Source of the DNA: Dimorphilus gyrociliatus
Taxonomy: Eukaryota > Animalia > Annelida
Reading direction: 5' to 3'
DNA: 64,000 nucleotides
Assembly (NCBI GenBank): GCA_904063045.1
Contig: CAJFCJ010000006.1
Location: 620,001-684,000, forward strand
In this document: piece by piece, positions 1-64,000 of the stretch
Numbering within the stretch: the first letter of the stretch is position 1
Layout: every line of letters begins with the position of its first letter
Made by a program: the position numbers and the translations under genes
Notes under the pieces: generated by a model
What the model was told of the DNA's origin: nothing
Databases searched by the model: none
The model's input: only the letters and a program-made list of their open reading frames with translations

Positions 1-678
1 ACGGATAGGAGTGGAAGACTTTTATAGATGTCGTTGACAAAATATGGAATTGAACTATATTCCACTTGCCCGTGACATATGATGTAATTTGAAGAGTTTG
101 AATTTATCAACTAGAACTTAAAATATAACTTTTGAAAGTGCATAGGTTGATTTTTGCAGTTCATAAGCATAATTTAAAGAACGCAAATTAGAAAAAAATG
201 TGATAATGTTGGAGAAATAAAATAAAAAGCTAGGGGGACCAGAAGAACTCTTTCGTGCTGGGGTGATTGGTCTCTGATATTAAGCAGAGATTAACTTGAT
301 GAAAACTGTGCATTCTGGTATAATAACCGATCACTAACCGTATTTGTAGTTCATTCAAATGAACTTGTAGTTGTATATTTGTTTCCTAATATAATACAAG
401 CTTCTAATTGAAATTTCAGATCGCTTAATTATTTTCAAATTAATCCTAAAGTACTACAGTATTATAATAAATAAACTATTGTTATGATGTAATTATTTGT
501 TACAACACTCGAATTCTCAATATTTAGATATATTTTCCTTTAATAAATTAATGTTGAGCATATATTACGTAAGAAATTTTCTATCTTACAACAATATAAC
601 CTCAATGTTTAAGAGAATTATTTTTTGGACATAATTTACTAAGCATTAACAATTAAATCATTAAATACATATACTGAC

Positions 679-3600
679 CTTCTCCGATTGGAATTTTTCA
701 TTTAATTCGGATAAAGAATCTAATTCTTTTTTATACTTTTCGATTTCTAAACTTTTTTCCTTTATCTATCAATCATTTGAATTCTTATTACATAGTTTTG
801 TCATTTGTTTCTTAACAATATACAGAACATCCAAAAGTATATACTTACTTCGGCTTTATATTCACAAACTTTCACTTTTAAATTTTCAAGATCCTTGTGT
901 AGTTCCTATTTGAAATAAGTCTATAGGCATAAAAAAAATTCCTACAAATTTTACCTGATTATCTTGCTCCACATTAGACAATTTTTGGGTTGTTAAATCA
1001 CTCTCCTCCTGCTGTTGATCTCGCATATTCGATAAGGTACTATATATGTTTATTATCGATTTTTTATATTGTATTTTGTCTGGAAAGCAATTAAAATAAC
1101 CTGGCTAATTCATTCTTCTCGGTTTCCAAAAGCAACTTGAACTTTGCCATATTCTCAAAATTGCTCTGGAAATGTTCTTTTTCAGACTTTAAAATTGATA
1201 TATCCCCATTGAGCTTCGTCAATTCAACCTTATGCTTTAGAGATGTTCGTTCTAAGGCTTCAGTAACTAATGTCTGAAAATTTTTTTAAATTTACGAATT
1301 TCTGTTGTAATTATTACACACACTTTTTCCTTAATTTCTGCTTCATATTTTTGATACAGTATGGCATAGTCATCTTGGACTTGTTGAAGATCCTTTTCAC
1401 TTGACTTTATCTTACGCTCGTATTCCATCTGAAATACATTGTCTTATCTATCGTGTTTATCGATAAATATTCTTACTTTCATAGCTTCACATTCAATAAA
1501 TAAACGTTCTTCGTCATCTGATTTAAATGATTTAATATCCTAAAAATACAATCAGATATGAATTATGATCTTGAGGCATTAAAGTGCGTACTTTTGTACA
1601 ACTGTCTTGATTTATGTTCTCTGTCACCGCTTCTAGCCTGAAAACAGTAATCATCTATATAAATATTTTATATCCTCATATATAATCTTTTATAATCTTT
1701 AATATTAATAATTTGGAGGAATTTTGATTATATTTCAATAATTTTTCATTTGCATTTTAGATACTTTTTAGAGGGGGAGCTTAAAAGGTCAGCTATTTTT
1801 TTTTCCAAAACTGTTCGCTGGTCTTTTTCGTCTCTCAAGATATCTCTGTAAATATATGTGATCAGAAGTGTAAGAGTGGCATTCAAAAGTAAACATACTG
1901 TAAATTGTTTATTTGTCGTTCAAGGTCAGTCTTACTTCGACTAACTGTCTCCAACTCTTTTAAGAGTTGGCTATTTTCATTTTCAAGATTTTTTTTCTTA
2001 GTTTCTAAAGTCAACTTCGAAGCTTTTTCTTTATCAAGTTCTTCATTCACCAGTGCAAGCTGTTTTTCCAGCCTTTGAACATTTGAATCTATAAAATAGA
2101 CTTGATAGTTTCATTAAAGAAACAATTTTTATGTTATAAAGTATGCAGTGAAATCAAGCCCTTAGGTATTCAATTATATTTTATATAATAGAGGAAAAGA
2201 TTAGCTAAATTGCATAACTTTAATTCTGACATATTTTACCATGTATATTCCTATTAACGGATGCATTCTGTGGGAATACGGTATTTTCTTGAGCATCGTA
2301 CGCTGTTGTACTTCTAAAATTTGGATATGAACTTCTATCAAATACTATAAAAATTTTCAGCTTACTCGAACTCATTTAAGAATTGATGAGCAGTGTTTTG
2401 TTCTTTTTTCGAAGGAGTCGTCTGTTGAAATGAATAATTAAAATAGTAATTTTATAATAAAAAAATTTGAAAACCCACGGAAGGTGATTTTTGTGGTTTT
2501 GAAAGGGCTATGTTCTCAGATGAATCTTTCTTATGAAAATCAGATTTCACCTGAAAATATGTCAATCCTTAACAAATGTCAAACAAATGCTCTTATAAAA
2601 TTAGTTCAGCTCCTAATTAAAATTAATATACGCTACTTAAGAATCCCTCATGAGTCTTTGTACACTTGCTTCTCGAAAGAGAAATAAGATTTGCTGGTTA
2701 GAATGCTAAAATATAAAGATTTAAAATTTGGCGCGTTTCAATGTAACTTCAATGAAGTAGAGTCATAGGATAGTAAAATAATTCAAAATGCCTTTTATCA
2801 TTTCATAACTAAAGATTGAAAAAGAAATAATTTGCAGTTATTTAATATTTACCTCATCAAAGCTTTCAACGTCACTAGATCCTGAATCCCAAGTACTTTC
2901 ATTCTTTTTCTGAACTAAAATCACTTCTTTATTACTCTTTATTGGTTCAGAATCCCATTGACTAGGATCGTCACTCTCTTGAGTATCTTTCTTCGGAGCT
3001 TTTGTAGCGCTCTCTTCTTTTGATTCTGAATCCCATTGGCTGTCATCTTGTGGAAAATTCTCGTGCTTAGTATCCGACTCTCTTGTTTTTGCATGAGGGG
3101 TTATTTTTGTGCCAATTACTGTACCATCAGACACAGCAGCTTTTTCTTCTTTAATGGAAGGTTCAATGTTTGAAATCGAATCCCAATCACTATTGTCCTC
3201 CTTTATAAAAAATCCATGTTTAGAAAATTTAATTTATAATTTGACAATAGAAACAACTAGGATAATTAATCCCATGTATTCTTTGTTGCTTACCTGTTTC
3301 GAATCTAAGGTTTTTGGTATATTCTCATTCTTTAATAAAGATTTTGCTGATGCTTCAATATCAGACACATCACTAATTGTCTCATCGCTATCGAAATCGT
3401 CTATATCCATTTTATCTTAAAGAGAAAATCGAATTTAAAAATCGAACTATTTCACTATTTGTTTAATTCCTATGTGCCTCCCCTTCCGTTCGTAATAAAA
3501 TACAACATGGTAGTTATTTAATATCTTATTTGTGGATTAATTTGATACATAATTTTCAAATAAAATAGTAGCTTTATTCCAAAAAGACCTTTAGTTTTGT

Positions 3601-5175
3601 CCTGTTGCGATTGAATTTTATCTTGAATCTTTGGTTTAGGTGATTGATTCGGTTTGAAAGATGTAAAAGATGACATGTTCGGAACTATACAGGAAGGTAA
3701 CTATATGTATCAATAATACTAATCAAATAAATGAAGAAACCTGTTTTGTCTATTTCCTCAGCATCTGATAATTCTTTATTATAACCACCGAACTGTTTGA
3801 CAGATATAAGGATTATTGTTTTATCATGTTGATCAATAGTGAAGAAACTTAAACCTGTGCTTCTCCAATGTTTGCATACGTGGCATCATTGATTGGTAGA
3901 AGTGAAGGATTTCCGTCTATATTTGGCTATTTGGGATGAAATGTGAAAAAGAATATCGTCAAGTATTTAAAGTAACCTTTTTACTCATTGAAATACTATT
4001 GAATAATGAAGTTTCATCTTCACCATCCCAAGAATCCTCAAAATCATCATCAATAGCGTTTGGAGCGACACTTTGAGAATTATTAGAAATATTGTCTAAA
4101 AATCAATATCTTCATGTTTGTTTTGTCATAAATAAAAGTAATAATTAACCTTTCCCTCTTATAGAATCAAGAGCTTCATTTCTTGAATCATTATCTACTT
4201 CATCATTTTCGTGTAGAGGTGCGTTTGCATCACTTGGTGACTCTTGTAAAAGCACTCTACAAGAATCATGATTGTTTAGCAAAGCATAGTCATCTGCTGT
4301 CTTGCCTGCAAGAAATAAAAACACTTAAATTAAAACAGTAAGTTAGCTCTTTTCTACGTCACCTTTGTTATCTTTCAATCCAGCATTAGCCCCAAAATTC
4401 AAGCATAGGCGGGCCGTACTCTCCTCTCCCATGCTGTTTATAATTGTTTTATTAGCAAAAATGTTTAGATGTAAAAAACTTGTATTTACAAGCACGCTAT
4501 CATCAAGGGTGTCTTTCCTTCATTGTTTTGGCAGTTAGGATTAACTCTTTCCTTAAGTAGCAATTGCGCAATATTTTGGTTGTGGCCTTTGACAGCTAAA
4601 TGTAATGCTGTATCTCCCATCTAACAAAGTCATATTTTAATAATTACAAAGTAATAGACAAATGTTTCAACCTTGTTTGTCAATTCTGTATTAAGCTTTC
4701 GTGACTTGAATAATTCTTCTAGACAATAAATATCATTATTTTCTACAGCATAATGTAAGCAAGACCCTCCATTTTTATCAACCAAGTTCGGATTGGCATG
4801 TGACTCTAGAAGTAGCTTTACACATTCAGATTTTTTACATTGGACTGCTTTCATAAGAGGAGATCTATCAAATTTGTCTAACAGATCAGGCTTGGCTTTC
4901 CATTCCAGCAACAGATCAACAATATCAACATTACCATTTGCACATGCTAAATGTAAGGCGGTTCTATTTTCTTTGTCACGGGAATTATAATCACCTTTTT
5001 TTATTAATTGGTTAAGCTTGTTAAAATCGCCGATCCAAGCAGCTTTATGAAGCTTCGGCAGATCTTTTTCCTTAACTGAATATCCTGACCCATCCTGTGA
5101 TTGTAATGAGGCTAAGGATCCTGTTGGGGAAGGAGTTTTACTACCTCCCTTTTTTTTAACGAAAAATTTCAACAT
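679..5175 (-). CDS. ANKRD26: Ankyrin repeat + acidic linker + coiled-coil protein, ANKRD26-like (multi-exon; 3' end unresolved, may extend left of 679)
   Basis: ATG at 5175. N-terminus GYSVKEKDLPKLHKAAW...RDKENRTALHLACANG...SPLMKAVQC matches the ANKRD26/POTE family. More ankyrin repeats (MGDTALHLAVKG, EGKTPLMIAC, KTADDYA) are joined by ~50 nt GT-AG introns (e.g. 4621-4671). Coiled-coil exons such as IKEKSLEIEKYKKELDSL end at the donor at 678. Confidence 0.75.
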
Positions 5176-5591
5176 TCTTTTTTACCAGCTCAGACATGTA
5201 GTTGAGCCGCCATTTGTAAACAGTCTCGTTTTCGATATTAGTGTGTGGTGTAGCGCGTTTCGCCCGCGAAAACAAAAAAATGCTATCATCGAGCACAGAA
5301 CACTCCATATATTGTTAAAAATTTGTTTACATTTATAGTGTACGGTAGTATAAATTACTAAAATACATACATAAAACGTAATCAATTTGAAAAAGTTCAC
5401 ATTAGCTGTGTGTCATTAAGAGGCAGACACCTGTTAAGCTATTGTCAGTGTGCCATACACTCATAGTTCTTTCACTCTCATTCATACGGTACGTTTGCAC
5501 ATATAGAAAGCATTTATGCTATGAACAAAACATCGTAACGTAGTTTTTCAATGAATAATGTGCTCTATTAAATATGCGACTAGACGGTCCG

Positions 5592-6722
<1,131 letters not shown>

Positions 6723-6868
6723 CTTGCGCTCTTCTTACATTCACACTAACTCTATTAGCCTGAAAATCACATATTACATTCACACGTTGCTGTCAAACCT
6801 ACACATAAAAGCATCCAACCACACCCTGCTTAATACCGATTATTTCATCCTAGGTGCCCTGGTTACGA

Positions 6869-6890
6869 TGACGTCAAAACAATGACGTCA
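6869..6890. promoter_or_regulatory. Two perfect CRE palindromes (TGACGTCA at 6869-6876 and 6883-6890)
   Basis: Exact 8-mers seen ~150 bp upstream of the GNB1 ATG; function is inferred. Confidence 0.45.
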
Positions 6891-8646
6891 TATATTCCCC
6901 GTAGTCTTCTACTTCTAGGCTACTGAGCAGATCACTAGCTCAATGGGAACACAAAATCGAGGTTTTAAAAGAGACAACTAATTGTCACATTAGAGTAAAA
7001 CCGGAAAACCCATCACACTTCGCTCCTAGACTAATGAGAAAGCGCGCCATTTTGTTCTACACAATCGGCGGCTAATTTTTTTTATCAATCTCTAATCTTT
7101 TGATTAGTTAACTCACCTCTTAGGAATAATTCTTCTACGTTCTTTACGGATATTCGCGTATCTCCCTAAAGGCACTGGTATCAACGCGGCTGAAACGAGT
7201 GCAAATTCAGAGATCTATTAAACGCCATCTTTCATTCATAATCAATGCACACAGGCCGGCTTTCAGTTAAAATTAAAGAAAATTTCCTGGTGCAATCCGT
7301 AAAAAATTGTTTAAAGAAATAAATTTAAGTAATCCTTAGCAGTTAGAATGATTAAAAGTTAAAAATTAAAATCCATTCCATTTCTCTTACATGACAGACA
7401 TACTTCCCCTTCACTAATTGAAATCGTCAAAAATACGCAAAAATCCTAAGCTACGTGAACAGAAATTTGTTAAATAAACCATTATTACCCTTTCGATAAT
7501 CCGCGATAAAGCTAAATCTTTATTCTCTCATATAAACCGATCCTTGCTGAATTTTATTCTTGCATATATGCACCAATCGTAGCTTTTCAAGGCGCGGCGG
7601 CGTCAGATCGCATTCGCATTATGCAAATTTTCTCGCACATGCGCGCGCAGCCTACAACAGTTTCATGAAAAATATTCTTATTGTATTGCTTAAACAGAAT
7701 AAATGTCATTTACACATTATAGATAAAAAATAGAAATGTATCTGTATTTCTTTATTTAAGTGATCTTTAAAAGTTTACCATGAAAGCTTAATAATGAATG
7801 ATGAAACAGTTATTATGAAATTTTCCCTGTTTCTACAGGTTCCAAGGCAATATGAGCATGAGCATAATTAATTGAACGACAATCTAGCCTATATTGTAGG
7901 CCTATCGTACTCATATATGTCTTATAATAACAAAATTATCTAGTTAAAAATAATTCATATAATACAGTGAACGAAATTTTACTGAGAATATTTATGAAAC
8001 AGACCAAATTTTGTATGATAATTTTGAAGCTAAAATTCTTTTCGAATTTATTATATAGAGAAGCTCCATTTTGGTTACATGAAAGCTCATTGGTTGAGCA
8101 ATTATACTTGACCAATCAGATATGGGTTAAGAAAGAATCTTCGCTTGGAGATTTCTACCTTAATCCTACCCACTGAGAAAGCGATTTATTGAATCATTGT
8201 AATTTTTAAAATCTTGTTGCTTATTTCTTGCTTACATACATACATTATAGACATAAGAGATGTAATTTATATATATATTATATTAGTATATATAAAATAT
8301 GAAGTGTTTTATACAGCATATATATATATAAATTTATTTATATTTAGATACACTACGGTTCAAAATTAAAATAAGAAATCTTTAAAATATTTTTTTAGAT
8401 TACGGGAAATCAATTCGATATAAAAGCTACCACGCTTTAAAGTGTCCGCAAATGAAAAATAAAATGTAGTATATATATATATCATATTATATATAAATAT
8501 ATAACAGTTCATTTTTGTTCTGTAAAATCCATTTTCTCTGACTTGTGATTAGGAGAAACATAAATGAAAACCTTTCTTCGTTCAAGCAATTTGAGTTTTG
8601 CGCGCTTCTTGACCAATCACCTGTAAACAAGGAAAATATATTCAAA

Positions 8647-11167
8647 ATGGCGGACGCTTCTCGGTATGTTCAATTCTTTAAAATTTTCCTCTATAATATC
8701 AATATTGGTACAATTATATGTATTTTATGATGTAATAATTTATTACTCATGGGTAGAGAGTACTGTAAATAGCAAATTATTTCTGGTTTTTGCATTTTCG
8801 TTCGTATTATGAAGATTTTAATTATCGCCCAGAAAATGTCGGTTGGTGCGTCTATTGACTATTCCCGAACAGTTTTCTTTGTATCGAAACAAAATGCTTC
8901 AATTTATATGACTTAATTTAGTCAGATAAAATTAATTTTAATATCTCAGGGCCTATAAGACGGGAGAAGATAACTACAAAAATGATGGAGAAGATTTAAT
9001 GGAACTTGAAGACGGTAGCCTGGTACCGCGGAATCAAGTTTTAATGCTTGATGATAGTAATTCAAAAGAGCCAAGTAATGAGGGATCTGTTAACGTGCCC
9101 GATTTACCAACAGGAACAACTGTTAAAATGTCCGGGGATAAAATCATTTCAATTCAATTACCTAAGAGTCCATCGTCCAAAAAAGAAGGCGATGTTGTTC
9201 AGAAAATAATTGTGGACCCGAAAGTTGAAACGGTTCAGACTGGAGATGATTTGAAAAAGAAAATTTTTATAGCAAATGCCCCAGCAAAAACTCCAATTAG
9301 AATTCAAAAAATAATTCCTGTCAATACTGGGACCTTCTCTCCAAGAGTAGGACGTCCTCCTGGTCCAAGGGTTGTAACTATGCAAAAATCACCCATAGCA
9401 GTGGTTAGGCCACCAACAGTTGTCAAAGTTACTCGCCCTACAACAAATACATCTGTTGTAGTCAGACCAGTGACATCAAAATCAACTGGAAACCCCAGAA
9501 CTATGGTTTCACTTATAGATAAATCGAAAATTCAGCTAATGCAACAAAAGCAAAAAGCCGTTATTGTCAAAATGCCGACAAGCAATGTTCAAACTGTCAG
9601 TTCCCCACCATCCCCACAGCGTATGGTTAAGGTAGTTTCATTAGCTGCTACTGGAAAGAGTCCCACGAAAGTTATATCGTCAGCCACACATCAATCAACT
9701 TCTTTACGCGGGACTGACCAACCTATAAGATTAATAAATCCAGGTGTTAGTCAAATGAAACATTCAATAGAAATGAGTAAAAATCTTGACAGAAATGTAA
9801 TCAGAGTCGCAGAATGTAATAAGAGAGATGAAGAATTTTCAACAGGTCATTCTGAACAATCAGGAATTGAAAATGTGCCAGAGGCTTTAGTCCAAGAAAC
9901 TGTTGCAGCACATGAAGAAACCAGCGCATCAGACCTTCTTGCTGGTCAACCAATACTTGAAGATGAAGTCGGTGGTGACGGATATCAAAGCGATATATTT
10001 ACTTCCTCAGTAAAAGATGATGACGACGACTTCACATACACCGCCCCTTCTCTTTATGCTTCACCCACAACTCAGATCCTGTCTGATAGGGTAAAAAGCA
10101 AGGGCAGAAAAAGAGGTAGAAGGCCAGGCTTTTCCAACAAAAGTAATAAAAAACTGGAGCCAAAGATCGAAGTAGACTCAGCAGCTGGGCAATCAAGAGC
10201 AGGCAGGGAAAGACGAAAGAGTACCAAAGTGATGGAGATGGAGGAGGTAAGGTTTGTCCAATTTTTTAATGAAGAGAATAATAAATTTGTTCTTAGGTTT
10301 TGCTGAGTAAAAAAAAAAGACGGTCAATTCCTAAATTTGAGGATTCTGAGCCATTCCCACCTATTCCTAACCTGGAGGAACAATCTCCTATAGAAAGGGT
10401 AAAGGATAATATAGAAGAGGCGGAGCCATCTGTTACAAAACAAAAAGATACTCTTGATGAGGTAGTTTTCGAATTAAAATATAATTTGTAATCAACAATG
10501 TTAAAACAGGTAAAGTCGATTGATGACGATTTCATTCAAAACAAGGACGACAGCTTAGAAGTCACGAGTAAACTTCACAGGAAGAGACAACGAAAAGTTT
10601 CTATATTCGATATTGTAGTATGATGAGTTACTTATTTCCATTTTCTCCAAATAGCCAATAAAAGACGCGAAAGACACATCGAAAGAAACAGTTGAAAATC
10701 AGAAAAGAAAAAAAACTGATCAGCCTGTCAAAGTAGGTCGGAGAACGAGAGCGGTAACGAAAACGGAAGAAAACTCTAATCTCTCCAAATCTGACACATT
10801 TCCTGAAGAGAAAGAACAAGAAAAAATTGAAAGAATTGAATTAAAAGAAGAAAAATCTGTCGATTTAACGACAACCGGAAGAGCCAAATCAAAACGAACT
10901 GCTAAAGCTGCTGTTGAAGTAAAAACAAAGGGACGAAAAGTTACTCGTAATAGAAGTGGTGTGTTAGAGTCTAACACGAAAGGTGAATCTAAGCAAAAGG
11001 AAGAAACCAATATGGAAAAACCGAAAAGTGCGAGAGATAAAAAGAAACTCGTTGTAAAATATGATTTCGGTGCTTCAACAAAGAAAAACGAAGTCGGATT
11101 AAAATTCAGTCATGACAATAATGAAGGCGAGCCAGAAGGCAGGCGAACGAGACGCACTAGAAAGTAA
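8647..11167 (+). CDS. Unrecognised low-complexity, Lys/Arg-rich nuclear protein with AT-hook-like motifs (multi-exon)
   Basis: A 17-nt first exon (ATG 8647, MADASR, donor gtatgt 8664) splices in frame through the acceptor at 8949 into the 435-aa ORF. Motifs RVGRPPGP and KGRKRGRRPG. Later exons are joined by short introns to the stop at 11167. Confidence 0.75.
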
Positions 11168-11652
11168 CCAAAAATGTTCCCACTTACTTTCCGATCTCTT
11201 CTATTTATCTTAAATATTTTAAATCATAGATACGTTTTTATCAAAGAGTGCTGTGCTTAGAAAGATTTCCTTATATCTATTTTTATTGATGCATTTACAT
11301 TTCTTCTGTTTGTTAAGATAATTAGACTATTTGACTGTGTTTATACGTGTATAAATGTTAGAATATTACAAAACCTTGTAAATACATTTAGTAATAGAGC
11401 TTTTTACTACTTTAATTTATTTTTAAAATTTACAACTGCAATAATTTTAGCAATACTTAATGTTTACCGTTTAGAATCTTTTTCTTTTCATATTAAAACT
11501 GGTTCAATTGCAAGCAGCATCACATATCAAAGATAGTTCCATTCATGTGCATTGAGACGATGTCCCAATACCAAGATATATCCAAATATTAGAGTAATTG
11601 TTTTCTATCCAAAGCTTAAAGTTCAAAGTTGTTGACTAAAGTAACTAAGAGT

Positions 11653-12867
11653 ATGGGAAGATATTTAATTTATTTTTCTTATAGTGGAAAAAATTTTAGG
11701 TTAGCTAAGTGTTTTCATTATCGCTCATATTAGAACACTGGCTTTTTTCAGTGGTCTACAAGTTCAGAAAGGCTTATCCGCAGGATGTAAAACAATAATA
11801 GGCGTGTTGAAAGTAAAGATTTTCTCATACTTCTGAAATTAAACGAGTTTAGTAATTATTTTAAATAACAGATGGCGTTTCAAACCTTAAAGCCGCTCAA
11901 TGATATACATTTAGTAACCTCATCCAGAACTGATAAAGGAGTTCATGCCTTGTGCAATACGTTTCATATTGACATTGACACAAGGTTCTTTATTTTAAAA
12001 ATCTGCATATTTGAAAATTTATATAACACACAGATTTCAACTTACAACCTCAGCCATAACTAGTCACGTCAACAAAAAGCTTGAAGAGCTACATGAAAAT
12101 ATACGGTAAAAATATTCTTTACATATAAAGCTTCTATTCATACTCTTAACTTTTATTTTAGAATACTGAAGACAATAGCCGTTGATGATTATTTTCATTC
12201 ACGCTACTGTGCCGTTTCCAGAACGTATTTATATAGAGTTTTGAGTCCACATGACACTTACAGTTTTGAAGGGAAAAGATTTTGGGAGTTGCTATATCCT
12301 CCAATTGAATATGGCAAAAGTTACCTCGTCCATCGACCTTTAAATATGGATCGTGTTAGAGAGGCCATATTACATTTTAATGGAACTCATGACTTTAAGG
12401 CCTTCATGTTACCTTCGTATATGAACGAACGATCAATTAACACTGTAAGAACTCTGAGCGCTTCTGTTCAAGAAAGTAATTTTATTCTTCAAAACTATAT
12501 GCCCTATATGAAAGAAAATATTAAGAGTTATGACTTCATTTTCAAATCTAGCGGGTTTCTATATAGGCAGGTTGGTTGATGTCCTAATGTTTTACAGATT
12601 TTACGTTTTTTCAACTTTTCAAGGTTAGAAGAATGACGTCGATCCTTTTGAACATAGGTCTAGAATTAGATGATCCGATAATTATTAAAGAGTTACTGGC
12701 TAAACCTTCACATAACAAGTTTTTGAAAATACACAGTATTCCCGCCCACGGCCTCTACTTGTTAAACGTTGAATATAATCCTAAAGGTGAGTTTATCCTA
12801 CAATTTTTCCGTAATATATTCCAATCTATTACTTACAGATATGAAAAAGGACAAATTCTTTTTTTAG
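11653..12867 (+). CDS. PUSL1: tRNA pseudouridine synthase A family (TruA/PUSL1-like), multi-exon
   Basis: MGRYLIYFSYSG N-terminus; catalytic SSRTDKGVHA; HFNGTHDF; SGFLYRQV-RRM; PAHGLYL. The last exon ends DMKKDKFFF-TAG at 12867. Confidence 0.88.
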
Positions 12868-13702
12868 TTCTCTCTAAGTATTGGCAATGCAGTATGTCGT
12901 TTAAAAATAATTATAAGAGCTTTATAAACATGCTTTGAAATACAGAGATTGCATTGCTTCTCTAAAAATACGTTGCATTACACATTGAACATGCGTTTGT
13001 TTACAAGAACTGATTTTTACATCTGGCTATTTGCTATGGATTTCCCTCATTAGGAGCGTTTACTATATTACTTTCTTTAGTTGTCTAATTATTGAAAATA
13101 ATATATACGAGAATTTTGCTTAATAAAATTCATATCTTGTGCATTCTAATAATATAATAATTGTAATGATAAATAGTGGGAATGATTAATCAATATTAGC
13201 TAACATATTTTCGAAATAAAGTTTAAGACCAACATTTAATCATCTATATAAAATATGAAGAAAATTGGTTTGCACGTATAGTCTGGCCCTTATCGGTCCG
13301 TCGAACTGTTTTCGAAATACGTACACGAAATACCGCGCCTAACATTTGCCGCTCTCGAGATTGGAGATATGCTCGCCACTCGTCTTTAGAAAGTTCAACT
13401 GAGCCGGTCAGCTTTATGGAGCTATGGGATTAAATTGTTTGCGCATTTGGATCGTCGTCTCTCTCTTATTTGACGTCTACTGTGGGGTTATTACGGTAAA
13501 TTTGTTTTTCTCGTATGATTGAAGAGTGCTGTTTTGTCTAAAGTACGATAGTTTTTCAATTTTCATCGCATTTTCTATCACATCGTGACAGTTGCTTTTG
13601 TGCCACTAGATACATACGGCGTGCAGACTCAACGTATGCCCTGCAGAAGTGCTATATTAACGCGATTAATCTAATATAAAATCTTTATTAAAAATAGAAA
13701 GC

Positions 13703-16700
13703 ATGAACATTTTGGATGCTTTTTTTTGTATTCTTTTAACTATCGTCGTTCAATCTATGACGACAGTTTTATTGCCTAAAATATAAGAGAAATTTCTTAT
13801 CTCTGTAATTAAGTTTGTTTGTGAATATTTATTTGGACGTTTAAACAAAGTAGGTCGTATACGTGTATAGAGCCCCGGTATATACTGTATAGAGTGTGTA
13901 CAGTCTGACACTATTGCTATTAACTGCAGTTGCTCTCTACTCATAGATTTTGCAACTATCTTTTTCTTTAGACTTTCTAACATTATTTTCCCGCCTACGT
14001 GAATCTTACATAGGCGGGATAATAAATTTCATTGACCCACTCGAGTGACATTTTGATAAGACACAAATTGTCAGGCTTGAGCTATTAAATTTCCTCCTAT
14101 GTTGAACAGATTACATTTTATGAAGTCATATTTAACAGGTTAAAGCGCAAATAAGTAAAGACACGACATCAATTTACCTAGACGATGAAAGTGGAGATGG
14201 GAATGGAAGTGGTAACATTCCTGAACAACCTGCAGAAGAGTTCCGTAAGAAATAGTTCATAATTATGTTGATCGGTTCTTAAATTCTGATAATTTATAAT
14301 AGCATATTATCGTCTGATAATGTGTTGTCAAGGAACGACTTGGAGAGAGGAGTATAGAAATAGAACTTCTGCACACTTCGAAGCTTTAGGATCGAAGATA
14401 TCACAGAAGATTGACAAAATATTTTCAAGTCAACTGCGAACGTCTGATTACTATTTAAAAGTGCTGCAGTTTCGGTAGGCCCGCGTAAATTTTCAAGTTT
14501 TTATATTTGCTTAAAACTCTTTTACATTGATAGGGTTGTAAATTACCGAAAGCGAAAGAGAAGGTAAAAAAATTGCTTTATATCATTTAACATCTGTAAG
14601 ATATACATCGTGTATACATCAAGGTCCCTTGACTCTTGTCAAGTTCTTGCGACTGTTGATGTACGAATTTTGGACGAAAATAAAGAAGTGGCAGAAGCTT
14701 TATTAAATAAAAGCCTCACAAACTTCAAGTTTTATAAAGCTCACCAACCAGGTAATCCATGTTTCCATTAATATTTTTCCATAACTGTCTTTTTGTGTTT
14801 TTTCTGGTATCAAAATACTAATACTTAATTTGTTAACCATTTCTCCACAAGAATCTGACGCGTGAAGTTAACTTCGCAAAATTTAAAATAATATATTTAA
14901 TATCCAACTTACATAAAAATTTCAGATTCATAGTAGGTTCACTAAAATTTTTTCATAGCGGATTCAAAGAAAGAATTTGATTGATGCCTAAAGAATGAAC
15001 TAATCTAACTACTGTGTAACCAATTTGCGTTAGTCTGAGACAGGATGTTTATTTAACAATTCGAGTAATCGATTACTAGAAGAAAGTTTCCTTACAAAAA
15101 ATGATATTATTTTTACACCCTCTAATCAAACTAACTCTGAAGACCAGAGATTTTAATTATAATATAATATTAATTTGGAAATTCTTCAGTTGCTGACAAT
15201 CCTTGCCCTGATTCAATAGGAAATTACTTAAAGAAGGGGGAAAATATTTCCTTAAACACAGAAAACAAAATACCAGCTTTAACTATTCCGTCGAAATTAT
15301 CAGTGAAATGTAAAGGATTACTTTCAGGCATTTCAATGCTTGTCATCAACAAAAGTGAATTAACAGATGTTAATGGTCTCATTTATCTTACTATTTGGAA
15401 ACCGATATATAATAAAACCGTATCCAATAAGACTCCCTCAATGTACAAATTGTTAGACAAGATAAACCTTCGAACAGATATTATTCATCAGGAAATTCGA
15501 CCTCGAATACTCGTCTTTAAAGGTTATATGATTGGCTTTGTCTACTCTTTGAAGAAGAAAAAATATTTCCCTTCTCTACAAGTGGGAAAGCTAAGTAACG
15601 ATGAAAAGTCTGAAATATTAGTGCATCAACACTTCTACGCGGATTATTTGGTTGTAGGGGAACAAATAAATTCAACTCAGTTAGACCACAAATTCCTGGA
15701 ATTTTATGATAACAAAAACGAGAAGAAATATATGCAATATATTTTTCAAGCGCACATTGGTAAAAAGATATGTTCAATCAGTATTTGTAAATTGATATTG
15801 TAATTATATATCCATCTATTTATTTTGAATGGATATATTCTATTATTTTCCGTTATCATAGTAGTCTTTGTTATCCACAAGTTTGAAAAGTAATTAGATT
15901 AAAATTGACTCTATTAAAGATAGCATTACTTTTCAATTCGACAGATCCGATACCTTCTACAATTTCACCCTTTTGTGAGATTTGGGAAAGACGATGTCCT
16001 AACGGAGCGTGTGTCCCAAGAGACTTATATTGTAGCCAGTGTAAGGTGGAAAGAGAGTGCAGTTATCGTACGTAGATTTATATTATTTAATGATCAAATG
16101 ATTAATTACCATTAATTAATGTATCATCGGTAGCATGTCAAAAATTCAAGGATTTGCAACAAATTAATGATCGAACAAAAGCTAATTCATCTCAGACTCT
16201 ATTATCACTTCTTCCAAATATACAATTATACGAAAATTGTGATCGTCTGTACATAGCACAAGCTTTTATAGGATATTCTTTTAAAAGTGATAGACCTAAC
16301 CATGAACTCTTTTTGACTGTATGGAGAATTATTGAGGATAAAAAATCACTGAAATTGATAAGTAAAACTAAGCTTGCTGAGAATAAAAAAGCAAAATATT
16401 ATGAACTAATATCAGGAAGTTATATTGAGTTTAATAAACATGATTTGATTGGTATTCTTCAGAGTAAATCAGAAATAAGTGATCAGGTTTCATCCGGTAT
16501 TGCTTTCGTTGAAGCTGATGATTATGAAGTCTTTGCATACGATATTCCTGAGGTTGATAGTTCTGAACTTGAAGAAGGCTTTGAAATTCTTCGAAAAATG
16601 AAAAAATCAATTAAAAATAGAAAATATGACATTCAGATTTATTACGAGTCGAAAATTGAGATAGGATCGACTCCAAGACCTTGTTATGGATGTGGTATGC

Positions 16701-19700
16701 TAATACTTTATCTATCTTTAACCAATTAAGCATTTTCCTATATAAAAAAATCTTACTTTACAGCATGTGGTGGAAGTGCTGCCTGTCGAAATGGAGGGAA
16801 ATGTGACGAAGATAGTACTGGACGATTTATTTGTTACTGTGCTGCTGGATTTGAAGGAATCACCTGTGAAATGAGTAAGTTTACTTTGTTTTTGTGATCA
16901 CACCAAAACAGTTGTACTTTCAGCGAAGCAAGAAACCACTACTACCTATCCTTCATGTGGAATAGGTCAATTTTTATGCTCAGATGGCACATGTATCGAA
17001 AATTATCTTTTATGTGATACTATTCCCAATTGTTCAAATGACGAGGTTAATTGCCGGGACTTGAGTACGTAATCATCTTTAATTTTTTGGAAAAGCTGTA
17101 GCTATGCTTTTTTAGATGAATGTCGAGAAAACATCTGTTATAATAAAGGAAAGTGTATGGAGATAAAAAACGGAAAAGTTCAATGCTCTTGCTATGATAA
17201 TTTCTACGGAGAACGTTGCTCCAATGGTTGATAATTACTAAGATGATCTTAAATAATATAATATTTATAATTTAAATAACTTTTTAATATCTTTTATGAT
17301 TTCCTTTTCAGAGTGTTCAAATTTTTTATGTAGTGATCATAGTGACTGCATATCAGACAGCCTGCTTTGCGATGGGTACAATGATTGTTCAGATGGGAGT
17401 GATGAGAGAAATTGCCGTAAATAAATTTTAATTAAAAGTATAATTTTTTAAGAGTTCTTTCTATCAATTAGCTTCAAAACCTTCATGTCGACCTGGTGAA
17501 TTTAAATGCCAGAATAATATCTGCATTCCAAATTTTAAGCTTTGTGATGGTGAAAACAATTGCTACGATGAAAGCGATGAAAGGCAGTGCCCGATTTTGA
17601 GTAATTATCTCAATTGTTTTCAAAAAGCTTATTTAAAATATTTTACGTTAAACAGACAACTGTTTGGAAAACATCTGTTATAATGACGGAAAATGCCTTT
17701 CTGTACAAAATGGAATCGTTACGTGTGAATGCAGTGATCGGTACTTTGGTTTACGATGCGACAGAGGTAAATCATTGAATATCAAAGCTTAAGTTAATTT
17801 TAATATGAAGTAACAAATACTTTAGAGTGTCCAGACGAAGAATTTCTTTGCACAGACAAAAGTAATTGTTTACAAAAATCCAAGATATGCGACAGGTTGA
17901 CACAATGTGATGACAACAGCGATGAATCAAATTGCTGTGGGTTTAGGACATTGTATATCTTTTCTTGTTCTATAAAAATTATTTAAATATAGCAGATACG
18001 GTTTTATATGCCCGACCAAAACTAGTTCGAATCTTAGTCGGAGAGGATGTTAGATTAGCTTGTGAGGCTGACAAACAATATAAAGATAAGAAAATAGAAT
18101 GGGTTAAGTCACCCAATACTATAATAGAAGATGGTTATGATTCTCGAATGACATACGAAGAAGGATATTTGGATATATTAAACGCAAAAGAAACTGATTC
18201 TGGATTTTACTTTTGTCAATTTAAAGACAATAAACAAGTGAAATCAGATGAATTAGAATTAATTGTTGAGTCAGGTATTTTAGTTTAATTAATTAGAATA
18301 ATTTTTTTAGATTTTTATTTGTGTCCTGCTAGATCCTACTGAAGTTTGTCTTAATGGAGAATGTGGTAGGATTTAAAGAGTAGAGGGACTGTCAAAATAT
18401 TAATTTTTTTTTGTTTTTTTTACAGACACATTTTGCTCTCCTAATGAATTTAAATGTGTATCTGAGTCCACTTGCATCAGTATTGTCTACAAATGTGATG
18501 GTGTTTTTGATTGCTCAGATGGATCTGATGAAATATGTCCTGAAGGGGCAAGAAAATTTAATTGCTCCAGACTGACAATACCTGAGGCTAAATGGGTTAG
18601 TCTCACGTTGAAAATAAAACCATTTTATATTTATATTTTTTTAATAGTGCGACTTTAAGCAACACTGTATACGCTCTGAAGATGAAGAAGGATGCAAGGA
18701 ACCATTTATTGTAAGCCATCCGAAACCTACGTCACAAAAGATTCAAGAGGGCGCAAGTATACAACTAACATGTGAAGCTAGGGGAGTTCCTCCTCCAGTT
18801 ATCATATGGCGTCTTAACTGGGGTCATCTGAGAAATTCAACATCAGTCAAACAGTCATGGATGAGATTGCCTAATAACGGTCTTAATTTAATTAAATTAA
18901 AATTTTCAATAAATAATGTAACCATATTTTAAAATTTAGAGGGAAGTGTAGGTAAATTAATTATTCAACCTGTAACTGAAGAAGATGAAGGAGCCTATAA
19001 TTGTGAAGTTTTAAGCAAATTATCAACAACTCCACATATCAGTGATGTCGCTCAACTCATCGTGATACCATCAAAGCGTTACTGTGATGCTTTCGGATAC
19101 TTCAATGAAGTTGCAAACAGTAAAGAAGATTGCATTAGGTGCTATTGCTCTGGTGTAACTCATAATTGTAAAGGAAACGAACGATTTTATACTTTTGTAA
19201 GTCAGATTAATTTGAGTTGATGAAATTTATCTCTTTTTTTTAATCTATTATTTGAAGATAACCCCAGCCAGTAATGCAATTCGGGTCATGAACTTTGATA
19301 GGAACGAGTACGTCAGGGATTCTTTAATAACAAGAACTGACAATACCAATCAACGATACACGTTTAACGAGCAGTTTTCTTTCTATGATAAAAATAGATA
19401 TTACTGGTCTTTGCCAAAGCAATTTTTAGGAAATAAAGTAAGGGCTCTAATTAATGCATTTGATACTGACGAGTGTTCAAAATTAATAGTTAAAGTCGTA
19501 TGGATCCAGTGTTCAATTTTCTTTGAGTTATTACCCTGAAGATAAGCAAGATGTATTTAAAAATTCTCCTGACTTTATAATACAAGTATAAAAGGCAAAT
19601 TCCATAGTATCTGAATTCTAAGAATATTTTTTAAAGGGTAAAACTTATAGTTTGTATAACTATTTTAATGAAAAAACGAAAGTTCACAAAAAAAGAATAA

Positions 19701-22700
19701 TTCTAACTGAGGTAATGTATAGTATTATTCTCTGGTTATTTTCCGTATTGCTCACAAGAGTTATATTTCAGAAACATTTCATTCATATTAATGGCTCCCG
19801 AGTCACTAGACAAGATTTTATGATGATTTTGAGTGATATCACCTCTATCTATATAAAGGCAAGATTCTCTTTTGATCAGTCAGAAAGTCAAATTCGTAAG
19901 TTGTTTTCCGTTTCCAGTTTTTCAACTAAAGTTTTTTTAACCTTTCAGAACAACTTTTAATGAGAGAAGCAACAGAAAAAGAGCAAAGTTCAGACCAACA
20001 AGAAAGTACTTTCTTAGTCGAAGAATGTAGTTGTCCATCTGGTTACAAAGGTTTGTCCTGTGAAGAATGTGACGAAGGATACGACCGTGAACACGAAAGC
20101 TTGTCATATGGAAGATGTAAACCTTCAAAATGTAACTGTAATGGACATGCTGATAATTGTGATTCTCAATTTCATTGTCTTGTTAGTTTACCAGCTACAG
20201 TTTGTAACTTGGGTAAAGATTAATGTTTTTATTTGATCAGGGGTGCCGTGACAACACAGAGGGCAATAATTGTGAAAAATGCTCAGAAGGCTATTATATG
20301 GTAAAAAACAATAATCCAAAGGATCGATGTCAACGATGCCCTTGTCCCGCTTATAATAAATATGATCAGTGAGTATCAAATTATCATCAAGACCCTACTA
20401 TAATGAAGTTCTCGACTCCAGCTATAATATATTATTTGTTATTAGGTACGTTTATGGTTGTTATTTAAATGAAGAAGATGAAGTTGTTTGTCGATGTCCT
20501 GAAGGCTACGAAGGCAAAAATTGTAACATGTGTTCCACGGGTTATGAGGGTGATCCTAGATTGGGAAAAGAATGTACGGCTATTGGCCAAGGTTTGAATT
20601 TTTAAGAATACAAGCATCACGAATCATTTAACTTTCAAAACCAATTGTATCAAACATATCATTCCGTAAGCTTATAGGTCACAATCAATGATTTTAACCA
20701 ACGAATTTATTTGGAGTGGAATAAATTAATTGGAAAAATAATTTCTATTCTATAGATAGAAGATGTGATCAAGCTGGAAGTTTTAACCCTGATTCTTATG
20801 ATATTTGTAATTGCAAAGTATGATTATTTTTAAAAAATTGGAGATGCTATTGAATATTTTCATATACAGCCTGGTTCAACGGGACTATACTGCAATGTTT
20901 GCAAGAGGGGTTATTTTAATCTTCATTTAGAAAATCCTGACGGGTGTTTAAAGTGTTTTTGTAATAATCAAAGCCTAGATTGTCAATCCGGTGACTTTAC
21001 TGTTTACAAAGTATTTATAGAAGATAGCTTGGTAATAGTTTTTTATGTTATATACTGTTTCAGAAAATATTCAACAAAGAAGACTATAACGCTATAAAAC
21101 TTATTGATGAAAGAGGTAATGAAAAATATCATGATTTTTATTTTGTCGATGCTGCAAGAAAACGAGTAGAAATTAGAGATTTAGACAATATACGTATATC
21201 TCTCTATTGGTATATTCCATCTGCAATCTTAGGAAATTTGGTATGATATAACTTCTTCTGGAGATGACTATTAATTTTGAGAATCATTTTAGATTCTGTC
21301 TTATCGCGAATTGTTAATATTTAACTTTTTCTACGATGGCTCAGAAAGTGGAAGCTTTGAGATAATATTACTGGTTAGTAACATGAAATGTAAATAATTC
21401 AAATATCCAATTATAATTTTTTATTCAGGATAACATGAATCGTAGAAACTCTTTCGATTTTATGGCGTATTGCGATGAGAGGCATGAATGCACGAGTCAG
21501 AGTCGTATAGAGCTAAAAGAAGTAACTAAATAACTAGATATATTTGGGAGATATAATAATACAATAAACAATCACAGGAAAATTTTGGTATTGGTAGAAG
21601 TGAGTTTATGAAAGTTTTGAGCGACACCAAGGCTATTTTAATAACTGCAACATCAAGTGAATTCGTTAAATCATCTCGGTAATTTTGTATACAAATCATA
21701 CACATAATATATATACAATATACTATATATTAGAAAGAATAGCAGCGTTTAATTTTAACTATTAAAAACAGATTAAGCGACATTGAAATAACCCAAGGCA
21801 ATTGGAAAGAGGGGAACTTCGATACTGGTCGAAAAAATATGGCTTTAGAACACTGTAACTGCCAAAGAAACTTTATAGGAACTTCATGTGAAAAATGTCC
21901 AATAAATCATTTTCATTCACATGATTCGTGTGTACCTTGTCTCGAACATTGTAATGGATATTCAAATACCTGTGATGCCACTACCGGTAAATGTACGGTA
22001 TGTATAAAGATTCAATAAACATCTTAAGTCCCAAACTGAGTATACTTTATAAACCTTAGCACTGCTTGTATCACACAACTGGAGATAGATGTGAAAACTG
22101 CGAAAAAGGCTACATTGGTAATCCAACTCAGCATCCTGGGGGACGCAATGCTTGTATATTCGAAGGTGAATGCAATTTTTGCGATGAATTGGGCACAATT
22201 CCCATAGAACCTCGCTGTTATCCTGAAACAAGACAATGTATATGCCAAGTAAGACTATTTAATATTTTTATTTACAGCTTTGCATCTTAAATTGTTTTTA
22301 GAAAAATGTAATTGGCAGACTTTGTTCAGAATGTGTATCAGGATTTTTTGAATTTTTGTCTACTTATAAGCCTCCCTGCACGACAGAATGTTTTTGTAGT
22401 GATCAATCATCCCACTGCACAAGCAGTAATTTTTATTGGCGAGAAAAATTGATCACTTCTAATGTGTTAGCCATTGACTTAGATTCAAATACATTAATCA
22501 ATGACGAGTGCTCTGGATGTTTAAAAAGTGATTCGTACGGCGAATTTACTCTACATATTGCTGAAAATTTGAGAAATCGTGTTTGGTATTTTAGTTTAAG
22601 TGAAATACAGGGCGATTTAAGTTCTGGTTATGGTGGTAGGATCTTTTTCAATTATTACACCGAATCTTTAAACAGCAACTGGGGATTAAATCATGCTGAT

Positions 22701-25700
22701 ATTATTCTAGAAGTAAAATTATTATCAATATATTTAATTTAAATATAATAATTTATTTGTGCACACTTATAGAGTACAGATGGATACAAAATCTCATCCC
22801 AGTTCCAAGATCATGCAAATTTCGTATCTTCGAATAGGAAAATTACTATCCTGTTAAGAGAAGTAAAATTACACTAAAAACAAACAAACACTAAATGCAA
22901 ATAAAATTATCTGACTTTTCAGGATCAATTTTTTAACGATATAAATAGGCATGCTGTAACTAGAAGACAGTTTATGAATATTCTAATTCACTTAAAATCT
23001 GTTTATATTCGAGCGACTAGAGATGCATCGACTTTCAGTTCATCGATTAATTCGATTTATTTTCAAGTTGGTGATAGCGAAATCGATGCTAGTGGTCTTG
23101 GAAAAGCTTCAAGTATTGAAAAATGCGCGTGTTCACATCCTTACTCTGGAGGGAGCTGTCATGTTAGTTCCAGAAAATGACAATTCTTAAGAATGCATTA
23201 CTTTTTTTAATTTCAGAAATGCGTTGATGGTTTCAGACCTGTAGGATCAATCGCAATGAGAACTTTTAAGTGTGTAAAAGACTCGTCATGCTCTTGTAAC
23301 GGATTTAGTACAAAATGTGATGAAAATGGAAATTGCTTAGTGAGCTAAAATTGTCTCTTAATCAATATTTTATCTAGCCATTTTCAGGACTGTACAAGCA
23401 ATACTGAAGGTAGTGACTGCTCCAAGTGCAGAAAGGGCTATTTTAAAGTTAAGACTGGCAAAACAACTTTCACATGTCAACCTTGCTCGTGTCCGTTTCA
23501 AGAGGCAAAGTTAGTTTTTAGTAACAATAATATGCTTTAGGTTTCGAAGTATGATTATTTACAGCTACGCTGAGGATTGTCATCACAGCCTTGCAAAAAA
23601 GCAAATGGTTTGTCGTAATTGTTATAAGGGCTATGAAGGAAAATGGTGTGAAAAATGTTCACAAGGCTATAAAAAATCCTATTTCCCAATCTTTCAGTGC
23701 ATAAGAACCAGTAAAATTTAACATAGATTCTAATTAAAATTTATAAAAGTTTGAGGTTTACCCTTTTCTTTGCAGAAACAATAGATTTCCATGTTTATGT
23801 GCTAAAAGACGAAGCTAAAATTAATGCCGAAGAAGGTAGCACAGTGGAACTAAGATGCCGGACTCAATCTCAGGTAGCGCAGTAAAAGTCTAAATTAGTT
23901 ACAATTAAGAGTAATCTTTTTATAGACGTCATTGTTTGTAATAACTTGGAAAGACCCAAAGGGTGAAAAAATTGAAGGGAATTCAAATACTGCTGGTATA
24001 CTTTCTATTCCCAATGTGAAAGTTAGTGATTCAGGTCGTTATACTTGCATTGGCGTTCAAAAATCCACCGAAGTGGATCCTGGCGAATATAAAACTGACT
24101 CTGCTTATGTGAGCCTAAATGTTCGAGCATTATATGCAAATAAACCGCAGAATATACGAATACAAAGAAGCGATGGACTTTTGGTTAAGGATTCAACAAC
24201 CTTAAATATTGTCGCTGGCACTAAAGTGAAATTATCTTGTATAGCAGACGGCGAAAATATTCAATATTCTTGGATGTGGAATGATGGGACTCAAAGTTAT
24301 GTTTCATATCTTTTAATAGAATCTGCAAACAAATCTATTGATGATGGCTCCTATGAATGTGAAGCAAAAAATGATGCTGGCTATGCAAATATACGATTAC
24401 ATTTGCGTGTGATTCGTAAGTTTTGAATATTTGTTTGCTTAAAAAGTAATGATTCTCAATATAGCTTCGAAAACAACTTATGGCCCGCCTCCACCCACAA
24501 CCCCTCCTCCAGTCATGCCACCATGTAAGAATGCTTCTTCTTACAACTCATAAAAGTTAATCTTGTCATAGCTCTATCATCTCTTTTAGCTCGTAAGCCT
24601 GATATCTTCATTCCGAATTCGTATTCAACTGTACGAAAGAATGATAATTTAACTATTATCTGTGATTTTATTGGGGACAAACCTGAAAAATTTTGGTGGA
24701 TCTTTAAACAGAGAAATGTTGAAAAACATCTGCCGCCAAATGTCATCTTAACAGACAACTCAATACGAATACAGAGAGTAAATCAAAATAACAGTGGGGA
24801 GTATATCTGCAATGCTAGAAATCGTCATGGTATATCTCAGTACTCTGGCTTTGTTAGAGTTATCAAACACATAACTTTATCCTCAACTTACAAGGAACTT
24901 TACATTAACGAAAAATTCGAAGTAACTTGTCGAGCAGAAAATAATACACGAGTATCTTGGAGTTTCAGTTCAGGGAAACCGTTTCCACAAGGAATTAAAG
25001 TTGATGGAGAAAAACTTGTTATTAAATTTAATCCTAAACAGCAAGGAATTTATGTTTGTAAAAGCAAATATGGAGCTATTGACTTCACTCTGAAAGCTAA
25101 ACGTTACTATTAACTCTCTCAAAGTGAACCTCTTTTTAATTTTTAATTATAAACAGGTGCTGATTCAATTGATATCGAGAAGAAAGTGTTATTTGGAGAA
25201 AGTTTAACCTTAATTTGTCCAAGTACATACAAATTTTAAATAGTTTTCTCACGCAAAAATTGCATAATGCTTTATCTCTCTAGATGTTAAAAACCCCGAT
25301 AATGTGAGATGGTGGATAGAATCAAGAGATTCTTCTACTCCTATTTACGATAGGGAGAAGGCTATTTTCAGTAGTGTGACGAAAGAAGGTGTTCATACTT
25401 GTGAAGAAAAGTGCGATGATGTTAGCATATGCTATAAAACATTTTACAATTTTCAAATAATCATTCAAAGTAATTTTAATGCTTTGAGCTATCAAAGTAT
25501 ATTTTAATATCTTTAAATTACAGAAAGAGCTCCAAAATTGCAAGGAGATAAAGCTATTGTTCCTACTGAAACCCGACTGATTCTTGACTGCCCATTAACA
25601 AATGCAGATATTGTCTATCCTAAGCCAACAATATTTTGGACATGGGAAAACAATCCTAATTTGCCAATGTTTTATTTTTTTATAGTATGATATTTTAATA

Positions 25701-28457
25701 TAATTAAATTCGAATTTCTTTTCCAGTTTGAGTCAAATTAACGCGGATGGCGATTTAGTGTTTGGCAGATTTAAAAGTGAATATGCAGGAAAGTATGTTT
25801 GTACTGTACAAAATAGCGAAGGACAGGATGACATGACTTGGTTGGTAGAAAGAGGCGAGAATCAACAAGTTTTTATACCCTTTTTCAATGAGAAAGATGA
25901 CACATATCTGGCTTTAAAAGCACCCTCAGTTAAAAGATCTCTGAATTTTAAAGTTGCATTTAAATCTTTCGATTTATCAGGGATTCTCCTGTTTCAAGGA
26001 GATGTCGGTAAAAAATCTGATTACTTTAGCTTGAGTCTGGACAATGGACATGTCACTTTTCGCTACTTTTTGGGCAAAGTACCGGTTACAATAAAATCCA
26101 ATGATAAGATAGACCTCGACAAATGGTATGTAGCATCCATTATAAGACCGGAGCGATCCAGCTTCGGAGTACTAAGAGTCGAAAATGAAGTATTCAATGG
26201 AACCAATACCATATCAAGTGGTATGGAAACAACCAGTCCATTGTTTCTTGGAGGTATTCCTTCGACAACAAATGAAAATGTCAAAAAGTTTATTAATTAT
26301 CACAAGAACTTTAACGGCGTAATCAGCTATTTATCATTCAATCAAAAAGAATTAAACATGCTAGACTACGAGTACCTAAACATGGTAGAAAACTATGATA
26401 CGTGTTCAAGAGATGCTCCGTGTGGAAATGGAAAACAGTGTGAAAATGCTAATGTTAAATATGGCGCTTTATGCTTCAATTTAGATTTTGAACATTGTAG
26501 AGGTATTTTAGATTTTTTAGATCTAACAAAAAAAACCGTGTTTTATCTCATCACTTAGATACTTGTCCAGCTACTCATTTATGCCAGTCTCAACCTTATT
26601 CTGATTATCAGTGTAATTGTAAATTGGGTTTCAATGGAGAAACATGCGAGAAATACACAAAGACTATACCATCTTTCAATGGTCATTCTTATATGCAAAT
26701 AAAGCATCCTCAACAAAATCTAAAAACTAATATTTCACTCGATTTAAAACCTACTTTTCTTACCTTACCATCGATTATATTATTTATGACGGCTAACAGA
26801 GTAAGTTATTAACGTACTTAGCTTGAATTAACAAAAAAGCAATGCACTTTAGGAGAATACTAAAGACTACCTGTATATAATGTTGGATACAAATGGCTTT
26901 CTGATCTTTGTCTATTACCTTGGACATAATGAAGCAATATTGTCATCTAAAGTACCACTTTCTGAGAATGAATGGAGTACTATTCAAATTATCAGAAGAG
27001 CCAATCTTGCTTCCCTATATGTTAATGGCACAATTCATGACGAAGGTACCGTCTCACATACAGATGTTAAAAATAAAAATTAACTTTTATTAAATTAGGT
27101 GATTCCGGGAAAACTTCGAAAGGATTAAATGTCCTTGATACCCTATGGTTAGGCGGTATAGCGCGAACACAGACCTCACCTAAAGATCTCTCAGGATTTG
27201 TCGGATGCATAGATAATGTAGGATACTGTAGCTGAAAACTTATATTTGTTTAGAGTATTTATAAATTATTTTATGAACAGCTTCAATTGGATGGAAATAA
27301 ATTCGATTATAATCTTAACCTGATAATTAATAGCAAAACTGTTACCCAATGCAATGAGAAGTCTTTATGTAAGGAATATATTTGCCAGAATGGAGGAACA
27401 TGTATTGAAGACCGACCAAGAATGATTGCTAAATGCTTATGCCCAGAGCTATTCACAGGTAATTGAAATTAAAAAGTAATACAGCTTATTTTGAAAATAT
27501 CCGCAGGCGAAAAATGTGAAAATGCTGTTAATATGTGTGAAATGAATAGTACGTTATGTGGTAGAGGTACTTGCATATTTTTAAACCCGGGATTCAAATG
27601 TGATTGCGGGGAAACAAGGAAATATGGAGCATTCTGTTCACTAGGAAAATATTTCAGTAAGAGCCTGCATGTCAGCAATCATGGTTACTTAGTTCTCAAA
27701 GATGACGTTATCAAGCCCTATTTAAGAGATATAGTAAGTACAATTTTGTCAATTATACATTAAAAAAATTTACAATATATATTACAATTGATTATTTGAA
27801 AAACAGATGGTGGTAAGTGGTGTGAATTGCAGTTTTTTTTAGTTAGAATTCCACTTAGCCTTTCTATCATTGAATAAATAAGACAATAAATTTTAATATT
27901 GTAAGTAAAATATTTATATTTCTATAGATACGACTAAATATAAAAACTAAGAAGACTTCTGGTTTAATATTCTTACAATATCAAAAAAATGGGCCTGATT
28001 TACAAGCCCTTTTGTTATTGGATGGAAAATTACAATTTCACTACAATCTTGGATCAAATTTGACTATTGTGAAGTCAAATATGTTCCTAGCCAATGGTTT
28101 AAAACATTCAATAGTAATTGAAAGAAGTGGAAAACAAGTTTTTGTAATAATAGATGATAAGACTGATTCATCAGACATTTCTCCCGGAAAAATGCAAACT
28201 TTGAATACAGACAGCGAGTTTTACTTGGGTAGTTCCTGTAAAATATTTTAAGAACTTACGTATTTTAACAAATTTTTATCTTTACAGGTGCTATTCCTAT
28301 GAGTTTAAGGAGTAAAATAGCAAACTTCACGTATTATTTTGACTATTTTGATGGCTGCATTTGGGATTTAAAAGTCAGCAACAAAACAGACACGATGGTT
28401 GATATAAACTTGAATGATTATGCTATAATGGAACATAACGCTTGGACTTGTATATAA
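13703..28457 (+). CDS. HSPG2: Perlecan (basement-membrane HSPG): SEA, LDLa/EGF, Ig, 3x laminin B + LE, Ig array, 3x LamG + EGF; ~50 exons; start codon tentative
   Basis: Signal-like [18 protein letters not shown]; GAG-site region [11 protein letters not shown] (14181-14213); SEA-like exons; perlecan signature [19 protein letters not shown]; three L4 domains ([38 protein letters not shown]); three LamG; stop TAA 28455-28457. Confidence 0.88.
27807..27812 (+). other. Candidate 6-nt microexon (ATGGTG, Met-Val) in perlecan LamG3
   Basis: Sequence aaaacag|ATGGTG|gtaagt sits inside an otherwise 194-nt phase-0 intron (27734-27927), far longer than the local ~50 nt norm. Confidence 0.55.
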
Positions 28458-28779
28458 CGTTTGATACACTTATTTTGGTTTGTAGCAAGTTTTTAGATGC
28501 TAGAAGTAATTTTTTAAAACAATATAAATATATTTACGTCATTTAAGAGTAAAGACAATAAAATCTCATTGATTGAGATTATTTAATTTTATGTTTCAAC
28601 TATTCTTTATTTGATTGATACATCTTTTAATAAATCAATAGTAACGTAAAGCCTTTTTCATTGGCATATTAATATATACTAGAATTTAGTGTTATAAAAC
28701 TTTTGCAAATAAATTCTGAAAAAAAACTTAGTTATAAATTCAAGAGAACTATGAAATTTAGAAATTGATAAGAGATCAT

Positions 28780-29466
28780 TTATTGGTTGTATGTTAAAGA
28801 ATCCGACAAACTCGGAGTCAGAATAGAATTTCGGGAAGGGATATTTTTACTTATGTTGCATCGAAGCTTCAATTTCCAGCTGTTATCGTCCAAGGAGAGA
28901 TAGTTGTGAAAAATGATCTGTCCAGCAAGCTCCTTTAAAAAACAAAAATCAATTAATTTTTCACTCAAACAATAAACATAAACTACCTCAGCTGTCATTG
29001 AACATTGGTCAAATCTATATTGAAATAGAACATTGACATTGTCGATATCAGTAGAATTACATCCGTTAAGTCGTAGTTTAGTGGCATTAATTGAGTATCT
29101 TTCATAGAATTCTTCTCGGTTAAGATTTACTTTCATCAAATTGTTAGAGCAGGTTAAGTCGACTGCACGTAGAGAATTCAAGGTTGTTTTAGGAGAGCTT
29201 GTTGATGGATTTGTTGAAAAGATTTCAGTTGTGGTTGTGGACTCAAGCATAAGTCTTTCACAAAAGATTCCAGTTCGAGGTGGTTTGCACAAACATTTAA
29301 AATCGTAAAAATCTGTACTATTCTCCTGTTTAATACACTCGTATCCCCGACATAAATCAATCACAAAATCACAAATGTGTGAATCGGATAAATGAATGGC
29401 TATTCCACATAAGAATATATAGAGTAGTCTGGAGAATGAATGTATACAATAAAAATATAACTTCAT
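28780..29466 (-). CDS. Secreted EGF + Ser/Thr linker + isolated ZP-N domain protein (54-nt intron 28933-28986)
   Basis: Signal peptide, 6-Cys EGF, STTTT linker, then VDLTCSNNLMKV...GC...FQYRFDQCSMT...IFHNYL...LRC (four-Cys ZP-N pattern). The ORF-track segment VVYVYCLSEKLIDFCFLK is a stop-free GT..AG intron. Confidence 0.75.
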   Translation of the reverse strand: MKLYFYCIHSFSRLLYIFLCGIAIHLSDSHICDFVIDLCRGYECIKQENSTDFYDFKCLCKPPRTGIFCERLMLESTTTTEIFSTNPSTSSPKTTLNSLRAVDLTCSNNLMKVNLNREEFYERYSINATKLRLNGCNSTDIDNVNVLFQYRFDQCSMTAEVVYVYCLSEKLIDFCFLKELAGQIIFHNYLSLDDNSWKLKLRCNISKNIPSRNSILTPSLSDSLTYNQ

Positions 29467-29607
29467 TTTCGTTCTACTTACTTTGCCCTCATGACACCAG
29501 TTTGATCGTGTGCTTTAGATTAAGACTGAAATTGAACTGAATGACAATAAATTTATTACCACTAACATCGATAAGACACATATTGACTTTTTACAATATA
29601 CACTTTA

Positions 29608-31029
29608 TTATATGACTGTCCCTATGATCATTGATAAAAAAAGAGCAATATACATATGACAAACACTAGATAACATACTCGACTTTGATGATTTTTTGTG
29701 CTTGTAATAATAAATACCATCATCAGGTAAAGTTTCCAATTCAAGGCATTCCTGTACAAGAAAACAGTTAAAACTTTCATGTTCAAATTCGTGATAAACG
29801 AATCCTATGCAATCAAGTGCATAGGAGCATGTGATAGCACAGTCAGATAAGGTTCCACTCATTTTCGAAATTAAACTTTCGAAGGATCCATCGTTTGTAT
29901 TTACTCCATCGCAAGTTTGTTTTTTCTTCTCAAAGTTTTCGAAGAGGTTAAAATATAGTTTTATGTTTAATTCTGTGAATAGGGGTCGTAGTCTCCTAGA
30001 TGTTAAAGAATAATGAGTTGAAGATAGCCCATCCAAAGTATATAGATGTTCTCTATTGAACCTACTGTAATCATACTGTGAATCATCTAAATTTGGTCTC
30101 TTCCACCTAATGGAGGATGTAGCAGTACTGACCAAGAACGGTAATCGCTTAACATATCTTTTCAACTTTATTTCTAGTCTTTTCATGAAATCAGTGAAAA
30201 AAGCTTTTGAATCGAAAAAGCTATTGGTGAAGCCATTGACCCTAACGAAGTCAAGTTTCGAACAAATGAAAATGCCATTGGATACATCATATCCACTGTT
30301 TGTGTAGTTATTAGAGTCAACATAAGTGCCAACGTCTCGAGGGGCAAAAGAGCAACTTAATATGTTTCTATCGTCTAGTAGTAACAGCTGAGAATCATAA
30401 AATATGAGACAATCAAAATTTGGCCATAATTTTGTGGCTTCTTGAAATCCGGCATTATATAAATATCCATCATTTTGTCTTTCGCCCTGTTGCTTTAAAG
30501 AAAATATTTGAAATTCCAATAATTGTTTTCGCAAAATGAAATGTAACTGTCTTATAGCTATTATAAATGATTGCTCTTCATCTGGTCGATAGATTATAAA
30601 AACTGCCACGCTCCACCGAGGAATACATGAGACGGGTGAATAAGGCTGGCCCTGAATTTTGTCTTGAAATTCTTCCTGGATAGCAGTCAAAGAGAGGGTT
30701 CTTTGCTTGAATTCTACTGACCCTACTAAAATTCAACTAAATTAGTGGCACTATCAAGTAATTAAGCACTTACGTAATGTTTCAGGAACACAGGGGCACA
30801 TTTGATTAAAGCTGAAAATTTTCTTTCTCGTTCTCTCACATTCTTGCTCGAGTTTTACTAAAGCATTCCTGACCTCATATTCATAACCTCTCTCACGAAA
30901 TTTTTCCAAAGAGCTTTTTAGCTCCGTCTTACGAAGTGATTTGAGAAGAATAACTAGTGATATTAAAACAAGAGTGATCGTTACACATTGTCGAAGAGTA
31001 ATTCGACCAAGTGTGGGAAAAAATCTCAT
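29608..31029 (-). CDS. Degenerate beta-1,4-galactosyltransferase (GT7) fold + PAN/apple-like domain + hydrophobic C-tail (exons 31029-30774 and ~30725-29608)
   Basis: Type II anchor, CPCVPETLLGSVEF, CIPRWSVAVFIIYR, FDCLIFYDSQLL, DDRNILSC, FVRVNGFTNSF, DGLSSTHY. C-terminal C-x3-C-x5-C-IGFVY-x8-CFL pattern. In-frame splice through a TAGTAG acceptor. Confidence 0.8.
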
Positions 31030-31536
31030 GCCTTATTTTGTAAACCTGAAAAATATCGAGAAAGAAGTATCGATTCACACTCAATAAGGCTAACCTGCTT
31101 TAGGATCAATATTAATTTAAATAATCTCAATACACGAGTCCTTATTTCTTATGTTCCCTTCAATGTTTTTGTCTCTGTTGCAGCTTTTGTTTAATATTTA
31201 AATAAGAGTTCAAAAATTTGCCATTGTTTTTATTACTATTGATCTTCAGAATGAAAGTAACATTTCCTCCAGTTCGCCTTTTAAAACTACATACATTCCT
31301 AATTTAGTAGTCTTCAGTAAACTAGACGACATTAAAAATATCAAGTTTTACTTTATTTGGCCTATTATAATATATATAATTATTGGATTACTATCTTCAA
31401 TATTTTATAATGAGGAATACCCTATTATAACAACACTATCAATACAGTTCTCATATTTTGTATGAATGACATATATTCAAAAAAATATTACTTAACTACT
31501 CGTTTGGGACAGAGTAAATATGTATTACATGAAAAG

Positions 31537-33483
31537 CTACGATTCTGAAGCAAACGGTACACGAATCTTGCCACCTAAAAGCTTTGATAAAGCAGACTCG
31601 CAGGGTTTCATCACGTTTACACTGTCTTTAAAACGTCTATGAACTTCAGATAGCAGACTGTCTCCTATCTTTAAGTATTTCATCTCAGCACATATTTCGT
31701 CGTATTCTGATAATTCCATAAATAAAGTACAAATATTTTCGACAACCACAGCATTATCCTTATGTTGCTCGTATGCATCAATGATGAGTGGCAAACCTCG
31801 AACTTCGTTTCCTCCGCTTTCATTTGATAACACTCTGTAAGCACTCTCCTCATCAGCTTCAACAAGGGATGCCAAAGTCATGCACGCATTTTTAACAACT
31901 TTAGCACAGTTTTTGTGTTGAGAAAGTGATTTAACCAATTTCCCAACACAATCAGCGTCAGAAATTTTCTTTTGATTTTCATCTTCCAAAGATAATGCCA
32001 AAAGGGCAGCGCTGGCATTTTCCACAGCTTCAGTATCTCCTCCTTGAGTATCTAAAGTTTTAATGACATCCAGAACTCCCTCTAGTTCTGTTGCAAGTCG
32101 ACAATTTTCTTCATTAACTGTCAAGTTCCAAAGAGCTTCACATGCAATAGAAAGCAATCGTGTTTTGGATTCAAAGGCTCGCATAGCTTCAATAATTGAT
32201 TTTATACCACTTGAATCCCCTATAAACTTTGAAGCTTCATCGTTAACTGCAAATACGCCTAATAGCTTTATAGCAATTAATTGAATATCTAAACTGTTGG
32301 AATGTTTTTTCATGGCAGAAAGAACCAGTGAAATTGTGTCTCTAGAATATAAGATGTCATCAATATTTGCTGATGATATCATATTCAGAATTGTCTGGCA
32401 GCCCGCAACTTGTATTTCAACATTCAATGGATGTAATTTTGTAGCTTTTGTTATTAACTCTTTGGCTGATTTCCCATAGTCTACAATTCCATCTCCATTA
32501 TTTAATTCCGTCAATTCAACTAAATAAGTTAGGGCTGGCAAAGCGTTACTCTCATTACCTGCATGAAGCGTTAAAAAATCTATAACAGCATCAAATCCCT
32601 CACCCTTTGGTACAGAAATTTCGTATTCGACGTCTCTTTTTTCGGCTAAGGTCGAACCACTTAGTAACAGGCACTCTTTCACATAAGGAACTTTTAAGAG
32701 TTCACTTGTAGTTGGACGTTGATGAAAATCAATTGTTAACATATTGCTAACTAACTCAATCATCTGTTCGGAGTATTGATCTTTTACTTGGTCCAGAATT
32801 TCTTTAACAGCCTTAGGATTCTGCTTGATTTCATACAGTTTGCCTGTTATTTCTGTACTATCAATAATGGTGCAAGTCAGCATTTCAAAAATTATGCACC
32901 CAACACTCCAGATATCGGTTCTCTCGTCATATGCTTTGTTTAAAACTTCAGGAGCCATCCATGTTGTTGTTCCGACAGGAGATCGAGCTTTAGTTCGCAC
33001 ATCTTCTATAACGGTTGCTACACCAAAATCACCTATGGAAAGGCTATTGTCATCTTGTATGAAAATATTGCTAGGTTTAAGGTCCCTATGAATAATTCCT
33101 TTTTTGTGAATGTAAACAAGTGCCTCTAGAATTTGACCAAGCCACTTTTTTATCGTAATTTCTCGCAAGTTTTCTTTTGTTTCATGATATTTTTTTAAAA
33201 CGCTATGCAGGTCTCCATTCGAATAAAAGTCCATTGCTATACAAACATACATCGAAGAATCATCTTTATCCCAATAAACAAACATTTCTTTATAGGCACA
33301 TATATATGTGTTTGATAGTTTCTTAAGGTGCTGTGCTTCTCTAAAAGCCTTATTTGCTTCGTTTTCATCTTTACACTCAATTTTCTTAAGAACATATTTC
33401 TTGCCCTCTAATTTATGTTCAGCAAGTTGAACTCTACCTTGAGCTCCTCTCCCTAATTTTTTGATGATTCTATAATCATCCAT
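31537..33483 (-). CDS. STKLD1: Ser/Thr kinase (NEK-like) with C-terminal armadillo-like repeats, STKLD1-like; intronless
   Basis: GRGAQG, VLKK, HRDLKPSN, DFG and APE motifs. The insert YKEMFVYWDKDDSSMYVCIAM resembles STKLD1. The helical ARM-like C-half contains ACEALWNL and NACMTLASL. Confidence 0.8.
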   Translation of the reverse strand: MDDYRIIKKLGRGAQGRVQLAEHKLEGKKYVLKKIECKDENEANKAFREAQHLKKLSNTYICAYKEMFVYWDKDDSSMYVCIAMDFYSNGDLHSVLKKYHETKENLREITIKKWLGQILEALVYIHKKGIIHRDLKPSNIFIQDDNSLSIGDFGVATVIEDVRTKARSPVGTTTWMAPEVLNKAYDERTDIWSVGCIIFEMLTCTIIDSTEITGKLYEIKQNPKAVKEILDQVKDQYSEQMIELVSNMLTIDFHQRPTTSELLKVPYVKECLLLSGSTLAEKRDVEYEISVPKGEGFDAVIDFLTLHAGNESNALPALTYLVELTELNNGDGIVDYGKSAKELITKATKLHPLNVEIQVAGCQTILNMISSANIDDILYSRDTISLVLSAMKKHSNSLDIQLIAIKLLGVFAVNDEASKFIGDSSGIKSIIEAMRAFESKTRLLSIACEALWNLTVNEENCRLATELEGVLDVIKTLDTQGGDTEAVENASAALLALSLEDENQKKISDADCVGKLVKSLSQHKNCAKVVKNACMTLASLVEADEESAYRVLSNESGGNEVRGLPLIIDAYEQHKDNAVVVENICTLFMELSEYDEICAEMKYLKIGDSLLSEVHRRFKDSVNVMKPCESALSKLLGGKIRVPFASES

Positions 33484-33622
33484 CGTGAGAAAATTTCAAG
33501 CCGGATGTGTACGTTGTTGCTATATGCACAACGCATGCTCGAGTTACGGTGGCGCTACCTAACGGTTGTTATTACAGTTTATATCTTTTGAGGGAAAACA
33601 GTCAACTCCGTTTCTTAAAGTT

Positions 33623-34699
33623 ATGGATCTGACAAACGAATGGAATGGTATTACTGAAGAAATAAGACTGCTCAAAATCAGTCCGAGAAGCATACCTGCT
33701 TTAGCAAATCTTCCAAAAAATTCGAAATTTAAATTTCGTAAAATATCAATTTACAGCTTTTTAATAGTTATCTTAGCCTTTTTAATTTTCCATGGGTCTT
33801 CATATGTAAAAGATGTCATAGAATTAAATGAAACTTGTTTCATCCAAGTTCCAGAATCGATTTCTCTTGCATTTAGACCTGCAATGGACTGCAATCTCTG
33901 TAAAAATGTTCGAAAAGTACACAGAGTCTCAAAAATCAGCGTAGAAAAGTTTGAGAAATATTATGCTTATTCTCAACAGCCTGTTATAATTACTGATGCT
34001 ATGAAAAACTGGTCAGCCTCAGCAGCATTTAATTTTGAATATTTTAAAAAATTATTTGGAAATGAAGAAGTTCATTCTGGCGACATGTGCCAATTCTTTC
34101 CTTACAAAACTCATTTTAAATCTCTTGGCGAAGCAATGAATATGAGCTCCAGCTATATGAAAAATACAAAGTGGTATATCGGATGGTTTGTAAAAGGAAT
34201 TGTTATATCTAGTTATTTTTAAGATTCTTTGTAGGAGCAACTGTGATCCATTCGCAACTACCGAACTCAGAAATCACTATAGTAAGCCCTACTTTCTGCC
34301 AAGATTTTCAGAATCAAGCCGTACTGATTGGATTTTTATGGGCAGTCCAGGATATGGCGCGTCGATGCATGTAAGTCTAATAAGTATTTATTTAGTTGAA
34401 TAACTTGCACTCGTTCTTTTAGATTGATCGCGTTGGGAAGCCATCATGGCAAGCTCAAGTTAAAGGACAGAAACTATGGACATTGGAACCGGCCCCAGAA
34501 TGCTACTTATCTTGTAAAAATAGAATCCAAGTCACAGTAAATCCAGGCGAAATCAGTAAGCGATTAAATTTAATATTTTTATTTAAAAATTGAGCATAGC
34601 TTTTATGTTTTAGTTGTTTTGGACACAAACTATTGGTTTCATTCTACAAGGATAATAGGGAGCAGTAATAGCATCACTATTGGATCTGAGTATGATTGA
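33623..34699 (+). CDS. Type II membrane JmjC/cupin-fold protein (multi-exon)
   Basis: TM segment ISIYSFLIVILAFLIF; YAYSQQPVIITDAMKNW; WIFMGSPGYGASMH|IDRVGKPSWQAQVKGQKLW; VVLDTNYWFHST; stop TGA 34697-34699. Confidence 0.8.
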
Positions 34700-35004
34700 G
34701 ACTTGACAGTTTCGAAATTGCAATTTCATTTTCTAATGGAAAATTACTACCGTAAAATTACTTCGACGTTCATTTTTTTCTTTAATAATATACTTAGTTT
34801 TTATGTGTCAATGTCGCCTTTCTTCTTGCAACATAAAAGTAGAACAATCGCAAAACAATTGCCAAATGTATTAATCATCGAAAAATTACAATTATTAAAA
34901 ATATTTTTCTATAAAATTAAATAGCGTTATATATAACAATATGTCAAGTCAATATCATAATTTGCATAAATATGTAAAAAGCGTTGAAGTAGTTACAGAC
35001 ATAT

Positions 35005-35672
<668 letters not shown>

Positions 35673-36650
35673 TTACAAAATTTATATAGTTTCACATTTA
35701 TCTATACATCACTTATAGTACTACCGTTGAGTGACTGAAGTTCTCAAAATAAGGAAAGGATTAGCTCAAAAAGATTTATCGCAAAATCTATTATTGGCTA
35801 GCTACTGACCTGAGAATTCGCCGCCATTGCTGGTCTAAACTACAACCGTTTTCCGAACAAGCAAAAAAAAAAAGAGTACAAATCAAGCATCCAAATTAAA
35901 TATATCGAAAACAATTTCATTAAATTCGATCTAGAATTCAGATTCGTGGAGAAAAGCATGGGAATTTCTGAAAAATCGTGGAACTTACCGAGCAAAATTT
36001 TCTTAACCAACCCGGAAACTATAAGAACGCGCATGCGTGAAATATCCATTTCCACTACGTCAGCTCATTCTATATATAAAACTGGTAGGTTTCCCGCTTC
36101 TCTCATACGCCTAATTCTGCATAGGACCAATTCAAATCGCAAGAATGATACCTTAAGAATTTATCGAAGGAACTTTTTATTAATACTGAGAAAATTACCG
36201 GTATGAAATGGAAGTTTTAGAATATGGTTCGGGAAGATTACCCTCTTATCTACACAGATCACATCAACGACAAAAATAGGTATGCAAAACGCAAAAATCT
36301 CAGTCTGTCCCTTGTGACGTTAGAGCACTGTGGCGTCAAAAAAATGCTCTTTCGACCTTCTTATAGAAATTCAATTTGGGAAAATATAAGTTGTAACATA
36401 TCGATTTGTGTGTTGTTATATAGGCCTAGGGCTTGCATACTTTTTGCTAACTCAATTTAACAAGTCTAAAAAATAAAATTTTAATGAATTAAGACGTATT
36501 TTCATAGTACGCGCTGATTTTGATTTGAACCTTGAAGAGTGCTTTATAAAAAATTTTGGTAATATCAGGCTATGCGAGAGAGCATTTATCGATTGCGATA
36601 TTGCTATTCTCTGCAGATGTGTTTGACTTTTCTATGTCGACATTAATAGG

Positions 36651-39562
36651 ATGCCAGTGAAAGAAACTACAGGCTACCGCCCTGGATTCCCAAGTTTACC
36701 TTGTACACGTTGGGATAGTGAAAGAGACCAGGTCGATGTGGAATACAAACGCTTTTCTGGGAGAACATCCTGTTTTCAAGGACGAAAAGGCTTGGTTTTA
36801 AAACTTCTACTTTTAGTTGTAATTTTTCTGGTAGGGCTTATTATAGGATACGCCATTCGACGAAAAATTCAACCGATATATGAAGTACACCACTCAAAGC
36901 AACTTTCTATCATTTCGAAAACAAACTTAAATACTTTGAAATCTCACAGTATGATAGATAATCAAATCATCGGCAATCAAATCAGGTATAGCAAACTTGT
37001 TACATTTCTAAACTAAATAAATTTGATTTCTGTTTTTTTAGAAATCTTTCTCAGACAGTTCATTTAACGGCTACAGGAGACAATGTACACTTGGGAAGAA
37101 TTTTACACAGGCAGCTAGTTAGCTATGGACTTGAAGTTATCAGGAAAAATTATTCTGTTTTAGTCTCATCTTTAAACTAGTGAGTTAAATGAAAGCTTTA
37201 TTTATTTCTATCTAAGACAAGCGTTTATTTAAATAGCGCAAAACCTAACAAAATTCTACTTCAGGACTCTACAGGGACAACAGTATTCGCTGGTATGCAA
37301 AATTATATGTACTGTAAATTTATTTTGAATCTTATATTATCGGTTTAACAGTGAAGTATAGGGGGAAAAATGACGAATTTCATGTAGAATACTCTCCTTT
37401 TTCGTCATGGTCCCCTAGTGGAGTAGCATCTGGTAAACCTGTCTATGCTAACTTCGGAAGAGAAAGAGATTTTAGGACTTTGAAAAGTCTTAATATATCT
37501 GTGAAAAGTAATATTGTTATAATCAGATATAAACGGCATTTTCCAACTGCCAGTGCAGTACGAAATGCAGTGGAGAACGAGGCTGCGGGTGTTTTACTCT
37601 ACCCAGACCCCGCACAATTTACAGATATGTTTCATGATCACTTGGAAGCTTATCCTAAAAGTAAATGGCTACCGAGTTGGGCTGTGGTACGAAGTCAGTT
37701 AAGCATTTTTATGGGAGATTTACTAACTCCTGATTTACCAGCTATAAGTAAATTTAAACTAATAACAACAATGTTAATATATTACTGATGAAATGATATT
37801 CCAGCTGGAATGCAAAGAAAGTCGATTGAGGAATGCAAGAACTTACTTCCCTCCATTCCATGCCAACCTATCAGCTTTAGTGATGCTGAGATCCTTCTTT
37901 CGTGAGCATTTAAAATTTTTGTCGACTAACTAAACTTTGTATGAATTTTAGAAATATGGCTGGCTCAAATAATTTCTCAGTCCCAATTGATTTCATAGGA
38001 GGTTTGAATATATCATACAATATTGGCCCAGGATATGATAATGAAAAAAAAAACTTTTCAATTTATATGCAAACAAATAATGAAATGTTAACTAGAAATA
38101 TTTCAAACGTGTTAGCAATTATTTGGGGTTCTGAAGAGTCGGATCGTTATGTTATTATTGGAAATCATTATGATGCTTGGTTGACAGGAGCAGTTGACCC
38201 TATTTCTGGTACGGCAATTTTGCAAGAAATATCGAGGAGTTTGGGGGAGCGCGTAAAATCCGGGTGGAAACCGCGAAGAACTATTATAATTGCTCATTGG
38301 GATGCGGCAATGCAAGGTTACTTAGGTTCAGTTGAATGGATACAAGAATTTAAACAAGAATTAGAACATAATTCTGTTATGTATATTGATGTGAGCACAC
38401 CAGTTACTGGTAGGCTTATAATTATTTCTGTTCCCTTAAAATAAAGGTATAATTTACTCAGGAAATTATACAATGGAAGCAACTGCTAACCCTATTTTAC
38501 ATGAACTGCTATGGGAGAGTTTAAGACAGTCTGAACCCTGGAATAACTCAACTGAAGCAAAAAGTGCATATGATTTATGGTTAAAACGCTGTCGGCTGAA
38601 AGATGAGAGAAACAGGCCTGAGTAAGAATAATTTAGGTTATTTTTATTATAAACAACTTCTGAGTAACACGTACAGAATTTGGAGTTTGGAAAGTAACGA
38701 CTCTGATAGGGATGGTTTTGTTTTTATACTAGGAATACCTTCTTGCCATCTTCAGCTTGCTCCTGAACGGGGTTCTGGTGATGAGTTATTTCCTTCGCAT
38801 ACCACTGCAACTGATACATACAATTATGTTTCCAAATTCGTTGACAACTCATTCATGTCACATAAAAGTTATGCTCAAATTATCTTGGAGATTCTTTTTA
38901 GAACAGCTACAGTTCCCAAACTCCCTTTCAGAATAACCAAACTAGGAAAGTATCTGGAGAAAGAGTACCAAAGACTACAATTAAATATTGAAAGCAAAAA
39001 CTTGCTTCGAAAATTCCCTTTGGGTGAGTCATAATTTATTTAAAACTTTCCTTTCATGAAAACTTTGCATTTTACAACTTATATAGATATATTTCAAAAT
39101 ACTCTCTTAAATTTCATAAAGAGTGCCGAAGCTATAGATTTTGAATTGGAATCTACTCCTGACGAAAGGTTGTTATTTCTAATAAAAAATAGATCTTTAC
39201 ATTATTATTTTTTCAATAGTACCCTAAGAATTAGGCAGTTGAATGATCAACTAATGAGTGTTTCTCGAGCTTTTATATGGTCAGAAGATATTCCAGGTCA
39301 TTTGAAAGGTCAAAGGTAATAACTATCACAAAAACTTACTGACGCCCTCAGCTTTACAAGTTTAAATATTTTTTTATTTTATTTTAGAAACGTCCTATTT
39401 GGAAGGACTTTTCGCGGTAATTCAGTCTTTCCAGGAATTTTCCAAACATTTCATGATTACGTAACCAAAAGTACAGACGAAAATGCTGTAAAAGTCAATC
39501 GACAAATATCGATAGTATCATACTGCTTAAAAGCTGCAGATAGTATCATTCAAATTCATTGA
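36651..39562 (+). CDS. M28B NAALADase/PSMA/transferrin-receptor family type II membrane protein, predicted catalytically inactive (multi-exon)
   Basis: TM segment LLLLVVIFLVGLIIGYAI; PA domain (YANFGRERDF, AAGVLLYPDP); IIGNHYDAW; AVDPISGTA; WKPRRTIIIAHWDA; helical C-domain RQLNDQLM; stop TGA 39560-39562. Confidence 0.85.
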
Positions 39563-40040
39563 AGTATCCTTTCTACATTTGTATATTATCAAATTTGTGC
39601 TTTTATGCCCGCATATTCGTAACTTTTTTAAGTCTAAGTAGATTCTATTCCATATAATTTTAATGTTTAATGTAATACTGTGCATCAAACGCCAAACTGT
39701 ATAGATTTATACTAAACGTTATTAGTTATATTTGGTATAATATTTTGAATAATATTGTCAATCAATTTAGTAAATCAACTCATATTTCAAATTTTTATCG
39801 GAAGCGGAAATTAACAAATGAGAGTTGTTTGAAGTCTATAAAAATACAAGGTACCTAATAAAATTTGATGTATCAAATAAATAAAGAATTCGTTAAGTGG
39901 TATTCTTTTAAATTTATCTAAAATCCTCTTAAGTCTAATTTTAAAAAAATTGTGATTTTATCCCTGAATAGTATTTGTTTATAAAATAGCACCCATTTAC
40001 AACCAACTACGAAAATAAGTTTTAACGGTTTTTAACTAAA

Positions 40041-40724
40041 ATGACCTCTACCCGTAAAGAAACTTTGAAAGATGACATGTCCCTTTCATATTGGACTGAG
40101 CGATGGGAAAATGGAAAGACTGGATGGCATAGAAATGACATAAATCCTGGATTAGTTGACAACGTCGAAAAACTTTTAAATGGCAGAAGTCAGGTGAAAA
40201 TATTCTTTCCTCTTTGTGGAAAAAGTATGGATATGAAATGGATGTATGATCAAGGCCATACTATTATTGGCGTTGAAGGTTTCTCGAAGGCAATTGAAGA
40301 GTTTTTTAAGGAAAATGATTTGGAATACACAAAAGAAGGGAGTGTGTATTCGACCAATGATAAGAGATTGATCATTCACAATCGAGACCTCTATGATTGT
40401 AATGTAGAATTACTAGGAAAGGTAGATGCTATCTGGGATCGTGGAAGTTTTGTAGCTATCAATTATTCTGATAGACCAAAATACATATCTTTAATGCAGT
40501 CATTTTGCACCCGTGAAACTCGATATTTATTGAATACACTGGTTTATGACACCAGTCTATTTAGCGGACCACCACTTTGCGCTACAAAAGATGATATTAA
40601 TAATTTAGTCTCTAGCTGGGCTACCATAGAAAAAGTCTACGAGACAGATGAATTAAATGACCGTTGGCGGGCAATTGGATTGAAATCTTTCATACGAGAG
40701 GTATTCTTAATAATTCCTAATTAG
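40041..40724 (+). CDS. TPMT: Thiopurine S-methyltransferase, intronless
   Basis: WTERWENGKTGWH, IFFPLCGKSMDMKW, AIWDRGSFVAI. Confidence 0.93.
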   Translation: MTSTRKETLKDDMSLSYWTERWENGKTGWHRNDINPGLVDNVEKLLNGRSQVKIFFPLCGKSMDMKWMYDQGHTIIGVEGFSKAIEEFFKENDLEYTKEGSVYSTNDKRLIIHNRDLYDCNVELLGKVDAIWDRGSFVAINYSDRPKYISLMQSFCTRETRYLLNTLVYDTSLFSGPPLCATKDDINNLVSSWATIEKVYETDELNDRWRAIGLKSFIREVFLIIPN

Positions 40725-40909
40725 ATACTATATCTAACACCCATCATAAAACACAGAATATACAATTTGACAGTATATGAATACATTGTCATTGTTACAA
40801 AAATTCTTTAGATAGTTTAAAAGATGATTTTCAATTACAAAAATGTATTGTCCGTATTTAAATATGACTGCAGACGAGTAATTACATGATATAAACTAAA
40901 AGATGTTTG

Positions 40910-42979
40910 TCAAGCTCGTAAAGTAACCTTTCCCAACATAGGTTTATTGGAAAATTTCAATTTTGTGATATTTTTTTCTAACTCAAAAACAACAACTGTA
41001 TTTTTTCCATTACGTAATAATGGAGCGGGTAGGTAGAGAGTTCTCTGAGGTCCTGCGTTCCAATATTTTCCAAGTAAAAAGTCATTAACCAAAATGATGC
41101 CTTTACCAAAGTCAGATGTATCGATAAAAGTATCTCCTATCTTATCATCCAAATTAAATTCCGTTTTATACAAATTGGGAAGGCTATGATCTACATAACT
41201 CTCTTCATTCGCTATTTTTTCGATGATTTCTTCACTAAAATCGATAACAGTATGCAACCATTTCTTTATCTTAACTCCATCAGCAAAGATCTCCCCTTCA
41301 AGAAAACCTTTGTGTTGAATGTTCAGAACGTTTCCATAGTTAACCCTTCCCATATTTTCCAACAGCAGTTCTATTTTACATTGTTCATTAGCACCACTCA
41401 ATTCTATGATATTAGTAGGCTCCTCACGATGAGTTAAAATCTTTTTTAGCTTTCTATCAACATAAATGTACATTCTATCACGAACAACTCCTTTCAAAAG
41501 CAATTGTTTGGTTGACTTCGGACAATGGCTTTGAAGATGGAGAAATCCGAAAGATTGTCCAGATTGGGAATGTACATCGAGACTTTCCATATTTAACATG
41601 TAATTCGACTTGGTCTGATAATTAGCAAGTTGTCCAATAACTTTTACAAGTTTTGATAGGCTCAAGAAAGGTGTTAAGTCATACGACCTAGGTTTAATTA
41701 CATGAGACTTTGATGGGGGTTCTGGCAGTGGTGTTTGAGAGAGCTTTTCAAGAATACGCCTGATAATAAAAAATTTATTACTAAGTCTTCCATCTTCAGT
41801 TATTGGAGCATCGTAATCGTAGCTGGTTATAGTTGGTTGATAGCCACTCTCAATTGAATGATTGTTTGCACCATTCCAAAACCCAAAGTTGGTACCTCCT
41901 ACCATCATGTAGAAATTAATAGATGCATTATTAGCAATAATAGAGAGCAATTCATGTTCAAATGACTCCAAATTGATAATGTGATGTTTTTCGAACCAAT
42001 GATCAAACCACCCTGTCCACCATTCAGCAACAAATAGAGGACGATCGGGTTGTAACGTTTTTAACTCATTTAAATGTTTTGTCGCTTGTGTCTGAAAATT
42101 TATGGTCATTAGAGTTCCGGGAAGTCTGCTCTTACCAATATCTCCTGAGGAGTCGGACGTAAAAATTAACTCATTTATTCCATAAGTTTTAAACAAAGAT
42201 TTCAGGAAGAGCAAATATGAAGTTTTTTCACTTGGTTTAATACCTCCAACATAAGCGCCGTATTCATTTTCCAATTGAAAAGCTATTATAGGCCCATTGC
42301 CAGTAGAATATTGATATTGAGCTAATAAAGGGAGTAAACGAGAAAAATAACGCGTCACTTTTGATAAAAACTCCTTATTATGACTTCGAAGTTTTATTGT
42401 ACTCTGACGTAATAGCCAAGATGGTAAGCCACCGAATTCCCACTCAGAACAAATATAAGGACCAGGCCTGATTATCATTTTCATCTTTAATTTATGAACC
42501 ATTTTGATAAAATCAACCAGGTTCCAGCGTCCGCCAAAATGAATCATTCCATCATATGGCTCGTGAAGGTTCCAAGGAACATAAGTTTCCACTGTATTTA
42601 GTCCTGCTGCTTGCATTTTAAGAATTCTATCGCCCCACTGTTCAGGTAACGTACGGAAATAATGAAATGCTCCACTTAATATTAAAAATGGTCGACCGTT
42701 TAAATAGAATTTTGAACGGAAGGCAAATAATCTTTTAGGAAGTTTCAAACCATTTACTTCATATGGAAGACATTTTCCATCAACTATCTCGCAACTTTTG
42801 CCCAGAACTGAATTTCGCTCATTTCTTCCGTCATTTTCTTCTAATGTGTCTAATGAAGGCATAGAATGTCTAGAAACCACATGATAAATTAGATAATAGA
42901 TGCATATTAGACAAAACATGAAGCATGTAAATTGCTTAACAGTTAGACGACGAATAAATGCCTTACAAGCAGTCGTCAT
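40910..42979 (-). CDS. GH35 beta-galactosidase (GLB1-like), type II membrane, intronless
   Basis: SGAFHYFR, TYVPWNLHEP, RPGPYICSEWEFGGLP, acid/base QLENEY, nucleophile VAEWWTGWFDHW, TSYDYDAP; N-terminal TM segment. Confidence 0.93.
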   Translation of the reverse strand: MTTACKAFIRRLTVKQFTCFMFCLICIYYLIYHVVSRHSMPSLDTLEENDGRNERNSVLGKSCEIVDGKCLPYEVNGLKLPKRLFAFRSKFYLNGRPFLILSGAFHYFRTLPEQWGDRILKMQAAGLNTVETYVPWNLHEPYDGMIHFGGRWNLVDFIKMVHKLKMKMIIRPGPYICSEWEFGGLPSWLLRQSTIKLRSHNKEFLSKVTRYFSRLLPLLAQYQYSTGNGPIIAFQLENEYGAYVGGIKPSEKTSYLLFLKSLFKTYGINELIFTSDSSGDIGKSRLPGTLMTINFQTQATKHLNELKTLQPDRPLFVAEWWTGWFDHWFEKHHIINLESFEHELLSIIANNASINFYMMVGGTNFGFWNGANNHSIESGYQPTITSYDYDAPITEDGRLSNKFFIIRRILEKLSQTPLPEPPSKSHVIKPRSYDLTPFLSLSKLVKVIGQLANYQTKSNYMLNMESLDVHSQSGQSFGFLHLQSHCPKSTKQLLLKGVVRDRMYIYVDRKLKKILTHREEPTNIIELSGANEQCKIELLLENMGRVNYGNVLNIQHKGFLEGEIFADGVKIKKWLHTVIDFSEEIIEKIANEESYVDHSLPNLYKTEFNLDDKIGDTFIDTSDFGKGIILVNDFLLGKYWNAGPQRTLYLPAPLLRNGKNTVVVFELEKNITKLKFSNKPMLGKVTLRA

Positions 42980-43107
42980 TTCTTACAAATTACGTGTCCT
43001 TGACCTTAAAAACAATAATAAATTTTCTCAAAAATATAATATAATTCTGTTTTATTGCTACTTTTGAAGAACTAAAATATATTTAAAATTTTTATTTTCA
43101 GAATAAT

Positions 43108-43362
43108 TCAGTCATCATCGTCAGAAGGGACAAAGATATCGTTTTCTTCGAGAAAAGCTGCAACTGATTTGCTTATGTAGGCTCCACCAAATATAAATGG
43201 TAAAACAACAGTCATAACTTTGGAGATAGAAAACCGGGTAAGGTGAGGTGGATTCTCCAATGCTCCAGATTCTCTAACAATCGACATGAAACGTTGTTGT
43301 TGGATAGATGAGAGATTTTTTTGAGTTTTTACCAGCTGTAGAAACGATCTAACAGACGCCAT
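43108..43362 (-). CDS. SMDT1: EMRE, essential MCU regulator, 84 aa
   Basis: Mitochondrial-presequence-like N-terminus, single TM, and the diagnostic tail AAFLEENDIFVPSDDDD; ATG at 43362. Confidence 0.93.
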   Translation of the reverse strand: MASVRSFLQLVKTQKNLSSIQQQRFMSIVRESGALENPPHLTRFSISKVMTVVLPFIFGGAYISKSVAAFLEENDIFVPSDDDD

Positions 43363-43509
43363 TTTTCTACCTTTGAAAACCGGTAACAACCGGTTAGAAG
43401 TATTGACTTATTTTTATTTGCTTGTGCAATAAAAGAATTGCATTAAAAATGAATAAGTACTGCTTTATAGCACAATTAACATATATCAAAGTGTTACTAA
43501 TTTCTTAAG

Positions 43510-45072
43510 TTATTGTTCTTTGTTGCTATTGGTTACTTGAGATTTATTTGTCCATCTCAGCCTAACTTCAGCTATCACATACGCAGTAATCACAGTTGCA
43601 AAATAAAAGAGAAATGCAATATAGAGGCCTTTCGCTGCCAGAGCCAAAAATAATCCCAAAGCGCAATTAATTAAAGCAAATAATAAACATACTCTCCCCA
43701 ACCATCTGTGAAAATTTTCCCAAATCACACGTTTTTTAGGGGTTTTTGAATCAACAGACTTATGAGGTCTGCAAAAGGCTGTAAATTGCTGAAGTCCTAT
43801 TAAATGGACAAGAAAACCGATTATTCCATGTGGAAAAGCATGTAAACCAGCCGATAATATTCCACAAATAAACCCTGCAGTTGCCGTCAAAAGACCCACT
43901 ATTTGCAAAATTCGATGTATTTTAAACCACAATGGATCTTTGTGTCTGAAATATCGAGCTATGAAAGCCCCTGCTTGTAGGCACACTCCCCATCCTATAA
44001 ACATAAATATGCCATGAAGAGCGATTAGATTGAAGAACGGCTGGTTACAAGATTCTGAGATCGGTGAACTTATGTAATTTCCAGACAAGAAATACAAATT
44101 ATTATTTGAACTAGATCCTCCAAACATATAAACACCGTTTCCTGAATGAGTTAAAGCTGGACCAATTCGTCTGTCAGGTATACTACCAACAACTTTCCTC
44201 AGATTCCATTCTTTGCGACCAACATCATATACAGCAACCTGATCGGTTGGAGAGTCACTACCAATTAAAACTTGATTGCTACTCTCATCTCCTCCAAATA
44301 GAATAACAGTTTCAGATGACAACGGAGCCATAGCAGGGTAAGTTCGTGGCGAAGCACAACCTGGGAGTTTTGTCCATTCTCTGTCATTAATGTTAAAAGT
44401 CCATGAATCTCCTGCAGGACACGGACCACCAGCTCCCCCTCCTTTTAAGCAACCGCCATAAATAAAGAGTTGAGATTCTAAGATACATCCTCCTGAGAGA
44501 CATCTTGCATGAGGATAGTTTGGAGAATAAGAATGCCCATCTTTGTGTAACTTAACCCATTGATTCGAAATTAAATCAAAATATAAGGTATCGGCAAATC
44601 GACGGCCTTTATCAAACCCATGACTTAAATAGAGTTGATTATTGCTTATGCCACCGACAGATCCATAGCGCCCTGAAGGAGGTTCGTTTATTGGTGTTTG
44701 CTTTGTCCATATTTCCGTTGACAAGTCAAAACACCAAACGTCGTTAAAAACAACCTTTGAAGTGCCTTCTCCTGTTGTTAAGCAGTACAATTGTCCAAAA
44801 ACGCCTGAAACAAAACTAAAACGTCTTGAAGGGCCTGATGTTTTTATTTCCCTCCAAGTTTTACTTGTTGTATGATAAATCCACGTATCACCCAATATTC
44901 CATCCCCTCCTCGTCCACCGAACAACACAATTTTTTTCAGCGATTGAATGAAACCGATACCACAATCTCTTCTGGGACTGGGGGAATTACCATCACCTTT
45001 GTGAACAAGCTGCCATATTAGTTGATTTTGAACAAATGGGAATATATAAATTAGTATAAAGATACTCTTCAT
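43510..45072 (-). CDS. Signal peptide + six-blade Kelch propeller + C-terminal cytochrome b561 domain; intronless
   Basis: Kelch blades (PSPRR, PSRRF, PSGRY, PHARC, SPRTY, PDRRI, with GG motifs). b561 TMs carry four heme His: ALHG, KIHR, FPHG, NFHR. Confidence 0.88.
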   Translation of the reverse strand: MKSIFILIYIFPFVQNQLIWQLVHKGDGNSPSPRRDCGIGFIQSLKKIVLFGGRGGDGILGDTWIYHTTSKTWREIKTSGPSRRFSFVSGVFGQLYCLTTGEGTSKVVFNDVWCFDLSTEIWTKQTPINEPPSGRYGSVGGISNNQLYLSHGFDKGRRFADTLYFDLISNQWVKLHKDGHSYSPNYPHARCLSGGCILESQLFIYGGCLKGGGAGGPCPAGDSWTFNINDREWTKLPGCASPRTYPAMAPLSSETVILFGGDESSNQVLIGSDSPTDQVAVYDVGRKEWNLRKVVGSIPDRRIGPALTHSGNGVYMFGGSSSNNNLYFLSGNYISSPISESCNQPFFNLIALHGIFMFIGWGVCLQAGAFIARYFRHKDPLWFKIHRILQIVGLLTATAGFICGILSAGLHAFPHGIIGFLVHLIGLQQFTAFCRPHKSVDSKTPKKRVIWENFHRWLGRVCLLFALINCALGLFLALAAKGLYIAFLFYFATVITAYVIAEVRLRWTNKSQVTNSNKEQ

Positions 45073-45672
45073 TCCTGGGTTTTGCCAATTGAATAATAGT
45101 GAATTATGATTAATATTGTAGATGGTATGGAATTTATCGTGCTGCCACCTGTCGACTTTCGTTCATTTCTTTCAGGCCTACTGATTTCATTCATCAAAAA
45201 CAGACATATTGTATCATATCTTAACAGACTTCTCTTCTTTAGCACAATTATTAGAAAAGATATTAAACCTTCTACTTCCCACCACCTGCCGGCATTTTCA
45301 TTATTTGAATATTTACAACGCCTAGTGGCAGAAATAAAAATTATAGTCATCCTTTCCGTTTTTGCTCAACGTATGGTTGAAGAGCCTTTGCTTGTTGATT
45401 TAAAGTGGAAATTATCAGTCTTCCTATGTGAATTGCATCTAAAATCAACGATATATCAAGTTGGAGCTTTCACTTTACGAAAATCAGCAATAATCGATCG
45501 ACTACAGGCAAACTTGGCTGCTGGTACTCTACTCTGGGCCAAACGTTCCTCACTCTCTCCTCACTCAGCCTGACTCTCTTATTTTATTTAATCTATAACA
45601 GTTTTGCTGCTTTCTCAGCTGATATAAAATCTGCAACCTTTCTCACAACCCAAATTATCTTCCACATCAACT

Positions 45673-48043
45673 ATGGCAAATTTAGCTAATCAACGATCAT
45701 TTACAACGTTCAAAATGAATGCACTTTCAATATTTAAGATAGATCTTATCAAGTCTGCAAGATATTTACAGCGGCTCTTAAGTCGAATCGACCAAATACC
45801 TTCACTATATGAGGGCCCAACTGTTGCGGTAGCGATAGAGAGATATGAAACTTACTGGCTTCCTTTAGTTGCCGAAAAAGACAACATCGATCTAGTACCT
45901 CCTATAGATATTCAATGGGTATGGCTTGTACATATGCTGTCTCCCTATTCTTATGAAAATGACTGCCTAAAAATTGTTGGTAAAACAATTGATCATAGGC
46001 TAATGCCTTCAGAAAAGGAGGAGAAGGCAAGATCAAACACAGAAAAAATGTGGAAGATTAAATATCCGAGAGTTCCCTTTCAAATAAATTTTGATAATGT
46101 ATATTCGAACTCCAATTATAAACAAAAATCAACTTACGATCTTCGAATGGCTATTTCTAGACAAAAATTATTCTTTTATCAAGTTTCTTTACCACACTTT
46201 ATTGATAACATATTTCTCGAAAATGCTCTCGATAGATATATAAAATTTTTATATTTGAAACACCTAAAACCTTCGGAATTTTTTGTTCCTTGTTATGACA
46301 TGGATTTGATATGGCATGCCCACCAACTACATCCATTGTTATACAAAGAAGCTACCGAATCTTTATTAGGCAAACTGTTAAACCATGACGACTCAGTTAA
46401 CGATCGATCTAGGGATTCAAAACTAAACAAAGCAGATGTATTAACGAGACAGATCTGGAAAGAAGAATTTGACGAATCATTCTCTTCAGCTGGAGCAATG
46501 TTTCGTGGTATGCCGGTTAATGGTAAATTGAATGCAATAGATACAAAAGAAATATATACAATGTCATCTAAGCGTTGTAAAGTGACTATCTCACAATTAT
46601 ATGTTGATAGTGGTAATTTAAATGAGCATCGACTGATGGTCCGTCTTGCCCTTCGCAAAGCAGGTGCAGACAGCTTAGAAAAGCAAATCTTAAAGCTGAG
46701 AGGCCCACAGAAGCTGTGGAAGTCGAAAGGGGACGGCATAGTAAAATTTGAAATAACCACATCCGATAATGTGTCCCTTCTCTTCGAATTGTATGATTGT
46801 AAGGGACTTATGTGCCTCTATCGTGAGAAAAACTGTGCCTGCAAAAAATTTGATGTGTCAGATATGATTGAGGAGTATCCGACCTGCAGAACCCTCTCCT
46901 ATGAGGCTGTTGGCTTTGAAAGTCAATCGTCATCAACGGAGGCCACCCTCTCTTTTCAAATGTCTTTCTCAGAGCCAGAGAGGAGTATATGCGTTTTTAG
47001 TCTTGAAATTTCAAAATTTGAAACTTGTGTAATACCTGAAAATATTGAACAGTTATGGGGTCCGATTCCAATGGCCCTACTCCCTGAAGGTGTTCCAAAT
47101 ACCTGTTATGCTGCTTCTCATAAAATTTATAATCATCTCAATCATTTCGAATTTACAGCCAGGGTTATCCATTCAATACCTCTTAAAATGTCTGCCATTC
47201 AACTATTCAGAGGTGATAAAATGATAAGTGTAGGACATTTGATTAGCACTGATCAACTTCCTACTGCCAGTGATGTCAGCTGTGACTTCCAATATGCTAC
47301 TATAGACCCCTCTAAAGGTGAAAGAGCTTTCATCATAAAAGATGAATTTGGCGATTGGGGAATTTGTCTAGGATTTTGGGAAGGTCTCAAGAAAGGTATT
47401 CCAGGTAAGGCTGGGTCACGAGGCGTAAAAGCTGTTCGAGGAGTCCCCGGAGACCCTGGTTATTTAGTTATTCGTCTGCTTAAACTTAGGGAACGAACTT
47501 GGACATACACTAAAATTCGTCTTTGCGAAAAAGATAAACAGAAAAAAGAGGCATACATCGAGGGCTTAAATGTTGACTTTAGAACAGCAAAATTTTATGT
47601 TTCAAAGGAGGTCAACGATATAGGTCCAATTTTGACTACAGCTCTATGTCTTACCCTTCTCCAAGTTTTGTGTCAACCAAGAGTAGTTAGCCAAGATTTC
47701 TCTCTAAATATGTCTGAAGAAGAGAAGGAAAATGTGAAATTTGATCAAGAAAATACTTTTGGCTGTTCTACCCTAGCCCTGCTTGTTGCTGGAGGTTTTA
47801 ATATTGATACTCCATGCAACACTTTTATGAAAATTTCATCAGGTGGATCTTGTGCTGGCTGTTGTTGCGATGCAGATGGTAAGATTTATACTTATTTTCT
47901 TTCACAATGATATACTATGTATCATCATAGGTTACGCTGATGTGGCTGGTTGTGGAGGCTGTGGCGGTTGCGGTGGTTGTGGGGGTTGTGGTGGCTGTGG
48001 TGGTTGTGGAGGTTGCGGGGGTTGCGGGGGTTGCGGGGGTTAA
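45673..48043 (+). CDS. GRDP/DUF1399-like glycine-rich-domain protein with (CGG)10 tail (last intron ~47880-47930)
   Basis: LYEGP..AIERY..WLPL, LVPPIDIQWVWLVHMLSP, ALDRYIKFL, FFVPCYDMDLIWHAHQLHPLLY and LNHDDS resemble plant GRDP1/DUF1399. The terminal exon encodes GYADVAG(CGG)10. Confidence 0.85.
47951..48040 (+). repeat. Coding 9-bp tandem repeat (TGY GGN GGN)x10
   Basis: Ten Cys codons exactly 9 nt apart (47951 to 48032), with synonymous third-position variation. Confidence 0.95.
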
Positions 48044-48981
48044 CAAGAAAAACTAATCGTTAAGGACATTATACGTTATTGATATTTGTGATTAAGTTAT
48101 AATTTAAAGTAGCTGTATGTATGCACTGTAATTTCGCTACGTAGTATACACAGTGTCAAAAGTTCAACCCAATCAAAATTCAGCTATTCTCTTCTCAACA
48201 GAAAGAAATTTTGTATTGCGTATACGCCTACTTCGCGCAACAAATTATTACTTTAAATCTCTAGTAATAGTAGTTCTAACAGTGTTTTCGGACTCAATAC
48301 TTCATGTATTTAATATGAGATTTATTAATTTTTAAAAATAAGTTTTTCACTTTAGTATCCATATACTTTACCCATAAAACTTTAGCCGTGAAAAAAGAAT
48401 ATTCAAATTAAGCATAAATGCTTTTAAACATTCCTGTTGTATAAAATGTATACCAAATATACTACATTATCTGATAGAAATCATTACGTACCTCGACACT
48501 ACTCCTTTTTTTTACACAAATGCTAGAAGTATCGCTAATCGATTGAAGTATTTATTTGTAAATCATTATCATGTTTGTCAAAAATAGTAGATAATTCTAT
48601 CATGATACTGAACTTTGTTGTAAATATGTCTTTTAATTAAGTCTTAAGTTTAACTGTCTTCTTACTATCTATCAATATTAAAAATTTTGTGCCAATTTCA
48701 ATACTTCATTTTAATATGTTTCAAAATATTTGTTGCCGTCTCCTCTCGCAACCGGTTAAGTTGTTAAGACTCCATTTCAGTTTGCTGTGCCAACAAAAGC
48801 ACTTAAATGAATATTCAAATGTTCAAGCGATTACAGAGAACCAATGATCAACTAGGGTAGAGTTGCACTAAGCAACAGCGTCCTTAACAACAAGCCCGTT
48901 AAAAGGGGCAAACATTGAAACGAATTGTCACTATCGCTCCAGTTCGAATTTCAATCGTACCATTTCAACTAATCTTTAGCA

Positions 48982-49665
48982 ATGGGTCTTGGTGATGCGT
49001 GGTCTGCCGATCCTGATTTGAACAGCAGGGATCCTAATGAATTAAATAACCACTTAGCTGTAAGTTATTCAGAAATTTTCATTGATAAACCTATAAAACT
49101 ATATAACCGATATAAAAGTATTTTGTCTCTAACGGCGTTTTATTTACTAAATTCGTTTTAAACGAACCAAAAACCTGTCGTTAATTATCATATAAAACTT
49201 AAATTCTTTGGTTTCGAGTAGGGACGAGATTAGGATAAAGGGATATGTTTTCAATAGCATATAGAATCAATATAAACTAGAGATTGTTTTCCCTGACGAC
49301 GAGCAGTGGCAATATCAATTTATGATCCTTTTTGTTTACAGGTGACATATGAAGACGTAATTGGTGAACCTGATCACTTACACAGTATCGATTGTGTTTG
49401 GCGATTCAGTTACAAATGCTTTAATTTATGGAAGACGTTGTGCTATCTGATTATGTCTACCATTTGTGGTATTCCCATGGCAATATATTGGGGTTGCCTC
49501 TTCAGCTGCATTGCTTTCTGTCACATTTGGGAAATAACCCCAATGTTTAAATTGTTTGAAATCAACGTAAGCTGCTACAAGAGATTCTATGGTCTCCTAA
49601 TACATTGCTGTTTGGATCCAATTTGCGAAGCTGTTGGTCTGTGCTTCAGTGCATTCAAGAAGTAA
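48982..49665 (+). CDS. Caveolin, 133 aa (exons 48982-49059, 49342-49665)
   Basis: RDPNELNNHL + VTYEDVIGEP (FEDVIAEP signature), SIDCVW, hydrophobic hairpin. Confidence 0.92.
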
Positions 49666-50401
49666 AACTACGGGTTTTGGCCAAGTCTGAGGATGACCTT
49701 CCACTATTTTCGTGTTTTCTGAATATTCACCTATCATAATAATACAATAGTTAATTATAGCAATAAAATTTATCTGTATAAGTTCTAACAGGTTTGCAAA
49801 ATAAAAATCCTATTTGACACATTTGTTTGTCTATAAATAACTACGTCAGCAAAATTTCAAGAATATTTTGAGGTCTAAGGACAATAATAGATCGGCTATT
49901 GGGATTAACTATCCCTTTTATTAGTTTAGAAATGTGTATGCGAAAAATTACTAAGCTGCAATTGAGTTTTAGAATGACATCGATCAATCACAGATCAATT
50001 CCTAGACCGCTTAAACAGTGTAGATTATTTCTATATATAATCTATCAGAAGGAATTGGTTTATACACACATAAACTTCAAAGCTTGATTTAATATATGAA
50101 AGCGTAAACTTTACTATAAATTAAGTCAACACGGTAATTCGTATTCAGCTGGTTAAGAATATTAGTAAAAACTTTTGCCATTAGTTCCAAAGAGACCTAT
50201 TAAAGTAATAGTTTATTGTCATATTATATATTAGTTTTCAGTTTTTCTTTATTAATTAAAACATTTCACACTTAAAATATACATTTTTATACATTTTCAC
50301 TATCCACATTTTCTATTTCATCTCTTAATCCATTGATAACTGATTCATTCAAACTGCCGATAGGGGACAGATAAAAAGTCACTGCGATGTTGATCATCAT
50401 G

Positions 50402-50968
<567 letters not shown>

Positions 50969-51218
50969 TTATTATGTTGCAGAAATGGTAAATTGCTTAC
51001 AGCTATTGCAAATTTCTCTGATAACCCGTATGATTGTGTTCATCCACAAAACAAAGTAGTTCTGCATAAACAGGACGGAAATAATTGCCTAGCACGAATA
51101 ACATAATTACTGAAATATAATAAAATCTATACATTATTTTTTTTAAATTAATCTTTAATGAGGACTAAGCAATTATCTTTGGTTAAATTAATGACAAATC
51201 TGGCGTAATAATACTTAT

Positions 51219-51310
51219 CATGTGATCATTTTTCATGGGAATTTCCGAGAATGACGTCATTCGTGATTTCACGCGATTTTGTTTTCAATTGCGTGATATG
51301 GCGTGATCAA
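51219..51310. promoter_or_regulatory. Motif cluster upstream of GABARAP: ATGACGTCAT palindrome (51251-51260) plus several CGTGA E-box-like half sites
   Basis: Exact motifs seen in the sequence; function is inferred. Confidence 0.4.
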
Positions 51311-52702
51311 ATGAGATATTTACATTTAAATCACCCTTATTTTATTTCAAAAAATTCTACAAAGAGGAATACCCCACTCCAACTTGTAAGTCGTCGAAGT
51401 TATTCCAACGAAATCAGATGTGAGTATTGCTCATTCATACTTACTATAAGAGTATCATAGAGCTGAAACTTCCATCAATATAATAAATTCCGGGCAAGCT
51501 CCCTTATAATCGTTAAAATAATATAAAAAATCAACATCTATAGTCAAAATTCGTTAAAGCATCATAATTAATTGAGAAAGAACGATAATTATTTTTGTAT
51601 TATTAATAATTTGCAAATAAAAAATGTTGTGACGTTATAGGAAACCAAATGTTATAATAAATTTTGGAGCAGATAGTAATATCTAATTTAGTCTAACTAA
51701 AGACTATAAGAGGCCTATTCATTTAGTAGATTTATTGTCATCAGAAAATTTTCTACTAATGTTAATGCCCGGTCATGGTGCACTTCACCTTCCTTTGTTG
51801 CTTGGGTCATTAACCTTAATTTGCATAAGGCATACTAAAGAAATTTTTCGAAATATCGCATTACGCTATTTTCTGAACAATTTAAAATAAACTATCTTTT
51901 TTCTTCAAGGTAATCAAATTGTTCAAAGACCTATCCATCTCAATTAAGAAAATTTGTATGCATTATTTACTCAAACTTTTCGCTAAGCATGGATACAAAT
52001 ATCAAAAGCATGTTTAACAATAACTTGCACACGTGCTGGAATGGAGATGAAAGCATGTGTTGCAGTCACTGTGTGGCATAGCATAATAGCAGCTTAGAAT
52101 GAACAAGAACCTGAACTCTGATATTTTCAAACCGTTTGTTTTTGAAAGTATTTGAAGATCCAGTTTTCTATCTGGACAGGGTGATAATCATTTATAAAGT
52201 TGGATTTGCCTTATTTTAAACACACGTTAGCTATTGCACTGTATAATTTAGTTTATTGACATTTGCATATTGATATAGGCATGAACGAGTTTGCCAATTG
52301 AAGAAAAAATTTATTACTTTTTACAGATCGCTTTAGTACTAAAGTTAAAACGTCTAACTGTAGCCAAATGATGAAGTGAATTCTTGTGATCTGGGAGTGG
52401 AGTAGACAAGATGTGGTATGTGTTTTGATAATTTTTCTTCATAGGTAGCTTAATATTGCTTCTTTTGTTGCTTCTATTTAAAACCCTTTTAAGCTTGCCG
52501 CAATAAAATCTCGAATTACTTTTGAGTTATAAATTTATATTTAGTATCAAATATAATGGTTTTATCATTTTTTGAAACTGAACAGTGATAAACAGGAGAA
52601 CAGACGAATGATAATACGTTGGATACGACGTACCACATAATGTCGTCTTGTCAGTTTTATCAATTTTCACTAGGTGCTGACTGTGAAAGATCGGCTCATG
52701 CA

Positions 52703-54952
52703 ATGTCCGTCTCGTCTTCCTCAAGCATGGCCTCTACCCTAGTCGAAACTGTGTCTTTGGATTATGCAGACTTTCAAGAGAATTTCCTTATATGTCCTAC
52801 ATGCGTTTTTGATTATGATGGAGATGTTAGGGCCCCAAAATTACTTAGGTGCTCGCACACAGTATGTAAGGAATGCTTACAAAGAATAGCGGATGATGCC
52901 AGATCATCTGGTCTTGATTCCTTCAGGTATCTTTCGTTTACTATGTATACACTAAACTGACAGTTCTTGAAATTTAGGTGCCCGATTTGTCGTCAAAATA
53001 TTCAGATTCCTGCTGATGGAATTTCCAGCTTACAGCCTAGTTTCGTTATCAACCAGTTGGTAGACTTAATGTCCAGGCAACGAAGAGAAGTTGTTCCAAA
53101 ATGCTGCAAACATCCAAGAATCGTAAGAACAGAAATCCTAATAGTAAAAATGTATTAAATATGATTTAAACTATTAAGGAGCTACTTTTCTGTGAAACTT
53201 GTGACACAGTGTTTTGCTCGGATTGCGAAGTTTATTCAACACATAGTGGTCCCCACACTGTTATTCCTTTTAGGTTAGTGAACATATTTAAAATACATTT
53301 TTCTTAATAATTAGTTATTTCAGTACGGCAATCAAAAGAATGAGCGATATATTACTTTTCAAGGCAAATCAGTGCACACAGGTTTTAGATTATGCGAAAA
53401 GAACTGTGCAGAATGAAATAGACGCAATAAATTCTAATCAAGAAATTTGCGAGAATAAAGTTTGTATTTTTTCAGTTTAGCTTGTGGGTTTAGACAAAAG
53501 ATTTTTCCATAGATTGAGGAGTTACGAACTAACCTTGTAGAATATGTAGATGGAAGGATTCATGAAATGCTTAAGCTATTGACTAAAACAGCAAATGAAA
53601 AGAAAAACTCTTTGAATGAGCAAATGAATATTGTAGAAAAAGAAAGATCTAAAATAGAACGTGAATGTAGTGATGCTGTTAGTAGGCAACTTGATGTACG
53701 GAACATAACCCAAAAAATTAGTGATATTACTCAGAGATTGGAAGTAGCAAATAATATTGCCGAGCCGAGGGAAAACTCTTTCATGCAATTTTTATGGAGC
53801 AATAATGAACTTGGAAATGTAAAAAAATTATTAAACAATATTGGAAAATTACGCTTAAGTTCAACTTTACCGGCGTTAAGCCGTGTATCAGTTCAGCGTG
53901 AAGTGACAGTGCATCTTTCATATATTGCTAAATTAACTACCATAGATAAACAAGGTATAATTTGTAGCTGCGGAGGGGATCCAGTACAGACAACATTGAC
54001 TACTCCTAACGGTATCGTAGAGGAATTAGACGTAGTTGACAATAATGATGGCACATATGATATAAGATTTAGTGCTAGTCAAATAGGCAAGCACGTTTTT
54101 AGTGTAACAATATTTGGTAGACGCGTGAAAAATTCTCCGTTTGATATTTACGTTACAGAACACCAATCTGCTTCTAAAAGATTATCTTATATTGGAACTG
54201 ATGTTCAACTAAAACGACCTTTGGCTGCTATTATCGATAATAATAGCAATAAAATATACATCTCTGATACAGGAAATGGTCGAATAGTTATATTAGAAGC
54301 TGATCATCTCACCTTAAAATCCGTAATTCATTGTTCTGCTACCTCAGACCACTCAGCAACTGGTTTAAGTTTGACTGATCGCAATAGCATATTGGTAGCC
54401 AATTGGAGACAAGGAGCTATTTTTGAACTGGATGAAACAGGACAAGCTTTAAACACTATTCGACACAAGGAAATTAAGGAACCAACTTGTGTGGCTTTTG
54501 CTTCAAACGAATGCATTGCGGTTTTGGATAGCCTTCAAAAGAAAATTTTAATACTGAATATCAATGGAGACTTTGTCTGTTTTTTTTCTGGTTCTTATCC
54601 CAATGTCAAAGCACTATATGGCCATAACGGAAATATTATTGTAGCGGGTTCAGATTTACGGACTTATTCACCCTCTGGTGAATGTATACGAAACACTGCG
54701 TGTCAGAAAGATGCTAGAGGTTTGTTTAGTGGAGTATGTGTTGATAAGGACGGTTACATTTTAGCAACTCATTCACATAAGCAAAAGAGTGTTGTCAAAG
54801 TTTTTGAGCCTGAATCCTCATCACCCAAATTTGATATTGATTCATTTGATGATAAACTGTACAGGCCGTCGGGCGTTGTTGCACTTCCTGGCGCCAGGCT
54901 ACTCGTTGTAGATTTGGGCAATGATTGTCTTAAAGTATTCCGCTATAAGTGA
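52703..54952 (+). CDS. TRIM-NHL E3 ligase (RING, B-box, coiled coil, filamin, NHL), TRIM2/3-like
   Basis: RING CPTC...CSHTVCKEC...CPIC; B-box CCKH...LLFCETCDTVFCSDC; filamin GGDPV...DNNDGTY; NHL repeats RPLAA, RPSGV. Probable 5' UTR exon at 52327-52414. Confidence 0.88.
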
Positions 54953-56260
54953 AGAACGTAAGAATACTTTCAATATTTTTCAATCTGCACTGGAAAAAAT
55001 TTCATTCCGTTTATGAATGCTTCATTTTCAATCGTCATTTTTGGCGCTAATAAACATAAGCAGAAATTAAATCAAATTTGTGTTACTATTTGCCTTATGA
55101 TTATTCAGAATTTTAACAAATTTTTCCGACAAAAATATCGATTTTGTTAATACCTTTAAACGGGCATTAAGAGATCATTCACAAAATCTAATAATATCCT
55201 AAACTGCTTAGTGCATTTCCTGGTAATGGAATATCACTGTCAATTTATCAGACTTTGTACAAAGTATATTTTTACAACTACATAAAGGAAAGAGAGCATA
55301 AAGAGTTAAGAATAATTTTAGATTTAAAAAGTGGCTTTTACAATATTAAAAACCTGCGCAAAAGTGTCACTTTTAATTCAGATCAACACAAAAGCAAGAT
55401 TCTAAGATCTTTTCAAACATGTTTGCTATTTTCTTAATTTTATAAATTTACATATTGAATGATTGTGGATCTAAAAATTCCACTTCATATTTTTAAAGAT
55501 ACTTCTTCCTAATTATCCTTTATAGGTTAAATATAGACTTGTCTGTGCGTAAAAAGTTTCCAATATGTCTTGTCTTGGAGTATAACTTTGGATTTTATTT
55601 TCTTAAAATATTACCATTGAAAGTGATAGATTTCGGTTATTTTCTCTATTCGAAAGATTATGTTACTTGAATGTTCTGTTTCATTGACCCTCCTGTCATT
55701 TAAATTATAGCTTTTATTTTTCACTTTCATCAATTGAGGAAACCTTTGCATATCTTTAAATAGCATTTTTAAGTATTAAACTTGAAATATAATCTGCAAG
55801 ATTAAATTAATTAATGTAAATACCTTATTCGAATTCTGTAATTATCATATTACTTTTACTTAAACCATAACGATTTTTTTTATTTAAATAGCAAAGAGTC
55901 ATTTTAGTGTTATTTTAAAAACTCTTGTTTCTAAATTTGTCACACTATATTACATCTCTTCAAATTTGTTTTCCCCTAATCTACTATATTTAAATTTTTG
56001 TTTTAAGTTTATATAAATTCATTTCAGCTGAAGACTTGTCCACCTTTTACTAGCTGCTGTTTGGTTGACAGTTCTTTATTTAAAACATAAAAGTTTTTGT
56101 GTTGCCTCATTGTTAGATATATTTAACTTTTAAAGTGAACTTTCTTTCTGAAAAAAATACCTAACTATACCAGTATCATACATTAATTCTCCCGCCGCAA
56201 GGTGTCCTTGACATTCAACTAGCCACGCAGTCCGTGAAAGAATTATAAACGAGCGAGATA

Positions 56261-59332
<3,072 letters not shown>

Positions 59333-59590
59333 TAGACTAACAAGTGTATTTCCTTATATATAATTGTTAACGATCTGCATAGTAATAACTTATTAATATA
59401 TTGTTCAAAGTAGTATGCGTAATTTACGTTAAAATTTATTGTAAGCGCGTTGTTTTTAGCTAGTCTTTTACCTTCTTGTTCAACTAGTAACAGATTTTAA
59501 CGCAGTTGTTTCCGGGGTGTAATCATCAATAAATATACAATATAAATACAAAATATGTACAAGAGATCTTTGTCTTCACACTACTCGCTA

Positions 59591-60895
59591 TTACGTTGTA
59601 ACGGTCATTACTTCTACAGCTTGCGTTGCATCGGGAACCTTTTTCTCATTTTCTATTACAGGTTTTACGTCTTCAGACATTTGCAAAGCAGATATAGCTG
59701 ATCCATTAACCATTGTTCCATACATTGAAACAGGTATTGTTATCATGCTGACCTGACCAGAATTTATAGAGGACTCTACCATATCTGAGTCACTACCAAA
59801 TACTATTTGACCGTCCTGTAGGTGAGATAGGTGTTCTCCATTATCAACTGAACTGTCTGAAGCAGTCAATGTCTGAGCTGCTTGTGTTGCTTCGCCCAAG
59901 GCTGCTACGGCTGGGACTAATTGAGCTGTTGTGCCATCTGATAATTGAACAACATGGAGAATTCGCACACTGCCATCAGATCCTGTTATCGTCTGAACTA
60001 CAGGTGCATGGGTAATGGTTTCGGTTGTTTGACCAACCAATGTTGAAGTATGATGATCATCGAATTGTGGTAACAAATCGTCTCTCCCATGATGTTTATA
60101 GCAATTCTTAACAATTGTTCTAAGAGCTTGCGTCCAAGATATTTTTTTCTTCATTTCATCAGTACGCACATCGCTTCGAACATTTGCCCAAGGAACATCA
60201 TCTGGCCACCAAACAGGAATACACTCCTTCTTACCCCATCCAGGTTTACTCCTTCCTGTGCTATATTTGAGCATTTCGGGAATGAAGGCGCGTAGTTGAG
60301 CCTGGGTCATCTTGTCAACAGGAGTTGGTATGCCATCAATGACAAGAGGTGGTAGTTCATGCAATTGATGCGTGTCTTGAGCATGTGCTGGCATAGTCTG
60401 ATTTAAACTTTGTTCTAAATCGCTCATAATTTGCTGTCTATTCTGCTTTACTACTTGTTCTAAAGGTTGGGAACCAAAAACTTTGAAAGTAGACTGAGAG
60501 CCGTTTGATTTTCCAGGAGTGCAGCATAGGACGACAGCTTGTTGCCCAACACGAGTTGTATACTCTTCTATAGTTGCTTTAAGTTTCCGTAACAAGCGCG
60601 TTTGCTGTCTTTTGCGTATCGAAGGGTTAGTTTCAAAAAGATGGGCTCTTTTCCTCTTTTTTCCTGTGGCTATGGCTGCTGCTGCTGCAATTCCAACCGG
60701 TCCGGCAGCTGCCAGTTGTTGGGTAACATCATCAGTTACAGCAGAACTTAGAAGATCAGTTGGATCGTCGAATGACGTACTGTCAGGTGAACTTGGATCA
60801 GTCAGCTCGTCACTACCTATGACCATATTTGATCCATCGATATGGCAGCTCGTGTTCTTCGTCATAACGATTAATTTTTGGGTCTGGGAATTCAT
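59591..60895 (-). CDS. NRF1: Nuclear respiratory factor 1 / erect wing / P3A2 transcription factor (coding region uninterrupted; 5' UTR intron acceptor at 60898)
   Basis: KKRKRAHLFETNPSIRKRQQTRLLRKL, LPPLVIDGIPTPVDKMTQAQLRAFIPEMLKYSTGRSKPGWG. Confidence 0.96.
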   Translation of the reverse strand: MNSQTQKLIVMTKNTSCHIDGSNMVIGSDELTDPSSPDSTSFDDPTDLLSSAVTDDVTQQLAAAGPVGIAAAAAIATGKKRKRAHLFETNPSIRKRQQTRLLRKLKATIEEYTTRVGQQAVVLCCTPGKSNGSQSTFKVFGSQPLEQVVKQNRQQIMSDLEQSLNQTMPAHAQDTHQLHELPPLVIDGIPTPVDKMTQAQLRAFIPEMLKYSTGRSKPGWGKKECIPVWWPDDVPWANVRSDVRTDEMKKKISWTQALRTIVKNCYKHHGRDDLLPQFDDHHTSTLVGQTTETITHAPVVQTITGSDGSVRILHVVQLSDGTTAQLVPAVAALGEATQAAQTLTASDSSVDNGEHLSHLQDGQIVFGSDSDMVESSINSGQVSMITIPVSMYGTMVNGSAISALQMSEDVKPVIENEKKVPDATQAVEVMTVTT

Positions 60896-60970
60896 ATCTG
60901 TAAGGACACATTGTGTTTACATCGGAAATTGCGCGAAACTTTCAAAAGGGCAAAATGCGCAGATTTTGTG

Positions 60971-61388
60971 TGCGACTGCGCCAGACGCCTGCGCAATCCT
61001 CTTTGTTAACTAAACGACAGCCTTAAAACTCATGGAAAAAGGGGTTATTCAGCTCTTAAATTTACCACACGAAATACTTCCTTACATACTTTAAATTACT
61101 TTAATTATCAAATGACTTAGATAACTCTGATAGGAAAAACGAACCTTTTATTCTTATACACTAAGTCGCCATTTTGGCGGCCATTGCGACTGCGCAGAAC
61201 ACTGGACTGACCCGAATTACGCCGGGCTTGTTTCAATCATTTTCACTCATATTTTCTGCGATTGCGCGACTGTATTATTGTTTGAAAAATGATTATGTCT
61301 TATAAAACTTACTTGATAATATTTTCCGTTTAAAATCTATCTCTAAAGCTGTTGTTTCTGAGATGCGCGAAAAGTTAAAAAAATGGCG
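60971..61388. promoter_or_regulatory. CpG-rich divergent promoter with three TGCGAYTGCGC copies and YY1-like motifs
   Basis: Repeats at 60971-60981, 61185-61196 and 61257-61268; CGCCATTTT at 61167; AAAATGGCG at 61380. Confidence 0.55.
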
Positions 61389-62925
61389 TCTTTCGGAGCA
61401 TGTTGGTTAAACCGCCATCTGTCGAGCAGTTTAACATTCTCCGTTGACGGCGCGCGAAAATCACAAGGTTTAAACAACCTTTTCACTTCTTGAAATGTGG
61501 AATTTCTTCACGTTCCATGTCATTCTAGGTTAGTTAATATAGGTGATTTGCTACAAATGTTAAACTTTTTATTCGATATTTATGTCTTAAATAAAAATGA
61601 TCAACAATCTATTGATTTCATTGATCAATTTATTCTAAAGAAACTGTTAAACACCACCTATTAGCATGCCTTGAATTGATTACGCATTCTGATTAATCAG
61701 AAAAAAATACTGAGTAAAAAAACTTCATAAAACCTCTTAATAAAATTTAGCAAGTGAATTACAAGTATTGTTTTATTATGAAGTACTTCAATATACTAAT
61801 ATATTTCTATATTTTGAACTACCTGCAGGCATAAAAACAAATTTCTTCAGAGTGTAATAACAAAATGGTTTTTGTCTATCTTGAATCTTTAAGTGAAAAA
61901 ATCCCACTCACATGTTAATTTAATAAATCCCAGGCATTTAAGCACCTTTTAGGAATCTACTTTCTTAGACTAAGAATATCTTTCACTAAATCAGTAAACC
62001 ATTTCTTTACAGTTTATATATTAGGCTCGATTTCGGGATCGCCTCTCTCTTGCAAGAAAGTAAATAATTGCTTCCTAGCCAGAAACACTCACAATTGGTG
62101 TAAAAATTGGCTTCACTGCAATCAAGTTTTTATATTCAAGACATGCATAAATTTTAAAGACGGTTTAAAATGCTTAAAGAAAATGAAGTGCCACTTGAAA
62201 CAAGTGGATAGTAATACTTTTCTACCAGGCTATCCTCAGGGAATTAATATCTATTGCACATTCTTATTAAAAAACCCTTTTAAAGAGACCATTTATACAA
62301 CAGCGTTCAAAAACTCTATTAGCGAAATTAACAGATGTTTAAGTATTTTTAACCAATCAGTCGAATTTGTTGAACTAACTGATCAATATTGCAGGTTGGT
62401 AACTAAAGAACTAACAAAACATAGACTTATAGCTGTTTTTCAGAGAAGTTAAGATCCTGGAAACTTGTATTGAAAACAACGTCAATTATGAGATTAAGGA
62501 TCACAAATATGATTTCATTCGTTTTGTCCATCATAAAATTTATCCATACCTACCATTTGGGCCAGCCACCGAAATTTGTGTAGGTATCTTCATAATTATT
62601 GTTATTTTTTTCTACTGTGGTTCTATAACGTAGAAAAGTCTTGCAAGATATGGCCAGACTTACTCTTCAACATCTGAATTACAAGATATAAGTAACTCTT
62701 CTGGAAGATTAACATCAGGATTTCTTGCTACTATGAGTCCAACTTTCTATTTTCTTGTATTAAGAATTTGTTGGAAACTCATTTGAAACTTTCCTAAAAT
62801 CCTTTCCTGATTAGCTTACTGTACAAAAGTATTATACATATTCATTACCAGCTTTGAGGTCACGGAAAAGCTTTGAAAAGCTTTACCTGCCAGTGTCAAA
62901 ATTATTTACTTTTGGCGACTTATAA
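61383..62925 (+). CDS. Unidentified multi-exon protein (5' exon structure uncertain)
   Basis: ATG in an AAAATGGCG context. Open, splice-bounded exons EVKILETCIENNVNYEIKDHKYDFIRFVHHKIYPYLPFGPATEIC, KSLARYGQTYSS...SPTFYFL and LTVQKYYTYSLPAL...FGDL-TAA (62923-62925). Confidence 0.55.
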
Positions 62926-62971
62926 GCTCACTCAACTAGATAGTTACATTATAGTTACATTAACTGTATCT

Positions 62972-63345
62972 TCAGATGAAGAATGTTTCATTTAAAGCTG
63001 TATCAACTGCTTTTTGTTGGGTCAAAAAATGCTCTTGTTTATTAGTCAAAATTATTTTTCTATTTATTCTAGAACGAATTCTATGGGCGTTCAATGTTCC
63101 GAAAGCCGACGCGATTAATGTCTCATGATCGCATTTTCTACTAATAGTGTAAGAACTAGAATTTTAAGCTGAATGGGTGTTTGATTGACCTTATCAACAA
63201 CAGCTGAGCTCTCTTTCCACAGGCAATCAGTCTCTTCGCATGCGTCTCTGAAGCCTTTTCTATTTCGAAAATAAAAGTAAATGGATAGATAAAAGACGAA
63301 TGCTTACCGAATTCTTTTCAAGTTAAATTTAAAGCAGTGCAATAT
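62972..63345 (-). CDS. Possible 3' exons of a minus-strand gene (unidentified)
   Basis: Splice-bounded open frames, e.g. KASETHAKRLIACGKRAQLLLIR and SRKCDHETLIAS...NETFFI-TGA; phases not fully reconciled. Confidence 0.25.
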
Positions 63346-64000
63346 TCTAAATCAGCAAAATAAGTTGAGCTGAGTCCTGATTCGCATAAAGAGTGCTTTG
63401 AAGAAAAAAATTTTATTTCAATTTTTCAAAGTCATAATTAAACGTTGAAAGAAATTAGTTTGCATAATAGTGTTTTTTTTTAAGTTTTAATATACTATTA
63501 TTTGTGTCATGCGCGTAAATAATGTGGCGTAATTATTGCTTAAACAGATCTCAAAGTGAATTGCTATAGATGTACAGATGCAGAGTTACAAAATTATATC
63601 TTTTTAAGTGGACAAGTTTTATTTGAAAAGAGCATTCTGCAATATTACTAGATGCTATAAGCGTTTACAAGCATTCAAGAATGAAACACCAGTTTATAAT
63701 GAGGGAACGGTGTTCAATTCAATTCCGAAAACCATACTTTAATCTTGTGAAGTCTATACCAGACTAATTGTCGTTTATACATTTGTTTGAAGACGCCTCT
63801 TAGTTTTTTATGCAAACATTTAAGATAGCTTGCAGAAAATAACAGAAATTAAATCTCTTTTACTTTCCAAACCACAAAAGTTATGTAAGTAGACATTTCA
63901 TAATTTAAAATAATTTAAAAACTATTTTCCCAAAAAAATGAGAATATTATATATATTATTATTGACATTGTATATATTTAATCGAATTCCTGTTATACGT

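Follow-up and report, generated by a model that had tools for sequence, protein, structure and literature searches.

The stretch of DNA analysed here (the window) is a 64,000-nt portion of the genome of the annelid Dimorphilus gyrociliatus (contig CAJFCJ010000006.1, positions 620,001–684,000 of the forward strand). The 5′ part of a multi-exon gene located on this strand contains two large exons, referred to below as exons A and B, which lie between the exons of a SEA domain and a region of LDLa, EGF and Ig modules. The features of this part of the gene are the following:

13704–13766, + strand: putative first coding exon, with an ATG, a hydrophobic signal peptide and a phase 0 end at a GT donor; consistent with the phase chain
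14139–14244, + strand: acidic exon with two Ser-Gly sites, likely the glycosaminoglycan attachment region; phase 1 end; no Pfam match
14303–14474, + strand: SEA domain, first part; GT donor after 14460 or after 14474; Pfam SEA E 3.3e-4, model positions 2–47
14601–14751, + strand: SEA domain, second part; acceptor at 14601 or 14624; phase 1 end; no Pfam match when searched alone
15190–15759, + strand: exon A; 570 nt, 190 codons, phase 1-1; Cys5, Cys40, single Trp69, five N-glycosylation sequons
15760–15786, + strand: candidate 27-nt extension of exon A, ending at a second in-phase (phase 1) donor (15786, followed by GTAAAT) and encoding a Cys-containing tail
15945–16067, + strand: degenerate LDLa exon; six Cys, phase 1-1; Pfam Ldl_recept_a E 0.2, model positions 3–24
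16134–16694, + strand: exon B; 561 nt, 187 codons, phase 1-1; Cys1, Cys35, single Trp63, C-terminal C-x-x-C
16764–16874, + strand: EGF exon directly after exon B; phase 1-1; Pfam EGF/EGF_2 E ~3e-4

The phase chain is consistent from the ATG at 13704 via the SEA domain, exon A, the degenerate LDLa exon and exon B to the EGF exon, all the boundaries after the end of the SEA domain being in phase 1. Glycosaminoglycan attachment to the acidic exon is predicted by the rule of SG in an acidic context. The SEA match scores 21.2 bits against a cut-off of 26.4 bits, since the two exons that make up the domain were searched apart. The intron inside this domain may be drawn in two ways, as 14460/14601 or as 14474/14624, and the downstream frame is the same in both; the latter pair joins the two parts in a more SEA-like manner (...L-Q-F-R-S-L-D-S...), though its splice signals are weaker. 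Further downstream, five LDLa exons exceed the Pfam gathering score and I-set/Ig_3 exons are also present. Across the region of domain II the LDLa repeats are interspersed with EGF modules, located at approximately 16764–16874, 17120–17228 and 17690–17789. An EGF_laminin match (E 0.0018) is under the Pfam cut-off, and laminin-B-like motifs (Y-W-x-L-P ... L-G-N, S-x-Y-G-G) were recognised by eye at three places; no Laminin_B was detected by Pfam in the exon fragments. Laminin_G_1 and Laminin_G_2 are found by Pfam at 25704–26555 with E ~1e-16, and more LamG/EGF exons follow downstream. Judging by this set of domains, the host gene appears to be a compact perlecan.

Situated between A and B, the small exon that the first-pass annotation regarded as a degenerate LDLa encodes six cysteines and fits the LDLa model over the first half only (E 0.2). 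When positions 15945–16067 were checked for the calcium cage, the C4-C5-C6 spacing was found to be shortened and the acidic D-x-S-D-E cage to be absent. Two in-phase donors are present in this exon (16040, followed by GTAAGG, and 16067, followed by GTACGT); use of the upstream one would drop the last two cysteines.

Exons A and B were placed correctly by the first-pass annotation: their sizes and 1-1 phases agree, both have AG/GT edges and both are open in frame. As read from the sequence, exon A is flanked by ...ttcttcAG upstream and GTaaaa downstream, and exon B by ...atcggtAG and GTatgc. Their translations from 15192 and 16136 yield 189 aa and 186 aa, respectively, without a stop, and are enclosed in stop-free stretches of 209 (A) and 207 (B) codons. 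The window is AT-rich (~32% GC), and at the local base composition the chance of such open frames, taking 0.08 as the probability of a stop at each codon, is ~3e-8 for each of the two. From 12.9 to 29 kb the same strand has no further open frames of at least 150 codons except those of verified Ig and LamG exons. The codon-usage log-likelihood per codon, for which eight other coding stretches from the window served as the training set, is positive in frame for both exons (+0.14/+0.26 for A and +0.28/+0.27 for B) and negative for both shifted frames of A and B as well as for the flanking introns. A separate nested gene was rejected as a source of these frames, since neither exon has an in-frame ATG plus a signal peptide. 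The boundaries, the length of the open frames and the codon usage argue that A and B are real coding exons, probably belonging to the compact perlecan gene in which they lie.

A relative of exon A was found by a word-based search in a related genome. This relative, P0001, is a 227-residue ORF from a Logan assembly that is 70% identical to exon A over all 189 residues with zero gaps; at both ends it continues for a few residues into the intron sequence, as expected of an ORF caller on eukaryotic DNA. Two canonical exons of the same gene served as a yardstick: the LamG1 exon is 62% identical over 228 residues to another ORF, P0006, the longest contig of which is as long (67,047) as that of P0001, and the EGF/LamG2 exon is 70% identical to the same ORF. 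Exon A is thus conserved like the LamG and EGF/LamG exons of the gene, and this level of identity indicates that it is under ordinary constraint and functional. The word-based search, covering called ORFs of 102–325 residues, detected no counterpart of exon B, a result that weighs little. Two further observations were made in these alignments. The upstream intron seems to be alignable with P0001 only with a frame shift, which rests on a handful of residues. In P0006 a single ORF runs from LamG1/EGF into the next EGF/LamG2 exon, where the D. gyrociliatus gene has a short intron (in the region 26505–26560 of the window), which in the relative is either lost or open in frame.

The sequence read through the end of exon A into the candidate extension is identical to P0001 in 7 of 10 residues (the tail of the relative being G-K-T-I-R-S-I-C-I-C), and in the MAFFT alignment the same read-through tail is matched to the C-terminal end of exon B. 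The donor at 15786 may serve as an alternative 5′ splice site, or the extension may be left over from an ancestral exon that was longer.

The neighbouring exons are also of phase 1-1, so the removal of A, the degenerate LDLa exon and B from the transcript keeps the frame. The earlier proposal that the symmetric phase of A and B permits their skipping is therefore sound, and the two may be either constitutive or cassette exons. It could be argued further that they are conserved ORFs rarely or never present in the main perlecan mRNA, as skipped cassettes or relics, but we consider this quite improbable. Apart from the survival of the frame, such a scenario draws on the longer introns beside exon A (438 and 185 nt) and on the exhaustive phmmer search with exon A, in which no full-length annotated D. 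gyrociliatus protein was among the matches, although the protein collection may omit the window's own proteins. The D. gyrociliatus annotation is represented in this collection, the single-exon kinase of the window being present from NCBI and UniRef; the deposited perlecan gene model may omit exon A. The conservation of exon A, equal to that of the canonical exons, and the coding-like codon usage speak against skipped cassettes or relics, as does the position of exon B between two typical mini-introns of 66 and 69 nt. Dropping A, the degenerate LDLa exon and B would leave one exceptional intron of 2012 nt in a gene whose other coding gaps are mostly <300 nt. Inclusion of the exons in the mRNA is thus favoured by the conservation of A, by the coding signal of both exons, by the mini-introns around B and by the 2-kb intron that would otherwise arise.

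The protein modules encoded by these exons appear to belong to no described domain family. Sequence searches were performed with the exons one at a time. Pfam searched at E up to 10 with exons A, B and P0001 returned chance matches only, NCBIfam searched with A and B gave one short chance match for B, and nothing was found in the PDB either by phmmer or by the profiles A+P0001 and A+P0001+B. The JGI metagenome contigs that were scanned for A-like loci also yielded nothing, and in the literature on annelid perlecan we found nothing relevant. The first-pass annotation had spoken of an uncharacterised invertebrate domain. The first adjective is justified by the lack of a named domain in the Pfam, NCBIfam and PDB searches, while the second is too broad, the sole relative found being that in one related genome. 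As far as visible in these searches, the modules are restricted to the close kin of D. gyrociliatus, probably the Dinophilidae.

The exhaustive phmmer search with exon A against 1.84 billion representative proteins matched, in addition to P0001, four bacterial HYR-repeat proteins with E-values from 1e-10 to 3e-16. In a local re-run all the stretches involved (8–12 per protein, 3–10 bits each) aligned with residues 6–58 of A and none of them exceeded ~10 bits; the low E-values arise because many repeats are summed, and these matches were therefore rejected as an artefact. Membership of exon A in the HYR family, to whose profile of roughly 80 residues there is no Pfam match at E up to 10, was rejected accordingly. 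At the sequence level LamG was rejected as well: besides the lack of a Pfam match, BLASTP against the gene's own LamG exons gave E-values of at least 0.1 with no consistent register.

Some features of the translated sequences nevertheless resemble those of known extracellular folds. In both A and B the residues I, L, Y, V and F are abundant, with alternating patterns that by eye resemble beta strands; exon B has in addition a stretch that is acidic and rich in Ser, as well as a probable helix. The beta-sandwich fold suggested in the first-pass annotation is a candidate reading, made by eye. Single-sequence AlphaFold2 models are of low confidence (pLDDT 31.2 for A and 38.8 for B), and no internal duplication into two Ig-sized halves was detected in either exon. 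In the ESM Atlas exon A lies near unnamed sponge and bacterial clusters (0.94–0.95) and exon B near nothing; these clusters were discarded as relatives of A, as their mixed kingdoms suggest a composition effect. One may suppose on these grounds that A and B represent a known fold that has diverged extremely, for instance a jelly-roll (LamG or another) or a sandwich of Ig-like or HYR-like type, blurred by fast evolution and AT bias. The length of ~190 residues, the neighbourhood of small Cys-rich modules and the alternating hydrophobic patterns fit this supposition, as do the similarity of G-L-I-Y-L in A to G-L-I-F-L in the gene's own LamG3, the resemblance of the N-terminus of A to HYR repeat junctions and the fact that the nearest named language-model clusters of A are beta-sandwich families (scores 0.86–0.89). 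It is opposed by the lack of any Laminin_G, HYR or other extracellular-domain Pfam match even at E 10, by the inconsistent register of the BLASTP alignments with the LamG exons, by the repeat summation behind the HYR E-values and by the empty PDB sequence and profile searches. We regard a diverged known fold as a tentative alternative, clearly short of an even chance.

According to the first-pass annotation, the two exons are also copies of a single domain with a shared pattern, but the pattern is weak. MAFFT recovered the proposed register at 23% identity, and the spacing of the N-terminal Cys pair is nearly the same in the two exons (34 residues in A and 33 in B). The only Trp of each exon is found in an L-T-[IV]-W motif 29 (A) or 28 (B) residues past the second Cys, followed by an I-G motif 46 (A) or 43 (B) residues further on and by K-N-x-K ahead of the last strand, and these Cys, Trp, I-G and K-N-x-K features are collinear in both the MAFFT and the Smith-Waterman alignments. 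Register, Cys spacing, length and phase therefore agree with the claim. On the other hand, BLASTP of A against B gave E 0.068, hhalign produced no collinear alignment in the proposed register, and the hydropathy cross-correlation has no peak at the proposed offset.

The pairwise significance, recommended earlier as a check, proved to depend on the matrix and on the A-type sequence, with shuffle p of ~0.007–0.2. For A against B it was 0.06–0.2 with BLOSUM62 and ~0.015–0.02 with BLOSUM45, and for P0001 against B it was 0.007–0.02 in all four settings. Overall, six of the eight settings fell within p 0.007–0.02, the best A–B statistics coming from the N-terminal part, which was picked after the data had been seen. 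Three unrelated exons of the same gene, taken as a control, gave z of at most 1.7.

These data may also be read to mean that A and B are real but unrelated, that is, independent orphan inserts or fast-evolving linkers that share their length and phase by chance. This reading would account for the BLASTP, hhalign and hydropathy results and for the BLOSUM62 shuffles, and it is in line with the protein language-model 'recognition' values, by which A is taken as protein-like (2393) and B, with a low value (1802), is not. It leaves to coincidence the near-equal Cys spacing and L-T-[IV]-W distance, the collinear I-G and K-N-x-K motifs, the p values obtained with the independent sequence P0001 and the similarity of the read-through tail of A to the tail of B, and we consider it unlikely. 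Homology of A and B is, in our estimate, just on the probable side of even.

No third copy was found in the animal's own genome (77.9-Mb assembly, 349 contigs) by protein, profile or DNA searches. The region is single-copy, and it would thus not be derived from a repeat or a transposon. A weak match to the A+B profile (E 0.49, 15 bits) was noticed at C7:1261636-1261947 (in G000:C7:1260136-1263447), inside a 587-residue open frame, and is probably due to chance. The origin of the modules by exon shuffling, as proposed in the first-pass annotation, finds no confirmation here, as there is no donor copy in the own genome nor, for exon A, in the 1.84 billion proteins. With no source copy visible, the modules may equally well have arisen in place or have diverged until they are no longer recognisable.

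The explanation that we prefer, and hold to be probable, is that A and B are genuine perlecan exons, each of them encoding one extracellular module of ~190 residues, that these modules are orphan and restricted to close kin, and that they are most likely diverged tandem duplicates. Each module would be a hydrophobic-rich unit with N-glycosylation sequons and a predicted N-terminal disulfide (Cys5–Cys40 in A and Cys1–Cys35 in B). The modules would follow domain I, the heparan-sulfate/SEA region, and precede domain II, the LDLa/EGF/Ig region, and A and B would most likely go back to an old tandem duplication of a single unit, after which the copies diverged strongly. In the protein this would amount to an insertion, where domains I and II meet, of two globular modules that are glycosylated and stapled by disulfides; their most likely role would be that of a rigid glycosylated spacer or of an interaction module. 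As a spacer, they would lengthen and stiffen the N-terminal arm, keeping the heparan-sulfate chains off the LDLa/Ig core. The modules might also bind a partner, but a ligand-binding role is speculation.

A more far-reaching version of this explanation holds that A and B constitute an undescribed extracellular domain family that arose or diverged in dinophilid annelids and was then tandemly duplicated inside perlecan; we hold this version to be possible, at somewhat less than an even chance. The evidence comes from one genome and a single relative. Placed between domains I and II, a functional and conserved insert of ~420 residues would demonstrate that the basement-membrane toolkit accepts lineage-specific modules, and such acceptance would hold even in an otherwise shrinking genome. 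If the two modules do share a new fold, the extracellular-matrix repertoire would gain a domain family, and the locus would offer a tractable case of domain birth or of extreme divergence in place. Should the new-family version be true, a highly conserved basement-membrane protein would have gained a lineage-specific N-terminal arm beside its heparan-sulfate chains.

In comparison with the known small and large extracellular modules, the exons of this insert show partial likenesses. The small exon resembles LDLa (PF00057) in its six Cys and in the fit of its first half to the model (C-x6-C-x4-C-V-x5-C), but it differs in its shortened second half without the calcium cage and in a score far under the gathering score. 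Approximately 35 N-terminal residues of A resemble the repeat junction of HYR/HYR_4C (PF02494, PF23237) in the pattern P-x-L-T-[IV]-P ... C, whereas the remainder of exon A is unaligned and the stretches are of 3–10 bits each. With laminin G (PF00054, PF02210), which in perlecan and agrin alternates with small Cys-rich modules, A and B share this kind of neighbourhood and the length of ~180–190 residues; in contrast to laminin G they give no profile or pairwise match, and their predicted single disulfide is N-terminal rather than C-terminal.

The domain order of perlecan is conserved from placozoans to humans, and the LDLa repeats of human perlecan are contiguous. The D. gyrociliatus gene appears to have its modules in the same order as perlecan/HSPG2 (human HSPG2, Drosophila trol, C. 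elegans unc-52, Trichoplax perl): an SG-rich N-terminus and a probable SEA domain, the LDLa cluster with Ig, and further on a putative laminin EGF/laminin B region, the Ig repeats and the C-terminal LamG-EGF part. In the published human and Trichoplax perlecans the LDLa repeats come directly after SEA (PMC4398486), and the earlier statement that canonical perlecans have no such module is borne out by these architectures. Unlike them, the gene described here has, after SEA and ahead of the LDLa cluster, two ~190-residue modules together with a degenerate LDLa; its LDLa repeats are interleaved with EGF modules, and its Ig repeats are far fewer. As far as visible it would represent a perlecan that carries lineage-restricted orphan modules.

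Follow-up and report, generated by a model that had tools for sequence, protein, structure and literature searches.

The gene described here lies on the forward strand of a 64,000-nucleotide stretch of the genome of the small marine annelid Dimorphilus gyrociliatus (the whole stretch that was analysed, called the window below; contig CAJFCJ010000006.1, positions 620,001 to 684,000), and all features discussed are on that strand. It is a PSMA-like gene whose eleven coding exons, at window positions 36651–39562, encode 779 amino acids with no internal stop codon; there is one 5' exon besides, and all introns are GT-AG. The gene is expressed, and spliced transcript contigs agree with the gene model: nine of the ten coding introns are present as joints in one spliced contig from RNA run X2, the tenth was deduced from the contig coordinates, and two coding introns were also seen in RNA run X1. 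The joint between exons 7 and 8 (38621 to 38677) is present in both runs; an alternative exon 8 acceptor at 38665 was ruled out because the reads place the acceptor at 38677. The end of the 5' exon (36224–36279) contains an in-frame upstream ATG at 36224 and is spliced from 36279 to 36650, with a GT donor at 36280 and an AG acceptor at 36648–36649 (loose transcript contig ends map to 36251–36267), and its open reading frame, phase and splice sites recur in the syntenic orthologue (at 848–904 of L001). Translation may start at this upstream ATG, which would add 19 N-terminal residues and give a cytoplasmic tail of 66 instead of 47 amino acids.

Single exons were used as queries in the searches, and the exons were joined for alignments, dN/dS and trees. 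Coding exon 1 (36651–36985) encodes the cytoplasmic tail (amino acids 1–47), the transmembrane helix and the stalk. The helix (amino acids 48–69, 36792–36857) is the one N-terminal hydrophobic helix found in a hydropathy scan; it ends in the family motif GLIIGY, and its residues G62 and G66 are invariant in our tail alignment (A1). Exons 2 (37042–37179; 82% identity to the orthologue) and 3 (37237–37292) are followed by exon 4 (37352–37747), which carries the PA (apical) domain (Pfam PF02225, 2.6e-6), by exon 5 (37805–37901) and by exon 6 (37952–38409), the N-terminal half of the M28 protease-like domain, recognised by Pfam (Peptidase_M28, PF04389, 1.8e-10) and by matches in the PDB. Exon 7 (38462–38621) precedes exon 8 (38677–39023), which holds the C-terminal half of the protease-like domain and the start of the helical domain and is placed by its splice joint and a PDB match to NAALADL1. 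Splice joints likewise define exons 1 to 5, exon 7 and exon 9 (39087–39168). The TFR_dimer (helical) domain occupies exon 10 (39220–39315; 83% identity to the orthologue) and ends, with the stop codon, in exon 11 (39388–39562; a contig piece starts at 39387), and the two exons give weak matches to PF04253 (9e-4 and 4e-4, respectively) that lie below the gathering cut-off for single exons. Ten N-x-S/T sequons lie in the ectodomain. The protein can be aligned over its whole length with M28B members and falls inside the M28B family in both of our trees; by domain content and placement it is a type II membrane protein of that (PSMA/GCPII/TfR) family. A protein atlas search returned generic family names only.

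Loss of the catalytic residues

Residues were mapped by aligning the protein with goat GCPII; this has the 750-residue length of human PSMA, and PSMA numbering is assumed to match. The only metal ligands kept are PSMA H377, which is H413 here (38166–38168), and D387, which is D423 (38196–38198). In the motif WDAAMQG (38298–38318) the general base E424 is replaced by A460 and the zinc ligand E425 by M461, in YIDVS (38382–38396) the zinc ligand D453 is S489, and in FPSHT (38789–38803) the zinc ligand H553 is T589 and Y552 is a histidine. A GSGND-like stretch was also considered as the D453 site and was dropped, since the goat GCPII alignment puts D453 at the D of YINAD. The four S1' glutamate-pocket residues, R210, N257, K699 and Y700, are all replaced (by T, Q, F and R, respectively). 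A preliminary description of this DNA had read the three motifs as altered from WDAEEFG, YINAD and YPLYH, with only the first His and Asp remaining; the alignment bears out each of these substitutions and the survival of those two residues alone, and only the span given there for WDAAMQG (38301–38321) is in error, by 3 nucleotides. Three of the five zinc ligands and the general base of an active GCPII-type enzyme have thus been lost, together with its S1' residues, and by this alignment the Dimorphilus protein is a dead peptidase. Since a two-zinc centre cannot assemble and there is no general base, it would be a non-enzymatic binding protein (a pseudo-peptidase), and with H377 and D387 still present the binding of a single metal ion is conceivable.

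The syntenic orthologue in L001 is of equal length and aligns with no indels at 66% identity. Synonymous sites are saturated between the two genes (pS 0.81) and dN is 0.23, which, with the lack of indels, indicates purifying selection on the gene. Conservation is highest in the cytoplasmic tail (87% identity to the orthologue) and poor in the stalk (31%). At the catalytic sites the orthologue (which has WDAAKQG in place of WDAAMQG) and the relatives P0206 and P0425 have differing residues, for example Met or Lys at position 425, so the constraint on these positions is gone.

The tail module and its orthogroup

The tail contains the tetrapeptide YKRF at 36744–36755, a YxxPhi motif that follows an acidic stretch and is a candidate sorting or endocytic signal. 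It is part of a tail module that we define as [Y/x][ST][RK][WFY], an acidic stretch, N[IV]D[IV][ED], Y-x-x-x and then [FL]SG[RK]KG, directly N-terminal of the transmembrane helix; the Dimorphilus tail has the acidic stretch, YKRF and a GRKG motif adjoining the membrane. The module is kept across molluscs, annelids, nemerteans, arthropods, hemichordates, echinoderms and amphioxus, and a YxxPhi motif is present at the YKRF site in all 58 of the 58 lophotrochozoan sequences that have the module, including orthologues that retain the catalytic Glu-Glu pair. The two tyrosine motifs of the module are complementary, in that lineages with no YxxPhi at the YKRF site have an upstream Y[ST][RK]W (motif table). 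This first motif is YSRF in echinoderms and YSRW in amphioxus, and in Dimorphilus it has degenerated to CTRW (36702–36713), with loss of the tyrosine (motif table and tail alignment A1). We estimate roughly that a lone YxxPhi would occur by chance in about one in three tails of 47 residues, so the meaning of the motif lies in its conservation and not in its presence. The preliminary description, which noted EYKRFS in the tail and gave the span 36744–36755 that is correct for YKRF, had allowed that YKRF might prove unconserved; it is identical in the L001 orthologue, in keeping with its conservation across the lophotrochozoan sequences.

By its tail and its position in the trees, the Dimorphilus protein is a member of a bilaterian M28B orthogroup, defined in the present analysis and here called long-tail, which has a clade support of 98* in one tree and 94 in the other (TFRC, TFR2 and NAALADL2 are not part of either tree). 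Rather than an isolated TfR look-alike, it is one of the members of this orthogroup, and those from molluscs already stand in databases as "NAALAD2-like". The Glu-Glu pair has been lost at least three times within the orthogroup, and because Owenia and nemertean orthologues retain it, the catalytic loss is lineage-specific. These same Owenia and nemertean orthologues have a YxxPhi motif together with the intact Glu-Glu pair, so the signal predates the loss of catalysis. The Dimorphilus protein does combine, as TfR does, lost catalytic residues with a tyrosine motif in the tail, and the motif is older than the loss in its lineage; the proposal that the two arose as one TfR-style change therefore does not hold, since they are not coupled. 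Literature searches found nothing on catalytically dead invertebrate M28B members and no studies of the mollusc "NAALAD2-like" proteins.

Proposed function and its alternatives

We think it probable, though well short of assured, that this gene encodes a dead M28B surface protein whose tail drives its sorting and endocytosis and which cycles as the receptor of a putative ligand. The protein would reach the surface in type II orientation, probably as an N-glycosylated dimer with its apical, protease-like and helical domains kept. The most likely role of the tail module would be adaptor-dependent (AP-2 or AP-1) sorting and endocytosis, and the protein, as the receptor of a putative ligand, would in that case shuttle between endosomes and the cell surface. 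YxxPhi is a short motif, and it could also act in basolateral or lysosomal sorting or as a site of tyrosine phosphorylation.

The alternative nearest to this reading, which we regard as rather unlikely though well worth keeping in view, is that the protein takes up no ligand and acts at the surface in adhesion, as a scaffold or in signalling, with a tail that serves phosphotyrosine signalling or polarised sorting. The same tail module is found in orthologues with an intact Glu-Glu pair, so it is a trait of the whole orthogroup connected with trafficking and does not identify a receptor, and the acidic stretch before the tyrosine may resemble sorting signals that do not use AP-2. The unbroken occurrence of YxxPhi among the module-bearing lophotrochozoans, however, and the presence of a second Y-x-x-aromatic motif wherever YxxPhi is absent, fit an adaptor-binding signal. 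That the protein still hydrolyses something, with other residues or with a single metal ion, we consider highly improbable: H413 and D423 correspond to two of the three residues that hold one zinc ion in PSMA, but the general base, the three other ligands and all four S1' residues are gone or changed, and the variation at the catalytic positions in the orthologue, P0206 and P0425 shows that constraint there has been lifted. Nothing speaks for a decaying gene or an annotation artefact, to which we give almost no credence, given a reading frame that is intact over 11 exons, a spliced transcript, and an orthologue free of indels at saturated synonymous distance with a dN of 0.23.

A functional counterpart of TfR, that is, an iron-uptake receptor for transferrin or ferritin, is also improbable, if slightly less so than a surviving hydrolase. 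In vertebrates, transferrin contacts TfR at residues of the helical and protease-like domains, and iron regulates TfR1 through 3' UTR IREs. In its favour, TfR1 scores 430 bits against profiles of the long-tail orthogroup and 336 bits against those of the ordinary GCPII-like group (382 and 320 bits, respectively, with Glu-Glu members only), and the best PDB match of the tail profile is full-length TfR1, although at E = 0.45 that match is not significant. It has also been speculated that TfR is replaced by NAALAD2-like proteins in invertebrates, namely a clam and sponges (PMC7034838, PMC12896564); the short tail of the clam protein suggests that it is one of the ordinary GCPII-like proteins. Against such a role, exon 6 is far nearer to GCPII and GCPIII in the PDB (117–128 bits, 2e-36 for GCPIII) than to TfR1 (59 bits, 6e-15), exon 8 (query 38666–39022) matches NAALADL1 and nothing else there (4.6e-8), the loss of catalysis is lineage-specific with the Glu-Glu pair intact in Owenia and nemertean orthologues, and an Rfam scan of 35700–40100 found no IRE at E ≤ 10 in or around the gene.

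The wider interest of the gene lies in an invertebrate orthogroup in which catalysis has repeatedly been lost and a conserved trafficking tail retained, and the annelid, mollusc, echinoderm and hemichordate genes named here are places to seek the ligands of pseudo-peptidases.

Comparison with known M28B proteins

The relatives best matched by sequence are PSMA/GCPII and GCPIII (FOLH1 and NAALAD2), which share the type II topology and the same three ectodomain domains with the Dimorphilus protein and are the best PDB matches of its exon 6. PSMA, in contrast, is an active two-zinc enzyme, whereas the Dimorphilus protein has substitutions at four of six catalytic residues and throughout the glutamate pocket; PSMA also has a differing cytoplasmic tail and belongs to a separate orthogroup. 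NAALADL1 scores about as well as GCPII with exon 6, but it has aminopeptidase activity and only a very short tail, and it forms a separate clade in both trees. Exon 1 alone had no match in the PDB. The mollusc "NAALAD2-like" proteins are closer in kind: they fall in the same lophotrochozoan orthologue clade (support 98*), carry the tail module, in which YKNL or YRHF takes the place of YKRF, and have likewise lost E424, E425 and H553 (their motif is WDA[AST]KYG). They differ in keeping D453, and overall identity is only about 35%. The dead mollusc and Dimorphilus members are joined in one tree (support 89) and lie in a polytomy in the other, and their catalytic loss may be either shared or parallel.

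Known PSMA-family proteins of vertebrates that lack catalysis are TfR1, TfR2 and NAALADL2. NAALADL2 is a type II M28B protein that lacks the catalytic residues and has no known ligand, and its cytoplasmic part, at about 120 amino acids, is far longer than the Dimorphilus tail. In full-length word searches neither TfR nor NAALADL2 was among the best 120 matches listed, which were instead GCPII, NAALAD2, NAALADL1 and invertebrate proteins.

To our knowledge, TfR is held to be a vertebrate invention. In the profile comparison given above, TfR1 scores 61–94 bits higher with the long-tail profiles than with depth-matched profiles of the ordinary invertebrate GCPII-like group, which suggests that the long-tail orthogroup is the nearer of the two to TfR1. 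Of the two origins envisaged in the preliminary description, convergent or ancestral, the profile comparison favours the ancestral one for the scaffold, with the catalytic loss itself lineage-specific, and among invertebrate lineages that of the Dimorphilus gene may stand closest to the vertebrate transferrin receptor. We tentatively entertain, as a possibility rather less likely than not, that the long-tail orthogroup is the invertebrate counterpart of the lineage behind the vertebrate TfRs, and perhaps NAALADL2, and that the YTRF internalisation signal of TfR1 derives from the Y[ST][RK][WF] motif. If so, a receptor-type trafficking tail would long predate transferrin binding, and catalysis would have been lost repeatedly within this lineage; should a proper tree uphold the profile link to TfR1, the origin of TfR and its YTRF could be studied in tractable invertebrates. 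TfR1 resembles the Dimorphilus protein in that it, too, is a catalytically inactive M28B member whose cytoplasmic tail has a YxxF motif. Nonetheless, pairwise comparison places the Dimorphilus protein much nearer to GCPII; TfR1 is matched in the PDB at much lower similarity by exon 6 and not at all by exons 1 and 8, and the loss of catalysis in TfR would be independent of that in the Dimorphilus lineage.

Gene structure, transcripts and a syntenic orthologue

The gene at 36651-39562 (+) has 11 coding exons separated by introns of 50-72 nt with GT-AG boundaries throughout, and the joined exons encode 779 residues with no internal stops; the AT-rich sequence and introns of 50-70 nt fit a compact invertebrate genome. 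Searches were run exon by exon, and exons were joined only for alignments, dN/dS calculations and trees (local scripts). A spliced contig from sequencing run X2 (dated 2017, with no library type recorded) maps to the gene region and contains the joints of nine of the ten coding introns, the tenth being implied by its coordinates, and two coding-intron joints are also present in contigs of RNA run X1. An in-frame start of exon 8 at 38665 was considered and rejected; the reads place it at 38677. Run X1 is a 2024 “coral metagenome” metatranscriptome in which five short contigs, two of them spliced at the same introns as the gene, are 95–100% identical to it (36600-39700), and therefore a very close relative of the worm lived and transcribed this gene in the coral sample. 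Weak C/D-box snoRNA-like Rfam matches over intron 7 (38595-38666; snoR25 at 22.6 bits, E = 4.6, and DdR1) fall far under gathering scores and are probably due to chance.

When 1.84 billion representative proteins were searched with exon 6, the best match was P0001, a 152-aa exon ORF 70% identical to it that sits on Logan contigs. The longest of these, L001, shares the gene neighbourhood of the window, with a Ras-family GTPase gene upstream, and TPMT, GH35 beta-galactosidase and Kelch protein genes downstream. The order of the window’s Rho/Ras-family GTPase exon (35244-35672, −), apparently single-exon TPMT-like methyltransferase gene (227 aa; 40041-40724, +) and intronless GH35 beta-galactosidase ORF (689 aa; 40910-42979, −) is kept in L001 and in L004, another contig of the same relative. 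All 11 exons are found in L001 with identical phases, and they encode a 779-aa protein with 66% identity and zero indels. The saturated pS of 0.81 together with a dN of 0.23 shows that this is a working gene under strong purifying selection. Its best conserved parts are the cytoplasmic tail (87% identity, dN 0.09), in which YKRFSGR (YKRF at 36744-36755) is identical, and the transmembrane helix, while the stalk (aa 68–112) is only 31% identical.

Upstream extension of the contigs reveals a 5' exon ending at 36279, from which splicing leads to 36650. An in-frame ATG in this exon (36224, +) would add 19 residues, and because the ORF, phase and splice sites of the exon are all the same in the orthologue, the full protein may have 798 residues. 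The Met at 36651 corresponds to the “MP” start conserved in most relatives. Within 36204-36279 there is also a short upstream ORF of 5 codons, whose ATG at 36204 lies just before that at 36224.

Loss of catalytic residues in a bilaterian orthogroup

Pfam matches to single exons place a PA domain in exon 4 and Peptidase_M28 in exon 6, with weak TFR_dimer matches in exons 10 and 11; the sole N-terminal hydrophobic helix (aa 48–69) is consistent with the family’s type II topology, and there are ten sequons. We aligned the active site to goat GCPII (750 aa, as human PSMA; numbering assumed equal). H377 (H413 here) and D387 (D423) are kept, E424, E425, D453 and H553 are replaced by A460, M461, S489 and T589, respectively, and glutamate-pocket residues R210, N257, K699 and Y700 have become T, Q, F and R. 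The residue losses named in the preliminary description are thus correct, as is its WDAAMQG motif, which lies at 38298-38318 (+), 3 nt from where it had been placed. Given what is established about the M28 mechanism, these residues allow neither a two-zinc centre nor general-base catalysis.

The Glu-Glu pair is kept in 127 of the 150 best representatives. The exceptions include a mollusc-wide clade (bivalves, gastropods, cephalopods and a chiton) with WDA[AST]KYG, automatically annotated “NAALAD2-like”, hemichordates (WDAKEYG), echinoderms (WDAGEDG or WDAGDDG) and a centipede (WDAKEFG). An IQ-TREE PMSF tree of 60 sequences contains a bilaterian orthogroup of 32 sequences (SH-aLRT 98), apart from vertebrate GCPII/NAALAD2, NAALADL1 and the ordinary invertebrate GCPII-like group, and within it a lophotrochozoan clade (support 98) that includes the window protein. 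When three relatives were added in a second tree, this clade comprised Owenia, nemerteans, molluscs and a group of five (support 99) made up of the window protein, its L001 orthologue and three transcripts, all without E424; each phylum of the lophotrochozoan clade seems to have a single such gene. The catalytic set is complete in Owenia, two nemerteans, amphioxus, ticks and millipedes, and the Glu-Glu pair has changed at least three times on the tree.

Active-site decay is graded among the nearest full-length relatives (Logan transcripts): P0423 is missing the general base alone (Gly), P0206 the general base plus D387, D453 and H553, and P0425, whose tail is degenerate, D387, D453 and H553. 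Outside the orthogroup, M28B proteins P0046 and P0052 (Logan), P0126 (Dermacentor), P0069 (Penaeus), P0061 (Centruroides) and P0023 (Pycnogonum) are also without Glu-Glu (WDAGKFG, WAAGQMA, WGAGEFG, WSASLYG, WDANLYG), and catalytic loss is therefore common in the family’s arthropod members.

The cytoplasmic tail and possible functions

All orthogroup members share a cytoplasmic module that is absent from ordinary GCPII-like proteins, PSMA and NAALADL1. It consists, in order, of [Y/x][ST][RK][WFY], an acidic stretch, N[IV]D[IV][ED], Y-x-x-x, a variable linker and [FL]SG[RK]KG adjoining the helix. Among 84 sequences matching a regular expression for this module, the YKRF site is YxxPhi in all 58 from lophotrochozoans, with variants YKNL, YRHF, YRNL or YRSL in molluscs, YKKV in Owenia, YRQM in the nemertean Tubulanus, and YKRV or YQRM in the nearest relatives. 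Amphioxus and arthropods are without YxxPhi at this site in the motif table and keep the first-motif tyrosine (YSRW, YTKW); in echinoderms the first motif is YSRF (tail scan and alignment). Thus every protein has at least one Y-x-x-hydrophobic motif, and this conservation gives good grounds for regarding the tyrosine signal as functional. Since Glu-Glu orthologues carry the signal too, it is older than the catalytic loss, and the earlier picture of two coupled, TfR-like changes (loss of catalysis and a YxxF motif) is not right for this lineage; the observation itself is confirmed and its interpretation partly supported.

The most likely reading is that the product is a dimeric, glycosylated surface pseudo-peptidase whose ectodomain would bind something without cleaving it, and whose tail would engage clathrin adaptors through the acidic stretch and YKRF, so that the protein would cycle between surface and endosomes. 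The residue losses, the purifying selection and the conservation behind this reading are demonstrated, whereas dimerisation, adaptor binding, uptake and a ligand are inferred. The main rival is a non-endocytic role in adhesion or sorting, to be set against the conserved tyrosine signal. A role in iron uptake is a less likely possibility, and a search of the gene and its flanking sequence gave no IRE. Membership of the catalytically dead M28B receptors, to which this would be a new addition, is well supported, and its orthogroup is uncharacterised yet widely conserved.

Relation to the transferrin receptor

By pairwise comparison the protein is GCPII-like: exon 6 scores 117–128 bits with GCPII/III, 117 with NAALADL1 and 59 with TfR1, and exon 8 matches NAALADL1 only. 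Our trees cover GCPII, NAALAD2, NAALADL1 and invertebrate proteins; for TfR, profiles were compared with PDB sequences instead. A 30-sequence orthogroup profile scored 430 bits with the TfR1 ectodomain, 769 with GCPII and 667 with NAALADL1, against 336, 920 and 779 for 30 ordinary invertebrate GCPII-like sequences; the corresponding values were 382, 743 and 670 for the 12 Glu-Glu orthogroup members only and 320, 919 and 754 for 12 ordinary sequences. The bacterial outgroup 2ek8 scored equally with all four (82–92 bits). Among solved families, TfR1 alone thus scores higher with the orthogroup profile, by 61–94 bits, and the dead active-site columns do not cause this preference. The best PDB match of a tail-plus-helix profile was full-length TfR1 (7zqs_B), but at a non-significant E = 0.45, with most of the score from the helix and YTRF of TfR1 outside the aligned part. 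These scores moderately suggest, but do not prove, that TfR arose from this orthogroup or is its sister group, and the gene gives a lead, open to test, on how the transferrin receptor originated.
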